Assembly (NCBI GenBank): GCA_963790205.1
Contig: CAWBNQ010000001.1
Span: 768,001 to 832,000 of the forward strand
DNA from: Nitrospirota bacterium
Lineage (GTDB): Bacteria > Nitrospirota > UBA9217
Length of the DNA stretch: 64,000 nucleotides
Direction: 5' to 3'
In this document: piece after piece, positions 1 through 64,000 of the stretch
Numbering within the stretch: the stretch's first letter is position 1
How the letters are laid out: every line of letters starts with the position of its first letter
Translations under genes and position numbers: made by a program
The notes under the pieces: generated by a model
The model's input: the letters and a program-made list of their open reading frames with translations, nothing else
What the model was told of the DNA's origin: nothing
Database searches by the model: none

Positions 1-1
1 C

Positions 2-562
2 TACCTTGCCTTCAGCCTCCACGGCATGGGCGGCGTTTCCTGCTGCAAGGCGCTTAAGTCCGATCCGGAGCTGAGGGGAATCCCGGTGGTGATGGTCTGC
101 ACCGCGGCCGGAGAGGAGCCCGGTCTCAGCCGCGCCGCCGGGTGCGACGCGGTCGTCGCCAAGCCCATCGATCGCCGGGAGTTTCTGGAGACGGGACTCT
201 CGCTCATCCCCAGGACCCCCCCGAGCGGGGAACGAATGCCGTGCCGCGCCATCGTGGCCTGCTCCACGGGCTCCGAAATATTTTACGGGTCCATCGAGGA
301 CATCAGCAGCAGCGGCATGTTCGTGGGGTCTTCCCGCAAGATCGCCGCGGGCGAGCTTTTGACCTTGAAGTTCGTCCTCCCCCAAAGCGGCGCCGTGCCG
401 ATCGAGACCGCGGCGCAGGTCAACTGGGTGAACGGCGGCAAACAGCAGCGCAACGACCACCTCCCCCCCGGTTTCGGGGTGCTCTTTCAGGGGCTTGAAG
501 CGGCCGCAATCGAACAGATCAAGGACTATATGAATCTCATCCGGCTGCAGTTGGGCTGGTAG
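2..562 (+). CDS. Response-regulator receiver-like domain + PilZ domain protein (5'-truncated by the window)
   Basis: Frame open from base 2. Receiver C-terminal half (IPVVMV...GCDAVVAKP) followed by a PilZ-like R..R / DISSSG signature and GFGVLF. Confidence 0.75.
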   Translation, partial: YLAFSLHGMGGVSCCKALKSDPELRGIPVVMVCTAAGEEPGLSRAAGCDAVVAKPIDRREFLETGLSLIPRTPPSGERMPCRAIVACSTGSEIFYGSIEDISSSGMFVGSSRKIAAGELLTLKFVLPQSGAVPIETAAQVNWVNGGKQQRNDHLPPGFGVLFQGLEAAAIEQIKDYMNLIRLQLGW

Positions 563-678
563 CGGCCCGCTCCCCTTTCCCGACACGTTCTTCTAAATTT
601 CTTGCTATTTCCAGTGTTTTATACTATCTTTTTCTTCAATGAGCGCTTCGTTTAAAGCAAACGATGGACCGAAGCTCT

Positions 679-784
679 GCCCGAACCGACCACGAAAAAA
701 GTCCCCCAGCGCCAGATCGATTCTGTTGATCGGCAGAGCAATCAGTTGGTGTATGAGTTGCATGGGTTGACAGAAGATGAGATT
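679..784 (+). pseudogene. Remnant of the C-terminal tail of a type IIG (Eco57I-like) restriction-modification enzyme
   Basis: Translates, with one frameshift near 700, as ARTDHEK/VPQRQIDSVDRQSNQLVYELHGLTEDEI. This matches the typical type IIG tail (…QIDxxDxQIDxLVYxLYGLTxEEI). Confidence 0.65.
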
Positions 785-786
785 CT

Positions 787-972
787 ATTGTCGCAATTCT
801 TGCATCGAAGATCGTAAATGAAGCGGTACAAACAGACGTAGTATTGCATGATGCTACGGACGTTCCTCCTGTTGTCGTGGATCATATTCTGGATATCTTC
901 GAGCTGCGCGGCCTCGTTGTATTAGCGAAGACCATAGGAGCAAGGCATATTATTTCTGTCTCGCCAGAGTTA
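787..972 (+). pseudogene. Gene fragment without a start, possibly the winged-helix C-terminus of a TIR-domain-type protein
   Basis: Open frame IVAILASKIVNE…VVVDHILDIFELRGLVVLAKTIG…HIISVSPEL, fused directly to the RM remnant. Family resemblance is from memory only. Confidence 0.3.
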
Positions 973-1030
973 ATAATGGATGCTACGCTGAATTCATTGG
1001 CGAGCAGGTTTGGGTCAACCGGGAGGGTTT

Positions 1031-2146
1031 ATGGAAAGGATAAAGGCTTGTCGTCTTGTCTGGCTTGTTATGCTGCCTCTTTTTGCTAGTTGTTCTACCG
1101 TCCCGCTTGTTAGAGTTGAGAGGCCTTGGATTCGAACATTGCAATCATCTGAGCCAATACAGCATGACGCGAAACTCAAAATCGAAGTGGAGGGATCGAC
1201 CCTGCCCCTTCTTGGAAAAGAAGAGCTTGTAGAAGACACAATCCGTAACAAGATTTCAGCTCTCCTCAAGAGACGTGGCTTTGTAATTGACGATGCGTCT
1301 TACGATTATAAAGTGCGGTTGAATTACAAATCAGAGAGAAGCGACAAACTTAAATTTTCTTCCGCTTTTGCCTCCGCTAATTTAGACCGACTCAGTGAAT
1401 CGACTTCTTCATCCGCTGCGAATGCTCTCGGTCTCGGGGTCGCTTTCGCCAGTTCGATCAGCGAGCTATCGTCTGCGCAAACCGCTGTTGCCCGGCAAGC
1501 TGTAGAGCAATCTGTATCTTATATTCACACCATTTCCATTGACATCTTCAATCGTAATGACGTTGTCGTATGGAAAGGGGATACCACGTGGGATTCACAG
1601 AACTTGAACTTTGTTAATGATATCATCCCAGCTCTTCACTTAATTTTAAGCTATCTACCAACCGACCAAGCCGTTAAACCTGAAGTCCCGGAAATTAAGA
1701 ACAGTCATGTCGTGAATTATTACATGATTGTCTGTGTAAATACTTGGTTCACGTGCCCGGCTTTGCCTTATCGGATTTATTTAAAAACCGACCCAGGACA
1801 ATTTATAACCAATTATGTGCCAAGCAACATAAAAGAACAATATGCGTTGGCAGCCTATGTTGATCTCATACAAACCGCTGAATATGCCTTGCCTGATGGC
1901 GACGAAGACGACTGGAAAAATCCGCTCGATATAAATTTATGGAATCATGTCACACTCGGCGGGCAATACCTGCTTGGGCCAAATAAAAAGCCAGTAAATG
2001 TAATAATCAAGCTTTATGGTCAAAAGGAAGGCTACTATCTTGATAGTTGTCGAGTTGTTTCTGACAATGAATATTCAGATTTTAAGCAAAAGTTATTAAA
2101 GTGGCGGAAAGCGCTGTCAGATTATGTAGATTGTTATGCTCACTAG
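1031..2146 (+). CDS. Hypothetical lipoprotein, AT-rich (likely horizontally acquired)
   Basis: GGAGG SD then ATG at 1031; lipobox-like LFASC; visibly lower GC than flanking genes. Confidence 0.7.
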   Translation: MERIKACRLVWLVMLPLFASCSTVPLVRVERPWIRTLQSSEPIQHDAKLKIEVEGSTLPLLGKEELVEDTIRNKISALLKRRGFVIDDASYDYKVRLNYKSERSDKLKFSSAFASANLDRLSESTSSSAANALGLGVAFASSISELSSAQTAVARQAVEQSVSYIHTISIDIFNRNDVVVWKGDTTWDSQNLNFVNDIIPALHLILSYLPTDQAVKPEVPEIKNSHVVNYYMIVCVNTWFTCPALPYRIYLKTDPGQFITNYVPSNIKEQYALAAYVDLIQTAEYALPDGDEDDWKNPLDINLWNHVTLGGQYLLGPNKKPVNVIIKLYGQKEGYYLDSCRVVSDNEYSDFKQKLLKWRKALSDYVDCYAH

Positions 2147-2209
2147 AAATCATTATGTTGAACTGTTAGTCGTTGATATTCACGCTGTCACCCTCTGGTC
2201 TTTTTAAAA

Positions 2210-2332
2210 ACCAAGACTGGCCACGAAAAGGCCGCTTTTCATTGCAAGATCGACACCATTGACCAGCAGATAGATTAGTTCGTGTCTGAGCTGTATGGCT
2301 TGACGGAGGAGGAAATAAAGGTCGTTGAGGGG
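2210..2332 (+). pseudogene. Second type IIG RM C-terminal tail remnant
   Basis: TKTGHEKAAFHCKIDTIDQQID*FVSELYGLTEEEIKVVEG, with an in-frame TAG at 2276-2278. Confidence 0.7.
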
Positions 2333-2336
2333 AAGA

Positions 2337-2390
2337 TGGGCGAATAGGGGTGAGAGGACCAATAAGTCGAATAAGGGAAATAGGACTTAT
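2337..2390 (+). repeat. Degenerate 9-nt tandem repeat (TARGNNNNA) immediately upstream of the four-helix-bundle gene
   Basis: taggggtga-gaggaccaa-taagtcgaa-taagggaaa-taggactta. The same unit recurs inside the gene at 2769-2804. Confidence 0.6.
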
Positions 2391-2970
2391 GGAAGACAAA
2401 AGAGAAAAAAGAAATACTAAAACCTTACCGGGCCTCCTCGAGCCGCATGGCGGATATCAGAATCTGAAGTCCTATCAGATGTCGGAGATCGTCTATGACG
2501 CCGCCACGGCGTTCTGCAACCGGTTCATCGACCGCAGATCGCGCACCCACGACCAGATGGTCCAGGCGGCCCGGAGCGGCAAGCAGAACATCGCAGAGGG
2601 GAGCATGGCTTCGGGCACGTCGCGCAAGACGGAGCTGAAGCTCGTGGGCGTCGCTCGCGCGAGCCTTGAGGAGCTGCTGCTTGACTGCAAGGATTATCTT
2701 CGCCAGCACGGGCTGGCGTTATGGGGCAAGGACCATGCTACCGCGAAAGAAATAAGACAGCTGGCTTATAGGACAGATAGGTCGTATAGGACATATAGGA
2801 CCTATATTGAAGAACAAGAACCTGAAGTTGCCGCGAACACGCTGGTTTGCCTGATCCACCAGACGAACTACCTGCTTGACCAGCAGCTTCGGCAGCTTGA
2901 AGAGCGCTTTCTGAAAGAGGGCGGGTTCACGGAACGGCTTTACAAAAAACGCTCTGAGTCGAGAAAATAG
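2389..2970 (+). CDS. Four helix bundle (23S rRNA intervening-sequence/bAvd-like) suffix-domain protein
   Basis: HGGYxNLxSYQ…RTHDQMVQAARSGKQNIAEGS…ARASLEELLLD…EGGFTERLY motifs. Confidence 0.85.
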   Translation: MEDKREKRNTKTLPGLLEPHGGYQNLKSYQMSEIVYDAATAFCNRFIDRRSRTHDQMVQAARSGKQNIAEGSMASGTSRKTELKLVGVARASLEELLLDCKDYLRQHGLALWGKDHATAKEIRQLAYRTDRSYRTYRTYIEEQEPEVAANTLVCLIHQTNYLLDQQLRQLEERFLKEGGFTERLYKKRSESRK

Positions 2971-2989
2971 TGAAGCGGTTCCGGAATTC

Positions 2990-4292
2990 CTACGCGCTCT
3001 TTAAGTACTCGATGATCTTCTCCCGGATGGTCTTGAAGATCTGTTCGAACTTTGCTTCGTCGTTCTCGAGCAGCGTTACCCGGAATCCCTTCAGGCTGCA
3101 ATTGAACCCCGTGAGCGGCACCACGCAGATCCCCGTCGTCGCCAGGAGATAGTACACAAACCGCTTGTCGAGCGCAACATCCTTCGTTATTCTTACGACC
3201 AATTCTTTTACCGCCTTGTCCGTTACCGGCAGAGACTGCTTCCCGTTCAAAACACCCTCTTCGAACATCACGGTCATATAAAAAGCGCCGTTCGTCCTGT
3301 TGACGACGATCCCCTTGATGTCCTTCAACAGATCGTAGGCGATGTTCGAGCGCCGCTCGTATTTCTTGTTGCGCCCCTCCACGTGGGCCTTGAACCGCTT
3401 GTCGCTGAAGATCTTCGGGATCACCTTCTGCGGCAGCGTGGTGGAACAGACCTCGAGCATCTTGTCGTCGACGATGCTCTTTACGTATTTCGTGAAGACC
3501 GCGTCATGCTTCTGGTTGTACACCTCGATCCAGCCGCAGCGAGAACCGGGCCAGGGAAGCTCCTTCGAAATGCCCTTCATCGAGATGCCGCACACCTCGC
3601 CGATCACCTCGGCGAGCGGCACGGCCCTCTTTGCCGTTATAGGCCATGTTGATGTAGATCTCGTCGCAGACGATGAAAAGGTCGTACTCCCGGGCGATGG
3701 CCACGATCTCCTGGAGCACTTCTTTGGGGTAGACCGCGCCCGTGGGATTGTCGGGGTTGATGACGAGGATGCCGGAGATCGCCGGGTTGTACTTCACCTT
3801 CATCCGCAGATCGTTCAGATCGGGATACCACAGGTTGTGCGGGTCGAGGTTGTAGGAAATATACTCGGCCCCGGCGTGCGAGGCCTCGGCGGAGGAGTGC
3901 GTGCTGTAGGCCGGGCTCGGCCCGATCACGCGGTATTCCTTCTTGAGCTGGCCGTAGATCTTGCCGATGGCGTCGCCCAGGCCGTTAAAGAAGATGATGT
4001 CCTCTTTGGTGATCCTTACGTTGCCGTTGCTGTTCGCCATTTGCGACAGGAATTCCCGCGTTGCATCGAGGCCCTTGGTCGGCGAATAGGCGTAGGACAT
4101 GTCCTCCCGGTTCGCTTCGATCACGATTTCCTTGATCCAGTCGGGGATCTTTTCGCCCTTTTGGACGGGGTCGCCGATGTTCTCCCACATGATCTCGAGC
4201 CCCAGCTTGCCGAACTCCTTGGCAACGGCCACGATCTCCCGTATCTCGTATTTCAGTTCATCAGCGCCGAGCGAAACAATATTATTTCTCAT
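2990..4292 (-). CDS. Class I/II PLP-dependent aminotransferase (AlaA-like), split by a +1 frameshift at ~3625-3627
   Basis: NIGDP, NPDNPTG, DEIY and SKELPWPGSRCGW motifs. Removing one G of GGG joins the two ORFs as KEAVPLAEV. Confidence 0.85.
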
Positions 4293-4465
4293 GAGTACCT
4301 ACCCTGTCCCTGCCCGACTTCGAGCCGCCGTGAAGGGACGCCTCCTCCGTACATTCCGCTAATCCGCATATATTACTAAAAGCGCGGTCGTGAGTAAAGA
4401 TAATTATTAGTCGCGCAGCCCCTGCCGGTATGTCATAATGAGGAAGAGGAGCGATAGGAGGAGCC

Positions 4466-7165
4466 GTGCATTTTCATCAGAAAAGCGTCGAAGAAACCCT
4501 GGCGGAACTCAAATCCACGCGTTCCGGAATCACCGCCAACGAGGCGCGGGAGCGCCTGACGCGGTACGGGCCGAACGAACTCGCCGGAAAAAAGAGGAAG
4601 ACCGCTGCGGCAATGTTCCTCGATCAATTCAGGGACTTCATGATCCTGGTCCTGATCGCCGCGGCGATCGTCTCCGGCATCATCGGCGAGGCCTCCGACA
4701 CCATAGCCATCATTGTCATCCTGGTCCTGAATGCGGCGCTCGGTTTCACCCAGGAGTACCGCGCCGACAGGGCCATGGAAGCGCTTAAGAAGATGGCCGC
4801 TGTTCACGCAACGGTCCTGCGCGGCGGGAATCCCCTGGCCATCCCGGCGTCCGAGCTCGTTCCCGGGGACATCGTCCTGCTTGACGCAGGCATGGTGGTG
4901 CCGGCGGACCTGCGCGTCCAGGAGTCCGCCGGGCTCACGGTGGAGGAGGCCGCGCTCACCGGAGAATCCATGCCCGTGGAAAAAAACAGCGACCGTCTTT
5001 CCGACGAGGCGCTCCCCCTGGGCGACCGGAAGAACATGCTCTATAAGGGGACATTCGTCACCTACGGTCGCGGCCGGGGCGTCGTGACGGCAACAGGCAT
5101 GAAAACCGAATTGGGCAGGATCGCAACCATGATCCAGGCCGAGGAAGAAGTAAAGACACCGCTTCAGAAACGGCTCGCGCATTTCGGCAGACGCATCTCC
5201 CTCGTTATTCTCATCATCTGCGCCGTGGTCTTCATCATGGGGCTTCTCCGCGGTGAGCCTGTTGCGAACATCTTCCTGGTGGCCGTCAGCCTCGCCGTGG
5301 CCGCCATACCCGAGGCGCTGCCGGCTGTGGTCGTCATCGCCCTGGCGCTGGGCGCACGGAAAATGGTGAAACAGAACGCTCTTGTGCGGAAGCTGCCCGC
5401 GGTCGAGACCCTGGGCTCCGTTACGTATATCTGCACGGACAAAACCGGGACGCTTACCGTGAATAAGATGACGGTGGAGGAACTGTGGGCGGAGGGGAAG
5501 ATAGTTCGGAGTTCGGAGTTCGGAGTCGCCCCTCGCCCCATCCCTCTCCCCGAGGGGGGATTCAATTTCAATCCGCAATCGGCAATCGGCAATCCGAAAT
5601 CTCTTCTCCTGACCGCTTTCGCCCTTTCGAACGACGCCTGCAAGGACAACGCAGGCGTCTGCCTCGGCGATCCTACCGAGGCGGCCCTCTTGACCGCGGC
5701 GCTTGTAAACGGTTTTGAGAAGCAGACGCTGGAAAAAACGAATCCGCGCGTGGCGGAAGTCCCCTTTGATTCCGGACGGAAGCTGATGACAACGATACAC
5801 AGTCTGTCAGGAAACAGTCAGCAGTCGGCAGTCTCCGGAGGTAAATACGTCTCCTTCACCAAGGGCGCACTGGAGGCGCTGCTCGAGACCACCGACCAGG
5901 TGCTTACGTCGGAGGGCCCGAAGCCGATCAACAGGGACGATATTCTCGTCATCCACGATCGCATGGCAGCGGAGGGGCTGCGCGTCATGGGCATTGCGAT
6001 GCGGGTATGGGACCGCATGCCTGACGTGAAAGCCCCCGTGGTTGAAACGAACCTGACGTTTTTGGGCCTCGCGGGCATGCTGGACCCGCCGCGGGAAGAG
6101 GCGAAAAAAGCGGTCGCAGAGTGCAGGACCGCCGGGATCACTCCGGTGATGATCACCGGCGACCACCCGCTCACGGCCCGGGTCATCGCCCGCCGTGTCG
6201 GCATCCTGGAAGCGGATGATCCCGGGGCCGTCATGACCGGCAATGAGCTCGAGGCGTTGTCGCTCGATGAATTTGAGAAACGCGTTGAGTCGATTCGCGT
6301 TTATGCGCGCGTGGCGCCGGAGCAGAAGCTCAAGATCGTCCGAGCGCTCCAGGACAAGGGCCACTTCGTGGCCATGACCGGCGACGGCGTGAACGACGCT
6401 CCGGCGCTCAAGCGGGCCGACATCGGAGTTGCCATGGGAATAACGGGTACGGACGTGGCCAAGGAGGCGTCGTCCATGATCCTGTTGGACGACAATTTCG
6501 CCACGATCGTGAAAGCGGTGAGAGAAGGCCGTAAGATCTACGACAATATCCGCAAGGTGATCAAGTATCTCCTGTCGTCGAACTCGGGTGAGCTTTGGAC
6601 GCTCTGCCTTGCTCCGTTCCTCGGCCTGCCCGTCCCGCTCCAGCCGATCCACATCCTCTGGATCAACCTGGTGACCGACGGCCTGCCGGCGCTGGCGCTC
6701 TCCATGGAGCCCGGGGAACGGGACGTCATGAGCCGGCCGCCGCGCCATCCGAAGGAAAGCCTCTTCAGCCGCGGACTCGGCGGATACACGATCTGGGTCG
6801 GCCTGCTCATGGCCGTGGTCACGCTCTCGGCCCAGGCATGGGCCATCCACGTCGGGGACGCTCATTGGCAGACCATGGTGTTCACAACACTCTGTTTCCT
6901 GGAACTCGGGAACGTAATGGCCATCCGGTCCGAGCGTGAATCCCTTTTCACGCAGGGTATCCTGTCGAACAAGGTCCTGCTCATGACCGTTGTCGCAACC
7001 TTCGCACTCCAGCTCACGACCATTTATGTTCCCGCCCTGAACTCCGTCTTCAAAACAGCCCCGTTGAGCGCTGACGAGCTCGCATTGGTCATTGCCCTCT
7101 CCTCAATCGTCTTTTTTGCCGTTGAGCTGCAAAAGCTGATCAAGAGAAGGCAAAAAATCGCTTGA
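4466..7165 (+). CDS. Cation-translocating P-type ATPase, type IIA (Ca2+-type)
   Basis: TGES, IPEAL, DKTGT, KGA, DPPR, TGDH and GDGVND motifs; ~10 TM helices. Confidence 0.95.
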   Translation: MHFHQKSVEETLAELKSTRSGITANEARERLTRYGPNELAGKKRKTAAAMFLDQFRDFMILVLIAAAIVSGIIGEASDTIAIIVILVLNAALGFTQEYRADRAMEALKKMAAVHATVLRGGNPLAIPASELVPGDIVLLDAGMVVPADLRVQESAGLTVEEAALTGESMPVEKNSDRLSDEALPLGDRKNMLYKGTFVTYGRGRGVVTATGMKTELGRIATMIQAEEEVKTPLQKRLAHFGRRISLVILIICAVVFIMGLLRGEPVANIFLVAVSLAVAAIPEALPAVVVIALALGARKMVKQNALVRKLPAVETLGSVTYICTDKTGTLTVNKMTVEELWAEGKIVRSSEFGVAPRPIPLPEGGFNFNPQSAIGNPKSLLLTAFALSNDACKDNAGVCLGDPTEAALLTAALVNGFEKQTLEKTNPRVAEVPFDSGRKLMTTIHSLSGNSQQSAVSGGKYVSFTKGALEALLETTDQVLTSEGPKPINRDDILVIHDRMAAEGLRVMGIAMRVWDRMPDVKAPVVETNLTFLGLAGMLDPPREEAKKAVAECRTAGITPVMITGDHPLTARVIARRVGILEADDPGAVMTGNELEALSLDEFEKRVESIRVYARVAPEQKLKIVRALQDKGHFVAMTGDGVNDAPALKRADIGVAMGITGTDVAKEASSMILLDDNFATIVKAVREGRKIYDNIRKVIKYLLSSNSGELWTLCLAPFLGLPVPLQPIHILWINLVTDGLPALALSMEPGERDVMSRPPRHPKESLFSRGLGGYTIWVGLLMAVVTLSAQAWAIHVGDAHWQTMVFTTLCFLELGNVMAIRSERESLFTQGILSNKVLLMTVVATFALQLTTIYVPALNSVFKTAPLSADELALVIALSSIVFFAVELQKLIKRRQKIA

Positions 7166-7190
7166 CTTCTCGCGTACGGGGTATCATAAT
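7162..7190 (+). promoter_or_regulatory. Sigma70-type promoter for the YeiH-family gene
   Basis: TTGACT-N17-CATAAT, overlapping the ATPase stop codon. Confidence 0.6.
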
Positions 7191-7424
7191 TTGTTGAAAT
7201 TTCAAGAAATCAGTAGGAGGGAGATATTCGCCAGCCTTGATATGCCCATCGTCGCACTTGAGAGAGGACATCATGGAATGACCTGATCTTGCGCCCGTAC
7301 CGACCCTGTCACGAGGAGGTGATGAGAGTGACGGATCCGCCGTTTGCCTGAAGTGTTTTTCAGCATGGAACAGGGATAATGGTTACCTGATGAAATGCTT
7401 TACCTTAGGAGAAGGAGGAAGGCT

Positions 7425-8846
7425 ATGTCGGAAGAGCAAGGAAAATCCTCAAAGAAATTCCGTGAAACAAAGGAAAGCGCCGTGGAAGCGCCGCCAAAAT
7501 CCGCGCTGGGGTGGAAGGAGCTTTATTTAAAAGAGGATTGGTGGGCAATATACCTCGGAATCGGGATCGTGCTCATCTCGCTGGTCGCTTTTCTGAATGG
7601 AAGCGCCGTCGTGAAGTCGCTCGCCATAAATCCCGGAGGATTAAAGTGGTCGTCCTTCGGCCAGTTGATGGACCACTTCCGCAGTAACATCCACTTGTAC
7701 GCCCTGCAATTGATTTCCTGGCTCGTCATCTTCGGCGTTTCCACAAGGATCATGGGCATCCAGACCTCGAAGTTTATTCCATCCTTCATCATCCTGTACG
7801 TGCTGTCCATCGTCATGTTCTCGATCGGCGGGTGGGTGGACGCGCCGAAATATAACCTGGAGCCGCCGCTGGTCGCGCTCATCGTCGGGCTCGTGATCGC
7901 AAACGTCGTCCCCCTTCCCAAGTGGATGGATGCGGGGTTCCGGGTGGAGTACTACATCAAGACCGGGATCGTGCTGCTTGGGGCGACGTTCCCCATCGCA
8001 TTGGTCGCCTCGGCGGGACCGGTCGCCCTGCTCCAGGCCACGATAATCTCCCTGACGACCTGCCTCACCATCTATTTTGTCGCCACGAAGGTGTTCGGTC
8101 TCGACAAGCGGCTTGCCTCCGTCATCGGCGTGGGAGGCGCGGTCTGCGGCGTTTCCGCGTCCATGGCCATCGCAAGCTCGGTCAAGGCGAAAAAGGAAGA
8201 CCTCTATACGTCAGTAACGCTCGTGGTGGTATGGGCCTTGATCATGATCTTCTTCATTCCCTTCGCGTCAAAGGCCCTTAAGCTGAGTCCGGGCGACGCG
8301 GGCGCGTGGGTGGGGACCTCGGAGTTCGCCGACGCGGCAGGCTTCGCCGCCGCGAGCGCCTATGGCCGCATGGCCGGCAATGAGAACGCCGCCATCCAGG
8401 GATTCACCCTCATGAAGGTCATCGGCAGGGACATGTGGATCGGCATCTGGTCGTTCGTCTTCGCGCTTATCGCCTGCCTGAAATGGGAAAAGGAGGAATG
8501 CGGCGTAAAGCCCAGCGCCATGGAAATCTGGTGGAGGTTCCCGAAATTCGTCATCGGGTTCTTCGTGGCCTCGTTTTTCATGACCACGATAACCGCCGGC
8601 TACTCCGCCGCGGACTTCAACACGCTCGTAAAACCGGGCCTGCTTTTGCCGATCGTTTCCCTCAGGTCGTGGGCGTTCATCTTCTGCTTCCTCAGCATAG
8701 GGCTTACGACCCGGTTTAAGGACCTGAAGGCCGCCGGCTGGAAACCCTTCGGCGCGTTTACGATCGGGGTGGCAATCAATGTGGTGCTCGGGTTCGTCCT
8801 GTCGGTTTTTGTATTCGGCGGCTACTGGTCGAATCTCGGCAAGTAG
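7425..8846 (+). CDS. YeiH / putative sulfate exporter family membrane protein
   Basis: AAGGAGG SD; highly hydrophobic; EYYIKTGIVLLGA, GGAVCGVSA and GLTTRF motifs. Confidence 0.85.
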   Translation: MSEEQGKSSKKFRETKESAVEAPPKSALGWKELYLKEDWWAIYLGIGIVLISLVAFLNGSAVVKSLAINPGGLKWSSFGQLMDHFRSNIHLYALQLISWLVIFGVSTRIMGIQTSKFIPSFIILYVLSIVMFSIGGWVDAPKYNLEPPLVALIVGLVIANVVPLPKWMDAGFRVEYYIKTGIVLLGATFPIALVASAGPVALLQATIISLTTCLTIYFVATKVFGLDKRLASVIGVGGAVCGVSASMAIASSVKAKKEDLYTSVTLVVVWALIMIFFIPFASKALKLSPGDAGAWVGTSEFADAAGFAAASAYGRMAGNENAAIQGFTLMKVIGRDMWIGIWSFVFALIACLKWEKEECGVKPSAMEIWWRFPKFVIGFFVASFFMTTITAGYSAADFNTLVKPGLLLPIVSLRSWAFIFCFLSIGLTTRFKDLKAAGWKPFGAFTIGVAINVVLGFVLSVFVFGGYWSNLGK

Positions 8847-8886
8847 CGTTCGCAGAGGGGGGACCGACGCGCGTCAGGAGGCGACC

Positions 8887-9198
8887 ATGCATGGCCGATG
8901 TATCAGCTGCAGATTCTTCGCAAACGATCCCGCGCTGATCGAGGAGACCTTTCCCGGGTTGAATTCGCTCAGTTCAGCCTATGCCTCCGTCCGGTCCGAC
9001 GCGGGGATATGCAACAGGCACGGATTGTTTCTTTCCTCCTGGCAACGATGCGGGGATTTTGAGCCCGGCGATAACGACGGAAGGGGTTCACTTCTTCCCG
9101 TGGAGAAGAAGCACATCGGGTGGAGCCTCACTCTTGGGGTCGTCCTGCTGGGCATCTTGGCGTGGATAAGCTACACATTCTTCCCGGCAGGGCATTAA
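8887..9198 (+). CDS. Small hypothetical protein with four Cys and a C-terminal TM helix
   Basis: AGGAGG SD; CxxC…C…C pattern; hydrophobic tail; followed by a terminator. Confidence 0.65.
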   Translation: MHGRCISCRFFANDPALIEETFPGLNSLSSAYASVRSDAGICNRHGLFLSSWQRCGDFEPGDNDGRGSLLPVEKKHIGWSLTLGVVLLGILAWISYTFFPAGH

Positions 9199-9216
9199 CG
9201 CGCAATAACGTATCCG

Positions 9217-9251
9217 AGGGCGGCAGGCGCATACCCTGCCGCCCTTTTTTT
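9217..9251 (+). terminator. Rho-independent terminator
   Basis: AGGGCGGCAGG / CCTGCCGCCCT stem followed by a T run. Confidence 0.85.
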
Positions 9252-9388
9252 GACGCACTCATAAAAAAAATTTTCAGCCCGGCTGAGGACGCAGAGATTA
9301 CAGAAAAAAGAAATTTCTATTTTGTATCCTGCCTCTGTCAGCGGTACATTTGCTTTTTACGGCTTTATCTTTTTGAAAGGCGGGTATT

Positions 9389-10102
9389 TTGGATTTAAGC
9401 GCATTAGGAACGGCCAGCTTCGACTGGACATTCATATCGGGTATATTCAGCATCGTCATCATCGACCTCATTCTGGCAGGCGACAACGCCGTGGTGATCG
9501 CCATGGCCGTGCGGTCGCTTCCGAAAGTACAACGGAGAAAAGGGATCGTCTTCGGCTCTGCAGCGGCCGTGCTGCTGCGCATCATTCTCACCTTCTTTGT
9601 CGCGCATATATTGAACATGAGCTACGTCAAGCTTGCAGGCGGCCTCGTTATCATCTGGATCGCGGTCAAGCTCTTTGTCGAAGATGAGGAAGCGCTGGAG
9701 GCGCATAAAGAAGCCGCAACGCTCTGGCACGCGATCAGGTTGATCGTCATCGCGGACATCACGATGGCCCTCGACAACATGCTGGCCGTGGGAGCGGCGT
9801 CGCACGGCAACCTGTTCCTGCTCGTTTTCGGACTGGGCTTGAGCATTCCCTTCATCGTGTTCACGAGCAGTCTCTTGTCCCTGCTCATGGACAAATTCCC
9901 CGTCATCATCTACGTCGGCGCGGCGCTCTTGGGCAAGATCGGCGGCGAAATGATCATCACCGATCCTGTGGTCAGCCGCTTCATGACGCTGACGAAGCCG
10001 GTTATGTATTCGGTCGAGGTCCTTTTTGCCGCCGGTGTTATCCTTGTCGGGAGGTACTGGATGAAGCGGGATCTGGCGAGACAGGCGCAGGTTAAACCAT
10101 GA
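9389..10102 (+). CDS. TerC family (YjbE-like) metal transport membrane protein
   Basis: DLILAGDNAVVIA and ADITMALDNMLAV motifs; TTG start uncertain. Confidence 0.9.
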   Translation: MDLSALGTASFDWTFISGIFSIVIIDLILAGDNAVVIAMAVRSLPKVQRRKGIVFGSAAAVLLRIILTFFVAHILNMSYVKLAGGLVIIWIAVKLFVEDEEALEAHKEAATLWHAIRLIVIADITMALDNMLAVGAASHGNLFLLVFGLGLSIPFIVFTSSLLSLLMDKFPVIIYVGAALLGKIGGEMIITDPVVSRFMTLTKPVMYSVEVLFAAGVILVGRYWMKRDLARQAQVKP

Positions 10103-10127
10103 TGGTCTCGTGGAGAATCCCCGGCGC

Positions 10128-10158
10128 TGTCATTGCGAGGAGCGGAGCGACGCGGCAT
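10128..10158 (+). repeat. REP-like element (TGTCATTGCGAGGAGC…GCGACG…GCA)
   Basis: Resembles the widespread GTCATTGCGAG-type extragenic repeat; partial copy. Confidence 0.45.
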
Positions 10159-10298
10159 AATTTTTTGTCGGTCGTTACCCATGTCAAAATCTTCGTGCGC
10201 TTTGTCGTGTAAGGAATTTTGGTTCCGGCCCTCCCGGTTTGTCCGGGTCATGATAATTCGGTTACAGACGCGGCAACAGAACCATCCCGGAGGATTCC

Positions 10299-13201
10299 TT
10301 GAAAAAATTTTTCTTCGTCTGTCTTATCCTTCTCGGTACGGCCTCACTTGCCTTTGCCAAGTTCGACCCCGCCTTCACGTGGACCACGCTCGAGACGCCG
10401 CATTTTTACATTCATTATCACCAGGGCGGTGAAGCGATCGCGCGGCACGCGGCGCAGGTCGCGGAGGACGTACATGCGCGGCTGGTCCCGCGGATAAAAT
10501 GGGAGCCGAAAGCAGAAGACGCACATCGTGCTCGTGGACGCCATGGACGAGGCGAACGGCATGACCGGGGTAATGCCCTATAACCAGATGATCCTGCTGC
10601 TCACCCAGCCCGTGGGCGAGCCCGGCTTCGGGACTACCGCCTATGAGGACTGGATGCGGCTTCTGATCACGCACGAGTATACCCACGTTCTGCAGCTCGA
10701 CATGATCAACGGCGGCCTGGGCGGCGTGATGCAGACGCTGTTCGGGCGGTTCTACTTTCCGAACGAATGGCAGCCGATCTGGCTGATCGAGGGGCTTGCC
10801 GTCTATGAAGAGACGGAGCAGACCTCGGGCGGACGCGGCCGTTCTGCGGGCGCGGACATGGTGCTTCGCATGGCCACGCTCGAAGGCCCCTTCCCGCCGA
10901 TCAGCCAGATGACGGTCTTTCCGGACACCTGGCCTTCCGGCGACGTTCCCTACCTCTTCGGCGAGTCCTTCATCCGCTTCATTGCCGACACGTACGGCCG
11001 CGACAAGCTCGCCGACCTCAGCATCATCTACAGCGGCAGGGCCGCTCCCTTCCTGATCGATTCCACGGCGAAACGCGCGCTCGGCAAAGACTACGGCGAC
11101 CTCCGGGAGGAATGGATGGCCTCGCTCCAGGACAAATACGAAAAACAACGCGACGAGGTCACGGCCAAAGGTCTGACCGCATCGACGATGCTCACCCATA
11201 AGGGTTACGATACGCTCTCCCCGGTCTACTCTCCGGACGGCGGCAGGATCGCTTATCTTGAAGCGAACGGGGACGAGTTCCCCGGCATCTACGTGATGAA
11301 CGCCGACGGCACGGGCGACCGCAAGCTCACGGAAAACGCGTTCCCCCTGAGCGCGTCGGGCATGACGCTCGCGTGGTCCGCGGACGGCGATCGGCTCTAT
11401 TATACAAAAGCTGAAATCGAGCGGAACACGGATTATTACGACGACCTCTATTATTATGATATGAAAAAGGACAAGGAGGTCCGGGTGACGAAGATGCTTC
11501 GCGCGCGCGATCCCGGTCCTTCTCCGGACGGGAAGAAGCTCATCTTCGTCACGAACCGGATGGGCATGACCAGGCTGGCGCTCCTCGACATTTCATCGGA
11601 GCGAAAGCGCCCGGCCGGCGCCGGTGACGTTGCCTTCCTTACGGAAGAGAGCATGGTCCAGTACGAGGCCCCGCGCTGGAGCCCCGACGGCTCGAAGATC
11701 GCGGTGAGTCTCTGGCAGCCGGGGGGGTACAAGGACATATGGATCCTCGACACAGGGGGAAAGAAGCTTGAGGAGGTGACGCATGACCGGGCCATTGACG
11801 GCGCGCCTGCCTGGAGCCCGGATGGGAAATATATTTATTTTTCATCGGACCGCACGGGAATCTACAACCTCTTTGCCTATGAGCTCGGGACGAAGAAACT
11901 TTTCCAGATAACGAACGTGCTCGGCGGCGCATTCTCCCCGAACCCCTCGCCGGACGGAAAAACGCTCGCCTTTCACGTCTTACAGCGCGAAGGGATACGA
12001 CGTTCATACGCTGACCATGGACCGGGCAGCGTGGAAGCCCGCTGAGCCGTACAAAGACCCCTATCCGGCCGTGCAGTATGAAGAACGGAAATTCGACACA
12101 AAAACGATGCCCTACAGCCCCCTTCCGACCCTGGCCCCGCGTTTCTGGCTTCCCTGGTTCGGTTACAGCCATGAGAGCGGAGTGCTCGGCGGGTTTCTCA
12201 CCCTGGGCGAGGACGTTGTGCAGCGCCATCAATACATCGTGACCGGCCTCTACGGACCGAAGACCAACCGCCTATGGTATTCCTTCGATTATCTGTATGA
12301 CGGCCTTCCGCCGACAATTCATGTCCAAGCCTCGGACACGGATGTTACCTACAGCGACCTGCTTCAGGACCCTCTCGGGATACAAGATTATGTCGAACGC
12401 CAGAAGACCTACGGTCTGGAGCTTATCGCGCCCCTCATCAAAAACCAGACTCAGCACATGGTCACGATCGGATATCAGTGGAAAGAGATCTCAGCGCTCA
12501 CGAATATGCCTCCCTGGCCCGGTTACAGCGGCCCGGTTCCCGCTGAGGGCGTTCTGGCATCCGGCAAGCTCAGCTATCGTTATAACAGCGCGCGGGGATA
12601 TAATTTCTCGATCAGCCCGGAGCAGGGCCGGACCATCGAGCTCGGCTACGAGCGGCTCGATAAGTCTTTGGGCAGCGACTTCGAGCTGAATAAATACACC
12701 ATGGACTGGCATGAGTACATCAATTTCCCCTGGCCTCATCACGTGCTCCTGGCACGGGCCTTCGGCGGGACCTCGACCGGGCAGAAGCTTCCGCAGCGCG
12801 CGTTCTCGCTGGGCGGCGACAACCCGGGGGACATTACCCTCTCGATCGACGACCAGGATGTTTTTCTCCGTGGCTATCCCGCGAACGAGTTCCGGGGACA
12901 GAACGCGGCGCTGGCGGGTTTGGAGTACCGGTTCCCGATCGTGGACATCGAGCGCGGCGGCGGCCAGACGCCGATCTTCCTCAGGAGGGTCCACGGCGCC
13001 GTCTTCGGAGAGGCGGGCAATGCCTGGGACGGGACGTTCCACGGCTCGGATCTGAAGCGCGCCGTGGGCGCTGAAGCCCGCATGGACCTGTACCTTGCGT
13101 ACCGGCTTCCGATCACGCTCCGCCTGGGCGTTGCCAGGGGACTGGATGAAAAAAAGGAGACGATGATCATCATCGGGCTCTGGGCGCCGGTGCTGTTCTG
13201 A
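10299..13201 (+). CDS. Peptidase-MA-like (HExxH) + PD40/TolB-like beta-propeller + Omp85/BamA-TamA-type barrel protein; two +1 frameshifts (~10509-10511, ~11971-11973)
   Basis: Signal peptide, HEYTH…WLIEGLA, repeated WSPDG, C-terminal FLRGY…EYRFP barrel motif ending in F. Deleting one base in AAA and one in TTT joins the three ORFs. Confidence 0.8.
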
Positions 13202-13334
13202 CGGGCCGGGCAGGCGCGGCAATGATAAACATATTTAATATGCTCACTACCGTTGAATGCTTTTTGTGCTATCCTTTTTTATCATTCAAAGTCATCACTC
13301 CTATCCTGTCACCCGGCCTCAAATGAGGTAATGT

Positions 13335-14222
13335 ATGATACTCGTGATCGGCGGCACGGGCTTTGTAGGCAGCCATCTGGTCCGGCGCATGCGCCGGGAG
13401 GGGCTCCCTCTGCGGGTACTGGTCAGAAACCCCGATAAGGCGCAGGCGCTCGCGGACCTGGGCGTTGAAGCTGTTCCGGGGGACCTTTCGGACAAGGCGT
13501 CTCTTGAGAAGGCAGTAGCGGGCGCTGAGCGCGTAATTCATCTCGTGGGCATCATCCAGGAAGCGCACGGTGTTACCTTCAAGGGCGTACACGTGGAAGG
13601 AACGCGAACCATCGTCGAGGCGGCCAGGAAGGCCGGGGTACGCCACTTTTTTTACCAGAGCGCGCTCGGCGCCAGGCCTGGAGCAAAGAGCGAGTACCAC
13701 AAGACCAAGTGGCATGCCGAGGAACTCGTGCGCGCGAGCGGCATTCCCTACACGATCCTGCGTCCGTCGCTCATCTACGGCCCGGGAGATCAGTTCACGC
13801 TCAGGCTCGCGGAGATCATCAGGCAAGCGCCCGTGCTTCCGATCATCGGCTCGGGCAAGTCCAGGATCCAGCCCATTGCTATCGATGACGTGGTCTCCTG
13901 CATCGTGAAGGCCGTGAGCAGTGACGCCTTTTTGAACGAGAGCTATGAGATAGGCGGACCGGAGCAACTCACCTACGAAGAGGTGACGCGCGCCATCGCC
14001 GAGGCCATGGGGATCAGGCGGCCGGCGGTCCATGTACCGATGCTTTTCATGAGGTCCATGGCCCGGGTGCTTGAGGCCGTGCTCCCGAAACCTCCCGTGA
14101 CCTCGGACCAGCTCATCATGCTCAATGAGGACAACGTTTGCAGCATGCGCGACCTCCGAGAGGTTTTCGGGATCGAACCGACCAAGTTTCAGGAAGGGCT
14201 CAAAAAGTTCGTCCGATATTAA
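13335..14222 (+). CDS. NAD(P)-binding atypical SDR (complex I NDUFA9-like)
   Basis: GGTGFVG, YHKTK and RPSLIYG motifs. Confidence 0.9.
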   Translation: MILVIGGTGFVGSHLVRRMRREGLPLRVLVRNPDKAQALADLGVEAVPGDLSDKASLEKAVAGAERVIHLVGIIQEAHGVTFKGVHVEGTRTIVEAARKAGVRHFFYQSALGARPGAKSEYHKTKWHAEELVRASGIPYTILRPSLIYGPGDQFTLRLAEIIRQAPVLPIIGSGKSRIQPIAIDDVVSCIVKAVSSDAFLNESYEIGGPEQLTYEEVTRAIAEAMGIRRPAVHVPMLFMRSMARVLEAVLPKPPVTSDQLIMLNEDNVCSMRDLREVFGIEPTKFQEGLKKFVRY

Positions 14223-14929
14223 TTAGACAGGTCAGCTCCCCTGCCATCGTAGATTTAACCCGCCAACGCGTCATAATTTTTTATAAAAAAACGCCTATTT
14301 TAATTAACTAATTGATAATCCGGCAAATTATAACCACAAAAAAGTGATTAAGTAAACTTTTTTATTTACTTTTAACAAAAAAATACGGTAAAATGTAAAC
14401 TGACGTAATAAAAAAGTTATATGACAATAATTTTTACTACTACTAACGGTTTGGAAAAACGAAAAAAGAGCAGGAGGACTACTCTAATGCATTCTGAAAA
14501 ACTTTGTGTGCGCGGAGGCAACAGACAAGAGAGACTTTTTGGCGGACCTATCCGGTTTTCTTTTTTATCGGCCTTGATCTTTCTGATGGCCCTGCTTGTA
14601 TTGTCAGGAGCTTTTGTCCGGAGCGCCGAGGCGGCGAGAACGGTAACAGGGATTACGGTCAACGCTCAGTCCGGCTCGACCACCTATGGCACCGGCACCG
14701 CGGTTACATTTCCACTCTCCATTACCAATAGCGGTGGAGGTACTACAATAGTAACCCTGACAGTTTCCGGCTTACCGGCAGGAGCGACTTTCTCTCCCGC
14801 TACAGTAACCTTGAACGCTAACCCAAAGGCGGCAACTTTGACCATTACGCCGAGCACTACATCGCCTGCCGGCGCATTTGCTATCTCTGTGGGTACTACA
14901 CAGAACGGCGTGACCGGTGGGAATACGTT

Positions 14930-16930
14930 GACTATCAGGAAGCGAACGATCACGGTGACGGCGGCGACGAACACTAAGACTTATGACGGCACGACGACGG
15001 CCGCGGCAGTGCCGACGATTACGTCGGGCAGCTTGGCAGGGACCGACACGGCAAACTTCACAGAGACCTACGCCGGCAAGAACGTTGGGTCAGGCTTGAC
15101 CTTGGCCCCTGCGGGCACGGTTAGCGATGGGAACGGCGGTAACAACTACGCTGTGACCTTTGTCAACAATACCACGGGTGTCATCAACGCCAAGGCACTC
15201 ACGGTCGGCGCGACAGGCGTGAATAAAGGGTATGACGGGACCACGAGCGCGACAGTCACCCTGAGCGACGACAAAGTCGCGGGCGACACGGTCCTTGACA
15301 GCTATACGAGTGCGGCCTTTGCAGACAAGAATGTGGGCATTGGCAAGGCGGTCAATGTTACCGGTATATCGATCAGCGGCGCCGACTCCGGCAACTACAC
15401 AGCCAACACAACAGCCTCGACGACGGCAAACATCACGGCCCGCGCGATTACGGTGACGGCGGCCACGAACACCAAGATCTATGACGGCACGACAGTTGCT
15501 GCCGCGATGCCGACGATAACAAGCGGTACGCTGGTGGGGACCGACGCAGCAAACTTTACGGAAAGCTACGCCGGCAAGAACGCGGGCGCAGGCCTGACCC
15601 TGATCCCATCCGGGTCGGTGACAGACGGCAATGGCGGAAATAACTATGCGGTGACATTTGCGAATAACACAACGGGCGTGATCACAGCCCGTGCGATCAC
15701 GGTAACGGCTGCGACCGATACCAAGACCTATGACGGAACGACAGCTGCCGCGGCAATACCCACGATCACTTCCGGGACGCTTCAGGGGGCCGATACGGCG
15801 AACTTCGTCGAGACTTTTGCCGGTAAGAACGTTGGCGCAGGCCTGACGCTCACTCCCAGCGGCTCGGTGACTGACGGTAATAGCGGCAACAACTATGCCG
15901 TGACCTTTGTCAACAATACGACCGGCGTCATCAACGCGCGCGCGATCACGGTGACGGCCGCGACCGATACCAAGACCTATGACGGAACGACGGCTGCCGC
16001 GGCGATACCCACGATCACTTCCGGGGCGCTTCAGGGGGCCGATACGGCAAACTTCACCGAGACCTTTTCCGGCAAGAACGTTGGTGCAGGTCTGACCCTG
16101 ACACCCGCAGGCACGGTGAGTGACGGCAACGGCGGCAACAACTACGCCGTGACCTTTGCCAACAACACAACGGGCGTGATTACGACCCGTGCGATTACGG
16201 TGACGGCGGCAACGAACACGAAGGCGTACGATGCAACGACGAGTGCATCCGCGACGCCGACAATAACAAGCGGTACGCTGGTGGGGACCGACGCAGCAAA
16301 CTTTACGGAAAGCTACGCCGGCAAGAACGCGGGCGCAGGCCTGACCCTGATCCCATCCGGGTCGGTGACAGACGGCAATGGCGGAAATAACTATGCGGTG
16401 ACATTCGCGAACAACACAACGGGCGTGATCACAGCCCGTGCGATCACGGTAACGGCCGCGACCGATACTAAGATCTATGACGGCACGACGAGTTCCTCCG
16501 GTGTGCCGGCGATCTCTCCGGCCCTGGTTGGCGGGGACGCTTCGGGTTTCATCCAGACGTTCGACACGAAGAATGCCGGCGCAGGAAAAACCTTGACGCC
16601 TTCCGGGACGGTGGCTGACGGCAACGGCGGCAACAATTACACCGTGACCTTTGTAAATGATACGACGGGCGTCATCAACGCGCGTGCGCTCACGGTGACG
16701 GCCGTGTCCGATACCAAGGCCTACGACGGCACGACGAGTTCATCCGGCGCGCCGACGATCACGAGCGGCGCGTTGGCCGCGGGTGACAGCGCAAACTTCA
16801 CGCAGACCTTCGATACGCAGAACGCCGGAACGGGCAAGACCCTGACGCCAGCAGGCTCGGTGACTGACGGAAACAGCGGGAACAATTACAGCGTGACCCT
16901 CGTCGCCGTCACTACCGGTACGATCACTCA
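14930..16930 (+). repeat. Intragenic ~249-bp (83-aa) tandem repeats
   Basis: Repeated RAITVTAATDTKTYDG…DGNGGNNYAVTF units; near-identical DNA starting at 15516 and 16263 (747 bp apart). Confidence 0.9.
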
Positions 16931-19900
16931 GGCCGGTCAGACAATCACGGTGACCACGCACGCGCCTGCGCAAGCGCAGTATAACAAGAGCTTCACCGTG
17001 GCCGCGACCGGAGGGTCCTCGAGTCAATCGGTTGCGATAGCGGGTTCGGGCGCCTGCACGGGTAGCGGCAACGATTCGACAACCATATTAATGACAAGCA
17101 GCACAGGCACCTGCACGGTGACCTATACCCAGGCAGGCAACACCAACTACGCAGCGGCCACGCAGGTGATCGAGACGACCGCGGCGCAGGCGGCCCTGGC
17201 CGTATCGACCCTGGCGGACGGATCCGTTGCGAATAATGCAACGCTCAATATCGTCGGCTCTGCGCTCGTGTCCGGCGGCAGCGTGACCGTGACCGTAAAT
17301 GCCGCACCCGTAACAATCAATGCGGACGGCACCTTCAGCTCGGTCATGACCCTGACAACGGGCACGAACGCAATCACTATCGTAGCCACGAACGCTGACG
17401 GGACCCCGACGACAGACACCCGGACGATCACGTATGACAATACGTCGCCGGTTCTGGCTATCACCACGCCGTCGGACAACAGCATTATTAACAGCCTCGT
17501 TTCGAGCATTACCATTACCGGGACTGTCGCTGCGGGGAACACCGTGACCGTGTCGCTGAACGGCGGTGCGCCGCAATTCGCGATCATGTCCGGAGGCGAC
17601 TACGCGGCGACGATAAACAGAACGGACCTCGCACCCGGCCTCAACACTATTCTGGTGACCGTGGACGATGGGGCAGGACACACCACATCGATGAAACGGA
17701 CGGTCGTCTACTCCGCCTCGGCTCCGGCCCTGGCGGTCACGTCTCCGGATCAGGACATCGTGAGCAGCGGGACGTCCACGGTGATGATCAGTGGTCTCGT
17801 ATCGGATCCGTCCTATACCGTCCAGGTCACGCTTACCGGTGATGGCACGACCACGACCTATGCGCCGGCCGTTAATGGCGACGGGACCTACTCGCAGCTC
17901 GTGACCTTCGGGACCACGACGATGAATCTCACCTATACGGTGACGGTGACTGCGGACGACGGAGCAGGCCATACCTCGACGATCCAGCGAAACATTGTTT
18001 ATAAGGGGACCCCGATAGCGGCCCAGACGATCACGTTCAACGCGTTGCCGGCCCATACGTATGGGGACGCTGACTTTGATCCGGCCGCAACGGCGAGCTC
18101 GGGTCTTGCAGTAACATATGCAAGCTCAAACACCTCAGTCGCAACGATTGTGAGCAACAAGGTGCATATCCTCAGCGCGGGAACGACCACCATCACGGCA
18201 TCCCAGTCAGGCGACATCAACTACAGTCCTGCGTCCGACGTTCAACAGCCGCTGATGGTGAACAACGCGATGCCGAGCGTTACGAGTTGGCCGACGGCCG
18301 GCGGGATCACGTACGGGCAGGCGCTTTCAGCCTCAACGCTCACGAACGGTTCTGCGACCGTCCCGGGCACGTTTGTCTTTACCACGCCGTCCACGACCCC
18401 GCCTGCGGGCACGTACAGCGCGTCCGTGATCTTCACCCCCATTGATATGACGAACTACAATACCGTGACCGGCAGCGTAACTATTGACGTTGCCAAAGCG
18501 ACGCCGAGCGTTACGAGTTGGCCGGCGGCCGGCGGGATCACGTACGGGCAGGCGCTCTCGGCCTCAACGCTCACGGGCGGTTCTGCATCCATTCCGGGCA
18601 CGTTTGCCTTTACCACTCCGTCCACGACCCCGCCTGCGGGCACGTACAGCGCGTCCGTGACCTTTATCCCCACGGATACGACGAACTACAACACCGTGCC
18701 CACCAGCGTAAATGTCACCGTCACCGATACCGCTGCGTTGCCGGACATGGTCGTCTCGACCCTGCCCGACGGCAGCCATACGAGCGACGCCACCCTGAAT
18801 GTGACCGGCATGGTTGACGATGTAAGCAACGTTCAGGGTGTCCTGGTCGGCTCCGACCCGGTTACGATCAATGCCGACGGCAGCTTCAGTGTCGCCGTCC
18901 CGCTCATACCCGGCGACAACCTTGTTCAGATCACGATCATTGACAAGGAAGGAAAACAGACCACGGTGAGCCGCACGATCATTCTTGACCCGAATGCCCC
19001 GGTACTGGCCGTAACGAGCCCGGTTGACGGCCTCCTCACCGCGCAGAACAACGTCACTATCGCCGGGAGCGCCGATCCGACCTCCTCGGTGACGGTCAAA
19101 GTCAATGAAGATGCTCCGTTCACGCCCAACGGCACAAGCGATAACTTCAGCGACACGGTGATCCTCAACTCCGGCATCAACACCATCTTGATTCTCGCGA
19201 CCAATCCGACGGGATCCACGCAGACGGCCAAGCGAACGGTGTTCTATGACTTCCGCAAGCCGGGCCTCGCCGTCGCCAGCCCGGACAAGGACATGACCAT
19301 CACTGACGGACAGATGACGATATCGGGGCTGGTCAGCGATGCCCTGACCACGGTCACGGTCACCATATCAGCAGCAGGGGTCGATTACACACCCACGGTC
19401 AACGTTGACGGCAGTTTCACCCAGGCCTTGACCTTCACGGACGAGGGCGTCTATCCGGTCGTTGTGACCGCGACGGACCTCTACGGCAACAGCGCGAGTA
19501 TGCAGCGAAACATCCGGTTCCTGCGCGGGAGCATCGTCATCAACAAAGGGGCGGCCTTCACCACGAGCACTGCGGTCACCCTCGATCTCGGCTACGTATC
19601 GGCCCCGACCTTCACCATGAGCACGATGCAGCTCCTCTACAAGAACACGGCCTGGACCGCTCCGATGGCCTTTGCCGCCAAGAAGGCCATCATCCTTCCG
19701 GCGGGCGACGGGGTGAAGACGGTCTTTGTCCGCTTCATCGACAAGGGCGGGGCCGTGTCTGCCTTCTACGCCGACACCATCATCCTGGACACCAAAGTGC
19801 CTTTGGGGTCCATCGCCATCAACAACGGCGACGCTGTCACCACGTCGCCGAGCGTCACCCTGAACCTTGCGGTCACGGACGCCAACGGCGTGGTCAAGAT

Positions 19901-20549
19901 GCAGTTCAGCGACAACGGCACGACCTGGACGCCTCTGGAGCCCTTTGCGCTAACGAGGGCCTACACCCTGCCGGGAACCTACGGTGTGAAGAAGGTTTAC
20001 GCCCGGTTCATCGACAGCGCAGGCAAGGTCTCGGCCGTGGTGAGCGACACGATCACCTATGCAGCCAGCACTGTACCCGTTACTGCCGCGGACGTGACGA
20101 TCAAGAACGGTGCTGCGTACACGACCTCGACCAGTGTTCCGGTCGCCATCACGAGCCCGGGAGCCGGGTACACCATGATGCGGGTCAGTACGAACGGTGC
20201 CGCCTGGGCACTCTGGGGGGCCGTGAAGGCTAACACAACCGTAACGCTTCCTTCCGGCGACGGGGTAAAGACCGTGTATGTCCAGTTCAAGACGGCAGCA
20301 GGCGCCACATCCGCGGTCTACAGCGACAGCATCATCCTCGACACCGCTTCGCCAAAGGGATCGATCCAGATCAACAGCGGAATCTACAGCACCAACACTC
20401 GGACCGTCACCCTGACGTTGACCGCCTCGGACCTGAACGGCGTAAAGTCAATGCAGTTCAGCCTGAACAACACCGTTTGGACTACATGGGAGCCCTTTAC
20501 CGGGACCAAGCAGATCACCCTGCCCCCGGGCGACGGGGTCAAAACAGTA

Positions 20550-22150
20550 CGGGCTGTTGCCCAAAGGACTTCCCGCGAACGATCAAGCGCCTTGATGCGT
20601 AAAGAGGTCTAAGCTAATGACGGGCAATATCGGTTCTGTCTCAAGGGAATATGCAAAATGAGCGATCCGAAAGCCTTTGCCACTGTTCTTTGAACAACGA
20701 GCAGCCGTACCGCAGCTGCTTTCTTCGGCTTGGAAGCATGCGCTATTAGCACTTGCATGTTCTGGATGGCACAGGTCATATATTCCTGGACCCGCATTCG
20801 CCAAAGGCCTCGCCAGCGTGCTTGATCGAAGCCGTATCGGGTGCCCCTGGCAAAGGATCGCTCCATCAGGTGTTGTCTGGTTTTGATGTCGTACCGTGCA
20901 TTGGCTGATCGACTGATTGCACGCATGCGCTCCAGAACATTCTGCCGGAGATGACGCTTGATCGTTCGGCCGGACTTGTTTTTCGTGCATTGCTCTCTAA
21001 GCTGGCACGCTGCGCAGACTTTCCTGGGCGCTGCGTAATCCCGGCTTTGTCTGGCTATATGCAGCGACTTCGGCTTGAGCTGAGTTCCTGCCGGGCACAT
21101 ATAGGAGTCGGTGGCAGGATCATAGGAAAATCTATCTTCCATAAAGATGTCGGTTTTCGCTATGCGATTGATCGCCACGTCTCGTAAATCCGGGATATGC
21201 GCCTTTATGCCCTTGTCATGGCAGGCAAGGAAGTTGTCGATCGTTCCGTACTTACTGTCCGCAACAACCGTTTCGGCCTCGACTTCCGTTGTTGCGTGGT
21301 GTTGCTCAAGCAGCGAAAGCATCAGATGGGCTTCGTTCACATCGCCGGGCGCTACGTCGGTTGCAGTGATGATTTCTTTTTTACCGTCAACGGCCCGATG
21401 CACTTGGTAGGAAAGTTTGGATTTCCCCCGGTTCACCAGGGCCGCGTCCGGGTCGGTGGTGGAGATATAGCGGTTGTTCTTTTTTTCGTAGGTCCTGGAA
21501 GGATCAGTGCTTTCGGTGCGTTCTTCCAAGCGGGCTTCCAGCTTTTTATAATTTTTGTGCAACTGATGTTTCAGGTTCCGGGTATCGAGAACCGAACTGT
21601 TGGAGGCATTTGCATCCACCAGACTGGAGTCGACGAAGATCTTGCGGCCGTCAATAAGACCGGCTTCCGCGCACTGCAGAACAATACGTTCGAAGAACCT
21701 TTGAAAAACATCGAGGCCCCATTTTTTGCGGGCCTTGGATAGCACGCTATGGTTGGGAATTTCAGAATCAAGGTCATACCCGAGAAACCAGAGCCAATCC
21801 ATACGCTCTGGCAGGGTGTCCATCAGCTCCCGCTCCGAGCGGACATTATAAAAGATCAGGAGTAGCATCAGTTTCAGGATAATTGGTGGTGGCACTGAAA
21901 CGTTGCCGTTGTTGCCGTACAAGTCCTTGACTTCGTCATAGGCGAAGTTGAAATCGATCAGCGTATTGACTTTTCTCAAAGGATGGTTCTCACGAACCCG
22001 TTTTTCTATATTGATGCCGATATAGAACAAGCTGCTTTGAGGCGGTTGCTGCAATCCCATCATGGCTATTGGCTCCTGATGTCGTGATTGACGTCGCAGC
22101 AATATAGCATTACTGAGTGGCTTTCTCAATATCATTTGGGCAACAGCCCG
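20550..22150 (-). mobile_element. IS1182-family insertion sequence (1601 bp)
   Basis: Perfect 16-bp terminal IRs CGGGCTGTTGCCCAAA (20550-20565 / 22135-22150); 4-bp TSD AGTA (20546-20549 / 22151-22154). Confidence 0.92.
20609..22063 (-). CDS. IS1182-family DDE transposase
   Basis: HPLRK…SERELM…WFLGY…PNHS (DUF772-like), VDSS, STTDPDA, ADSKYG, CPAG…C..C motifs; AGGAG SD. Confidence 0.9.
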   Translation of the reverse strand: MMGLQQPPQSSLFYIGINIEKRVRENHPLRKVNTLIDFNFAYDEVKDLYGNNGNVSVPPPIILKLMLLLIFYNVRSERELMDTLPERMDWLWFLGYDLDSEIPNHSVLSKARKKWGLDVFQRFFERIVLQCAEAGLIDGRKIFVDSSLVDANASNSSVLDTRNLKHQLHKNYKKLEARLEERTESTDPSRTYEKKNNRYISTTDPDAALVNRGKSKLSYQVHRAVDGKKEIITATDVAPGDVNEAHLMLSLLEQHHATTEVEAETVVADSKYGTIDNFLACHDKGIKAHIPDLRDVAINRIAKTDIFMEDRFSYDPATDSYMCPAGTQLKPKSLHIARQSRDYAAPRKVCAACQLREQCTKNKSGRTIKRHLRQNVLERMRAISRSANARYDIKTRQHLMERSFARGTRYGFDQARWRGLWRMRVQEYMTCAIQNMQVLIAHASKPKKAAAVRLLVVQRTVAKAFGSLILHIPLRQNRYCPSLA

Positions 22151-23100
22151 AGTATGGGTGAAATACCAGGACAACGCGGGCAAGATATCGGCGGCCTATT
22201 CCGACACCATCCTCGTGGACACCACGGCCCCGATCGGCAAGGTGCTCATAAACAGCGGAGCGAAAGTCATAACGAACTTGAAGGTGACCCTCTCCCTGAG
22301 CGCCACCGGCGCCACGTTCATGCAGCTGAGCCTTGACGGGGGGACGACCTGGAACGATTGGGAGCCGTATGTCACGAGCAAGAAAGTGACTCTCCCGGCC
22401 GGAGACGGGACCAAAGCCGTTTGGGCATACTTCCGCGACCTGACCGGAAACGTGTCGCTATTGACGAAGAGCAACAGCGTCAGCTACACCAAGGCGCAGG
22501 CCCCGGCCGGCATCACGGTCCCGACCTCGTCCCTTGTCACGAGTTACACGGTTACGTGGGGGCCGTCGGCCACTTCGGGCGTGACCTACGTATTGCAAGA
22601 GGCGACCAACGCAGGCTTCACCACCGGCCTGCGGACGGCGTACAGCGGCACGGGATTAAGCGCCGGCATCACGCTTCGCGTGCCGGGACTGACGTATTAC
22701 TACCGTGTGCAGGCGAAGAAGGCGGGGGACGAGTCTTCCGACTGGACAACGGGGTCGAACGGCTGCAATGTGGGCAAGCCCGCAACGCCGTCCGGCATGA
22801 CAATACCGCTATCGGACACTGACGGGAAGTATACCGTCAATTGGGGAGCATCCGCCACTCCCGGCGTTACCTATGTGGCGGAGGAGGCGACCGATAAGAA
22901 CTTTACGAGCCCAAGTCAAATATACAGCGGAGCCAATCGCAGCGTTTCCATCACCCACAGCATTGGCGGCGGGATAACCTACTACTACCGTGTGAAGGCG
23001 CAGAAGACCGGGTTCCCGGACAGCAATTGGAGAGCGGGCGCCAACGGCTGCAAGGTGCCGTAAAGGTCAGAACCGTCCGGCATTCGCCCGGAGCGATCAT

Positions 23101-23138
23101 AATAAACCCCTCTCTCAGTCATGAGAGAGGGGTTTATT
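23101..23138. terminator. Bidirectional intrinsic terminator between the adhesin and pepF
   Basis: AATAAACCCCTCTCTCA / TGAGAGAGGGGTTTATT inverted repeat between convergent genes. Confidence 0.85.
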
Positions 23139-23218
23139 GTTTCTCGAAACTCACCAAGATATTTTTTGGAGCATCCGCGGTCTCTGCCTGGGAAAATCCT
23201 CACGTTGCTGCTAAATGC

Positions 23219-25081
23219 TTAGCGCCACTTTATTTTTCCAAGTTCCTCCGCCAGTTTTTCCGTTTCGTTCAAGAGCCGCTCCACCTCGTTGAGCCCCCGG
23301 TTCCAGAAGGAGATGTCCGTGATATTGATCCCGAGCTTCGTGAAGATGTTCTTCGGCGAATCCGAAAGGCCTGCCGAGAGAAATTCTTTCACCTTGGCGA
23401 TGAACGCCGGGTCCTTCCGCACAGAGTGCTGAAGCGACTTCGAGATAAGAAGCCCGCTCGCATAGGAGTAGACATAGAAGAAATACCGGATATGGCTCCA
23501 GTAGACCCACCAGTTCTCGGACCCCGCTGATTGTTCCACGGCGTCCCCCATATAAGCCGCCATATGTTTTCGGAACAGCGTGCCGATCTCTTCTTTGGAT
23601 AAATATCCCTTTTCCCCGTACGCTCGATGAAGCTCCTGCTCGAAGCGATAACACGCGACCTGCCGGAAGATGGACGAAACATCGTCGTTCAGTTTCTGCA
23701 TCATGATTGCGAGCCGCTGCTCCTCATCTGCCGCGTGGAGAACCTCTTCAAGCACGAAATCCTCCATGAAGGTGCTCGCGACCTCGGCGGTCGAGGTCGG
23801 CGTTCCAAAATCGAGCGCGTGCTGTTTCTTCCTGATGAGCTCGTTGTTGATGCCGTGGCCGAGCTCGTGCGCGATGGTCAGCACGTCATGCAGTTTTCCC
23901 GTATGGTTCAGAAGGATGTAGGTGGGCTGTGTTATAAGATGGTGAATGCAGAACGCTCCGCTGTCCTTGCCCTTTTTCGGATAGGCGTCGATCTGTCCGT
24001 TTTTGATGAACCTCCCGAAAATATCGGCAAACTCAGGGTCGAGCTTGGCCATTACGATATAAACGAGGTTAACGGCTTTCGCGTAAGGATAGCGCTTTGC
24101 AACCTCTCCATATTCGACATTCCGCTCGTGATACTTGAGTTTCCCGGCCTTGAGCAGCTTTGCCTTGAGCGCATAGTAGCGCCTGGAGATGTCGAACCGT
24201 ATTGCAACCGATTCTATCAGCGAATCCACAACCTCGCTCTCGATGTCGTCGCTCAGGTGTCGGAGCGCGTCGGGCCGCGGCGTTCCGCGAAGCTCGTCAT
24301 CGACCTTCTTGTTCTGGAGCACGGAATTGATTTCCGCTTCGGCGACGTCCACGTGTTTGCTCAAAATACCGTTGAAAGCCTCTGCCGCCGCGTTTCGCAC
24401 CGGTTTTCTTTTGCTGTTCATCAGGCCGACGATCTCTGAAAAAGGCCTCACCCTTCGCTTCCCGTTCTCCAGGACCACGGTGCGTTCTTCCCTCGACAGA
24501 AAACCGGCGGTCATTTTCGTCCAGTTGGAATAAGAAGTCGCTGACTTGAGATTCATGATCTTTTCTTCGGGCTCGCTCAAATGATAGCGCGCTTCTGCGA
24601 AGATGCGCTCCAGAAAGTGCCGGTACTTCCCGAGAGACCCGTGCCCGAGGAACTTTTTCTGGTGTTCCGGGTTTATCCGGGCAATGCGCAGGTGAAAGAA
24701 CTGGCTGTCGTTCTCGATCCTTTTGCCGAACTCCTCGATCTTGTTGTACTTCGCCTTGAGCTTCGGGTTGTTCTGGTCTTGCTGCGTCCTGAGCCAGAAA
24801 TAGTATCCTTCGTCTCCGTCGGCGCCGTAGCCCCGCTTCCACTCTTCATAGTGATCGAGCGCCTGCCTCAGCACCTCGGGGTCAACGAGGTAATCGGCCC
24901 GGTCTTTCCAGGCGTTAATGAATTCGTAACTTTTTTGACCCACGATTGTGCGCCTTTTTTCCATGCGCGGATCATTGTCGTTTGCGAAGAGCGGCTTGAG
25001 ATCCCAGACGGTCTGTTCGACCCTTACCCTTAAGGATGGTTTCGGCGGTGTCTTGCGAGTTCGCGGCACTGTACGGGGCAT
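23219..25081 (-). CDS. pepF: Oligoendopeptidase F (M3B family)
   Basis: WDL N-terminus, GKDSGAF, TIAHELGHG, AEVASTF and FYVYSYA motifs. Confidence 0.9.
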   Translation of the reverse strand: MPRTVPRTRKTPPKPSLRVRVEQTVWDLKPLFANDNDPRMEKRRTIVGQKSYEFINAWKDRADYLVDPEVLRQALDHYEEWKRGYGADGDEGYYFWLRTQQDQNNPKLKAKYNKIEEFGKRIENDSQFFHLRIARINPEHQKKFLGHGSLGKYRHFLERIFAEARYHLSEPEEKIMNLKSATSYSNWTKMTAGFLSREERTVVLENGKRRVRPFSEIVGLMNSKRKPVRNAAAEAFNGILSKHVDVAEAEINSVLQNKKVDDELRGTPRPDALRHLSDDIESEVVDSLIESVAIRFDISRRYYALKAKLLKAGKLKYHERNVEYGEVAKRYPYAKAVNLVYIVMAKLDPEFADIFGRFIKNGQIDAYPKKGKDSGAFCIHHLITQPTYILLNHTGKLHDVLTIAHELGHGINNELIRKKQHALDFGTPTSTAEVASTFMEDFVLEEVLHAADEEQRLAIMMQKLNDDVSSIFRQVACYRFEQELHRAYGEKGYLSKEEIGTLFRKHMAAYMGDAVEQSAGSENWWVYWSHIRYFFYVYSYASGLLISKSLQHSVRKDPAFIAKVKEFLSAGLSDSPKNIFTKLGINITDISFWNRGLNEVERLLNETEKLAEELGKIKWR

Positions 25082-25462
25082 GCTTACTCCTTTAATTCAC
25101 ACGATGGCATGCGGCTGTTTCAAGTATACAATACAAAAATACGAAAAAAGCGTGAAATAGTTTGCATGATTTTCAGCGGTCGGGAACGCTCCGGACCGCA
25201 AAGTTTATCGAACGTCCGAAATCCATTCATCGCGGGTTTTCTCTGTGCGCTTGTTACAAGCTTAGCATGTTTTCCTTCCTGTTGATATCCACCCTGTTTC
25301 CGGATAGGCAAAAAACGCTTGACAATTCCATTAGACTATGGGATTATTTGCTCGAAGTTCGGAAGTCTTTGTTGCAAGAGGTCGCAAAGATTGTTCGCTT
25401 TGCGGCTTTTTTTGTGATATTTCCGCTAGCTTCAATTTCCACAGAAGGAGGTTCGAACCTGA

Positions 25463-25663
25463 ATGGCAAATGGCACCGTAAAGTGGTTCAATGATTCCAA
25501 GGGATTTGGATTCATTACCAAAGAAGACGGCGGAGATGTTTTTGTCCACTTCTCAGACATCCAGGACAGCGGCTTCAAGTCTCTGGCCGAAGGCCAGAAT
25601 GTGACCTTTGACGTTGTTGACAGCCCCAAAGGCCCCAAAGCAGCGAATGTCGTAAAAGTCTGA
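25463..25663 (+). CDS. csp: Cold-shock protein
   Basis: KWFN…KGFGFI…DVFVHF; long 5' UTR after TTGACA at 25319. Confidence 0.97.
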
Positions 25664-25685
25664 TACTCCAGTCAAACCTTAAACA

Positions 25686-25722
25686 AGGCAGGTCCCGATT
25701 CACCGGAACCTGCCTTTTCTTT
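25686..25722 (+). terminator. Intrinsic terminator after csp
   Basis: AAGGCAGG / CCTGCCTT stem followed by a T-rich tract. Confidence 0.75.
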
Positions 25723-25751
25723 TGTATCCCTTTTTATTTCCCTGCACCGAT

Positions 25752-26282
25752 CTAAGCAGCCTGTTTCAATGCGATCATGTTCAGCGCGCTCAGCGCCCTG
25801 TCGTAGTCAGGATGCTGGGACTGCTCATGGACGATTTCCTTATACCGCACGATGTTTTCCTTGTCGATAATGAAGATGGAACGCGCCAGAAGCCGCAATT
25901 CCTTGATCAAGACGCCATAGGCCGCGCCAAAGGACGCCTCCCGGTGGTCCGAGAGTCCTTTAACGCGGTCGATGCCGGCGGCAGTGCAAAACCGGGAAAT
26001 CGCGAAAGGAAGATCCATGCTGATGTTCAGCACCGCGACATCCTGGGGCAACGATGCCGCCTCGTGATTAAACCGGCGAGCCTGCAGGTCGCAGACCGGG
26101 GTGTCGAGCGACGGGGTAACGCTGATTATCTTGACCTTTCCAGTGAAAGCGTTCAACCCTACCGGGTTAAGCTCGCTGTCCAGAACAATGAAATCCGGCG
26201 CTCTGTCGCCGACATTGATGTCCGGGCCGATCAGGGTGAGGGGACTTCCTTTCATGGTTATGATGTTTTTCCGTTCGTTCAT
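25752..26282 (-). CDS. tpx: Thiol peroxidase (Tpx-type peroxiredoxin)
   Basis: PSLDTPVC, SMDLPFAISRFC and LARS motifs. Confidence 0.93.
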   Translation of the reverse strand: MNERKNIITMKGSPLTLIGPDINVGDRAPDFIVLDSELNPVGLNAFTGKVKIISVTPSLDTPVCDLQARRFNHEAASLPQDVAVLNISMDLPFAISRFCTAAGIDRVKGLSDHREASFGAAYGVLIKELRLLARSIFIIDKENIVRYKEIVHEQSQHPDYDRALSALNMIALKQAA

Positions 26283-26699
26283 ACTGAACCTCCTTACTTT
26301 CGTATTTCATCGTTATTCTGATTTATGAAAACCGCGTGCGCTCCTTTCTTCCCTCTCTACTAAACAAGATAGAGCATATCCTGTATATTGTCAAGGTCTG
26401 CGCCCTTTGGCGCGACCGCATGTCACCATGAAAATATAAGACAAAGATAGCAGAAGGAGAAGGGGGAAGGGACTGGGCAGCCGACCTTCAGTCCGATCAT
26501 TTTTTTCTTTCTTCCAACCTCCTCTTTATTGTCGGAAATGGCTTCAGGTACCTGTGCAGCAGAAAAGACCGTCCCAACCACCTCGGGGAACCCTTGAGGC
26601 TGTCTACGCAGGCCAAGCTAATGAAGAAAATGCCTTCACCTCTTTCCCGCCCGCCGGAGTAATTGTTCTCTACGAGAAAACAAAAAAATTTGGCTAGGG

Positions 26700-26733
26700 A
26701 ATTTTTTTGTAGGACGAATCCTACAAAAAAATT
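26700..26733. promoter_or_regulatory. Perfect 15-bp inverted repeat; candidate transcription-factor operator
   Basis: AATTTTTTTGTAGGA-CGAA-TCCTACAAAAAAATT in a divergent intergenic region. Confidence 0.55.
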
Positions 26734-26945
26734 AGACTTTGCCCGATACCTCTTTTTACATCCCTGTGGTAAAATTTTTTTGCCATACAAAAGAATTATA
26801 AAATTGGAGCCGGACCGTTAGGCGCTACCATTGAATTACGACGAAGCAAACAGGCGTCTGGATATGGATACAGGATCAAGGGTCTCTCCCGGAAGCGTCC
26901 TCACGAACATCGCAGCGATCATCGATCATGAAGAGAGGTGAAGAA

Positions 26946-27731
26946 ATGAGTCAGGAGGCCGGTGCAAAGAGAGTACTCGTGCTGGACAATGATGAGAGCA
27001 TGAGGACCGTCATGCATTTTTTGCTCGGGAGGGCCGGGTATAATTCGTATTTGACGGAAGCCAGAGACGAAGCCATAGAGTGCTATCGGGAGGCGTTAAA
27101 GCACGGTCAGCCCTATGATGCCGTGATTCTTGACTGGAATAGCAGGGGGGGAAGGAACATCATGGAAACGGTCAAAAAATTTTTCGAAATAGATCCCGAT
27201 GCGAAGGTCATCGTTTCCAGCTGCGTTCTCGACGGTCCGCCTATAACCAATACCAGCGAGTACGGGTTCAGAGGCGCACTGGCCAAACCGTTCACGAGCG
27301 ATGAACTGGAGCAGGTAGTGCATGCGGTGGTCAACGAGCCACGGCACATGAAAAAAGTTCTCATTGTTGATGACAACTACTATTTTTTAACAGGGCTTTC
27401 GATGAGCCTCTGCGGATATCTGAAGAACTGTAATATCCTGACTGCGGGAAACGGCGGAAAAGCGCTGGAGATCATGGAATATATTCCCGTAGACTTGGTC
27501 GTGACTGACCTTGAAATGCCGATCATGGACGGGTATGAATTGGTGGAGACCGTTAAAAAGAAACAGCCGAACCTCCCGATATTCGCCATGACGGGTTGCA
27601 TGGCTCCGGAAACGGAGAAAAGGGTTGCGTCCCTGGGCGCACCCCGATGCCTTGAAAAACCCTTTGGTTTTAAAAAACTGGCGGACATGATCGCGGCTGA
27701 ACTCGGCGCGCGGTCCTCGGTGGCGGCCTAG
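26946..27731 (+). CDS. Tandem double receiver-domain response regulator
   Basis: Two REC domains (VILD…AKPF; VLIVDD…VVTDLEMP…EKPF); alternative start at 26928. Confidence 0.85.
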   Translation: MSQEAGAKRVLVLDNDESMRTVMHFLLGRAGYNSYLTEARDEAIECYREALKHGQPYDAVILDWNSRGGRNIMETVKKFFEIDPDAKVIVSSCVLDGPPITNTSEYGFRGALAKPFTSDELEQVVHAVVNEPRHMKKVLIVDDNYYFLTGLSMSLCGYLKNCNILTAGNGGKALEIMEYIPVDLVVTDLEMPIMDGYELVETVKKKQPNLPIFAMTGCMAPETEKRVASLGAPRCLEKPFGFKKLADMIAAELGARSSVAA

Positions 27732-27774
27732 CCTGCCTTCTACTTTAAAGAATCGGCTCTCTCGGAGGGGGAAT

Positions 27775-28188
27775 ATGAAATCCATACTGCTGCTTGAAGA
27801 AGATCTTGAAGGAAGAGAGATTCTTTCGAAGATGTTGAAGCAAAGAGGGTATCGCGTAATGCCGGCGGAACACGAGACCGCCGCGTTCTCTGTTCTGGAT
27901 TCCGGCAGCCCTGTAGATCTCGTACTTGCAGGGGCTACCTTTCGCAACAGAATCGAATTTCTGGCGCACCTTCGCGAGCAATCGTGCTCGGTGCCCGTCG
28001 TGTTTCTGGCTGACCATCGCGATGCAGAGTCGAAGTTGCACGGCCTCGTTGGCGGATTTTATGTATCGCCCAAACTCAATTTATACCTTAACACGAGGCC
28101 TATCGAGTTTCATGAGCTGGACAGGCTGATCCGCAACGTTTCGGGTCCCCAAGGTACCGGCTGCGTCACGCGCATACACGCGACGTGA
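27775..28188 (+). CDS. Atypical (pseudo) receiver-domain protein
   Basis: ILLLEED…VDLVLAG; the phospho-acceptor Asp and conserved Lys appear to be replaced. Confidence 0.65.
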   Translation: MKSILLLEEDLEGREILSKMLKQRGYRVMPAEHETAAFSVLDSGSPVDLVLAGATFRNRIEFLAHLREQSCSVPVVFLADHRDAESKLHGLVGGFYVSPKLNLYLNTRPIEFHELDRLIRNVSGPQGTGCVTRIHAT

Positions 28189-28335
28189 GCTTCTCAGGTT
28201 CAAAATAGTCATTCACAGGCTCCCGTTAACCGATCGGTAAAGTTTGCTGCTATTCCGCACACGAATTTATTCTCGCGGACTGCAGATAACCGTGAAAAAA
28301 TATGGATAGTCTGATGTCTGTTTGGAGGGAATGCC

Positions 28336-28551
28336 ATGTGCAGGATTGAACTTCTCGAGAAAAAACGCCTAATAAAAGGATTGAGCTATACGGAAATCGC
28401 AAAGCAGCTGGGTATTCACAAAGTGACGGTTTCAAGGACGCTCAGGGGAGAAACCATGAAGTCCCGGACCGTAGTTGGCGGATTCCCTGCGTGTCGAGAT
28501 GGAAAGCCTCGTCCAATACCCGCCATCCGTCTCAACAAAAACGCAGCTTGA
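28336..28551 (+). CDS. Small XRE-like helix-turn-helix protein, probably frameshifted near 28474
   Basis: GLSYTEIAKQLGIHKVTVSRTLRG. The expected LADSLRVEMESL continuation lies in another frame. Confidence 0.6.
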   Translation: MCRIELLEKKRLIKGLSYTEIAKQLGIHKVTVSRTLRGETMKSRTVVGGFPACRDGKPRPIPAIRLNKNAA

Positions 28552-28574
28552 GGGACGCACCCGAGCTCGGGCCT

Positions 28575-30497
28575 TTACGTTTTTTTCCTTTCCTCCAACT
28601 CCCTCTTCACCGTCGGGAAAGCATTTAAGTCCGTATGCGGTAAAAAAAGCGCCGAGAGGTACTCATCCATGAAACTGCGCGATACGGACAGCTCCACGTA
28701 GGTCATCCTGTGCGCGATCTCTTCGGCCTCGTGCCGCAGGCGGTCGCACAGGAGCGCGAAGTAGGCCCCCATAATGGAGGTGTTGCCGAGGAACTGGAAC
28801 TTGTCCACGGGGAGGTCGGGCAGCATGCCGATGGTGATGGCGCGCTCGACGTCAATATACCGTCCGAACCCGCCCGCGATGTAGAGCTTCTCGATGTCCG
28901 TAAACTTCATCTCCATATGCGCAAGCAGCGTGGCAAAGCCCGCATAGATCGCCGCCTTGGCGCGGATCAGGTTGTCAAGGTCCGCCTCGGTGATCGCGAT
29001 CTCCTTGTTGATCGCGGATTCCACCCTCCAGGCAAGCACGTACTCCAGGCCGCTCTCACCCTTGCGGATGCGCTTGGACCCGATCTCTTCGCGTATTTTC
29101 CCCTTCTGGTCGATGACGCCGTTCAAGTACATTTCAGCCAGGGTGTCGATCATGCCCGAGCCGCAAATGCCGATAGGCTTCACGTCGCCGATGACCCGGT
29201 AGTTCACATCGTGCGTTTTGGGGTCGATCTCCACCTCTTCGATGGCCCCTTCCATGGCGCGCATGCCGAATTTGATGCCGCTCCCCTCGAAGGCGGGGCC
29301 CGCCGAGCACGCCGCGGTCACGAGCCAGTCCTTGTTTCCGAGCACGATCTCGCCGTTCGTGCCGATGTCGATAAAGAGCGAGACCCCGTCCTGCTTGTGA
29401 AGCTGCGACACGAGTACGCCGGCGGTGACGTCGCCGCCCACGTAGCTTGCCACATTCGGCATGGAGTAGACCATGGCCTGGGGGTCGATCTGGAAGCCCA
29501 CGCTCTTGCCGCGGATGAGCGGAAAGAAGGTAGCGACCGGGATGTAGGGCTCTTCCCTGATGAACTGGGGATTGATGCCGTAGAACAGGTGCTCCATGGT
29601 GGTATTGCCGGCCACCACGATGTAGTCGATCATGCCCGGGGGCACGTTGTTCTTCTCGGCCAGCTCCGCGAGCATGGTGTTGATGTTTCCCACGGCGAGT
29701 TCCTGGAGCTCCTTGAGCCCGTTCCGCTCCGTAGCATAAACGATGCGCGTGATCACGTCATCCCCGCACTTCGCCTGGCTGTTGTAGGTCGATGATGAGC
29801 CGATGACGTGCCCGTTCGCCATGTCTACGAGATAGACCACCACGGTGGTCGTGCCGATATCGACCGCCGCGCCATAGCGCGTGCGTGTGGCGTCGCCCTG
29901 GAAGATGTCCAAAATTTCCAATACCGTGCCCACGTTGAACACCGAGACCGTTACCTTCCAACTCCCTTCCCTTAATACGTGCGGCAGCTTCTTCAGTACG
30001 AGGTAGTTCATGTGGAGGTGGGAGGCATCGAGCCCTGCCCGGTCGAGGGCCCTGCGCACCCGTTCGAAATCCGGGAGGTTGTCGTCGAGGGTCGGCGGGG
30101 AGAGTTCGAGACAGACACGGTTGATCCGGGATTCGAGACATCCCCCGGCCTTCGCCATGAGCCGGAGGAGCTCTTCTGTTTTTGCGCCCGTTGCGATCTT
30201 GTGTTTTGCCTGCATGCGCGACTCGGGCGGGATCTCGACCACGAGGTCGCTCTTGACCCGCGTGAGACAGGCGAGCGTGTAGCCGCGCCCGGTCTCTTCA
30301 GCGCTTAAAAAAGAACGGGACTTGCCGCTCTCGGTTCTTCCTTCTTGAATGACGACCTTGCACTTGCCGCAGTTTCCTTTGCCGCCGCAGGAGGAAAGGA
30401 CATACAAGCCCGCGGCCTTCACGGCCTTAAAGAGGTTCGTATTGTCGTCGACGGAGAGGGAGACGTTGTCCGGCAGGAAGGTAATTTTGTGTTTCAT
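28575..30497 (-). CDS. ASKHA-domain 2Fe-2S protein (RACo/AcsV-type corrinoid reactivating ATPase, DUF4445)
   Basis: CGGKGNCGKC ferredoxin, DIGTTT, YVGGD, DIGTNGE, SAGPAFEG and GICGSG motifs. Confidence 0.92.
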   Translation of the reverse strand: MKHKITFLPDNVSLSVDDNTNLFKAVKAAGLYVLSSCGGKGNCGKCKVVIQEGRTESGKSRSFLSAEETGRGYTLACLTRVKSDLVVEIPPESRMQAKHKIATGAKTEELLRLMAKAGGCLESRINRVCLELSPPTLDDNLPDFERVRRALDRAGLDASHLHMNYLVLKKLPHVLREGSWKVTVSVFNVGTVLEILDIFQGDATRTRYGAAVDIGTTTVVVYLVDMANGHVIGSSSTYNSQAKCGDDVITRIVYATERNGLKELQELAVGNINTMLAELAEKNNVPPGMIDYIVVAGNTTMEHLFYGINPQFIREEPYIPVATFFPLIRGKSVGFQIDPQAMVYSMPNVASYVGGDVTAGVLVSQLHKQDGVSLFIDIGTNGEIVLGNKDWLVTAACSAGPAFEGSGIKFGMRAMEGAIEEVEIDPKTHDVNYRVIGDVKPIGICGSGMIDTLAEMYLNGVIDQKGKIREEIGSKRIRKGESGLEYVLAWRVESAINKEIAITEADLDNLIRAKAAIYAGFATLLAHMEMKFTDIEKLYIAGGFGRYIDVERAITIGMLPDLPVDKFQFLGNTSIMGAYFALLCDRLRHEAEEIAHRMTYVELSVSRSFMDEYLSALFLPHTDLNAFPTVKRELEERKKT

Positions 30498-30503
30498 GGG
30501 CTG

Positions 30504-30532
30504 AATATATCAGGGCGGGCATGAGGCGTCAA
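30504..30532 (-). promoter_or_regulatory. Sigma70-type promoter, leaderless start for the ASKHA gene
   Basis: TTGACG-N17-TATATT, then 6 nt to ATG, with no SD. Confidence 0.6.
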
Positions 30533-30646
30533 GAAATTTTTGGGTAATCCGACAGCGGATACCGCGTCCGGCGCAATCGTTGCGCGGGGATTGAAACGCT
30601 CTTTGGGGACTCGAAATGATTGACATCATTTCTGGTATACATTAAT

Positions 30647-31141
30647 ATGCAGAATCGGGAGGCGCAGGTGCAATCATTCGCCGTTCGTCTGGGAGCGCTT
30701 TGCTGCGTCGCGCTGCTGCTCTTCGGCTGTGTTACTGCACCGCCGGCAAGGCGCATCGACGGGTACTCGACCTCAGCCGCTGACAAGGCCGCGGCAACGG
30801 CCCTTACCATGGTCGGCAGACCGTACAAGTACAAGGGCGACAGCCCTTCGGGCTTCGATTGCAGCGGCCTTGTCCGCTATAGCTATCTTGCTGCGGGGAT
30901 GGACGTGCCGCACAGCACCTCCTCGCTCAGGTACCATACGCGACCGGTCTCTTCCCGCGACATGCGCAAGGGCGACCTGCTGTTCTTTAATGAGAGCGGG
31001 AAAAAATATTCCCATGTCGGAATCTATATCGGCAACAACCTCTTTGTTCACGCCCCCAGTTCGGGAATGACGGTCCGGAAAGATAATCTGCAGGATCACT
31101 ACTGGAAAAAACACTACCTGGGCGCAAGACGGTTTCCCTGA
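30647..31141 (+). CDS. NlpC/P60 (C40) peptidase lipoprotein
   Basis: LLFGC lipobox, GFDCSG and HVGIY…FVHA motifs. Confidence 0.92.
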   Translation: MQNREAQVQSFAVRLGALCCVALLLFGCVTAPPARRIDGYSTSAADKAAATALTMVGRPYKYKGDSPSGFDCSGLVRYSYLAAGMDVPHSTSSLRYHTRPVSSRDMRKGDLLFFNESGKKYSHVGIYIGNNLFVHAPSSGMTVRKDNLQDHYWKKHYLGARRFP

Positions 31142-31208
31142 GGAGACGAAGCATTGAGCTCTCGGCGGCAGCTCCTGTCGGACATGAGCTATCAGCCACG
31201 AACTGCTC

Positions 31209-31979
31209 TTACTTCCTGGGCTTCCTCACCGACTTCTTGATCGCCGCGCGAAGCTCGCGCTCCTCCCTTGCCTTTTGCGCAATACCGCTCCACAGCCCGT
31301 AGAGCAGGACCTGGAGGATGAGAACGGTCAGGAACCCGATACGCAGACCGTAACCGAGGGAGGAGGCGATCTGGTCCGCCATCTCCTCGATCTTCCGGTA
31401 GAGGATGAGCATGTTTGTCATGGCCGTGATCATCGTGACGGCAGCGCCGGCAATGACCCCTTCGAGGATGGCCTTTCCTCCGCTCGTGTAGCCGATCCAG
31501 AGTCCGGTGCCAAAGCTCGTGACGACGGCGAGGAGCCCAAGAAGGTAGAGGCCGTCGTTGCCGGAAAGCCAGGGGTGCTCTCCCCGCAGGAAGGTGCCTA
31601 CGGTCTCGATGCCGAAGGCGCCGTAGTAGAAACTGAAGGGCCTGCCGCTGAAATAGATAAAAAAAGCGACGAGCAAGATCTCGATCGAAAACTTGATGGC
31701 AAAGCTCACCCCCACGTCAGTAATGATCCGACCCGCGGTGATGTTCTGGAAAAGAACTTTCGCCCCGGCCTTCATCTCCTCCTTGGCTTTGGACGGCGGG
31801 ATAGGCCTGGCTTTGCCGGTTTTGCGGCGTTCGAGGACCTCGTAGATGATTGCGTAGAGAATGGGAATGAGCGGGAAGATGCGGCCTGTGTACGTATCAA
31901 GGTCAAAAACCTTGCTCACGGTGACCAGGCCGATGGCGCCGCAGATCGCAATGGTAAAGCTGAGAAAAAGGTTTCCCAT
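31209..31979 (-). CDS. Hypothetical integral membrane protein
   Basis: Long ORF with ~6 hydrophobic segments. Confidence 0.75.
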   Translation of the reverse strand: MGNLFLSFTIAICGAIGLVTVSKVFDLDTYTGRIFPLIPILYAIIYEVLERRKTGKARPIPPSKAKEEMKAGAKVLFQNITAGRIITDVGVSFAIKFSIEILLVAFFIYFSGRPFSFYYGAFGIETVGTFLRGEHPWLSGNDGLYLLGLLAVVTSFGTGLWIGYTSGGKAILEGVIAGAAVTMITAMTNMLILYRKIEEMADQIASSLGYGLRIGFLTVLILQVLLYGLWSGIAQKAREERELRAAIKKSVRKPRK

Positions 31980-32051
31980 GGTTCGAAATTATATCACCGA
32001 TGACCGAGGCTCATTCATCCGGCAGCGCCGGCAGCCAGAGCTTCCGGGCAG

Positions 32052-32717
32052 CTACTGGTTCGTTTTTTTCTCCGCATAGGCTGCCAGCTTTTTATAAAAA
32101 TCCCTGCCTAGGAACGTTTCGATCGTTTTTTTGAGGCTCTTGTACATCGGCGCCCCTTTCGGCTTCTTCATGCAGGGGATATGGTCGAGGTAGGGAGTGT
32201 CCTGGATGGAAAGCACCTGCTTGCCGTCCCCGGTTGAGTAAAATGCGAGCGGATACTGGACGCAATCCGCGAACTTGAACTCTTCCCAGACCATTCCTTT
32301 GTCAATGGCATGGGTGTGGACCGCGCAGTAACGGAAGCCTTCCTTGTTCGTGTAGAGGAGTGAACAGGTGTTCTTAAAGATCAGGATACAGCGGAAGTCC
32401 TGGCCCTTGAAGGCCCTCCGGATCGCTCGGGCCTCGTCATCATGGATCTCGCAGCCCTTGAGGCACTGTTTTTTGCAGTCCGCGAGTATCGTGCCGTTCT
32501 TTTTGAGGACTCCCCGGTTCTCGGGACTCAGATAGGCCAGGATCTCGTCGAAATGCGCTTCGATTTTCTTCGTTTCCTGAGCGGGTACGATGCAGGCACG
32601 GTAGCAGCATTGTGATTTGCAGTCGTAGCCTACCACGTCGCAGGTGTAGGGGCGGGTGAAGATCTCCGGGTTGACGAGCACCGAAGCGATCTCGACGAAG
32701 CTTTTTTCTCCAGTCAC
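32052..32717 (-). CDS. Cys-rich DUF3109-like protein
   Basis: C…CKSQCC…C…CAVH…KFADCVQYP pattern; GGAGG then GTG at 32717. Confidence 0.65.
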   Translation of the reverse strand: MTGEKSFVEIASVLVNPEIFTRPYTCDVVGYDCKSQCCYRACIVPAQETKKIEAHFDEILAYLSPENRGVLKKNGTILADCKKQCLKGCEIHDDEARAIRRAFKGQDFRCILIFKNTCSLLYTNKEGFRYCAVHTHAIDKGMVWEEFKFADCVQYPLAFYSTGDGKQVLSIQDTPYLDHIPCMKKPKGAPMYKSLKKTIETFLGRDFYKKLAAYAEKKTNQ

Positions 32718-33196
32718 GGTGGAACCTCCAGGTAGCAGAAGATTAAGAAGCCGGAAGCCTGTCTCCTGCATGATTTTCAACTCTCCGGCGACTGCCTCCC
32801 GGGAGTGCAAAGCCCAATATTAAAACTATCCGCCCACGATGTAAAGTCTTTTTTGCGGATAGCGGCGACCGGTGTGCCGCGCTTTCGCACGCGGCCCGGA
32901 AAACCGCACCAGAGAGCTCCGGAGGCCGCTTCATGCAGCTCTTTGCATGACGTTTCGGCACGAAATATCCCTCAACCGCCGAGCAAGCGGGCGGTGTCAA
33001 CGGCTCTCCGGCCGAATTTTTCGATTGCCCGACCACTGACAAGGAAAAATTTTTCAGAATGTGTTGATCAGGACCTCTCGTTGCTGCAAATTAGCTTTCT
33101 CCGCCTCCAAGGAGGACTGAAAAAGGCCGCGACAAGCCTCGTGAGGAGGGTGAAAAAGGGCCGCGAGAAAAAAATGAAGCTCTGGCCATTTTATTC

Positions 33197-33225
33197 TTGA
33201 CAAAGAGAGTTAATTTTGATAAATC
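33197..33225 (+). promoter_or_regulatory. Sigma70-type promoter of the spe operon
   Basis: TTGACA-N17-TAAATC with an extended -10 TG. Confidence 0.6.
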
Positions 33226-33376
33226 ACACTTAACTTTAATGAGTGACGCGCCGTCTGAAGTAAGAGACGGATTGGATTCGGACGCTAGCCCTTCCGTGGG
33301 AACGGAAGGCGGTGCTTGCGGAGATCCCGACCCTGTCGGGAAGCTTGTGAAGCAGGCGGAGAAGGAGGTAAACAGG

Positions 33377-33805
33377 TTGCACGCGTTAGGAACCCACCTG
33401 TTGCTAGAATTGCGGGATTGCAACCGCAAAACCCTCGGTAATCTGGAGTTTGTACAGGAAACACTAAAAAATGCCGCACTTGAGGCAAAGGCGACGATTG
33501 TAGAAGTCGCTTTCCACGAGTTCAGCCCCTTTGGCATCAGCGGGATGGTGGTCATCGCCGAATCCCATCTTGCCATCCATACGTGGCCGGAATACGGCTA
33601 CGCCGCAGTCGATGTCTTCACCTGCGGGGACCTGATCGATCCCAGGGTCGCCGCAAATTACCTCATTGAAAAGTTCAAGTCCAAAGACCCCTCGATCATC
33701 GAGATCAAGAGGGGGATCCTCGGCAATAAAAAGCTTCCCCATAAGGCCTTACCAGGAGAGACGCTTCAGCATGATAGAGCCCAAGAGCTACAAGTGGTTC
33801 ATTGA
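33377..33805 (+). CDS. speD: S-adenosylmethionine decarboxylase proenzyme
   Basis: AAGGAGGT SD with TTG start; IAESHLAIHTWPE and DVFTCG motifs. Confidence 0.95.
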   Translation: MHALGTHLLLELRDCNRKTLGNLEFVQETLKNAALEAKATIVEVAFHEFSPFGISGMVVIAESHLAIHTWPEYGYAAVDVFTCGDLIDPRVAANYLIEKFKSKDPSIIEIKRGILGNKKLPHKALPGETLQHDRAQELQVVH

Positions 33806-34691
33806 GTATACGAGCCCCGAAGAGGGGCATTTGCACGGCATCCGCATGATCCACTATGCAAGCCAGACCAAGTACCAGCGGATGGAGATCATGGACAGTG
33901 GAAGCTATGGCCGGTGCCTCGTGTTGGACGGTAAGATGCAGTCCACCCTCACCGACGAATTCATCTACCATGAGGCGCTGGTGCATCCCGCGCTCCTCAC
34001 CCATCCGGACCCGAAACGGGTCTTTATCGTGGGCGGTGGCGAGGGGGCCACGCTCCGCGAGGTGCTCCGTCACAAGAGCGTGGAATACTGCATGATGGTG
34101 GACATCGACCAGGAAGTGGTCGAAAAGTCCAAGGAGTTCCTGCCTGAATGGCACCAGGGCGCTTTTGACGACCCGCGAACCGATCTGCGGTACATGGATG
34201 CGCGCAAGTATCTCGAAGAAACGACCGACACCTATGATGCCATAATCATTGATATTTCCGAGCCCGTTGAGGAAGGGCCTGCCTACCTCCTGTTCACGCG
34301 CGAGTTCTACGAGATCGTAAAAGAGCGTCTGAGCCCGGACGGGGTCATCTCCCTCCAGGCGGGGACCACGGCCCTGCATTCACTTTTGAACTTCACGGCC
34401 GTGGACAAGACCCTGAACGCCGTCTTCCCCGTGGTCGCCCCCTATGCCGTGTCCATTCCGTCCTTCGGCCTTCCCTGGGGCTTTACCCTGGCCTCGAAGA
34501 ACCTCGATCCACGGAAGTTCGCTCCCAAGGACCTGGACGCCATGATCAAGAAGAGGATCAAGGGCGAGAACCGGTACTACGACGGCATTACGAACCAGGG
34601 CATGTACATGCTGCCCAAGCATATTCGCAAGGCCTTAGCGGAAGAGACCAAGATCATAGAAGATAATGCGCCTCTCTTTACCTATCATTAA
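33771..34691 (+). CDS. speE: Polyamine aminopropyltransferase (spermidine synthase)
   Basis: LVLDG.MQ, DEFIYHEAL.HP and GGGEGATLRE motifs. Confidence 0.95.
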   Translation: MIEPKSYKWFIEYTSPEEGHLHGIRMIHYASQTKYQRMEIMDSGSYGRCLVLDGKMQSTLTDEFIYHEALVHPALLTHPDPKRVFIVGGGEGATLREVLRHKSVEYCMMVDIDQEVVEKSKEFLPEWHQGAFDDPRTDLRYMDARKYLEETTDTYDAIIIDISEPVEEGPAYLLFTREFYEIVKERLSPDGVISLQAGTTALHSLLNFTAVDKTLNAVFPVVAPYAVSIPSFGLPWGFTLASKNLDPRKFAPKDLDAMIKKRIKGENRYYDGITNQGMYMLPKHIRKALAEETKIIEDNAPLFTYH

Positions 34692-34757
34692 TGGCTGGGG
34701 GAAAAGTTCCCCGGAGGATTTTCCCGTCGCCGACGCTGATAGGATAATAAAAAAACG

Positions 34758-36242
34758 ATGAATCCTCCTCCCAACCGAATAGAGGACGAGCAGTTCCGCA
34801 CTCCCCTGTTCGACGCAATGGTCAACCTTGCCGAGAGTCGCAAGGTCTCCTTCCATACCCCCGGTCATAAGAGCGGCAAAGGCATTTCAACCCGGTTCCG
34901 AAAATTCGTGGGACCGCGCATTTTCTCCATCGACCTTACGACACTTGACGAGGTCGACTCGCTCCAGAACCCCACGGGAGTCATCAAGGAAGCGCAGGAG
35001 CTTGCCGCCAGGTCCGCAGGCGCGGACCGCTCGTACTTTTTAGTGAACGGCACCACCGTGGGAAACCACGCCATGGTGGCCTCCACGACCGGGCCCGGCG
35101 ATAAAGTGATCATCGCCCGTAACTGCCACCGCTCCGTGCTTACCGGTCTTATCATGAGCGGAGCCCAGCCGATCTTCTTTCAGCCGGCCTTTGACCGGGA
35201 CCTCAAGCTCACCCTGAACGTCACCTTCGCGGCCGCGAAACAGGCCATTGACGCCAACCCCGGGGCGCGGGCGCTGCTTATCACGAGCCCGAACTACTAT
35301 GGCCTCTGCGCCGATATCGAGAAGATCATTCCCTATGCCCACGAGAAAGGCCTTATCGTGTTCGTGGACGAGGCGCACGGCCCTCACCTCAAGTTCAACC
35401 CCAAGCTGCCCATCTGCGCGCTCGAGGCAGGGGCCGACCTCTGTGTCCAGTCCACGCACAAGATCGTGGGCGGCATGACCCAGGCCTCCATGCTCCATGC
35501 AAAAGCCGAGCGGATCAATATCGACGATGTGACAAACACGCTTAAACTCCTGCAGACCACGAGCCCGTCCTATATCCTGATGGCATCCCTCGACCTGGCG
35601 CGCATGCAGATGGCCACGGAAGGCAAGAAACTCCTGAACCGGACTATCAAGCTTGCCGAGGAAGCCCGCGCGGAGATCAACAAGATCCCCGGCATCACCT
35701 GTTTTGGCAGGGAGCAGGCCAGGGGAGCGGGCATGGCGGACATGGACGTGACCAAGCTCACCATCACGGTCTCGGATATGGGGCTTTCGGGTTACCATGT
35801 GTCCCATGTGCTGAACACCCGCTTCGGCATCCAGGTGGAGATGGCGGACCCTTTCCACGTGCTCGTGATCGTATCGATCGGAGACCGCCAGGACGACCTG
35901 AACCTGCTTGTGGAGTCTCTCCGCGTGATCGCCATGGAGACCGGGCTCCAGGGCGCGCTCCTGCCGCTCGATAAGGTCCATCCGCCGATGCTCCAGAACC
36001 GTTTTGCCATGACGCCCCGCAAGGCCTTCTATTCCGACAGCGAGCTTGTGAACGTGAACGACGCCGCGGGCAGGGTCTCGACGGAGATCGTGACCGTTTA
36101 TCCCCCCGGCATCCCGCTCCTTGTCCCCGGAGAAGAGATTTCCCGCGACGCCATCGACTACCTCCAGAACATGGCAGGTCTCGGCGCGATCATCGACGGC
36201 ATGAACGAGAACAACACCCTCGTGCGCGTGGCAAAGGCATAA
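34758..36242 (+). CDS. speA: Orn/Lys/Arg decarboxylase (Bacillus SpeA-like)
   Basis: FHTPGHK, LVNGTT, DEAHG, QSTHK, TTSPSY and YPPGIP motifs; substrate inferred from operon context. Confidence 0.85.
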   Translation: MNPPPNRIEDEQFRTPLFDAMVNLAESRKVSFHTPGHKSGKGISTRFRKFVGPRIFSIDLTTLDEVDSLQNPTGVIKEAQELAARSAGADRSYFLVNGTTVGNHAMVASTTGPGDKVIIARNCHRSVLTGLIMSGAQPIFFQPAFDRDLKLTLNVTFAAAKQAIDANPGARALLITSPNYYGLCADIEKIIPYAHEKGLIVFVDEAHGPHLKFNPKLPICALEAGADLCVQSTHKIVGGMTQASMLHAKAERINIDDVTNTLKLLQTTSPSYILMASLDLARMQMATEGKKLLNRTIKLAEEARAEINKIPGITCFGREQARGAGMADMDVTKLTITVSDMGLSGYHVSHVLNTRFGIQVEMADPFHVLVIVSIGDRQDDLNLLVESLRVIAMETGLQGALLPLDKVHPPMLQNRFAMTPRKAFYSDSELVNVNDAAGRVSTEIVTVYPPGIPLLVPGEEISRDAIDYLQNMAGLGAIIDGMNENNTLVRVAKA

Positions 36243-36399
36243 TCCTTAAATCCCTTGGACACGCACAAGACCGGATTTTCATCGATTATCTTAGGGCCTA
36301 AAGCCTTGTACGAGTCATCTCGATAAAAGTATCACTGTCGTTTTGTTGCCAAGCAAGTCTGCGTAATCTTCTATGTTAAAAAGCAAGTCTTTCTTTTGG

Positions 36400-36625
36400 C
36401 ATAAACGCATCTCTTTTATTAAGGAGCGATTTATAGCGAACGCAATCTTCAAACCCAATCTTCTATGAGCAGACAGTCTTCGTTGATGAAGAAAACGCTG
36501 CATTGCCTTGATTAATTATGAAGGCGTGGGTTCGTAGTCTGTGGAAGCACAGACGGCATCTTTCGATCCGCTGTAGATTACGCAAGACGATACCCACGGT
36601 GAAACACGGGTTTAAGATCGGCTAT
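36400..36625 (-). ncRNA. Putative bridge/seek RNA of the IS110-family element
   Basis: Stem / internal loop / GAAA-capped stem at 36525-36598. Loop strands match the two target flanks; a 9-nt match to the donor end lies at 36459-36467. RNA boundaries approximate. Confidence 0.75.
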
Positions 36626-36638
36626 AAATATCGGTTTT

Positions 36639-37709
36639 TTATTGAACAACCGCCGTAGTGTATTCTTGTTGGTTCTTTAAAACGTACCGGACGCGGTTTA
36701 ACAGCTTCCGGGCGATCCGAACGATAGCTTTGGTCTTTGTCATGTGTTTGCACAGCTCATTGAACGCCATCATTAGGGCAGGGTCTTTTCGCACCGCCGT
36801 CCAAGCGCTTTCGATCAAGACGAAGCGAAGCTGGGCGTTCCGCCTGCCGGTCATGCCGGTTTTAAGGTCCTTTTCCCCGCTGGAATCGGTATCGGGGATA
36901 AGGCCAACGTAGCTGCAGAGTTTGTCGAGCGTCTTGAAACGATTGATGTCATACAGCTCCGTCAAGAGCATCATCGCGGTCAAGGTACTGATTCCCGGCA
37001 CGGTCTTAAGTATCCGGACATTGTTCCGATAGTCGTCCGAATTGGCCAGGGCGCGGATCGCCCGGTTCATCTCGGCAATGATATGCCGAAGATGCTTAAG
37101 CTCGTCTAAGTGTATCTTGAGTGATAGGTTGCCGCTGGCCCGCTCCATTTGTACGGACTCGATCCAATTGATGAAGCGTTTGGACCAGTAACCGTTGATG
37201 AAATCGTCCGGTATGTCGATACCGTAAAAGCTCAGGATCGACTTGATCTGGTTCTTGCAGCGAGTTTGTTTCCTTACCATGCTATTTCGAGTACGAAGGA
37301 GGCTGCGGTCCTCGACTTTTGGTCGCGTAGGGACATAGATCCCTTCGATGTCGCCGTTTCTGAGGCTCCGGGCTAGCTTGCGGCAGTCCACCCGGTCGGT
37401 CTTGCCTGCGCGCTCTTTGTCTTTTGTGGGCACATCCGCCGGATTGACCACGAGACATTGTATGCCTCGCTCCTGAAGCCGGTCATGTATCCAGAAACCG
37501 GAGTAACCGGCCTCATAGACCGACTTATAGGCTGCACCCGGAAAATTGCGTTTGAGATAGTTTACCAGCACCCCGACCTCCGGAGGTTGTGAAAAGGTCT
37601 TATGCTCGAACTGATCGGTAAAAATACTGATGCTCCAACTTTTCTTATGAATGTCCATACCGACATAAATTTGTTGACCAGTGAAATCGAGTCTGCTAAC
37701 GTTATTCAT
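36639..37709 (-). CDS. IS110-family DEDD recombinase/transposase
   Basis: VGMDIHK, YEAG and KTDRVDC (RuvC-like DEDD); TVPGI and SYVGLIPDTDSSG (Tnp_20, catalytic Ser region). Confidence 0.95.
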   Translation of the reverse strand: MNNVSRLDFTGQQIYVGMDIHKKSWSISIFTDQFEHKTFSQPPEVGVLVNYLKRNFPGAAYKSVYEAGYSGFWIHDRLQERGIQCLVVNPADVPTKDKERAGKTDRVDCRKLARSLRNGDIEGIYVPTRPKVEDRSLLRTRNSMVRKQTRCKNQIKSILSFYGIDIPDDFINGYWSKRFINWIESVQMERASGNLSLKIHLDELKHLRHIIAEMNRAIRALANSDDYRNNVRILKTVPGISTLTAMMLLTELYDINRFKTLDKLCSYVGLIPDTDSSGEKDLKTGMTGRRNAQLRFVLIESAWTAVRKDPALMMAFNELCKHMTKTKAIVRIARKLLNRVRYVLKNQQEYTTAVVQ

Positions 37710-37832
37710 GGCAAGTCTCCTTTTGGTGTATTTTGGTCCGGGATAGACCTAATATACCTTAAGTCAGACTTGCCTTTTTAATCATAAGGTCTGTGTGCTC
37801 TGCGGATCAACTTATACCGTAAGGAGCTCTTC

Positions 37833-39074
37833 ATGCTTTTTCAAGCGTTGCTCGGTCTCATGGTGTTCACCGGGATCGCCTGGCTCATGAGCGAGAACAG
37901 GAGGGGCGTCCGGTACACCATCGTCCTGACCGGCATCGCGGTCCAGCTCTGCATTGCGGGCATCCTTCTCTTCATTCCGTTTTTCAAGAAGTTCTTTTTG
38001 CTTCTCAATAATGTCGTCCTGGCGCTTGAATCAGCGACCAGGGCGGGCACGTCCTTTGTGTTCGGTTATATCGGCGGCGGCGCGCCGCCTTTCCTGCTCC
38101 AGGACCCGGGATCGAACTTCATCCTCGCTTTCCAGGCGCTCCCGCTCGTGCTCGTGATCGGAGCGTTATCAGGGCTTCTCTTTTACTGGCGAATATTGCC
38201 GTATATCGTACGGGGCTTCTCCTTCCTTCTTCAGAAAACCATGAACATCGGCGGCGCTCTCGGGCTCGGAGCCTCGACCACGATCTTCCTCGGCATGGTG
38301 GAAGCGCCGCTCGTCATCAAACCGTATCTCAAGAACATGACCAGGAGCGAGCTCTTCTCGCTCATGACCGTTGGCATGGCCTGTATCGCCGGGACCGTGA
38401 TGGTCCTGTACGCGACGATCCTTCAAGGCGTGATACCCGACCCGCTCGGCCACATTCTCGTCGCGTCTTTTATTCACGTGGCCGCAGCCATAACGATCGC
38501 ACGCATCATGGTGCCCGAGTCCGGGGAGGAGACCTCGGGCAGCTTTATTCCCCGGAGAACGGCCACCAGCTCCATGGACGCCGTGGTCAAAGGGACCATG
38601 GACGGTCTTCAACTCCTTCTGAACATCATCGCCATGCTCGTGGTCATGGTGGCCCTGGTGCATCTTGCGAACCTGCTCATCGGCCTGCTTCCCGACCTGG
38701 GCGGCAAGCCGCTCACGCTTCAGCGCATTCTCGGTTTCGCCATGGCCCCGATCGTCTGGCTCTTCGGCATCCCGTGGCCGCAGGCCCAGACCGCCGGATA
38801 CCTCATGGGAACCAAGACCATCCTGAACGAGCTGCTCGCGTTCTTGGAAATGTCCAAGCTTCCGGCCGAGGCGCTCGACCCGCGCAGCCGCCTGATCATG
38901 ACCTATGCCCTCGCGAGCTTCGCCAACTTCGGAAGTCTCGGTATCCTCATCGGCGGCCTAGGGAGCCTCGCGCCGGAGCGGCGCGACGAGGTCGTGGGGC
39001 TCGGCATGAAGGCGCTCGTTGCGGGCACGCTCGCCACCTGCATGACGGGCGCGGTGATCGGGATATTTACCTGA
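37833..39074 (+). CDS. CNT-family (NupC-like) Na+/H+:nucleoside symporter
   Basis: FVFG, FLGMVEAPL, GTKTILNE and FANFGS motifs. Confidence 0.92.
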   Translation: MLFQALLGLMVFTGIAWLMSENRRGVRYTIVLTGIAVQLCIAGILLFIPFFKKFFLLLNNVVLALESATRAGTSFVFGYIGGGAPPFLLQDPGSNFILAFQALPLVLVIGALSGLLFYWRILPYIVRGFSFLLQKTMNIGGALGLGASTTIFLGMVEAPLVIKPYLKNMTRSELFSLMTVGMACIAGTVMVLYATILQGVIPDPLGHILVASFIHVAAAITIARIMVPESGEETSGSFIPRRTATSSMDAVVKGTMDGLQLLLNIIAMLVVMVALVHLANLLIGLLPDLGGKPLTLQRILGFAMAPIVWLFGIPWPQAQTAGYLMGTKTILNELLAFLEMSKLPAEALDPRSRLIMTYALASFANFGSLGILIGGLGSLAPERRDEVVGLGMKALVAGTLATCMTGAVIGIFT

Positions 39075-39192
39075 TCAGATCCGCAGGGCGCATGACGTAT
39101 GGCGTTTCAGGTTTTATATCCTGCCTTTAGCTCCTTGCTCCATGCTCTTCTCTTCGATACCCTTCCTCTCGCTAATCTGATATAATTCAATC

Positions 39193-40806
39193 ATGCGCTT
39201 TTTTCGCTATCGAGGCAGGTTCTTTCAAGGCGTGGGCCTTTTCCTTCGAGTGCTCCTGAGCTACAAGCTCCTCGGCCTCAGGAACGCCTTTGCCTCACCC
39301 GCGGTAAGGCAGGAGCGGCTGAAACGGCTGCACGCTGCCACGGCCCGCCTGCTTCGCGAGCACATGATCGAAATGCGCGGCGTCCTTATCAAGATCGGTC
39401 AGTTCATGTCCTCCCGCGTCGATATCCTGCCCGAGGAGTATACCGACGAGCTCTCGAAGCTCCAGGACCAGGTTCCGCCCGCCCCGTTTGCCGACATCGC
39501 GCGGCGCGTTACGGAAGAGCTCGGGCCCATGGACGAGGTTTTCTCGTCCTTCGACGAAGTCCCGATCGCTTCGGCCTCGCTGGGGCAGGTCCACAAGGCG
39601 TGCCTCAGGGACGGGGACTGCATCGTGGTCAAGGTCCAGTACCCCGGCATCGAAGAGGTGATCGCCGCGGACATGAAGACGCTCAAGTTCGTGATACGCA
39701 TCCTGAGGCTCCTCTTCCGGCATATCAACCTCGACGTGATCTACTCCGAGTTCTCCCGGATCGTCATGGAAGAACTGAATTACCTCCAGGAGGGAAAAAA
39801 CGCCGAGACCTTTGCCCGGAACTTCGCCGAAAACAAGCGGATCGCGATCCCGATGGTCTACTGGCCGTTTACGACGTCCAAGGTGCTTACCCTCGAATAT
39901 CTCGAAGGCATCAAGATAACCGAATTCGACCTGATCGACAAGCAGGGGATCGACCGCAAAGAGGTCGCGCGCATTCTCGCCGAGGCATACGCACAGATGT
40001 TCTTTGTCGACGGCCTGTTCCACGGAGACCCGCATCCCGGCAATATCTTCGTGCGGCCCGGGCCCGAGGTCATCCTCGTGGACTTCGGGATGGTGGACCG
40101 CATTTCGGCGCCGCGGCGAGAGGCGCTTCGCCGCGCCTTTACCGCCATCGTTGACCGCGACGGCCTCGGGTTCGTCCGCGCGCTCGTGGACATGGGGTTC
40201 ATACCGCTCACGAAGGACATCCAGCCGCTCGTGCAGTTCGTCGAGAGAATTTTGTCGAAATACCGCGACCTGTCCGCTTCCGAGTTCAAGGCCATGGACA
40301 TCGATGAAATCGGCCGCGACATCCGGGAGGCGCTCCAACTCAATACGGCGATCCAGATCCCGAACGACTTCATTCTCTTCGGCAGGGTCGTCGGGATGTT
40401 GAACGGCCTCGGTTCGAGGCTTGATCCCGACACCAACATCATAGAGATCGCGGCGCCCTTTGCCAGGCGCTTCATCAAGGCCGAAGAGTTTACGCCCGCC
40501 GGAATACTCAAGAATGCGGCCGTGACCGGACGCGCGCTCGCGAGGCTGCCGAAGCTTCTGGCCGACTTTCTCGTGACCACCAGCCGCGGCGAGACGCGGG
40601 TGGAGATCACCTCGAAGGATATCGTCGAGGAGCTCAGAAAGATCTCGAGCATCGGAAGGGGCTTTATTCTCTCCATCCTCATTGTGGGGCTCGGCATGGC
40701 GTCGCTCTTCCTTCGCATCAATCACTTCAACCGGGAAAGTTTGTGGGCGGCGATCGGCGCAGGGACGCTGCTTCTCTGGCTGGTGCTGAGTTTGAGAAAG
40801 ACCTGA
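39193..40806 (+). CDS. ABC1/UbiB/AarF family atypical kinase
   Basis: IKIGQ, LQDQVPP, ASASLGQVH, VKVQYP, HGDPHPGN and DFGM motifs. Confidence 0.93.
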   Translation: MRFFRYRGRFFQGVGLFLRVLLSYKLLGLRNAFASPAVRQERLKRLHAATARLLREHMIEMRGVLIKIGQFMSSRVDILPEEYTDELSKLQDQVPPAPFADIARRVTEELGPMDEVFSSFDEVPIASASLGQVHKACLRDGDCIVVKVQYPGIEEVIAADMKTLKFVIRILRLLFRHINLDVIYSEFSRIVMEELNYLQEGKNAETFARNFAENKRIAIPMVYWPFTTSKVLTLEYLEGIKITEFDLIDKQGIDRKEVARILAEAYAQMFFVDGLFHGDPHPGNIFVRPGPEVILVDFGMVDRISAPRREALRRAFTAIVDRDGLGFVRALVDMGFIPLTKDIQPLVQFVERILSKYRDLSASEFKAMDIDEIGRDIREALQLNTAIQIPNDFILFGRVVGMLNGLGSRLDPDTNIIEIAAPFARRFIKAEEFTPAGILKNAAVTGRALARLPKLLADFLVTTSRGETRVEITSKDIVEELRKISSIGRGFILSILIVGLGMASLFLRINHFNRESLWAAIGAGTLLLWLVLSLRKT

Positions 40807-40853
40807 GCTTGCACGAAGGCGCAGATGAAGAAGGCGGAACTGGAGGTCCGGCT

Positions 40854-41804
40854 ATGATACGGCTGAAGCGAGCGATCGTTTTCACGCTCACCGCGGCGAT
40901 CGCGGCTGCAATCTCTATAACCTCGTACGCCCATGGCGTCGCGGGACAGCGGTTTTTCCCGACCACCTTTGCCGTGGACGATCCCTTTATTTCCGATGAG
41001 TTTTCCGTGCTCTACAATTCGATAAAGATGAACGACGAGGCAGGGGGGCCGCGGATTCAAACTTCGTCGCTTGACGTGGGATATTCCAAGCGCATCCTGC
41101 CCGACTTCGGCATAGAGGTCGATGAATCTTACCAGCGTCTTCGCACCGATGGAGACGGCACGGTGAGCGGCTTCGGCAATCTCGGGGTGAATGTGAAGTA
41201 CCAGTTCTATACGAGCGCCGAGCATGAGACGATCCTTTCCGCCGGCGTGTCGGATGAGCTCGGCGACACGGGAAACCGCAACGTGGGCTCCGATTCCTTC
41301 TCAACGATATCCCCGGCCTTTTATTTCGGCAAAGGGTTCGGCGACCTGCCGGATTCAGCCGGACTTTTAAGGCCCCTGGCGGTCACCGGGGTCCTTGGCC
41401 TGAATTTCCCCTCGCGTCCTCAAACCGTAACGGTGAACGATCAGACGGGCGAACTCGACACAGCACGCAACCCGACAACACTCACGTGGGCGTTCACTAT
41501 CCAGTACAGCCTCATGTATCTCCAGTCGGCGGTGAAGGACGTGGGGCTCGGCGTTCCGTTCAACCGGATGGTCGCGGTCATCGAGTTTCCCATGGAGACC
41601 TGCCTGAACGGGAACTGTAAACATCAGACGACCGGCACCGTAAACCCGGGGATCGCGTGGATCGGCAAATATACGGAGCTGGGCCTTGCCGCGGAGGTCC
41701 CCATGAACCCGCGGTCCGGAGCAGGTACAGGGATCTTCGTCCTTTTTCATCTTTTCATCGATGATCTCTTTCCGAAAAGCATAGGGAGACCGGTATTTCC
41801 GTGA
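40854..41804 (+). CDS. Putative outer-membrane beta-barrel associated with copCD (N-terminal His after signal peptide)
   Basis: Signal peptide then HGVAGQRFFP…DDPF; amphipathic beta pattern; overlaps the copC start. Confidence 0.65.
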   Translation: MIRLKRAIVFTLTAAIAAAISITSYAHGVAGQRFFPTTFAVDDPFISDEFSVLYNSIKMNDEAGGPRIQTSSLDVGYSKRILPDFGIEVDESYQRLRTDGDGTVSGFGNLGVNVKYQFYTSAEHETILSAGVSDELGDTGNRNVGSDSFSTISPAFYFGKGFGDLPDSAGLLRPLAVTGVLGLNFPSRPQTVTVNDQTGELDTARNPTTLTWAFTIQYSLMYLQSAVKDVGLGVPFNRMVAVIEFPMETCLNGNCKHQTTGTVNPGIAWIGKYTELGLAAEVPMNPRSGAGTGIFVLFHLFIDDLFPKSIGRPVFP

Positions 41805-42187
41805 AAAAAACCGCACGATCTTCTGATGTCGGAGCAGCGGCCGCGATCTTGGTCGCGGTGTTTCTCTTCATCATGCCTGCCGCCGCTCAGGGCCACGCAT
41901 ACCCCGACCATGCCGACCCGAAAGTGGGCTCGACCATCTCCGTCGCTCCGACCCAGGTCCGCATCTGGTTCGACAGCGACCTAGAGCCGGTTTTTTCCTC
42001 GATCATGGTTCACACCGCTGACGGCAGGATGGTGGACAAAGGAGACGGGGGCGTGGCTGCGTCCGACCCGACGCTTCTTGAGGTGAGCGTGCCACCCCTG
42101 CCACCGGGCAAATATATCGTCATCTGGAGCGTCGTTGCACGGGACGGGCACCGCACTTCGGGAGACTATACGTTCACGATCAAATGA
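41801..42187 (+). CDS. copC: Copper resistance protein CopC
   Basis: Mature N-terminal HA…, WSVVARDGH and GDYTF motifs. Confidence 0.92.
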   Translation: MKKTARSSDVGAAAAILVAVFLFIMPAAAQGHAYPDHADPKVGSTISVAPTQVRIWFDSDLEPVFSSIMVHTADGRMVDKGDGGVAASDPTLLEVSVPPLPPGKYIVIWSVVARDGHRTSGDYTFTIK

Positions 42188-42203
42188 GGAGAATCCGGCC
42201 GGC

Positions 42204-44021
42204 ATGAACCTTATTCTTCATATTATCCCGTCGTGGCTGGAGCTCGTGTTCCTGGCCTATTGTATCGGCGCTCTTGCCTGCCGTCTCTGGGTCTTCCCGG
42301 CTTCGGCAAATATGGCTCAGTCCGAACAGGGACAGGTCGGCGACCGCGTGTGGCTTGCCCTTGCCGTCGGTATTGTCCTGACCCTTGCAAGCGGCGCCGT
42401 CAACCTGTTGGTGCGCACGGCAGAGATGAGCGTCAGCCCCCTTTGGGAGGCTTTTTCTTCGCTTCCCGCAGTCGTTTTGAAGACACACTTCGGAGAGGTC
42501 TGGCTCATCCGCATTACGGGTCTTGTCCTCGTGCTGGCGGTCGCATGGGCGGGGAGGACATACCGTGATTCACGATTGATCCTGTATTTTCTCCTCGGCA
42601 TCGGAGCGATCGTCGCCATGACCGAAAGCGCTTCGGGGCACGCCGCGGATGCGGGCGATTTCAGCCTGAATGAAATCGTGGATTGGCTCCATCTTTTTGC
42701 AGCGTCGGTCTGGGGAGGGGGCCTTTTCGTCCTGTCGGCAACGGTTCTTCCTCTTCTCGCCCGGGGGGGGGCTGAGGGAGCGCGTTCGATCGCCGGTGTT
42801 GCCGCGCGTTTTTCCCGGATGGCGGGCATTGCGGTCGGGACAATCGCCCTGACGGCCCTGTACAACGCATGGGTGTACGCGGGCAGCGTGAATGCGCTTC
42901 TCAGAACGCCTTACGGCAGAACGATCATCGTCAAGCTCGTTCTCTTTATCGCCCTTCTTATTCTTGCCGCGTATAACCGCTATGTCCGGGTCCCGCGTTT
43001 ACTGGAACTGGCGAACATGCCGACGCCGCGCAGGAATGTTCCCGGCGGCCTTCTCGCGCCTCTTCTGGCCCCTTTCGTACGCGATGCGGCCGGAGACGCG
43101 GACGTCGCGCGCTTCGCGCGGAGCCTGCGGGTTGAGGCGCTTCTTATAGCCGGCGTGTTCTTTTGCGCCGCTCTCCTCCGCCATGAGGTTCCGGCAAAGC
43201 ATTTTTTACACCTGGAACATGCGGGGGTGCACGCCGACCATGGGCGCATGCACCATGCAGTCCCGGGAGCGGAGCCGGTGATACATCTTGAGACGGACCC
43301 GGCAACGATCATTGCCGGAACGCCGGCAACGCTCACGGTCCGCATTGAAGACGGGAACGGCAGGCCGCTCCAGGGACTGGCCGTCCACCACGAGCGGATC
43401 CTCCATGTCGTCATTATCGGCGAGGACCTGAACGTCTTTGCGCACATTCACCCGGAGGATATCGGCCCGGTCACCACTGCGATGGTGAAGAAGGCGACAT
43501 TCCCGGTGCGGTATGTATTTCCGAAGGCGGGGCGATATCTGATCGGTTTTGACTTCGCCGCATCCGATGCTCTCTACAGCAAACAGGTCGTGCTCACCGT
43601 CTCCGGCGGGCCGCGTATGGGGAGGCAGAAGGTCGATCTCTCGCGGTCGAAGAATTTCGGCCATTATCGGGTCACCCTTTCGACGTCACCAGAAGGCATC
43701 AAGGCGGGAGAGGAGACGGTACTCGCGTATCGCATCGAAAAGGACGGAATGCCGGTGACGGACCTTCAGCCCTATCTGGGCGCCCCGATGCACCTCTCCG
43801 TCGTTCGCGCCGACCTCGCGCAGTTCATGCACATCCACGGGGTCCTGCCGGGTGAGGCTCAAGCCCATGAAGACCATATGCACGCCATGCCTCCCGAAAG
43901 GTTCGGGCCTGAGATCGATGCCGATGTCGTCTTCCCCTCGAAGGGCATCTACAAGATCTTCGGCCAGGTACAACACAAGGGCAAGGTCCTGCTCTTCGAT
44001 TTCATGGTGGAAGTGCAGTAG
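42204..44021 (+). CDS. copD: CopD-family membrane protein fused to His-rich C-terminal domains
   Basis: SGHA, WLHLFAASVWGGG, RFSRMA and TPYG..I..K motifs; then a His-rich linker and two HIHP / YLGAPMH…HIH modules. Confidence 0.85.
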   Translation: MNLILHIIPSWLELVFLAYCIGALACRLWVFPASANMAQSEQGQVGDRVWLALAVGIVLTLASGAVNLLVRTAEMSVSPLWEAFSSLPAVVLKTHFGEVWLIRITGLVLVLAVAWAGRTYRDSRLILYFLLGIGAIVAMTESASGHAADAGDFSLNEIVDWLHLFAASVWGGGLFVLSATVLPLLARGGAEGARSIAGVAARFSRMAGIAVGTIALTALYNAWVYAGSVNALLRTPYGRTIIVKLVLFIALLILAAYNRYVRVPRLLELANMPTPRRNVPGGLLAPLLAPFVRDAAGDADVARFARSLRVEALLIAGVFFCAALLRHEVPAKHFLHLEHAGVHADHGRMHHAVPGAEPVIHLETDPATIIAGTPATLTVRIEDGNGRPLQGLAVHHERILHVVIIGEDLNVFAHIHPEDIGPVTTAMVKKATFPVRYVFPKAGRYLIGFDFAASDALYSKQVVLTVSGGPRMGRQKVDLSRSKNFGHYRVTLSTSPEGIKAGEETVLAYRIEKDGMPVTDLQPYLGAPMHLSVVRADLAQFMHIHGVLPGEAQAHEDHMHAMPPERFGPEIDADVVFPSKGIYKIFGQVQHKGKVLLFDFMVEVQ

Positions 44022-44128
44022 CTGCCGCTTTATTTCATTCCTGCCGTATAACTTACCTGTTCAAATATGATTCCCTTTAGAAACGTTGAAATGCGGGTTG
44101 TGATTGTTTTAAAAAACGGACTGTGCAT

Positions 44129-45022
44129 TTAAGATGTGTGAGTAGGTCTTAAACCTCCTCCCGGGAGAAGCTTGGCTGCCAACCAGCCTGTCGCGTAGAG
44201 TACGCCGAGAAGGGTAACATCCGTCGGGCCGACCGGTAAGTCCCATTGATATGCCATCCAGAAGCCGAAAAACGCGGCCGCGCCGCCGACCAAAGAGGCG
44301 AGCACCGTGAACTGGCGCATGGTGCGCGCGTACTGATGCGCAGTCAGTGCGGGAATCAGCAAGAATCCGAATGCGATGAGCGGGCCCACACTGAGCACTG
44401 CCGTTGAGACGGTTAATCCAATCAGTAAGTAGAGCAAAATATCCCAGAAAATGACATTTTTGCGAAGAATAATTCCCATATCGCGGTCGAACGAGACAAG
44501 GAGCAACTCCTTGTGGAACAGCCCCAGTGCCGCGAGAACGAGCGTAAGCGTCGCCGCCGTCAGCACGAGATCGAAATTGGAGATGGTGATGACCTCCCCT
44601 TTCAGCATATCGAGCCAGCCGATTTCACCGTAAGGGTTTTTTGACAGCACTAAGATGCTGAGCGCGGCGGCCACGACGTAAGCGGTGCCGAGCCGGCCTT
44701 CAGGTTGCCCGCGCCCGCGTCGTTCCAGGAATGCCAGGACCAGGATCGCGACCAGCGAGAATGTTATTGAGCCGGCAAAGGCGAGCGCGTGCGCGCTGTG
44801 TGAGCCGTACTCGGTCAGTTTGAATCCGAGCCACAGAGGAAGCGAGAGCGCGATAGCAACGCCGGTCGAGGAAATCTGAGGCAACGCCACCCCCATGAAC
44901 ACCAGCCGACGCATCACGAGAAACACGCCTACGAGCGGGCAAGCGAAGCCGACGAGCACGCTGGTGTACAGCGAGTTACGGAGAAGAAAATCAAAAGAGA
45001 GAATCTGATGAAGCGTTTCCAT
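44129..45022 (-). CDS. Zn/Mn ABC transporter permease (ZnuB-like)
   Basis: GVFLVMRR, VSFD and DLPVGP motifs; operon context. Confidence 0.88.
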   Translation of the reverse strand: METLHQILSFDFLLRNSLYTSVLVGFACPLVGVFLVMRRLVFMGVALPQISSTGVAIALSLPLWLGFKLTEYGSHSAHALAFAGSITFSLVAILVLAFLERRGRGQPEGRLGTAYVVAAALSILVLSKNPYGEIGWLDMLKGEVITISNFDLVLTAATLTLVLAALGLFHKELLLVSFDRDMGIILRKNVIFWDILLYLLIGLTVSTAVLSVGPLIAFGFLLIPALTAHQYARTMRQFTVLASLVGGAAAFFGFWMAYQWDLPVGPTDVTLLGVLYATGWLAAKLLPGGGLRPTHTS

Positions 45023-45023
45023 G

Positions 45024-45737
45024 TCAGCCCATCCCTATTTCGAATATTTCCGCCATTCGTTCGACGGTGAGCAGTTCGTCGGCCGCCCCGTGGAAAACCT
45101 TGCCCTCGTGCAGCCAGATGACTTTCTCAGCATAGTGGCGGACGGCTGAAAAGTCGTGCGTAACGAGCAGGACCGTGATTTTTCTTTCCTTGCCGATGTG
45201 CGAAATGAACTCCAGCACGGCGGTCGTTGCCTCGCGGTCTACTCCCGCCGTGGGTTCGTCCAGCACCAGGACGTCGGGTCGCGTGGCCAGGGCGCGCGCG
45301 ATGAGCACGCGTTGCTTCTGGCCGCCGGAGAGCTCGGCAAAGCGCTTGTGGGAAAAATCCTCCGCGCCCGCTGCGTGCAGACATTCGCGCGTGAAGGCTC
45401 GTTCGACCGGTGGGATAAGACGTCCCGGGCGTATGCGGCCATAAACGCCCATAAGCGCAACATCGAACCCTGTGAGCAGATACACTGGGTCGAACTGGTT
45501 GGATTGAGGGACATAGCCGAATGTGAGCGGTGCACCTGCCGACGCGGTATCGATGCGGCCCGAGACCGGCGGCAACAGTCCAAGCAGTGTTTTGAGCAGG
45601 GTCGATTTTCCCGAACCGTTGGCCCCGAGGATAGCGGTGAAGCTTGCCCGGGAAATGGAGAGCGTAAGTCCGGACAGTACCGGCTGACCGTTGTAGCCTA
45701 TACTCAGATTTTCCAGTGTGATCAGTGGTTCATTCAT
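45024..45737 (-). CDS. Zn/Mn ABC transporter ATPase (ZnuC-like)
   Basis: GANGSGKS, LSGGQKQR and LDEPT motifs. Confidence 0.92.
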   Translation of the reverse strand: MNEPLITLENLSIGYNGQPVLSGLTLSISRASFTAILGANGSGKSTLLKTLLGLLPPVSGRIDTASAGAPLTFGYVPQSNQFDPVYLLTGFDVALMGVYGRIRPGRLIPPVERAFTRECLHAAGAEDFSHKRFAELSGGQKQRVLIARALATRPDVLVLDEPTAGVDREATTAVLEFISHIGKERKITVLLVTHDFSAVRHYAEKVIWLHEGKVFHGAADELLTVERMAEIFEIGMG

Positions 45738-45790
45738 CGTCTGTTATGTGGGTGTCCGCCCGGGGACCGGGCGGACACTTTCTCCCTATT

Positions 45791-46723
45791 TTATTTCCTT
45801 GCCTGCACGGCAGTTACCATCGTATGAACGATATAATCCATCATTTTAATGTACGTATCCGTATTGGGCACGCCGCCCGGCATGATCGGCAGAGTGATCA
45901 TGGTCGCGCCGGTCTGTTCGGCGATGATTTTCGGCACCTTTTCGGGAAACTGCGGCTCGCGCACGACGATGGGGACCCGTTCGGCCTTCATCCGGGTGAT
46001 CAGGTCCTCAATGTGGCGCGGCGTCGGATCGATGCCGGGTCTCAGTTCTATCGTGCCGACATAGTCCATGCCGAAGCGCGCCGCAAAGTAAGGCCAGTGC
46101 TCATGATAGGACACGAACTTCACTCCCTTGAGCGGCTTGGCTTCCTTCTCCCACTCGGCTATCTTGGTGTTGAGCCTGGCGAGATACGCATCGCGGTTGC
46201 GCGTGAATTCCGCCTGATACTGGGGGGCAAAGGCCACCAGGGCGTTGTAGATGTTCGCAAGCGCGGTCTTTGCCAATACCGGATCGAGCATGTAATGCGG
46301 GTTGCCGTAGGGGTGCACGTCGCCCGCAGCGTGTCCGGTTGATTTGGGCACATCGCGCGGGATGATGCCTTGCGAGCAGTCCACGTAGCCGGACCTGTTT
46401 ACCTGAATGCGGGGATTCTTGCTGGCTTCAATCAGCGCGGGCAGAAATGCATGCTCGCAATCCAGCCCCACCAGGACCAGCAGATCGGCCCGGTTCAAGA
46501 TCGGCACGAAGCTCGGTTTCATCGGCACCCCGTGCGTGTCTTCGACGCCGGTGGCCAGGCTGTGGACCTCGACCAGGTCCCCGCCCACGGCGCGTGCCAG
46601 GTCCGCGAGGTCGGTAAGCGTCGTGACAATCCGGATTTTGGCGGCATGGGCGGGCGTCGCCCACCCGCACAACGCCCCGAAGAGCGCGCTTATCGATAGT
46701 ACAATGAATAATTTGGATTTCAT
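45791..46723 (-). CDS. Zn/Mn ABC transporter substrate-binding protein (ZnuA/TroA cluster)
   Basis: EDTH, GDVHPYGNPHY, SYH and ELRPG motifs; signal peptide. Confidence 0.9.
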   Translation of the reverse strand: MKSKLFIVLSISALFGALCGWATPAHAAKIRIVTTLTDLADLARAVGGDLVEVHSLATGVEDTHGVPMKPSFVPILNRADLLVLVGLDCEHAFLPALIEASKNPRIQVNRSGYVDCSQGIIPRDVPKSTGHAAGDVHPYGNPHYMLDPVLAKTALANIYNALVAFAPQYQAEFTRNRDAYLARLNTKIAEWEKEAKPLKGVKFVSYHEHWPYFAARFGMDYVGTIELRPGIDPTPRHIEDLITRMKAERVPIVVREPQFPEKVPKIIAEQTGATMITLPIMPGGVPNTDTYIKMMDYIVHTMVTAVQARK

Positions 46724-46745
46724 AGTATATTTCTCCTTTCCAGAG

Positions 46746-48155
46746 TTAACGCTGCTGCCACCCATGCGAGTGCGCGCCGATGATCCACGCCCATTGCAGA
46801 TAAACAGCATTATCAGAGCGCAGGCCGGATTCAGCGTTGGGTTTGGTGTACGTATATTGAAGGCGCAGCTGATTCCAGTGACTGAGTGCCCATGTCATAT
46901 TCGCAGAGTACGCCGAGGTTTTGGCTTGCTTGTTCACCATGTCCTCCAGCGCTTCATATTGGACTCCGTTTGACCATTGTCGGTGCCACTTGTAAATGAG
47001 ATAGGAGTACATGCCATAGGAGCTGACAGATTGTCGGGATACAGGTCCGCCTGAAGGGCCCACGTCGTATCGGTTGTCGCTGTGGAGCACTTCCGTGCCC
47101 CACGTGATGGTCTGGAACTGATTGTTGCGAAGAGGCTTCCAGCTCAGCACCAGGTCCGCTCCCACGAGGCGCCGCTCGCGTTCGGTCAACGTGCTGCCGC
47201 CTACGGTTGGAAACAATGGATTAGCAGGGTCGGGCGCCCACTGCGCAGTCGTCTTCGGGTTCCACAGGCCAGAAATGCCGGGTTCGAGCGAAATATCCGG
47301 CGTCAGGTCGAAATACGTGGACAAGCGGCCCCAATAGTTCAATCCACTCCCCTGACGGAAATCTCCGGCGAAGTTCGGGGGGTTATCACCGCCGAACTGA
47401 TCACCCGCGCCGAGCGTCAGGCTGATGTAGTGCTCGACCGGCACGAGCCAATTAACCTGCAACCCGTCCGTCCTCGACTCGCCGCCGATGTATTGCGCGA
47501 GTACGAGCGGTCGATTCACAAAGGGCAGCTCATGATCGTGGATGTAGCCCAGGCGACCGAATTCGCCGAAGAACCGTCCCGCCTTCACCTCCAGGTTCCC
47601 CGGCAGTGCCGTTGTCTGGATCGCGGCCTCTTCGATTCCCCAGCTCTCTTCGCCGGTGACCGGGTCGGCTGAACCGTTGACCACCACATAGCCCTTCGTG
47701 AACGGGTCCACTGACGCGGCTGCGTTCAGCTCCACCGAACGTTGAAATATATCATACCCCCCGGGACGGTCGCTGCCCGTCTCCGCGGACCCTTTACTGC
47801 GATAGGAGAAGATCGTCTCACCCACGAGCCCGATGGCCGGGTTGAACTCGCTCGGCAGGACTTTCCTTTGCGCTTCGGCCACTTGATCAACCTTCTCGTT
47901 CAGCTCCTGGACCTTCTGCTGGAGTTCTTGGTCTGTTTGCTGCTGCGTCTGGCCCTGTTGAGGCGCCTGGTCCTTTTGCTTTGAGATATTTTTTTTCAAT
48001 GAATCTATGGTATTTTGTTGTTCTTCAATGGTCTTTGACTGGTTTTGTACCGTGTCTTCAAGCTTCTGGAGCCGCTCCGCCGTATCGTCGGCAAAAACTG
48101 CCCGGCTGAACGAGCAGAAAGTAAGAATGCAGAGGATGCACAATACTCGTTTCAT
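46746..48155 (-). CDS. Zinc-uptake-associated outer-membrane barrel/porin with N-terminal coiled coil
   Basis: FNPAIG, SVDP, HDHELPFV and C-terminal IGAHSHGW motifs; first gene of the metal ABC operon. Confidence 0.75.
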   Translation of the reverse strand: MKRVLCILCILTFCSFSRAVFADDTAERLQKLEDTVQNQSKTIEEQQNTIDSLKKNISKQKDQAPQQGQTQQQTDQELQQKVQELNEKVDQVAEAQRKVLPSEFNPAIGLVGETIFSYRSKGSAETGSDRPGGYDIFQRSVELNAAASVDPFTKGYVVVNGSADPVTGEESWGIEEAAIQTTALPGNLEVKAGRFFGEFGRLGYIHDHELPFVNRPLVLAQYIGGESRTDGLQVNWLVPVEHYISLTLGAGDQFGGDNPPNFAGDFRQGSGLNYWGRLSTYFDLTPDISLEPGISGLWNPKTTAQWAPDPANPLFPTVGGSTLTERERRLVGADLVLSWKPLRNNQFQTITWGTEVLHSDNRYDVGPSGGPVSRQSVSSYGMYSYLIYKWHRQWSNGVQYEALEDMVNKQAKTSAYSANMTWALSHWNQLRLQYTYTKPNAESGLRSDNAVYLQWAWIIGAHSHGWQQR

Positions 48156-48349
48156 AAGGCCCTCCATGGATGATTGATTATGCGCGTAAATGGATCGAGC
48201 AGGCCCCTTATTGCGTTCGGACGCAATTTTTCCGAAATGATATAACTATTACGGAAAGATTAAGAAGGAGCTTCCCCTCACGATCAAGCGAAGATCGATA
48301 GGGAAGTCCCGCTCTTACCATTAGATTGTGAGCTGCAATTTGTGGGTAT

Positions 48350-48619
48350 TTACACAGGGGGTGCGCGATTGCGCAGGGAATAGGAAAAGAGATTGCCGGT
48401 AAGGGCCGGAGCGGATGCAATAAAGGTTATTTCGGTAAAACAGGGGACGCCGTCAACGGCAGTGAAAGAGTGGCTGGTTGCGGGCACATGATTAATTGCA
48501 ATACAGATGGGGCAGTCGTGGTCGTCCGCCGTATTTTCATGGTGATGCGATACCACCACGAACGTGGAAGCAAGAAAAATCAGAATGAGAAAAACAGTAA
48601 TGCGTTTGTTCCAGAGCAT
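48350..48619 (-). CDS. DUF2946-like small protein (TM helix, HHH, CPIC, C-terminal RAPP)
   Basis: …SHHHENTADDHDCPIC…LRNRAPPV*. Confidence 0.8.
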   Translation of the reverse strand: MLWNKRITVFLILIFLASTFVVVSHHHENTADDHDCPICIAINHVPATSHSFTAVDGVPCFTEITFIASAPALTGNLFSYSLRNRAPPV

Positions 48620-48642
48620 GGAGCCCCTTTCGCTTGATAATG

Positions 48643-48671
48643 AGTCTAAACTATGCCGATGAATTTGTCAA
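48643..48671 (-). promoter_or_regulatory. Sigma70-type promoter of DUF2946-like copy 1
   Basis: TTGACA-N17-TAGACT; paralogous to 50258-50286. Confidence 0.65.
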
Positions 48672-48782
48672 GATTTTGTATCCGGAGTGCTTCCGAACAT
48701 GTCATCCTGGGGGTTTTGAAGTGAATCGCTGGAATTAATAGTGCGGAAATGGTGATTAAAAAATAGGGTTTGCGTCCAGACA

Positions 48783-49718
48783 CTAGTTCAGGTAGCGAAC
48801 CGGATTAACAGGCAGGCCGTTGAGCCGGACCTCGTAATGCACATGAGGCCCGGTACTCGACCCGGTATTCCCGGAATACGAGATTATGTCGCCACGCTTC
48901 ACGTGCTGTCCCGGTTTGACGTTTAACCGGGAATTGTGGCCGAAAACGGTCTTAAGACCGTATCCGTGGCTGAGCTCGACCACGTTGCCGTAGCCGGATT
49001 CGAAACCCGCTTTGATAACCACCCCGTCGGCGGGTGCGAGCACGGGGGTGCCGATTTGGGCCGCAATGTCGATGCCCTCATGAAATTGTAACTTGCCGTT
49101 GATCGGAGATATCCTGCTGCCGAACGGAGAAGTGACCCATCCTCGGACCGGCCAGACCGCGGGAGTCGAAGCATAGAGCGAACGTTTGTCCTCAAAGTAT
49201 TCGATCAGGGTCTGCAGGCTCGTCTCCTGCTTCGAAGCCGCCCCCTGGAGCTGAGTCAATTCCTGATGCATTTCCTTGAGCGCCTCGTCCTGTTTCTTTT
49301 CACCGATTGCGGCAAGGTTCTGAAGCCCGAGTTCATCCCGGCCCCCGATACCGAGGAGCAGCTGCGGCTTATCGCGGGGCCTGAGATTTACGGCCCGCCG
49401 CAGCTTCGTGTCCAGGTCGCGGATCAGGAACATCTGGCGTTTATAATCGATCAGGTTGAGGGCGAAGTTCTGGACCCGGGCCTTCTGCTGCATGAGTTCC
49501 TCGCTCATGGACTGCAGTTCAGATACTTTCTCTTGGACGTCATTATATTCATAAAGAAGATAGACTGAAAGGACAAGTGCTCCGGCAAGAAAGAGAAGGG
49601 CAGACTTAATCACTGATTTGGAAATGCTCAGGGTCCTGACGCGCGCATTGGGACCGGGAAGGAACATAAAAGTAACATATTCTTTTTTTCTAACATTTCT
49701 TGAATTCCTACCCCGCAT
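48783..49718 (-). CDS. M23-family peptidoglycan endopeptidase with TM anchor and coiled coil
   Basis: WPVRG.VTS.FG, HEGID, GYGN and STGPHVHYE motifs. Confidence 0.93.
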   Translation of the reverse strand: MRGRNSRNVRKKEYVTFMFLPGPNARVRTLSISKSVIKSALLFLAGALVLSVYLLYEYNDVQEKVSELQSMSEELMQQKARVQNFALNLIDYKRQMFLIRDLDTKLRRAVNLRPRDKPQLLLGIGGRDELGLQNLAAIGEKKQDEALKEMHQELTQLQGAASKQETSLQTLIEYFEDKRSLYASTPAVWPVRGWVTSPFGSRISPINGKLQFHEGIDIAAQIGTPVLAPADGVVIKAGFESGYGNVVELSHGYGLKTVFGHNSRLNVKPGQHVKRGDIISYSGNTGSSTGPHVHYEVRLNGLPVNPVRYLN

Positions 49719-49964
49719 GCTTCCTCCTAAAGCAAACAACCGGTTAATGATTTGTTCCCCATCGTGTTATCAACGACATGAACCTAGTCTCCTTAAACAG
49801 AGCTTCTCATTTGCCGGCGCTCTTTAGCTTTTCGCACTGAAGAGAGACCGTTTACGCTTCTTCAACTGCAATGGACGCTATGATTTCTTCCCGGCCGAGC
49901 GAAGAGCGATAGGGAAGTCCAGCTCTTACCACATTAGATTGCAAGACGCAAATGTGGCGGGCGA

Positions 49965-50234
49965 TTACACAGGGGGAGCGTGATTGCGCAGGGAGTAGAA
50001 AAAGAGATTACCGGTAAATACAGGCGAGAGAGCGGCAACTGTTGCTTGCGTGAAACCGGGGACGTTATCAAAAACGGCCGCCCACTGGCTGGTTGCGGGC
50101 AGATGATCAATTGCAACACAGATGGGACAGCCGTGGCTGTCAGCCGTATTTTCATGGTGGTGCGATACAGCCATGAACGTGGAAACAAGGAGAATCAGTA
50201 TTAGGAATGTGGAAATTCGACAACGGCTGATCAT
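49965..50234 (-). CDS. DUF2946-like small protein, paralog with C-terminal HAPP
   Basis: …SHHHENTADSHGCPIC…LRNHAPPV*; same length as 48350-48619. Confidence 0.78.
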   Translation of the reverse strand: MISRCRISTFLILILLVSTFMAVSHHHENTADSHGCPICVAIDHLPATSQWAAVFDNVPGFTQATVAALSPVFTGNLFFYSLRNHAPPV

Positions 50235-50257
50235 AGTTTTCCTTTCACCCAAAACAA

Positions 50258-50286
50258 AGATTACTTCTTGTAGTTGAATTTGTCAA
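50258..50286 (-). promoter_or_regulatory. Sigma70-type promoter of DUF2946-like copy 2
   Basis: TTGACA-N17-TAATCT. Confidence 0.65.
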
Positions 50287-50403
50287 GAAGTTGTTTAAAA
50301 AATGCCGTCAGAAGACAAGCATTGTCGGTGTTTCAAATGCCGGACAACGCAAAATTATAACTTTACGTTGACACCCACATGAAGCGGCACTTATATTGCC
50401 GGT

Positions 50404-50688
50404 ATGAGATGGACAGTCTTACTTGTTCTCGTGGCGGTTCTATCCGGGATCTGTTCTCCTCAAGCCGCGAAAATATACGTCATTCGAGACGGCCACCTGA
50501 TGATCGGCCCACGTGACGTTAGCCGCTCGGCGGCGCCAGTCCTCGCTGCGCATGGCGATGTGCCGTGCCTGAAGACAGGCGCCTGCATCCAGATTCCCGC
50601 GTCACTAATCGCTTATACGAACATTCTTGATCCGGTTTTTCCTCAATTGCTCTTTCCACAACAAAATGACCAGCCTCCGAAAGCGTAG
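50404..50688 (+). CDS. Small exported protein ending DQPPKA (divergent DUF2946-like leader?)
   Basis: Signal/TM N-terminus, CxxxxxC, C-terminal PP; directly upstream of an OM barrel gene; TTGACA…TATATT promoter 6 nt before ATG. Confidence 0.55.
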   Translation: MRWTVLLVLVAVLSGICSPQAAKIYVIRDGHLMIGPRDVSRSAAPVLAAHGDVPCLKTGACIQIPASLIAYTNILDPVFPQLLFPQQNDQPPKA

Positions 50689-50828
50689 AAAACGCATCAA
50701 TATTAACCACGAGAACACAAAGGTCCCGGGTAAAAAGAGCGCTTGACTCAAAGCCAGCACATGATTTTCGTCGTTCCCTGGCGCCCCGCGGCAAAAAAAT
50801 CCTAAAATGTTTTTCAGAGGCTACTACT

Positions 50829-51797
50829 ATGAAAAAGTCGTTACTCTTGACCTTAACAGCAGCAGCTTTTATTTTTTCGGCGAACGCGAGCTTTGCCTGT
50901 GATTTCTGTCTGTTATCGCAAGGCATTTCGCCGCTCGACACCATGAAAGGAACGGGCATCAAGATCAGCGAGCGGTACACGCTGCTCGATCAGATATACC
51001 AGGGAGCGAGCGAGAAAACGAACCCGGGAGCCAAGGAGACCCATTGGACAACGGAGCTCACCGGATTTTACGGCATCACGCCGGACTTCATGGTGCTGGC
51101 CGTTATTCCGTACAAATACGGCAGAACGACCGGTGAAGCCGACATGACCATGATTCCTTCCCTGCTCGATACCGCGATGGCTGGCGACGCTGCGGGGCTG
51201 GGAGATGTTGCGCTTCTAGGTCGGTACACATTTTTGAAGCAGGAAAATCCTGATGCCACGAACGTCATGGCCGGTCTTGTCGGAATCAAGTTTCCGACCG
51301 GAAGAACGAATGCACGGACGTCGGACGGCATGGATTATCTCGACAGCCACATGCAGCCGGGGACGGGCTCGACGGACTACCTCCTGGGGCTCTCTTTCAG
51401 TCATTCGCTCAGCCGCTTCTCGGTGTCCGCCAACGTGCTCGGCACGATTGCCGGGGCGGGAAAGTTCGGGACCACGGAGCATGAGTTCGGAAACTCCATG
51501 AACTATGACGTGACCGCAAAATATCGCGTTATCCCCAAGCAGTTCTCGCCCATGAAGCCCCAGCTCTTTGCGGCGCTCGGGCTGAACGGAGAAGTGCGGG
51601 AGCGGGAAAAGGAAGACCACGTGACCGTACCGGACTCGGGCGGGAATATCATTTATCTTTCGCCGGGACTGCAGCTCGTGCTCGCGCCGCACTGGATCGT
51701 GGACCTGTCGTACCAGCGCGCGATCTATCACAATCTTTACGGGACCCAGCTCGGCGAAACCTATAAGGCGGTCACCGGGGTGACGTATTTATTTTAA
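50829..51797 (+). CDS. Putative outer-membrane beta-barrel transporter with N-terminal CxxC
   Basis: Signal peptide then CDFC; GLGDV, KFPTG, QPGTGSTD and YLSPG motifs; terminal F. Confidence 0.75.
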   Translation: MKKSLLLTLTAAAFIFSANASFACDFCLLSQGISPLDTMKGTGIKISERYTLLDQIYQGASEKTNPGAKETHWTTELTGFYGITPDFMVLAVIPYKYGRTTGEADMTMIPSLLDTAMAGDAAGLGDVALLGRYTFLKQENPDATNVMAGLVGIKFPTGRTNARTSDGMDYLDSHMQPGTGSTDYLLGLSFSHSLSRFSVSANVLGTIAGAGKFGTTEHEFGNSMNYDVTAKYRVIPKQFSPMKPQLFAALGLNGEVREREKEDHVTVPDSGGNIIYLSPGLQLVLAPHWIVDLSYQRAIYHNLYGTQLGETYKAVTGVTYLF

Positions 51798-51820
51798 CGA
51801 TCGGAGCGAGACTGAAATAC

Positions 51821-51854
51821 AAAAGGCCGCTGAGAAATCTCAGCGGCCTTTTTT
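51821..51854. terminator. Bidirectional intrinsic terminator
   Basis: AAAAGGCCGCTGAGA / TCTCAGCGGCCTTTT. Confidence 0.9.
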
Positions 51855-51881
51855 GCGCATGGCAATCGCGATGTCCGGAGT

Positions 51882-53670
51882 CTACTCCGCCCTCACCAGG
51901 TCCTCGAACCGGATATCCACTCCGAACACGCCGACGATCTCGCTGTTTTCGTTGCTAATGGGCGCAGAGACGGTGATGCAGAGCGCGCCGGTGATCTTCG
52001 AGGTATAGAAGTCCGACACGAAGCTCTTGCCGTCCTTTACGGGGCTGATGAACCACGGCCGGTCCGAAAAATTGTCCCCGAGGCCCGAATGCTCGAACTG
52101 GGCCTTGTACTGGATCTGGGTGATGTTCTTGGTGGTCTTCCTGCCCTCGGCGTTCACCACGTAGGCGAACTGGATAAAGGGGTTCTCGTCCAGCAGTTTT
52201 TGGATAACGGACTCCTGCTTCGCATGGTCCATGGTGCGCATCTCGTTCTTTTCCACCATTCTCTCGACGAGGTGAAGCGATATCTCCTGGGCCTTTTTCT
52301 TGAGCTTGTCCAGGTCGGACACGAAGTATTCGGGCAAATATTTTTTCGTCTTCTCGATCAGCTCGTCGTGAGAGATGCTCGTTGTCCTGCCCTGCTCGTA
52401 CTGTTCCATCACCCACTTGTGCACCTTCGCCAGCCCCGGATGGCGCTTGTCGATCTTCTTGTCCGCATCAAGCTGGAGGTGACTGTTCACCCAGTGGGCG
52501 ATGCCCGCGATGCCGGACTTGTCGGTGATGATGACGCCCATGGGCCGCTTGAGGATCTTCGAGGTGTCGAAGATATTGTAGATCTCCTCGTTCTTCATCA
52601 TGCCGTCGGCATGGATGCCCGCGCTCGTGGAGTTGAACTCGGAGCCCACAAAGGGATAATTGGCCGGGATCGGGAAGTCCATCTCCCTGCGGAAATACTC
52701 GGCCATCTCGGTGATGGCGATGGTGTCGATGCCCGCGTCGTTGCCGGTGAGGCTGATGTAATCGATCAGCATGGCCTCGACGGGCGTGTTGCCCGTGCGC
52801 TCGCCGAATCCCAAGAAGCGCCCCGTTTACCGAAGAGCAGCCGTACATCCACGCAGCGATGCCGTTGACGAGCCCTTTATGGAAGTCGTTATGACCGTGC
52901 CACTCGAGCTGTTCCGACGGAACGCCGCCGTCGTGAATGAGCGCGTAGAAAATTTCAGGAACGCCGCGCGGCAGCGCCGTGCCGGGGAAGGGAAACCCGT
53001 AGCCCATGGTGTCGCAGGCCCTGATCTTGATCGGCACCTTTGCCTGTTCCGAAATCTTCATCAGCTCCTGCGCGAAAGGGATGACGAAGCCGTAGAAGTC
53101 AGCCCGTGTAATGTCTTCGAGGTGGCAGCGGGGAATAATGCCCTGCTCGAGCGCCGTGGCAACGATGTCGAGGTACGCCTTGAGCGCGTCTTTGCGCGAC
53201 ATATTAAGCTTGAGGAAGATGTGATAGTCCGAGCAGGAGGTCAGGATCCCGGTCTCCTTGAGCCCCATCTCCTTCACGAGCTTGAAGTCGTTCTTGTTCG
53301 CCCTGATCCAGCCGGTGATCTCCGGATACCGGTAGCCGCGCTCCCTGCAGAGCCGCACCGCTTCCCGGTCCTTCTCCGAATAGAGGAAAAACTCGGTCTG
53401 GCGGATCACGCCGTTCGGGCCGCTCATGCGGTGCATGAAGTCGAAGATGTCGGCGATCTGCTTCGGCGTATAAGGCGGCCGGGACTGCTGGCCGTCGCGG
53501 AAGGTGGTGTCCGTGATCCAGATGTCCTTGGGGATGTTGGTCTGGATAAGCCGTTCTTCGAGCACCACGCGCGGGACGCTCGCATAGGGGAACATGTCCC
53601 GGTACAGGACCGGCTCCTTCACGTCCTTGAGCTCGAAGGGTGTTTTTGTTGTCTGCTTTTTAATGGTCAA
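51882..53670 (-). CDS. Re-citrate-synthase-like DRE-TIM enzyme with C-terminal Cache-like domain; +1 frameshift at ~52810-52812
   Basis: TDTTFRDGQQSR, HLEDITRAD, EWHGHNDF, GERTGN and AGIHADG motifs; then SDRPWF…YTSKITG.LCITVS. Removing one G joins the ORFs (LLGFGE). Confidence 0.8.
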
Positions 53671-53690
53671 CGGAACCTCCTGACTAAAAC

Positions 53691-53779
53691 AAATCCTAAA
53701 TGCGAATTTCGAAATACTAAATGTTTTTACTTTTGGATATTTGAATTTATGTCGGATTTAGGTTTTCGTACTTGGAATT
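53691..53779. repeat. 7-nt-periodic imperfect inverted repeat
   Basis: aaatcct-aaatgcg-aatttcg-aaatact … tttaggt-tttcgta-cttggaa. Confidence 0.6.
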
Positions 53780-53782
53780 GCC

Positions 53783-54454
53783 TTACGCTCCCCTGATTCC
53801 CCTGATTGCCGACGCATAATCCTTGGCGCCAAAGACAGCCGAGCCTGCAACGAGGATGTCGGCCCCGGCCTTGATGATCTCTGCCGCGTTCGAAGGTTTT
53901 ACCCCGCCGTCCACCTCGATCTCGGTCTTGAGCCCAAGGTCGTTGATCCGTTTCCGGAGACTGGTTATCTTTTCCAGCGCCGAGGGGATGAAGGCCTGGC
54001 CGCCGAAGCCGGGGTTCACGGACATGATGAGCACCATGTCCACATTGGACAGAACGTAGTCCAGGCTCGTGAGCGGCGTCGCCGGGTTGAGCGCCACCGC
54101 CGCCTTGACGCCTTTGTGCTCCTTGATCGACTGGACGAGCCGGTCCAGATGAAAAGCAGTCTCCACATGGACCGTGATATAGTCAGCGCCCGCCCTGGCG
54201 AAATCGGCGATGTACAGCTCGGGATTCGTTATCATGAGGTGGACGTCGAGCGGCAGCTTCGTGGACCTGCGGGCCGCTTCGACGATCAAGGGCCCGATGG
54301 TGATGTTCGGCACGAAGTGGCCGTCCATCACGTCGACGTGAATGATATCGGCGCCGGCGGTCTCAACGGCCCTGATCTCCTCGCCCAGCCGGGAAAAATC
54401 AGCGGAGAGGAGCGAGGGAGCTATCTTGATTTTTTTTATCATGTCATTCCTCAA
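53783..54454 (-). CDS. rpe: Ribulose-phosphate 3-epimerase
   Basis: [32 protein letters not shown] and VDGG motifs. Confidence 0.97.
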
Positions 54455-54476
54455 AAAACAACTGCGCGTTGCGCGC

Positions 54477-55193
54477 TTACCTGCTCACCACAATATCCAC
54501 CGTCGCATCGGCGGCAACCGGCGAACCCGCGCCCGGCTTCTGCTGTATGACGGTGCGTTCCGCTGCCGCAGTTTTTTCGCCCGCTGCCCTGTAAAGCACC
54601 CGGCGCTGCAGTCCCATGCGGTCGATGGTCTTTACGGCCTCTTCCGCCCTTTTTCCCGTCAGCTTAGGCATAACGAACGTCTCGGCCTTCCTGCCGGAAC
54701 TGACCAGCAGGCTGATTGCGCCGCCCTTGTCAAGCTGGCTGCCGGCCGGAGGGTCCTGGGCGATCACAATATCGCGATCCACGCTCTCGGACGAGACCCG
54801 CGAAACCGTGCCGGGGACGAACCCCGCCTGCCGGACCATGATGTCGGCCTTGCGATAAGGCTCTCCTGTGAGCTTCGGCGCTTGCGCGTCGCTCGGGCCC
54901 TGGCTCACGATCACGTGGATTTGCCGGCCCTTTTTGATGCCGTTTCCCGCGGCGGGCGACTGGGATATCACGGCGTCGCGCGGCAGGGTCGGATGGGGCT
55001 CGCGCCGGTCGACCTTGAGCTGCAGGCCCTGTTGGGTGACGGTCTCGAGCGCGGTCACGATGTCCTTGCCCGTAAGGTCGGGCACGCGCACCTCATCCTG
55101 CTGCAGAAGCAGCGCAACGACCGCGAAGGCGCTCACGATGCCCACACCCACCAGCGCTAGGAATATGCCGAGACCTTTCAGAAATCTTTTCAT
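54477..55193 (-). CDS. Membrane-anchored triple-PASTA domain protein
   Basis: TM helix followed by three PxLTG…QxP..G repeats. Confidence 0.9.
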
Positions 55194-55562
55194 GAGTTAA
55201 GCACCTATTTTACCCAGAATGGACGCAAGAAGCAAGATTTTTGGCCGAGAAGGGAAACGAATTTTCGCGGATAAAACCATGACGAAAAAAGCATTTGGGT
55301 ATGGATACGGCCGGGTTTGCACTGATTTTTAATAGTAAAACCGACAGTTGCGAATCAAATTCGACCCAAATTGAAAACAAAATTCAGCCGCGAAGGCTCT
55401 AAGACTCAAAGAAAACATGAAGAATTAAGGTATTTTACAAATAGGTATTTATTCACTGAATGAATTTCTTCGTGCCCTCGAGTCTTTGTGGCGTGCTTGG
55501 TTCCGGCTTGTCCGGGTTAGGGAAACATCACGCAAATCCCGCGGCCCCGTGTCAATCCGCTG

Positions 55563-56894
55563 CTAAGAATGTTTTCTTACCAGCCTCACGCCGAAAAATC
55601 CATCCATTGCCGGCTCATCGGGAAAAGTGCGAAAAAAACCTCTATCATCCACAAGTCTGGCTGCAGATGCAGGAAGAAGCTGTTGCGGATCCTCTATGGC
55701 AAATTCGTTGTGCTCCGCAAGAAAAGAATCGATCACCTCCTCGTTTTCTTCAGGCTCCGTGGTGCAGGTCGCGTAAACCAGCGCGCCGCCGGGCTTGAGC
55801 AGTAAGGCACAATTCTCGAGGATCCCGCGCTGGAGCACAGCCCGCTCCCTGATTGCTTTTTCGTTCTTGTTCCAACGCCCGTCGGGATGCCTGCGAAGCA
55901 CGCCGAGGCCCGAGCAGGGGGCGTCGATCAGGACCTTGTCGAACCGGCCTTCTTGATACTTCATCGCATCACCCCATACCGGAGAGATGATGGATATGCC
56001 GAGCCGCGCACTGTTCTCGCGGATCCTCTTGAGGCGGCCCTGATCGCTTTCGAGCGCTATGACCGCACCGCGGTTCTCCATGAGTTCGGCAAGGTGCGTT
56101 GCTTTGCCGCCCGGCGCGGCGCACGCATCGAGCACGGTCTCGCCGGGCCGGGGGCCGAGCATGAGGCTGATAAGCTGGGGTGCCTGGTCCTGGACCATAA
56201 ACCAGCCCTTTCCATAGGCCGTGAGCGAACGAAGGCCCGGCGACGAGATGATTTCAAGACCGACGGTCGAATAGGCGGTTTCGATTGCCGCTGCGCCTTC
56301 CGCTTCGAGCGAGGCTTTTAGCCGGTCCCGCGTGGTCTTGAGCGTGTTGGCCCTGACACTGAGCGGCGCAGGCCGGTTGTTCTCGCGCAGAAGCCTTTCC
56401 GCTCTTTCCTCGCCGAACCGCTTCACCCAGCGCCTCACGAGCCATTCGGGGTGGGAATGGAGAATAGAGAGCCTCTTGACCGGATCGTCCGGGCCGGGAC
56501 CAACGAGGGAGGCGCGCTTACGGTCCAGGTTCCTGAGCAGGCCGTTCACGTAACCGCCTTTTTTTCCATAATCCTTGGCCAGGTCGGCCGCGGTGTTCAC
56601 CGCTGCGCTCACAGGGATCTTGTCCAGAAAAAGCATCTGGTAGGCGCCGAGGCGAAGAATGTTCCTGGTCCATGCGTCGGTCTTCGCAAGAGGATGTGTG
56701 GAAAATTGATTCAAGGTCCAGTCCAGGAGCGTCCGGTTCCTGAGCGTTCCGTAGACGAGTTCGAGGATAAAGGCGTTGTCGCGCGCATCGAAGGCCTGCC
56801 GTGCCCGGTCCAAAAGCGCGTCAGCAAAGGCCCCGGTCTCGACGCGGGTAAGTATCTCGAGGGCTTTCTCCCGGGGTTTATCCTTCTGTGCCAC
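55563..56894 (-). CDS. rsmB: 16S rRNA m5C967 methyltransferase RsmB/Sun
   Basis: NusB-like N-terminus, DACAAPGGK, DAPCSG.G and YATCT motifs; start uncertain (56894-56939). Confidence 0.93.
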   Translation of the reverse strand: MAQKDKPREKALEILTRVETGAFADALLDRARQAFDARDNAFILELVYGTLRNRTLLDWTLNQFSTHPLAKTDAWTRNILRLGAYQMLFLDKIPVSAAVNTAADLAKDYGKKGGYVNGLLRNLDRKRASLVGPGPDDPVKRLSILHSHPEWLVRRWVKRFGEERAERLLRENNRPAPLSVRANTLKTTRDRLKASLEAEGAAAIETAYSTVGLEIISSPGLRSLTAYGKGWFMVQDQAPQLISLMLGPRPGETVLDACAAPGGKATHLAELMENRGAVIALESDQGRLKRIRENSARLGISIISPVWGDAMKYQEGRFDKVLIDAPCSGLGVLRRHPDGRWNKNEKAIRERAVLQRGILENCALLLKPGGALVYATCTTEPEENEEVIDSFLAEHNEFAIEDPQQLLPASAARLVDDRGFFRTFPDEPAMDGFFGVRLVRKHS

Positions 56895-57657
56895 GGGTAT
56901 CACAATGGCCGCTTGCGAGGTATTCAAGCGCTTCGGCAACTTTGCCGATGTTCACGCTGGTATTAAAGCATGGCCCGAAAGGACGTTCGTTCAGGATGCC
57001 GATCACCGGAAGGGGGTAGGCGTCCTGGATGCCGCTCGTCAGGTCCCGCTCGCAGGCCACGGCGATGATCGCCTGCGGTTTCGCTTCCGCCACCCGCCGG
57101 CGCGCGAGCGTGCCGCCGGTTGCAACCGAGAGGTGCACGTCGTGTTTTTTCGCGAGCACTACCAGGTCCTTTATCTTGCACTTGCCGCAGGCCTGACACT
57201 TGTACGCATCGGTCGTGATTTTGATGGCGCAGTCGTTGAACTGGAGGCAGTGCGGCATGAGGAGCAGGATGCGCCTGGGCTTGATGTCGCGGCACTTGGC
57301 CCGGACCAGGAGGTTGTTCACTTCCACAAAGGACTGCTGGATCTTTTCCTTCGAGATACCGAGGAGTTTGCCCAGTACGATCATGATGGGAAAGAGCACC
57401 TCGATCACGATCCCCCGGAGCCGCGCGGCGAAAAAAATTTCCCTGCCCCGTATGAGGGTGAGGATGAGCAGCCCCACGCCGAGGATCAGGATGCTGAGCG
57501 CCGTACCCATGCTGAAGCAGACGATCGTGGGCGCAAGGGGATGGATGTTCTTCAGGCCGATGTAGGGGATCAGATACAGCCCCACGGTGGCTGCGGTGAT
57601 AAGAAATGCCGTAAAGACGATGAGGCCGATAAATATGCGTTTTTTGGGTTCAGACAT
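56878..57657 (-). CDS. DUF116 family membrane protein
   Basis: LLMPHCLQ…C…CQACGKC, ATGGTLAR, AVACERDL and GPC motifs. Confidence 0.85.
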   Translation of the reverse strand: MSEPKKRIFIGLIVFTAFLITAATVGLYLIPYIGLKNIHPLAPTIVCFSMGTALSILILGVGLLILTLIRGREIFFAARLRGIVIEVLFPIMIVLGKLLGISKEKIQQSFVEVNNLLVRAKCRDIKPRRILLLMPHCLQFNDCAIKITTDAYKCQACGKCKIKDLVVLAKKHDVHLSVATGGTLARRRVAEAKPQAIIAVACERDLTSGIQDAYPLPVIGILNERPFGPCFNTSVNIGKVAEALEYLASGHCDTRGTEG

Positions 57658-57665
57658 GTTCTTTA

Positions 57666-57787
57666 AAATTCCGGATTACAAATCCTAAATTGCAAATAAA
57701 TTCCATACTCCAAAATCCAAAACGTTTGGAACTTTGAATTTGATGTCTGGTGCTTATTTGTGATTTGGTATTTGAGATTTGGCGCTT
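57666..57787. repeat. 7-nt-periodic long imperfect hairpin overlapping the fmt 3' end
   Basis: aaattcc-ggattac-aaatcct-aaattgc-aaata … tatttg-tgatttg-gtatttg-agatttg. Confidence 0.7.
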
Positions 57788-58713
57788 GTTATCTCGAACT
57801 TCTTCCCTTCAATTTCGCGGTGGCCGCGCAGAAAGTCAGCCGCAGGCATGGGTTTTTTGCCTGCCGGCTGAATGCGGAGGATGCGGAGCAGCCCTTTTCC
57901 CGTGCCCACCTCGAGCGTGTTATCCGCCCGCTGGTGCACGAGGGCGGGTTCTCCCTCCCCGGGAAGGACCTCGGTCTCGAGTATCTTGATCATGCCCCCG
58001 TCGAGAAACGTATACGCTCCCGGCCAGGGAGAAAAACCCCGCACCCTGTTGTGTATGTCCGCCGCGGGAAGAGTCCAGTCAACAAGCCCATCTTCCTTTT
58101 TTAGAAGCGGCGCGAGCGTCGCTTTCGACTCGTCCTGCACCCTCGGCTTGAGAATTCCCGATCCAACGAGCAACAGAGACTTCGTGATGAGCCGAGCGCC
58201 GAGCGCCGAGAGCGTTTCCGTCAACGCGCCCGATGTGTCCCCGGGGCCTATCGGGTGGCTTTCCTGCATGAGGACAGCGCCGGTGTCCATGCCTTCGTCC
58301 ATCTGCATGATGGTAATGCCGGTCTCCTTATCGCCGCGGATGATCGCCCAATTGATGGGTGCGGCGCCCCGGTATGCGGGGAGGAGCGAGGCATGTATAT
58401 TGATGCAGCCGTATTTCGGCAAGGCCAGGACCTCTTTCGGCAGGATCTGTCCGTAGGCAGCCACAACGATGACATCGGGGTTGAGCTTGCGGAGCGCATC
58501 GATGAATATCGGCTCCCGCACGCGTTTGGGCTGATAGAGCGGGAGGCCCAATTGCAGCGCAACGGCCTTGACCGGAGGCGCTGCCACGTTTCGGCCCCTG
58601 CCCGCCGGTTTGTCGATGCGCGTGACCACTCCGACGATTTCATGACCCGCCTCAGCCAAAGCCCGGAGGGGCGGCACGGCAAACTGCGGCGTGCCCATGT
58701 ATACGAGTCTCAT
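57754..58713 (-). CDS. fmt: Methionyl-tRNA formyltransferase
   Basis: MGTPQFA, VAAYG, NIHASLLP.YRGAAP and MDEGMDTG motifs. Confidence 0.97.
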   Translation of the reverse strand: MRLVYMGTPQFAVPPLRALAEAGHEIVGVVTRIDKPAGRGRNVAAPPVKAVALQLGLPLYQPKRVREPIFIDALRKLNPDVIVVAAYGQILPKEVLALPKYGCINIHASLLPAYRGAAPINWAIIRGDKETGITIMQMDEGMDTGAVLMQESHPIGPGDTSGALTETLSALGARLITKSLLLVGSGILKPRVQDESKATLAPLLKKEDGLVDWTLPAADIHNRVRGFSPWPGAYTFLDGGMIKILETEVLPGEGEPALVHQRADNTLEVGTGKGLLRILRIQPAGKKPMPAADFLRGHREIEGKKFEITSAKSQIPNHK

Positions 58714-58830
58714 AAGCTAAAATCCGTCGGGCGAAAAAAAATGAGTCCCTCAGGGGTTAGGCGGAAAGCGTAAGAGCGAAAAGCTTCAGCCCTCCCGGCC
58801 CCTGTCTCTCGTCTTCCCGTTTTTAACACA

Positions 58831-59358
58831 TCATGGCTTCTCGGTCTTGTCCAGCGCCATTTTTTTTAGTCTTCGCTTGAAAATGCTTTTTTTGAGCGGG
58901 CTCAGCCTGTCTATGAACAGCAGTCCGTTGAGATGGTCGATTTCATGCTGGAGGGCCTTTGCCAGGAGTCCTTCGGCCTCGAGTTCGAAGATTTTTCCTG
59001 TCCGGTCCTGGGCGCGCACCTTTACCCTGGAGGCGCGCTTTACTTTCTCCGCGTACTCGGGAATACTGAGGCAACCTTCCTCCTCCACGACCGATCCTTC
59101 CAGGGAGAGGATCTCCGGATTGACGATCACCAGCAGCGGGTGATGCTTTTCTTTCTCTTCCCTGGTGCTCAAATCTATGACCGCGATCTGGAGCGAAACG
59201 CCTACCTGGTTGGCGGCGAGCCCCACTCCCGGGGCAGCGTGCATGGTTTCCACCATGTCGTCGATCAGGCGTTCAATCGCGCCGTTGATGCTGGTAACAC
59301 GATCGGTTTTCCGTCGCAGTACAGGATCTGGGAATTTTCGAATCTCGCGAAGTGCCAT
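58831..59358 (-). CDS. def: Peptide deformylase
   Basis: GVGLAANQ, EGCLS and QHEIDHL motifs. Confidence 0.97.
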   Translation of the reverse strand: MALREIRKFPDPVLRRKTDRVTSINGAIERLIDDMVETMHAAPGVGLAANQVGVSLQIAVIDLSTREEKEKHHPLLVIVNPEILSLEGSVVEEEGCLSIPEYAEKVKRASRVKVRAQDRTGKIFELEAEGLLAKALQHEIDHLNGLLFIDRLSPLKKSIFKRRLKKMALDKTEKP

Positions 59359-59453
59359 ATAATCATATTTAACATGATTTATTTTTAAAATCAAGGTTTA
59401 AGATGGGACGACAGTTGTTGACACCCTGCCGGGCTTTATGGTATTTTTAGACC

Positions 59454-62400
59454 ATGGCCATCGACAAGAATGCTGTTATCAAGGAAGCCCAGAAGTTCGC
59501 CGCCAAAGGCCAGTTCGATAAAGCCATTGCCGAGTGGAAAAAGCTCGTCAAAGAGTCTCCGAATGATGCCAATATTTTCAACACGATCGGCGACCTGTGT
59601 CTTAAAAAAGAAGCAAAAGCGGACGCGGTCGACGCCTATAAGAAGGCCGCGGACATCCTCGCTGCCGACGGGTTCACCTCCAAGGCCATCGCGCTTTACA
59701 AAAAAGTCCTCAATATAGACCCCAAAAAGATCGAAGCCCACCTTGCCCTCGCCGACCTGAACGCGGAGAAGGGCCTCACCGGAAACGCGCTTGAAAGTTA
59801 CAAGCTCGTTGCTGACCATTATAAACAGCGCCAGGAGATGTCCAAGGCCCTCGGCATCTACCAGAAGATGGCCGACCTGAACCCCTCGAACAGCGCCTTC
59901 AGGATCAAACTCGCGGACATGTACGCGAAGGAGGGCATGAAGAAGGAAGCGGTCAAGGCGTACCTCGAAGTTGCCGACGTGTACATGTCCAAAGAAGCGT
60001 TCCAGGACGCCCGGCAGATATTTGAAAAGGCCCTTGCCCTTGACCCGAACAGCAAGCAAGTCTACCACAAGGCAGGCATCATCTATTATAAGGAAGGCAA
60101 ATATGTAGAGGCCTGTAAAGCGCTCAAGCCTGCTGTTGAGAGCGACCCGTCAAATAAAGAACTTATCGACATGTATCTTGATGCGCTCGCGAAAGCCGGC
60201 CGTGATGCCGAGGCCGAGGAAATATATAAAAAGCTCCTGTCCGAGGACGCCACCAGGATCGACCTGCGCGAAAAACTGTTCCACCTCTACCTCGCGAGGA
60301 AGGAGCATGACAAGGCGCTTGCCGAAGCGAGGATCATAGCAGAAGAGCGGCTCAAAGGCAGGGAGGCTTCCGGTGAGAAGGGCTGCAAACTGCTGCCCGG
60401 CACAGGAGCGGTCGCGCCTGATGAGGGCACGAACGCCGCTCTGGAGGCCCTCAAGGGCCTTGTAGCTGAAAACCCCGGCTTTGTCGAGGCGCGGCGAACA
60501 TTGAGTGATTTCTATGCCAAGGTAGGCTGCGGACAGGATGCAGCCCGGGAACTCCTTCAGGCGGCGGAGATCCTTATCAACGAGGGCGACAAAGACGGCG
60601 CCAAGGGAGCGCTTGCCAGAGCAATCGAGCTCGCGCCCGATTTGACCGAAGCCAGGCAGCGACTCGAAAGCCTGCAGCCTCCGCCCGCAGCGCCTGGATT
60701 CGTGATCGCTGAGACGGTTGTGCCGCAACCGGCGCCACCTGTTATGCCGCCGGCCGTGCCGAGGGCCGAAGAAGACCCCGCCATTGCCGAGGCCTTCACT
60801 GAAGTGGATGTGCTCGTCAAGTACGGTCTTTCGGCCAAGGCACTGGAACAGCTCGAAGGCCTGGCGAAAAAGTTTCCCGAAAGCGTACCGGTCCGCATCA
60901 AACTGCGCGACCTCTACGGAGACCAGGGAAATGTGGGCAAGGCTGTGGCCCACATGCTCGTTCTTGCCGACCTCTATGCCAAGAGTGGTGTGCAGGACCA
61001 GGCCGAGTCTGTTTTGCAAACCGCGCTCGAGCTCGATCCCGACAATGCGGAGGTCCAGTCGCGGCTCGGCATGGCCCCGGCCCCGTCGGCGTCCGCACCG
61101 GCGCCGGCTGCGCCCGGGGAGTTTACCTTCGAGGAACCGCTCGCAGAAGCGCCGTTGCTTGATGAGGTATTGCCTCCTGCTGAAGCACAGTCTGCAGAGA
61201 TAACCACGGGATTTGAGGGGCTGGATATGACGCCTCCGGAACTAGGGGAAGAACTTGTTGTTCCCGGTCCTGCCGCACGCGACGAACCCGCGTTCGAAGC
61301 GCCTGCCGAAGAACCTCCCGCGTCCGGAGAGATCGCCTTCGAAGAGCCGTTCACGGTCCCCGACATTCCAACGGAGGGGCCGCAGCCGCCTTTGGAAGAG
61401 ATGACTGTTGCGGAGCCGCAGGAGCCGGCTCCGGGAGAACGGCTGAAACAGCCCCTCGGCCGGGAAACGGAGCGTCAAGCGTCCGCTCAAGAACCGCCGG
61501 CAAAAGAGGCGGATCTCAAGGAGATATGGGCCGAAGCCGAGTTCTACTACCAGCAGGGCCTGTTCGACGAGGCAAAGAAGCATTACGCAAAGATCATACA
61601 ATACGATCCGGGCGACAAACAGGCGATCGACCGTCTCACTGAGATATCCCGTGAAGCGGAGGAGACGCAGGAATTTTCAAAGCTCGCCGAAGCGGTCGAT
61701 GAGCTTGAAGGGTATGCACCGGCAAGCGGGACAGGTGAGTCCGGAGCAGTAATGGCCGCGAGCGAATCCGATGATGAAGCGGTCCGCATGCTGATGCAGG
61801 AAATAGCGCAGCTCAAGCAGCAAAGCGGAACACCGCCGGTCGAAGCCGCGGCCCCTCCGGCTCCCCCGAAGGCTCCTGTCGTTGACGAGAAAATGAACGT
61901 CACGGCAGTCCCCGGCAGGACGGACGCGCGGCAACAAGAACAACGCGCGGAAGAGGATTTCTTCGACCTCGGCGAGGAATTGCGCGAAAGCGGAACCCCG
62001 GCGCTCCCTCCGAAGCGAAAAGGACAGGAAGCGAAGCAGCCCGATGATTTCTTCGATCTCGCTTCGGAGCTCCGGGACGAGCTGAGCAGCGTCGCCGTTC
62101 CGCCGCCGTCATCCGCGTCCGCCGAAGAGCAGAGCCTGGACGATATCTTCGAGGAATTCAAAAAAGGCGTTGAGAAGCAGGCGGTCAAGGAAGACGTCGA
62201 TACCCACTATAACCTCGGTGTTGCCTATAAGGAGATGGGGCTCTTGGATGACGCGATCGCCGAGTTCGTTTTGACGCCGGAACAGGAGCCCAAGTTCGTT
62301 CAGAGCCGTTATATGCTCGGCCTGTGCTACATGGACAAGGGCGAGTATCAGAAGGCCATTGCCGAGATACAGAATGCATTGAAGTATTCAGAAAATTTCG

Positions 62401-62687
62401 GCGTCGACGTTCAAGAACGCATCGGCCTTTACTATGACCTCGGGCTCGCGTACCAGCTTGCGGGAGAGGCGGGCAGTGCACTGAGTGAGTTCCAGAAAGT
62501 TTACAATATTGACCCGGGATATCGGGATGCCGCCTCCAAGATAAAGGAGCTCCAGAAGGGAGACTTCATATCTCTTGAACAGCTGAAGGACGACATCGAA
62601 AAGGAGATTTCCTTCAAGTTCCTTGAGGAAGGCGAACGGATAGAACGCGAGGAAAAAATCCGGAAAAATGAAAAAGTCAGAAACTGA
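59454..62687 (+). CDS. Large multi-TPR protein with acidic Pro-rich linker (SgmX-like)
   Basis: N-terminal TPR array, Glu/Pro-rich linker, C-terminal DTHYNLGVAYKEMGL TPRs. Confidence 0.85.
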   Translation: MAIDKNAVIKEAQKFAAKGQFDKAIAEWKKLVKESPNDANIFNTIGDLCLKKEAKADAVDAYKKAADILAADGFTSKAIALYKKVLNIDPKKIEAHLALADLNAEKGLTGNALESYKLVADHYKQRQEMSKALGIYQKMADLNPSNSAFRIKLADMYAKEGMKKEAVKAYLEVADVYMSKEAFQDARQIFEKALALDPNSKQVYHKAGIIYYKEGKYVEACKALKPAVESDPSNKELIDMYLDALAKAGRDAEAEEIYKKLLSEDATRIDLREKLFHLYLARKEHDKALAEARIIAEERLKGREASGEKGCKLLPGTGAVAPDEGTNAALEALKGLVAENPGFVEARRTLSDFYAKVGCGQDAARELLQAAEILINEGDKDGAKGALARAIELAPDLTEARQRLESLQPPPAAPGFVIAETVVPQPAPPVMPPAVPRAEEDPAIAEAFTEVDVLVKYGLSAKALEQLEGLAKKFPESVPVRIKLRDLYGDQGNVGKAVAHMLVLADLYAKSGVQDQAESVLQTALELDPDNAEVQSRLGMAPAPSASAPAPAAPGEFTFEEPLAEAPLLDEVLPPAEAQSAEITTGFEGLDMTPPELGEELVVPGPAARDEPAFEAPAEEPPASGEIAFEEPFTVPDIPTEGPQPPLEEMTVAEPQEPAPGERLKQPLGRETERQASAQEPPAKEADLKEIWAEAEFYYQQGLFDEAKKHYAKIIQYDPGDKQAIDRLTEISREAEETQEFSKLAEAVDELEGYAPASGTGESGAVMAASESDDEAVRMLMQEIAQLKQQSGTPPVEAAAPPAPPKAPVVDEKMNVTAVPGRTDARQQEQRAEEDFFDLGEELRESGTPALPPKRKGQEAKQPDDFFDLASELRDELSSVAVPPPSSASAEEQSLDDIFEEFKKGVEKQAVKEDVDTHYNLGVAYKEMGLLDDAIAEFVLTPEQEPKFVQSRYMLGLCYMDKGEYQKAIAEIQNALKYSENFGVDVQERIGLYYDLGLAYQLAGEAGSALSEFQKVYNIDPGYRDAASKIKELQKGDFISLEQLKDDIEKEISFKFLEEGERIEREEKIRKNEKVRN

Positions 62688-62799
62688 CATGCCTAATTTT
62701 TAGGCTGCTGATTAAATATAAGGCAGTACTCTCTCCTCTTCTTACCATTAATCCACTGAAAGTTAATATTTTTTGTTCTAGCATTAAAATTGCTTCTAA

Positions 62800-63159
<360 letters not shown>

Positions 63160-63162
63160 AAT

Positions 63163-63239
63163 AAATTATGAATTCCGAAATCCGAAGCTCTAAATAATTT
63201 AGAATTTCGAAATTAGAAAAAATTAGAAATTAGGATTTG
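63163..63239. repeat. 7-nt-periodic imperfect inverted repeat between glnB and glnA
   Basis: aattccg-aaatccg-aagctct … tttagaa-tttcgaa-attagaa…attagga. Confidence 0.6.
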
Positions 63240-63262
63240 ATATTAAATTGAGGAGGAACCAA

Positions 63263-64000
63263 ATGACACCGAAAGATGCACTGAAGCTGGCAAAAGAGAA
63301 CAAGGCAATGATGGTCGACTTCAAATTCATGGATTTCCCGGGGTTGTGGCAGCACTTTTCCGTCCCGGTGGACGAACTGACCGAGGGCATCTTCGAGGAA
63401 GGCCTCGGTTTCGACGGATCGAGCATCCGCGGCTGGCAGTCTATCCATACCTCGGACATGCTCGTCGTGCCCGATGCCGAAACGGCGGTGATGGACCCCT
63501 TCACCAAGTATCCGACCATGTCGCTGATCTGCAACATCGTAGACCCGATCACGAAGGAGCGTTACTCCCGCGATCCGCGCTACATCGCACAGAAGGCCGA
63601 AGCGTACCTCAAGTCCACCGGCATCGGTGACACCTGCTACATGGGTCCCGAGCCGGAATTCTTCATTTTCGACGACGTCCGCTTTGACCAGAATTCCCAC
63701 GAAGGCTACTACCACATCGACAGCAGCGAAGGCATATGGAACAGCGGCCGCGTGGAAAACCCGAACCTCGGTTACAAACCGCGCCACAAGGAAGGCTACT
63801 TCCCGGTGCCGCCCATCGACTCCCAGGAGGACATCCGCTCCGAGATGGTAGAAGAGATGCAGAAGGTCGGCATCTACGTGGAGCGCCAGCACCATGAAGT
63901 GGCGACCGCGGGCCAGGCCGAGATCGATATCCGGTTCAGCAACCTGGTCAAGTGCGCCGACCAGGTCATGTTCTTCAAGTACATCATCAAGAACGTGGCC
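63263..64000 (+). CDS. glnA: Glutamine synthetase type I (3'-truncated by the window)
   Basis: GAGGAGG SD; GFDGSSI.G, SDM, RDPR, GPEPEFF, KEGYFP and HHEVATAGQAEI motifs. Confidence 0.97.
   Translation, partial: MTPKDALKLAKENKAMMVDFKFMDFPGLWQHFSVPVDELTEGIFEEGLGFDGSSIRGWQSIHTSDMLVVPDAETAVMDPFTKYPTMSLICNIVDPITKERYSRDPRYIAQKAEAYLKSTGIGDTCYMGPEPEFFIFDDVRFDQNSHEGYYHIDSSEGIWNSGRVENPNLGYKPRHKEGYFPVPPIDSQEDIRSEMVEEMQKVGIYVERQHHEVATAGQAEIDIRFSNLVKCADQVMFFKYIIKNVA

Follow-up and report, generated by a model that had tools for sequence, protein, structure and literature searches.

An IS1111-group insertion sequence in a Nitrospirota genome occupies tandem-repeat arms that match its predicted guide RNA

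The 64,000-nt stretch of a Nitrospirota genome analysed here (the window) carries an IS110-family element that is very probably programmed against a multicopy intergenic repeat, as the first-pass annotation of this DNA had proposed. The boundaries and the core of the element were defined, its empty allele was recovered, all seven copies in the genome were placed in the repeat, and its guide sequences were found to match the repeat and to co-vary with the target in relatives. The insertion site is very probably set by an RNA from the 3′ non-coding end of the element. The transposition mechanism is not new, as RNA-guided targeting is known from IS621 and ISPa11; what merits attention is how an IS110 clade and an unnamed family of paired tandem arms are linked to each other and to the GxxExxY protein (TIGR04256), which we take to be a PD-(D/E)XK nuclease.

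The element body spans 1,421 nt (36370-37790, minus strand), with the same sequence in six full copies, and the element measures 1,423 nt when one core is included. It was assigned to the IS110 family by NF033542 (210 bits, cut-off 140), and the protein encoded by its recombinase gene (36639-37709, minus strand; 356 aa) contains both PF01548 and PF02371. The residues D19, E66, D105, D108, and S277 were located using motifs and alignment, S277 being placed by alignment to the SG motif of ISCro4. Non-coding DNA amounts to 269 nt downstream of the gene and 81 nt upstream. The sub-terminal inverted repeats at the right end (36378-36390, plus strand) and the left end (37766-37779, plus strand) are 13–14 nt long, within the range of 7–17 bp given for IS1111 elements in the consulted part of PMC11208160. 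Based on the predicted RNA downstream of the gene, the long sub-terminal inverted repeats, and the order of the guides, the element is assigned to the IS1111 group. The upstream host gene encodes an Orn/Lys/Arg decarboxylase (34758-36242, plus strand) and is preceded by AdoMet decarboxylase and spermidine synthase genes, while the downstream gene, encoding a Na+-dependent nucleoside transporter (37833-39074, plus strand), begins 40 nt past the element. The beginning of the nucleoside transporter region has a paralogue at G000:C4:22714-22793 (G000 being this genome). Two other, distant IS110 types were also present, in two copies each (C1:496675-497655, C1:229726-230706, C2:81259-82131, and C5:25588-26460).

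The first-pass annotation had derived the insertion site by deleting the element in silico, which left the unit TCTGCGTAA at 36358-36366 followed by two more in-phase units at 37790-37807. These coordinates were correct, and the predicted junction is a real empty allele: in contigs from X2 (study P2) and from X3 (study P3), 36366 is followed by 37790. In these two of the four runs compared, representing two studies, 1,423 nt are skipped, three letters being ambiguous. Across ~980 nt, the X3 contig (7,265 nt) showed 5 + 2 differences from the window, its flanks being ~99% identical, and in X6 (study P4), a more distant relative, the same right flank was joined via a diverged left flank. X1 contained the element and no such joint; it was set aside because it may be the source sample. 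For a second copy (L001), X3 and X4 (one study) gave a joint that skips 1,424 nt, contains unknown letters, and lies near ~1.2 kb of other sequence; this joint is unclean, though it fits to within one base. Where this genome has the element (L001:1391-2843), two hairpins of the X3/X4 strain are separated by ~1.2 kb of other sequence, and the hairpin cluster is therefore a variable region.

The empty allele skips the body and one core, indicating that the element inserts at a short core and makes no target-site duplication. CT is the conserved core (left copy at 36368-36369 and right copy at 37791-37792, plus strand), rather than the TCT first proposed; the shared preceding T is particular to the target in the window. 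On the gene strand of relatives, the core reads AG at 105 of 106 left ends and at 73 of 89 right ends (15 GG and 1 AA). The base beside the right-end core was A in 46, G in 28, T in 11, and C in 3 of 88 relatives, which rules out TCT. CT is also the core reported for IS621 in the consulted part of PMC11208158. The flank 10-mer AAGCAAGTCT is present at 36351-36360 and again at 36381-36390, as annotated, but the match carries no weight: the flank word is host DNA, because it lies outside the part skipped in the empty alleles and is altered in the X6 relative, and it was thus rejected as a part of the element. The same word occurred six times in the genome after removal of the six copies (once within the split copy), compared with once in simulated sequence.

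Mapping of all copies in the 4.34-Mb genome yielded six full copies with an identical body and a seventh that is split between G000:C3:1073721-1074430 and C11:1-729, the pairing of the halves being inferred. The split copy is broken in mid-gene, with halves that overlap by 3 nt, and C3 continues for ~12.6 kb with unrelated sequence; it looks as if another element had inserted there. Without exception, the seven copies were found in one multicopy intergenic repeat, within runs of TCTGYG units at 9–10-nt spacing, and their mismatches to the 15-mer implied by the guides number 0, 1, 1, 1, 1, 1, and 2. Sites with up to one mismatch occurred 12 times in the genome (six copies removed) and never in simulated sequence. 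Of the 28 sites with up to two mismatches, 7 were filled, namely 7/14 with the central 8 nt intact versus 0/14 without (Fisher p 0.006, for an 8-mer picked post hoc). The copy in the window is the least typical of the seven: it has two mismatches, entered between the first and second repeat units of its arm, and occupies a lone arm with no partner within the 300–370 nt searched on each side. The junction of an arm with the left end was present in 1 other genome of 300, and the pattern of the right flank of the window was found in G000 alone among 301 genomes.

Two arms contain short pieces of the left end of the element. At G000:C1:291855-291872 (L001:1306-1323), an arm ~90 nt from another copy carries 12 nt of the left end without the body, and is likely the scar of an eighth insertion, since deleted at a short shared word; in the X3/X4 strain, 112 other letters replace 9 of the letters at this scar. 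In another genome and in an arm of another subtype (L277:1430-1525, G021:C82), a target half and core are followed by 15 nt of the left end and then by a core with its target half. A CT on the edge of the sub-terminal inverted repeat marks the join, and the scar could reflect mis-excision at this inner CT.

The target in the window consists of a left half within the first repeat unit (36358-36367, plus strand), in which 36361-36367 correspond to target positions 1–7 and match the first guide at 7/7, and a right half (37793-37797) that matches its guide at 3/5 and is followed by the third unit (37799-37807; together 37793-37807, plus strand). A genome-wide count established that the repeat is multicopy, as the annotation had supposed: the tandem TCTGYG-N2-4-TCTGYG occurred 97 times, versus twice in an order-4 Markov simulation of equal length, and in-phase triples occurred nine times with the six copies removed, versus none in the simulation. 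Around most copies the repeat is organized as an arm, a spacer of a few tens of bases, and a mirror arm. Arms of the target subtype numbered 28, compared with 3 simulated, and 24 of them fell outside long ORFs (by a crude mask, with ORFs covering 84% of the genome); in eight pairs both arms passed the pattern. Five further subtypes, defined by our own patterns, were represented by 7–62 arms each. An exact 16-nt arm was found in 26 of 61 genomes of the family, with a maximum of 102 in G005, and its reversed control in none. The recombinase was not found in a search of 40 relatives that included G005, and the repeat is therefore considered a host family exploited by the element. The annotation had also listed looser relatives of the repeat in the window at ~9285-9305, ~23173-23190, and ~55540-55560; none passes the arm pattern, and only the one near 9290 resembles a worn arm by eye.

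The predicted bridge RNA or seekRNA (36432-36629, minus strand, with predicted ends) comprises a target-binding loop followed by a donor-binding loop. The fold of 36400-36640 was better than those of all 200 shuffles (z = -4.13), and two similar loops were recovered from 41 aligned sequences, with 23 consensus pairs, 9 of which had changes on both sides. An Rfam search gave a single match at E 0.99, which was disregarded. The first loop contains a left target guide of 7 nt plus core (36575-36583, minus strand) and a right target guide of 5 nt plus core (36539-36545), the latter followed by two handshake-like bases (36537-36538; together 36537-36545, minus strand), and would thus specify a 7 + CT + 5 target. 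The top-strand complement comes first, which is the guide order given for IS1111 elements in the consulted part of PMC11187229. In the second loop, the right donor guide (36460-36467, or 36458-36467 with two handshake-like bases, minus strand) matched the right end and core of the element at 8/8. The left donor guide position (36502-36511, minus strand) matched at AAGG only, and donor recognition is therefore not fully explained by these guides.

Co-variation between guides and targets was tested in relatives of about 55% identity or more, leaving out loci at 35–43% identity, as also in the tree described below. Among 88 loci, 71 could be parsed, and one locus was retained per distinct guide (30 guides each). 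For guide 1, 4.6 of 7 positions agreed with the flank of the same locus (2.34 when shuffled), or 6.43 versus 3.5 when a one-base shift was allowed; for guide 2, 4.3 of 5 agreed (1.69 when shuffled). None of 5,000 permutations reached the score of either guide, counts that overstate independence because the relatives are kin. Recombinases that are 83–92% identical differ in their guides, and their flanks differ to correspond. At 65/65 loci (own copies included), the two bases that follow the right target guide equalled the first two of the left end, six of these having changed together. In the donor loop, the first handshake-like base equalled the flank base in 30/42 cases (21.1 when shuffled; reached by 1/5,000), and the second showed no co-variation (7/42 versus 5.3 when shuffled). 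This collection amounts to a clean natural set of reprogrammed bridge RNAs, with 30 distinct guide–target pairs, a nearly fixed scaffold, and a CT core. Approximately one-third of the guide-1 cases fit only via a one-base register shift, located beside the core in L037, L039, L052, L055, L040, L043, L050, and others; together with the 15 GG right ends, this suggests tolerated bulges or core mismatches. The element was recently active and its free sites are about as numerous as the filled ones, and it would be useful for studying mismatch and one-base register tolerance in IS1111 systems.

In the mechanism we propose, the 3′ non-coding RNA would select the site by pairing with 14 nt of target DNA that have the CT core at their centre. 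By analogy with the biochemistry of IS621 and IS1111 elements, the element would be excised as a circle, a promoter would form at the joined ends and drive transcription through the gene and the RNA, and the two guides would pair with opposite target strands; cleavage beside CT, RNA-guided strand exchange, and handshake pairing would complete the insertion. Joining of the ends in silico gave a predicted promoter (TTGCTT-17-TATGAT), composed of a -35 box within the right-end inverted repeat (36381-36386, minus strand, read by eye) and a putative -10 box (37781-37786, minus strand) at 17 nt from it. In the linear element, a promoter scan returned 2 sites versus 2.1 expected. A hybrid promoter-like site formed by host flank and element end (37781-37810, minus strand) scored 9/12 and points towards the recombinase gene, a score within chance expectation. 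The circle joint was absent among the eight joints listed from contigs, which drop rare forms. The gain for the element is likely a renewable set of intergenic landing sites.

We also consider that the guide may need assistance from structure, the site being opened by a hairpin or cruciform of the paired arms or by a bound host protein such as the GxxExxY nuclease. In six of the seven copies, the insertion is at the outermost unit of a partnered arm. Folding with DNA parameters, and without a shuffle control, gave -26.7 and -30.2 kcal/mol for two empty elements, and 23 of 27 good guide matches lie in arms by pattern; as nearly all good matches are in arms, sequence and structure are statistically inseparable here. 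Against this, the window copy sits in a lone arm, many relatives outside the clade insert at flanks that lack an evident repeat yet match their guides, and ISEc11 is described as moving to a short linear target in the consulted part of PMC11187229. Structural assistance thus seems unlikely, although not remotely so, and a linear 14-mer would likely suffice as the target, because the window copy entered an arm without a hairpin partner. That the recombinase protein itself reads the repeat, the match in the non-coding end being a by-product, is highly improbable: nearly identical recombinases differ in guides and flanks together, and the guides sit in a conserved, co-varying RNA fold. Still less probable, and already largely refuted, is the idea that the element made or spread the repeats through insertion and excision footprints, for which the left-end remnants in two arms (G000 C1 near 291,860 and G021 in L277) and a hairpin spacer matching the sub-terminal inverted repeat across 14 nt might speak, but against which stand the exact 16-mer in genomes such as G005 where the recombinase was not found, the bracketing of GxxExxY genes by arms of many subtypes, the presence of the same element ends in relatives that insert elsewhere, and the identity of that spacer as a variant of an ordinary spacer in the G056 array. 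Targeting by the RNA is the preferred reading.

IS621 inserts into the REPs of E. coli. The presence of IS110 elements in REP sequences has already been reported (PMC1525189, PMC11187229), and the bridge RNA mechanism is described in PMC11208160, PMC11208158, and PMC13626964; these sources are cited here for the parts consulted. Like the IS1111 seekRNA elements ISPa11 (P. aeruginosa REP), ISEc11, ISKpn4, and ISPst6, the present element combines a DEDD recombinase and sub-terminal inverted repeats with a long non-coding end downstream, matches its target in two short stretches, of which the complement of the top strand comes first, always enters a multicopy palindromic target at the same place and in the same direction, and shows apparent natural reprogramming among relatives (PMC11187229; compared by architecture, not sequence). 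Unlike those elements as described there, it targets the tandem 9–10-nt arm of a long-spacer hairpin rather than a GTAG REP or attC, and its target loop is followed by a second, donor-type loop. With IS621 it shares the 7 + CT + 5 layout of the target, a pair of loops, handshake-like bases that follow the right guides, and a predicted promoter at the joined ends (PMC11208160, PMC11208158). It differs from IS621 in the placement of its predicted RNA, which is 3′ of the gene and opposite in strand to the CT strand of the target, in its 13–14-nt inverted repeats, and in its weak left donor guide; the two recombinases have remote similarity only (E 5e-6). The RNA downstream of the gene and the long sub-terminal inverted repeats, both IS1111 features, make ISPa11 a nearer model than IS621. 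The likeness to IS621 put forward in the annotation thus held for an IS110 element with guides to a multicopy repeat, but not for the group to which the element belongs.

On inspection, the arms have tandem units, a long spacer, and no GTAG or CGTC tag, and so fall outside the GTAG/CGTC REP families, in which the tag stands at the foot of a 5–13-bp stem (PMC3733652, in the part consulted). Arms of this kind are not covered in the parts of PMC3733652 and PMC6006769 examined. The target agrees with the description of the Geobacter class 1–3 repeats, namely tandem 7–9-nt units in opposite-strand pairs with a variable spacer in intergenic DNA (PMC2700814, for this and the following comparisons, as far as its examined parts go). 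In 2009, the IS110-family element ISGme8 of Geobacter metallireducens was listed 14 times beside class 1 paired tandem-repeat sites, which resemble the sites here in their paired, oppositely oriented tandem arms and variable spacer. The comparison covers the sites, and ISGme8, unlike the present element, goes with an 8-nt class 1 unit. The class 2 units of G. metallireducens (CTCCGTG) are one base from the CTCTGTG subtype here, and not from the ATCTGCG subtype hit by the element. The authors read the G. metallireducens repeats as possible IHF/HU sites, and the parts of PMC2700814 examined contain no mention of a guide RNA or a GxxExxY link. No description of the present target was found in our literature search, the scope of which excluded ISfinder, most subscription papers, and the bridge-RNA supplements, so that the elements may be listed there. 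To call the repeat poorly described, as the annotation did, was fair, but its architecture and the presence of an IS110 at such sites were in print in 2009. The repeat is also more than a 9-nt array, since its arms are paired and form a hairpin.

To our knowledge, GxxExxY is a large family without known function. Judged from the sequence comparisons that follow, GxxExxY genes are bracketed by paired, inverted arms of 9–10-nt tandem units, and the repeat represents one subtype of these. In this genome, eight GxxExxY matches were found, and their flanks bear inward-facing tandem arms of other subtypes than the occupied one. Among the best 90 of 236 matches by score (loci near contig ends being partly skipped), 72 genes had inward-facing arms on both sides, compared with 1 of 80 control window pairs; three also passed in the wrong orientation. 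The target subtype itself flanked GxxExxY genes in G059, G022, and G071 (by cross-matching of two hit lists) and, within the blind set, in G072. One query detected no GxxExxY gene in the examined DNA surrounding element loci L001-L151, and the observed insertions are therefore in gene-less arms. A literature search that excluded most subscription papers found no report of GxxExxY-linked repeats.

The relatives, whose nearest named hosts were Nitrospirota and Syntrophales, were arranged in a quick tree of 97 recombinases, close relatives only, with arms labelled by our own pattern. The clade of the element comprised 16 rows (SH-aLRT 99), of which 12 lay in such arms and 3 at other sites, the last one lacking a flank; a single row outside the clade was labelled as lying in arms. 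In other clades, 17 of the 97 rows had GTCATTC-type flanks resembling the NTS/SRM repeat. L135, a 68-aa fragment 95% identical to the recombinase, had a guide and a flank that were not arm-like. As the arm label came from our own pattern, a blind test was performed from the guides alone. The 12 in-clade guides gave 39 matches in the 90 GxxExxY flanks versus 1 in the 80 controls, and the 50 outside guides gave 51 versus 12. Two or more matches were obtained by 6/12 in-clade and 12/50 outside guides, and no match by 4/12 in-clade guides. A first run on 36 flanks had given 12 versus 2. The guide of the element itself matched 1 of the 90 GxxExxY flanks, and none of the 36 in the first run. These counts point to a real but moderate preference of the clade for GxxExxY-type arms. 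Within the clade, the guides of relatives appear to have been re-tuned to other arm subtypes.

The multicopy intergenic hairpins known as NTS/SRM repeats (dRS3, CGTC-tagged) are likewise tied to a small nuclease gene, that of Ssn (PMC11893778, PMC3733652, in the parts consulted). Unlike the arms here, they have a different consensus and short stems, and Ssn is a GIY-YIG nuclease (PMC11893778), while the gene tied to the arms is GxxExxY. Quite possibly, though short of probably, an IS1111 clade has specialised on GxxExxY-cassette arms with its guides re-tuned among subtypes, the arms serve GxxExxY as a substrate as SRM does for Ssn, and sister clades have switched between both nuclease–repeat systems by guide change alone. 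If so, the guides of the clade would constitute a catalogue of an unnamed repeat family. The tie between an IS110 target and repeat arms around GxxExxY genes also suggests a direct test of cleavage. A tandem array of approximately eight hairpin units of the target subtype was observed at L201:1-1450 (G056:C1), its units interrupted by a GxxExxY gene and by a further short insert, in an arrangement resembling a cassette array.

Follow-up and report, generated by a model that had tools for sequence, protein, structure and literature searches.

The locus studied here raises the question of how an IS110-family element selects its insertion site, and whether the non-coding DNA at its 3' end encodes an RNA that reads the target, the element's own ends, or both. 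The sequence analysed, referred to below as the window, is a 64,000-nt stretch of a Nitrospirota genome. Our reading, to which we give a probability of about 0.8, is that the window carries one of seven copies of an IS1111-type insertion sequence whose 3' non-coding end encodes a two-loop bridge (seek) RNA, steering a DEDD recombinase to an intergenic repeat via base pairing. Considering that the kind of system and its architecture were already published in 2024 (Durrant 2024; Siddiquee 2024), the gain is a good test case and not a new mechanism. Durrant et al. (PMC11208160) give predicted RNAs for 93% of catalogued IS1111 elements, and this clade may already be among those predictions. Through this locus, a family under genome-editing development gains a probably recently mobile and cleanly readable example of an IS1111-type recombinase with its guide RNA, together with 55 guide settings found in nature.

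The protein encoded by the element (356 aa) matches PF01548 (N-terminal DEDD) and PF02371 (C-terminal, with the catalytic serine), the two domains that place a protein in the IS110 superfamily, and scores 210 bits against NCBIfam NF033542 (IS110-family RNA-guided transposase, cut-off 140). Across 55 aligned proteins D19, E66, D108 and G278 are each present in 55/55, D105 in 51/55 (N in 4) and S277 in 52/55 (T in 3). Matches to solved structures were limited to IS621 (E 5e-6) and ISCro4 (E 8e-7), both weak, and the best match in the plasmid database shares 34% identity with the recombinase. Downstream of the gene lie 269 nt of non-coding element sequence versus about 80 nt upstream, the long downstream region being a hallmark of IS1111. 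The two sub-terminal repeats match at 18 bases with two 1-nt gaps, and are therefore imperfect (the usual IS1111 length is 11-13 bp). They are inset by 7 bp on the left, core counted in, and 3 bp on the right, which is the spacing stated for IS1111 elements (PMC11187229), and there is no true target duplication; a core copy can be assigned to the left end in 24 of the 24 sites whose two copies differ. As far as sequence permits a judgement, the element has all the IS1111 features that can be checked, in agreement with the original prediction of an IS1111-type element with a guide RNA downstream of its gene.

Genome G000, to which the window belongs, holds seven copies with identical ends, six of them whole and with identical interiors. 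The seventh is broken mid-gene between contig C3 (1074430) and the start of contig C11 (C11:1), with a 3-nt overlap, and C3 continues past the break with 12.6 kb of unrelated sequence; the split reflects either assembly or rearrangement. Identical copies imply recent movement, and the element has probably been mobile recently. A search of 40 related genomes at E 1e-80 found the element in none of them, a wider draw of 400 genomes gave relatives in 9, and the viral contigs searched for the element yielded nothing useful. G000 also contains two further IS110-family elements, 24-27% identical to this recombinase and present in two copies each (C1:229726-230706, C1:496675-497655, C2:81259-82131, C5:25588-26460). 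The coordinates of all features are collected in Table 1.

Table 1. Features of the element, its predicted guide RNA and its insertion site (window coordinates).
Feature	Position	Strand	Evidence or remark
IS1111-type element interior	36370-37790		recombinase on minus strand; CT at 36368-36369 and 37791-37792
Core CT (AG on transposase strand), right-end junction copy	36368..36369	+	
Target half GCGTAAT beside right end	36361..36367	+	recognised by 5' strand of target loop
Target half GTGT beside left end	37793..37796	+	guide specifies GTGG
Right donor half CATAGA	36370..36375	-	includes 3-bp terminal extension 36370-36372; matches donor-loop guide
Right sub-terminal inverted repeat	36373..36390	+	carries predicted -35 box TTGCTT (36386-36381, minus strand)
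Left sub-terminal inverted repeat	37766..37785	-	predicted -10 box TATGAT at 37786-37781
7-bp left extension	37786..37792	-	core AG (37792-37791) + ACCTT
IS110-family DEDD recombinase, 356 aa, open frame	36639..37709	-	D19, E66, D105, D108, S277-G278
Leader hairpin, predicted to sequester the ribosome-binding site through to the start codon	37710..37774	-	z = -5.74
Predicted bridge/seek RNA, about 180 nt, ends approximate	36443..36620	-	z = -4.06, 0/200 shuffles
Basal stem closing the predicted RNA	about 36619-36608 with 36456-36444	-	duplex energies
Target-binding hairpin (outer stem, internal loop, inner stem)	36525..36598	-	alignment covariation
Target-loop 5' guide GCGUAAU + core CU	36575..36583	-	follows flank
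Target-loop 3' guide CCAC + core AG	36539..36544	-	follows flank
Target-loop handshake positions AC	36537..36538	-	equal first two left-end bases
Candidate second donor guide AAGG, complement of left-end 37789-37786	36506..36509	-	weak
Donor-loop inner stem GCAGC...GUCUGC, motif common to target loop	36469..36501	-	99.5% of cells paired, 41 sequences
Donor-loop 3' guide CAUAGA + core AG	36460..36467	-	co-changes with right end
Donor-loop handshake positions AU	36458..36459	-	after exchange would pair with two target bases beside core

The strings on which the guide RNA had originally been proposed are present on the minus strand where they were placed (CGTGGGT 36598-36592, TCGT 36590-36587, TGCGTAATCT 36584-36575, CACAGA 36543-36538, ACGA 36535-36532, ACCCACG 36531-36525 and CATAGAAGA 36467-36459), and the flanks are as described there. 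When the whole minus-strand region was folded, none of 200 shuffles was as good (z = -3.87). The basal duplex, evaluated over 55 relatives, gave -16.6 kcal/mol with its own strands, -11.7 with swapped strands and -7.5 with shuffled ones. In an alignment of 41 sequences, the outer and inner stems of the target loop and the stem of the second loop are paired in 94.4% of 860 cells and show 68 two-sided changes versus 25.2 in shuffles, a control that ignores relatedness. The target-loop inner stem is paired in 99.5% of cells, its first pair being A-U in 20 sequences and G-C in 19. A search of Rfam returned no relevant family and one chance match (E 0.99).

The fold first proposed, with an open guide loop, stands in part: its inner stem is conserved and is the preferred fold in 39/55 relatives, but the open form is not the minimum of the naked RNA. 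For this copy it reaches -24.6 versus -28.2 kcal/mol for the minimum, with an ensemble probability of 0.0005, and the naked RNA is predicted to close its guide loop; we infer that the open form is held by the protein. RNAalifold preferred a rival hairpin in the target loop (GUCUG/CAGAC), which was dropped as the functional fold because it shows no extension while the inner stem covaries; this hairpin may form in the free RNA.

Covariation between the loop and the flanks was assessed with relatives from two scans, which gave 63 loci from genomes and the best 80 of 200 from metagenomes; the named relatives at ≥55% identity are mostly Nitrospirota and Syntrophales-type genome bins. Among the 98 full-length loci at ≥55% identity (window included), 73 were parsed and 25 dropped (8 with a short flank, 6 without a right-end anchor, 5 without the target-loop motif, 3 without a left-end anchor and 3 without the loop motif). 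Loci L120 and L121, with a left end out of register, were also left out, so that 71 remained with 55 distinct guide sets and 27/98 were unscored. Guides were found via RNA motifs alone, and the best of three registers was allowed both in the data and in the null. With the 55 guide sets, the 5' loop strand agreed with the right flank at 6.20 of 7 positions versus 3.49 when shuffled, and the 3' loop strand with the left flank at 3.62 of 4 versus 1.50, with 0/10,000 permutations in each case. The signal breaks off abruptly, its extent being 7 nt on one side and 5 nt on the other. A 10-nt match to the flank had been noted in this copy: relatives agree with their flank over 7 nt and the 2-nt core, but not at the eighth position (0.29 versus 0.28 expected). 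The long-guide register is flexible by one nucleotide among relatives.

In 27 disjoint nearest pairs, at the positions where the two guides differ, the flanks match their own guide at 60/85 and 25/33 positions and the other's guide at 3 and 0. Such joint change of guide and flank between near-identical recombinases is, as read from these comparisons, natural reprogramming. The original prediction had placed both guides in a single target-binding loop and suggested homologues as its test; in these the loop strands do covary with the flanking targets, showing a loop whose 5' strand would read 7 nt plus core and whose 3' strand would read 4-5 nt plus core of the insertion site. As a separate observation, the target loop of many relatives (among them L070, L001, L079, L082, L085, L123, L133, L139 and L140) is longer by a single U, placed between the core-pairing bases and its inner stem; L095/L098 are one base short.

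The second loop has the same inner-stem motif. This donor-loop stem is nearly invariant, so no covariation is seen there, and the evidence comes from its 3' guide. In its last 3 nt the guide is identical to the right end in 71/71 relatives, in three states (AGA 45, AAA 16, AGG 10), and the tree, built with members of this clade only, has 4 changes of guide and right end, all joint, four events being a small number. The proposed donor guide CAUAGAAG is thus real in the sense that end and guide agree throughout, and this agreement shows a 3' strand that would read the right end plus core. The second donor guide, left unplaced by the original prediction, is most likely AAGG and at best weak: an exact 5-nt complement of the left end occurs in 16/71 relatives, and 4 of 5 positions agree here. 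In 18 relatives this region is AAGAU though the left end stays ACCTT, and all six elements with a left end starting AT have GAU in it. Fold analysis found no separate outer stem for the donor loop, which in the model appears to be part of a multi-branch loop that the basal stem closes; the donor hairpin alone folds no better than shuffles (z = 0.53).

Next to the guides lie the handshake positions. Those of the target loop equal the left end in 70/71 relatives (AC/AC 64, AT/AT 6) and their own target in 1/55. A handshake that differs from its own target and matches the partner is the pattern favouring exchange in IS621 (PMC11208158). For the donor loop, the first base equals the target in 34/55 (0.62 versus 0.45; 10/10,000 permutations), a weak signal, and the second base gives none (0.16 versus 0.16).

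The bridge-RNA and seekRNA papers state different views of how the ends of IS1111 elements are recognised, a disagreement on which the donor-guide covariation bears. In a seek-RNA-only model, just the target hairpin (about 36600-36520) would guide, the protein would recognise the ends at the sub-terminal repeats, and the second loop would be a dispensable part of the precursor. We consider this unlikely for the present clade, even if it is the alternative that survives best. ISEc11 transposed better with an 82-nt RNA than with the long form (PMC11187229), target-loop-only RNA made up 90.4% of the RNA bound in CazIS110-1 (10.1101/2025.10.25.684509), and the 5' donor guide and the isolated donor hairpin are as weak here as just described; but the donor-loop 3' strand co-changes with the right end (71/71, 4 joint changes), the stem motif of that loop is nearly invariant, and both excision and full integration of CazIS110-1 required the full two-loop RNA (10.1101/2025.10.25.684509).

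For the two-loop RNA that we favour, expression would start from the circularised element. The joined ends are predicted to give a promoter, TTGCTT-17-TATGAT, and TTGCTT or TTGACT together with TATGAT occurs in 43/55 relatives, with the spacing kept in most. In the linear element, a promoter and terminator scan gave 2 promoter-like sites versus 2.1 expected and 0 terminators. Eight RNA runs were listed, with a best share of 0.07. Two runs contained contigs of relatives only, mostly 90-95% alike or less, across the gene and the 3' end alike, and no circle junction was seen in the contigs of these two runs; four further runs had 0 contigs over 36300-36700. That RNA of this element was not detected in the runs searched, and that single-stranded circles have been reported for IS621 (10.64898/2026.08.31.748434), would suit a scheme in which the pairing acts in single-stranded element DNA and not in RNA. 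This is very improbable, considering that the co-purifying nucleic acid of four tested IS1111 members came from the 3' non-coding region, that it was RNase-sensitive for ISEc11 and acted in trans (PMC11187229), that those members have the layout and the order of guides seen here, and that G-U pairs are present in the stems.

Between the promoter and the start codon lies a leader hairpin whose 3' arm covers the ribosome-binding site. It folds with z < -2 in 54/55 relatives, has two-sided changes at 7/9 pairs, and the 13 nt preceding the ATG are >60% paired in 55/55; the hairpin is predicted from these models to damp recombinase translation. The inner part of the left inverted repeat forms its 5' arm, which is shifted 5-6 nt inward in many relatives.

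The seven genomic copies all lie at TG[C/T/A]GTAAT-CT-G[T/C]G[G/T], within an intergenic repeat family, and not at unrelated sites, the finding that the original prediction had named as one that would speak against it. On the GCGTAAT side the guide matches 7/7 positions in five copies and 6/7 in two; on the left-end side it matches 3 or 4 of 4 in 7/7 copies. The target repeat consists of short tandem ATCTG(C/T)G units, with 22 pattern matches in the genome versus 1 and 0 in two Markov simulations. The family is mostly intergenic and REP-like, has AT-rich surroundings and often forms divergent pairs 30-50 nt apart (for example C1:606058/606087, C3:777893/777922 and C10:12103/12141). The genome still has empty guide targets, of which two are exact and ten near-exact. 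The ATCTG(C/T)G repeat family could be matched to no name or partner gene, and a link between it and GxxExxY genes was dropped, the three such genes having 0, 1 and 0 repeat words nearby. Least probable of the alternatives is that the matches are chance or passive flank copies and that the recombinase selects the repeat via protein contacts or DNA shape alone: ISPpu10 specificity is increased by a target stem-loop (10.64898/2026.03.19.712850), many relatives lie in palindromic repeats and all 7 copies here lie in repeats, but guides and flanks co-change between near-identical recombinases, a joint change that stops abruptly at 7 and 4-5 nt, and DNA shape may add to the guide match but cannot replace it.

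The copy in the window is flanked by a lysine/ornithine decarboxylase gene and a nucleoside transporter gene. Upstream (33197-36242, plus strand) there is a polyamine-type gene run that includes an Orn/Lys/Arg decarboxylase and, judged by eye, S-adenosylmethionine decarboxylase-like and spermidine synthase-like frames.

If the guide RNA acts as known systems do, the steps can be drawn from IS621 and ISEc11. The element would circularise, its joined ends forming the promoter that transcribes recombinase and RNA; the RNA would be released from this transcript by cleavage and associate with the recombinase; its target and donor loops would bring the target and the circle junction together at the core; and the CT-carrying strand, antisense to the recombinase gene, would be cut 3' of the core and exchanged. 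Recombinase translation is predicted to be kept at a low level by the leader hairpin. Since a short target-only RNA of ISEc11 was sufficient for transposition (PMC11187229), the donor loop need not be required.

The core itself proved shorter than first thought. A TCT/AGA core is not borne out, the core being the dinucleotide CT/AG: at the right junction the base after AG is A in 31, G in 18, T in 5 and C in 1 of 55 relatives, and it follows the guide, so that the core is AG (CT on the plus strand) and not AGA, and the TCT/AGA repeat consists of a 2-nt core and a third base that agrees by coincidence. The last A of CACAGA and the last A of CAUAGAAGA are handshake positions and not part of the core.

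With the core so defined, its inheritance could be followed at 87 distinct two-ended sites drawn from all loci, with anchors independent of the core letters. The core pairs (left/right) were AG/AG at 62 sites, AG/GG at 23, AG/AA at 1 and GG/GG at 1, with 0 reversed; wherever the cores are mismatched, AG is on the left and the target-type dinucleotide on the right, 24 to 0, with 9 of the 24 sites from one genome (G203). Of the 25 sites that are not AG/AG, 12 lie in a host repeat whose 7-8 bp palindrome is restored by the dinucleotide of the right junction and not by that of the left, which identifies the right-junction dinucleotide as the target's own; at sites without a palindrome the right end could be one base short. 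The G203 loci (L188-L203) comprise 15 matches to one relative (72% identity), and most of the copies that have both ends are inserted in a palindromic repeat of the GTCATTCC type, where the target core is GG.

In IS621 the top strand is cut 3' of CT (PMC11208158). Combined with one-way cores, a cut of this type implies that the 'top' strand here would be the one antisense to the gene, and that it alone would be inherited, which bears on single- versus double-strand transfer. Top-strand-only integration has been reported for CazIS110-1 (10.1101/2025.10.25.684509) and single-strand excision for IS621 (10.64898/2026.08.31.748434). The one-way cores fit single-strand transfer as in these two systems, but they would also fit biased repair, a possibility raised by Hiraizumi et al. 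(PMC11208158), or an unstaggered cut. Their novelty is limited, because they restate the known practice of giving the repeated bases to the left end.

Among the characterised elements, the present one resembles the IS1111 seekRNA elements ISEc11, ISPa11, ISKpn4 and ISPst6, as described by Siddiquee et al. (2024, PMC11187229), in its DEDD recombinase, GL-P----SG motif, long downstream non-coding region, sub-terminal repeats with 7-bp left and 3-bp right extensions and (here predicted) junction promoter, and also in the order of the guides, a top-strand complement 5' of a bottom-strand match, both tracking the target, in having repeat targets (as ISPa11 does) and in natural reprogramming among relatives. 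It differs from them in the length of the recombinase (356 aa versus 330-350), in its imperfect repeats with two 1-nt gaps, and in a donor guide that covaries with the right end, none being named in that report.

With the IS621 bridge RNA (PMC11208160, PMC11208158) it has in common two loops, a CT core, a target loop with 7 nt plus core on the 5' strand and a short guide plus core on the 3' strand, handshake dinucleotides (clear in the target loop, weak or none in the donor loop) and REP-like targets; the target loop has the IS621 layout when read on the strand antisense to the recombinase gene. Unlike in IS621, the RNA here is encoded downstream instead of upstream, the recombination site has the opposite orientation with respect to the gene, and the long donor guide is on the 3' strand, with a short or weak 5' donor guide. 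A multi-branch loop apparently contains the donor guides, an arrangement that Durrant et al. (PMC11208160) also describe in many members of IS1111. ISPpu9 (PMC12288879) likewise has AG at both ends, REP targets, seven copies and a structured leader, which inhibits recombinase translation in ISPpu9 and is predicted to do so here; a literature search for leader hairpins burying the ribosome-binding site in IS110/IS1111 elements gave nothing closer among the matches listed. ISPpu9 differs in belonging to the IS110 group without sub-terminal repeats, in having a long leader under antisense RNA control and, according to a section heading of that report, in circles that make no new promoter, unlike what is predicted here.

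By a modest degree of belief, we incline to a fuller reading. The downstream RNA of this clade would be a full bridge RNA in which one hairpin module occurs twice, the donor end is read by RNA and handshake bases are present; it would have the IS621 geometry on the opposite strand, so that the 'reversed guide order' of IS1111 would be a mere flip of the recombination site. The mismatched cores (24 to 0) would then record a cut 3' of CT on the gene-antisense strand and the inheritance of that strand alone, giving genomic support for single-strand transfer in an IS1111-type element.

Two variations of the RNA region among relatives deserve description. In loci L100, L106, L107, L109 and L110, the guide RNA and the right end are separated by an extra palindromic stretch of ~110 nt whose arms are of the GTGGATAACT type. 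Among 18 distant Bacteroidota relatives (35-39% identity), three have two tandem target-binding hairpins with different guides (L034:1516-1700, L035:1505-1700 and L033:2290-2470). Compared with the right flank, the second hairpin of L035 matches at 9/9 positions and the first at 7, and the two of L034 match at 7 and 6; such tandem hairpins may belong to RNAs with two targets, or may mark an intermediate of reprogramming through duplication.
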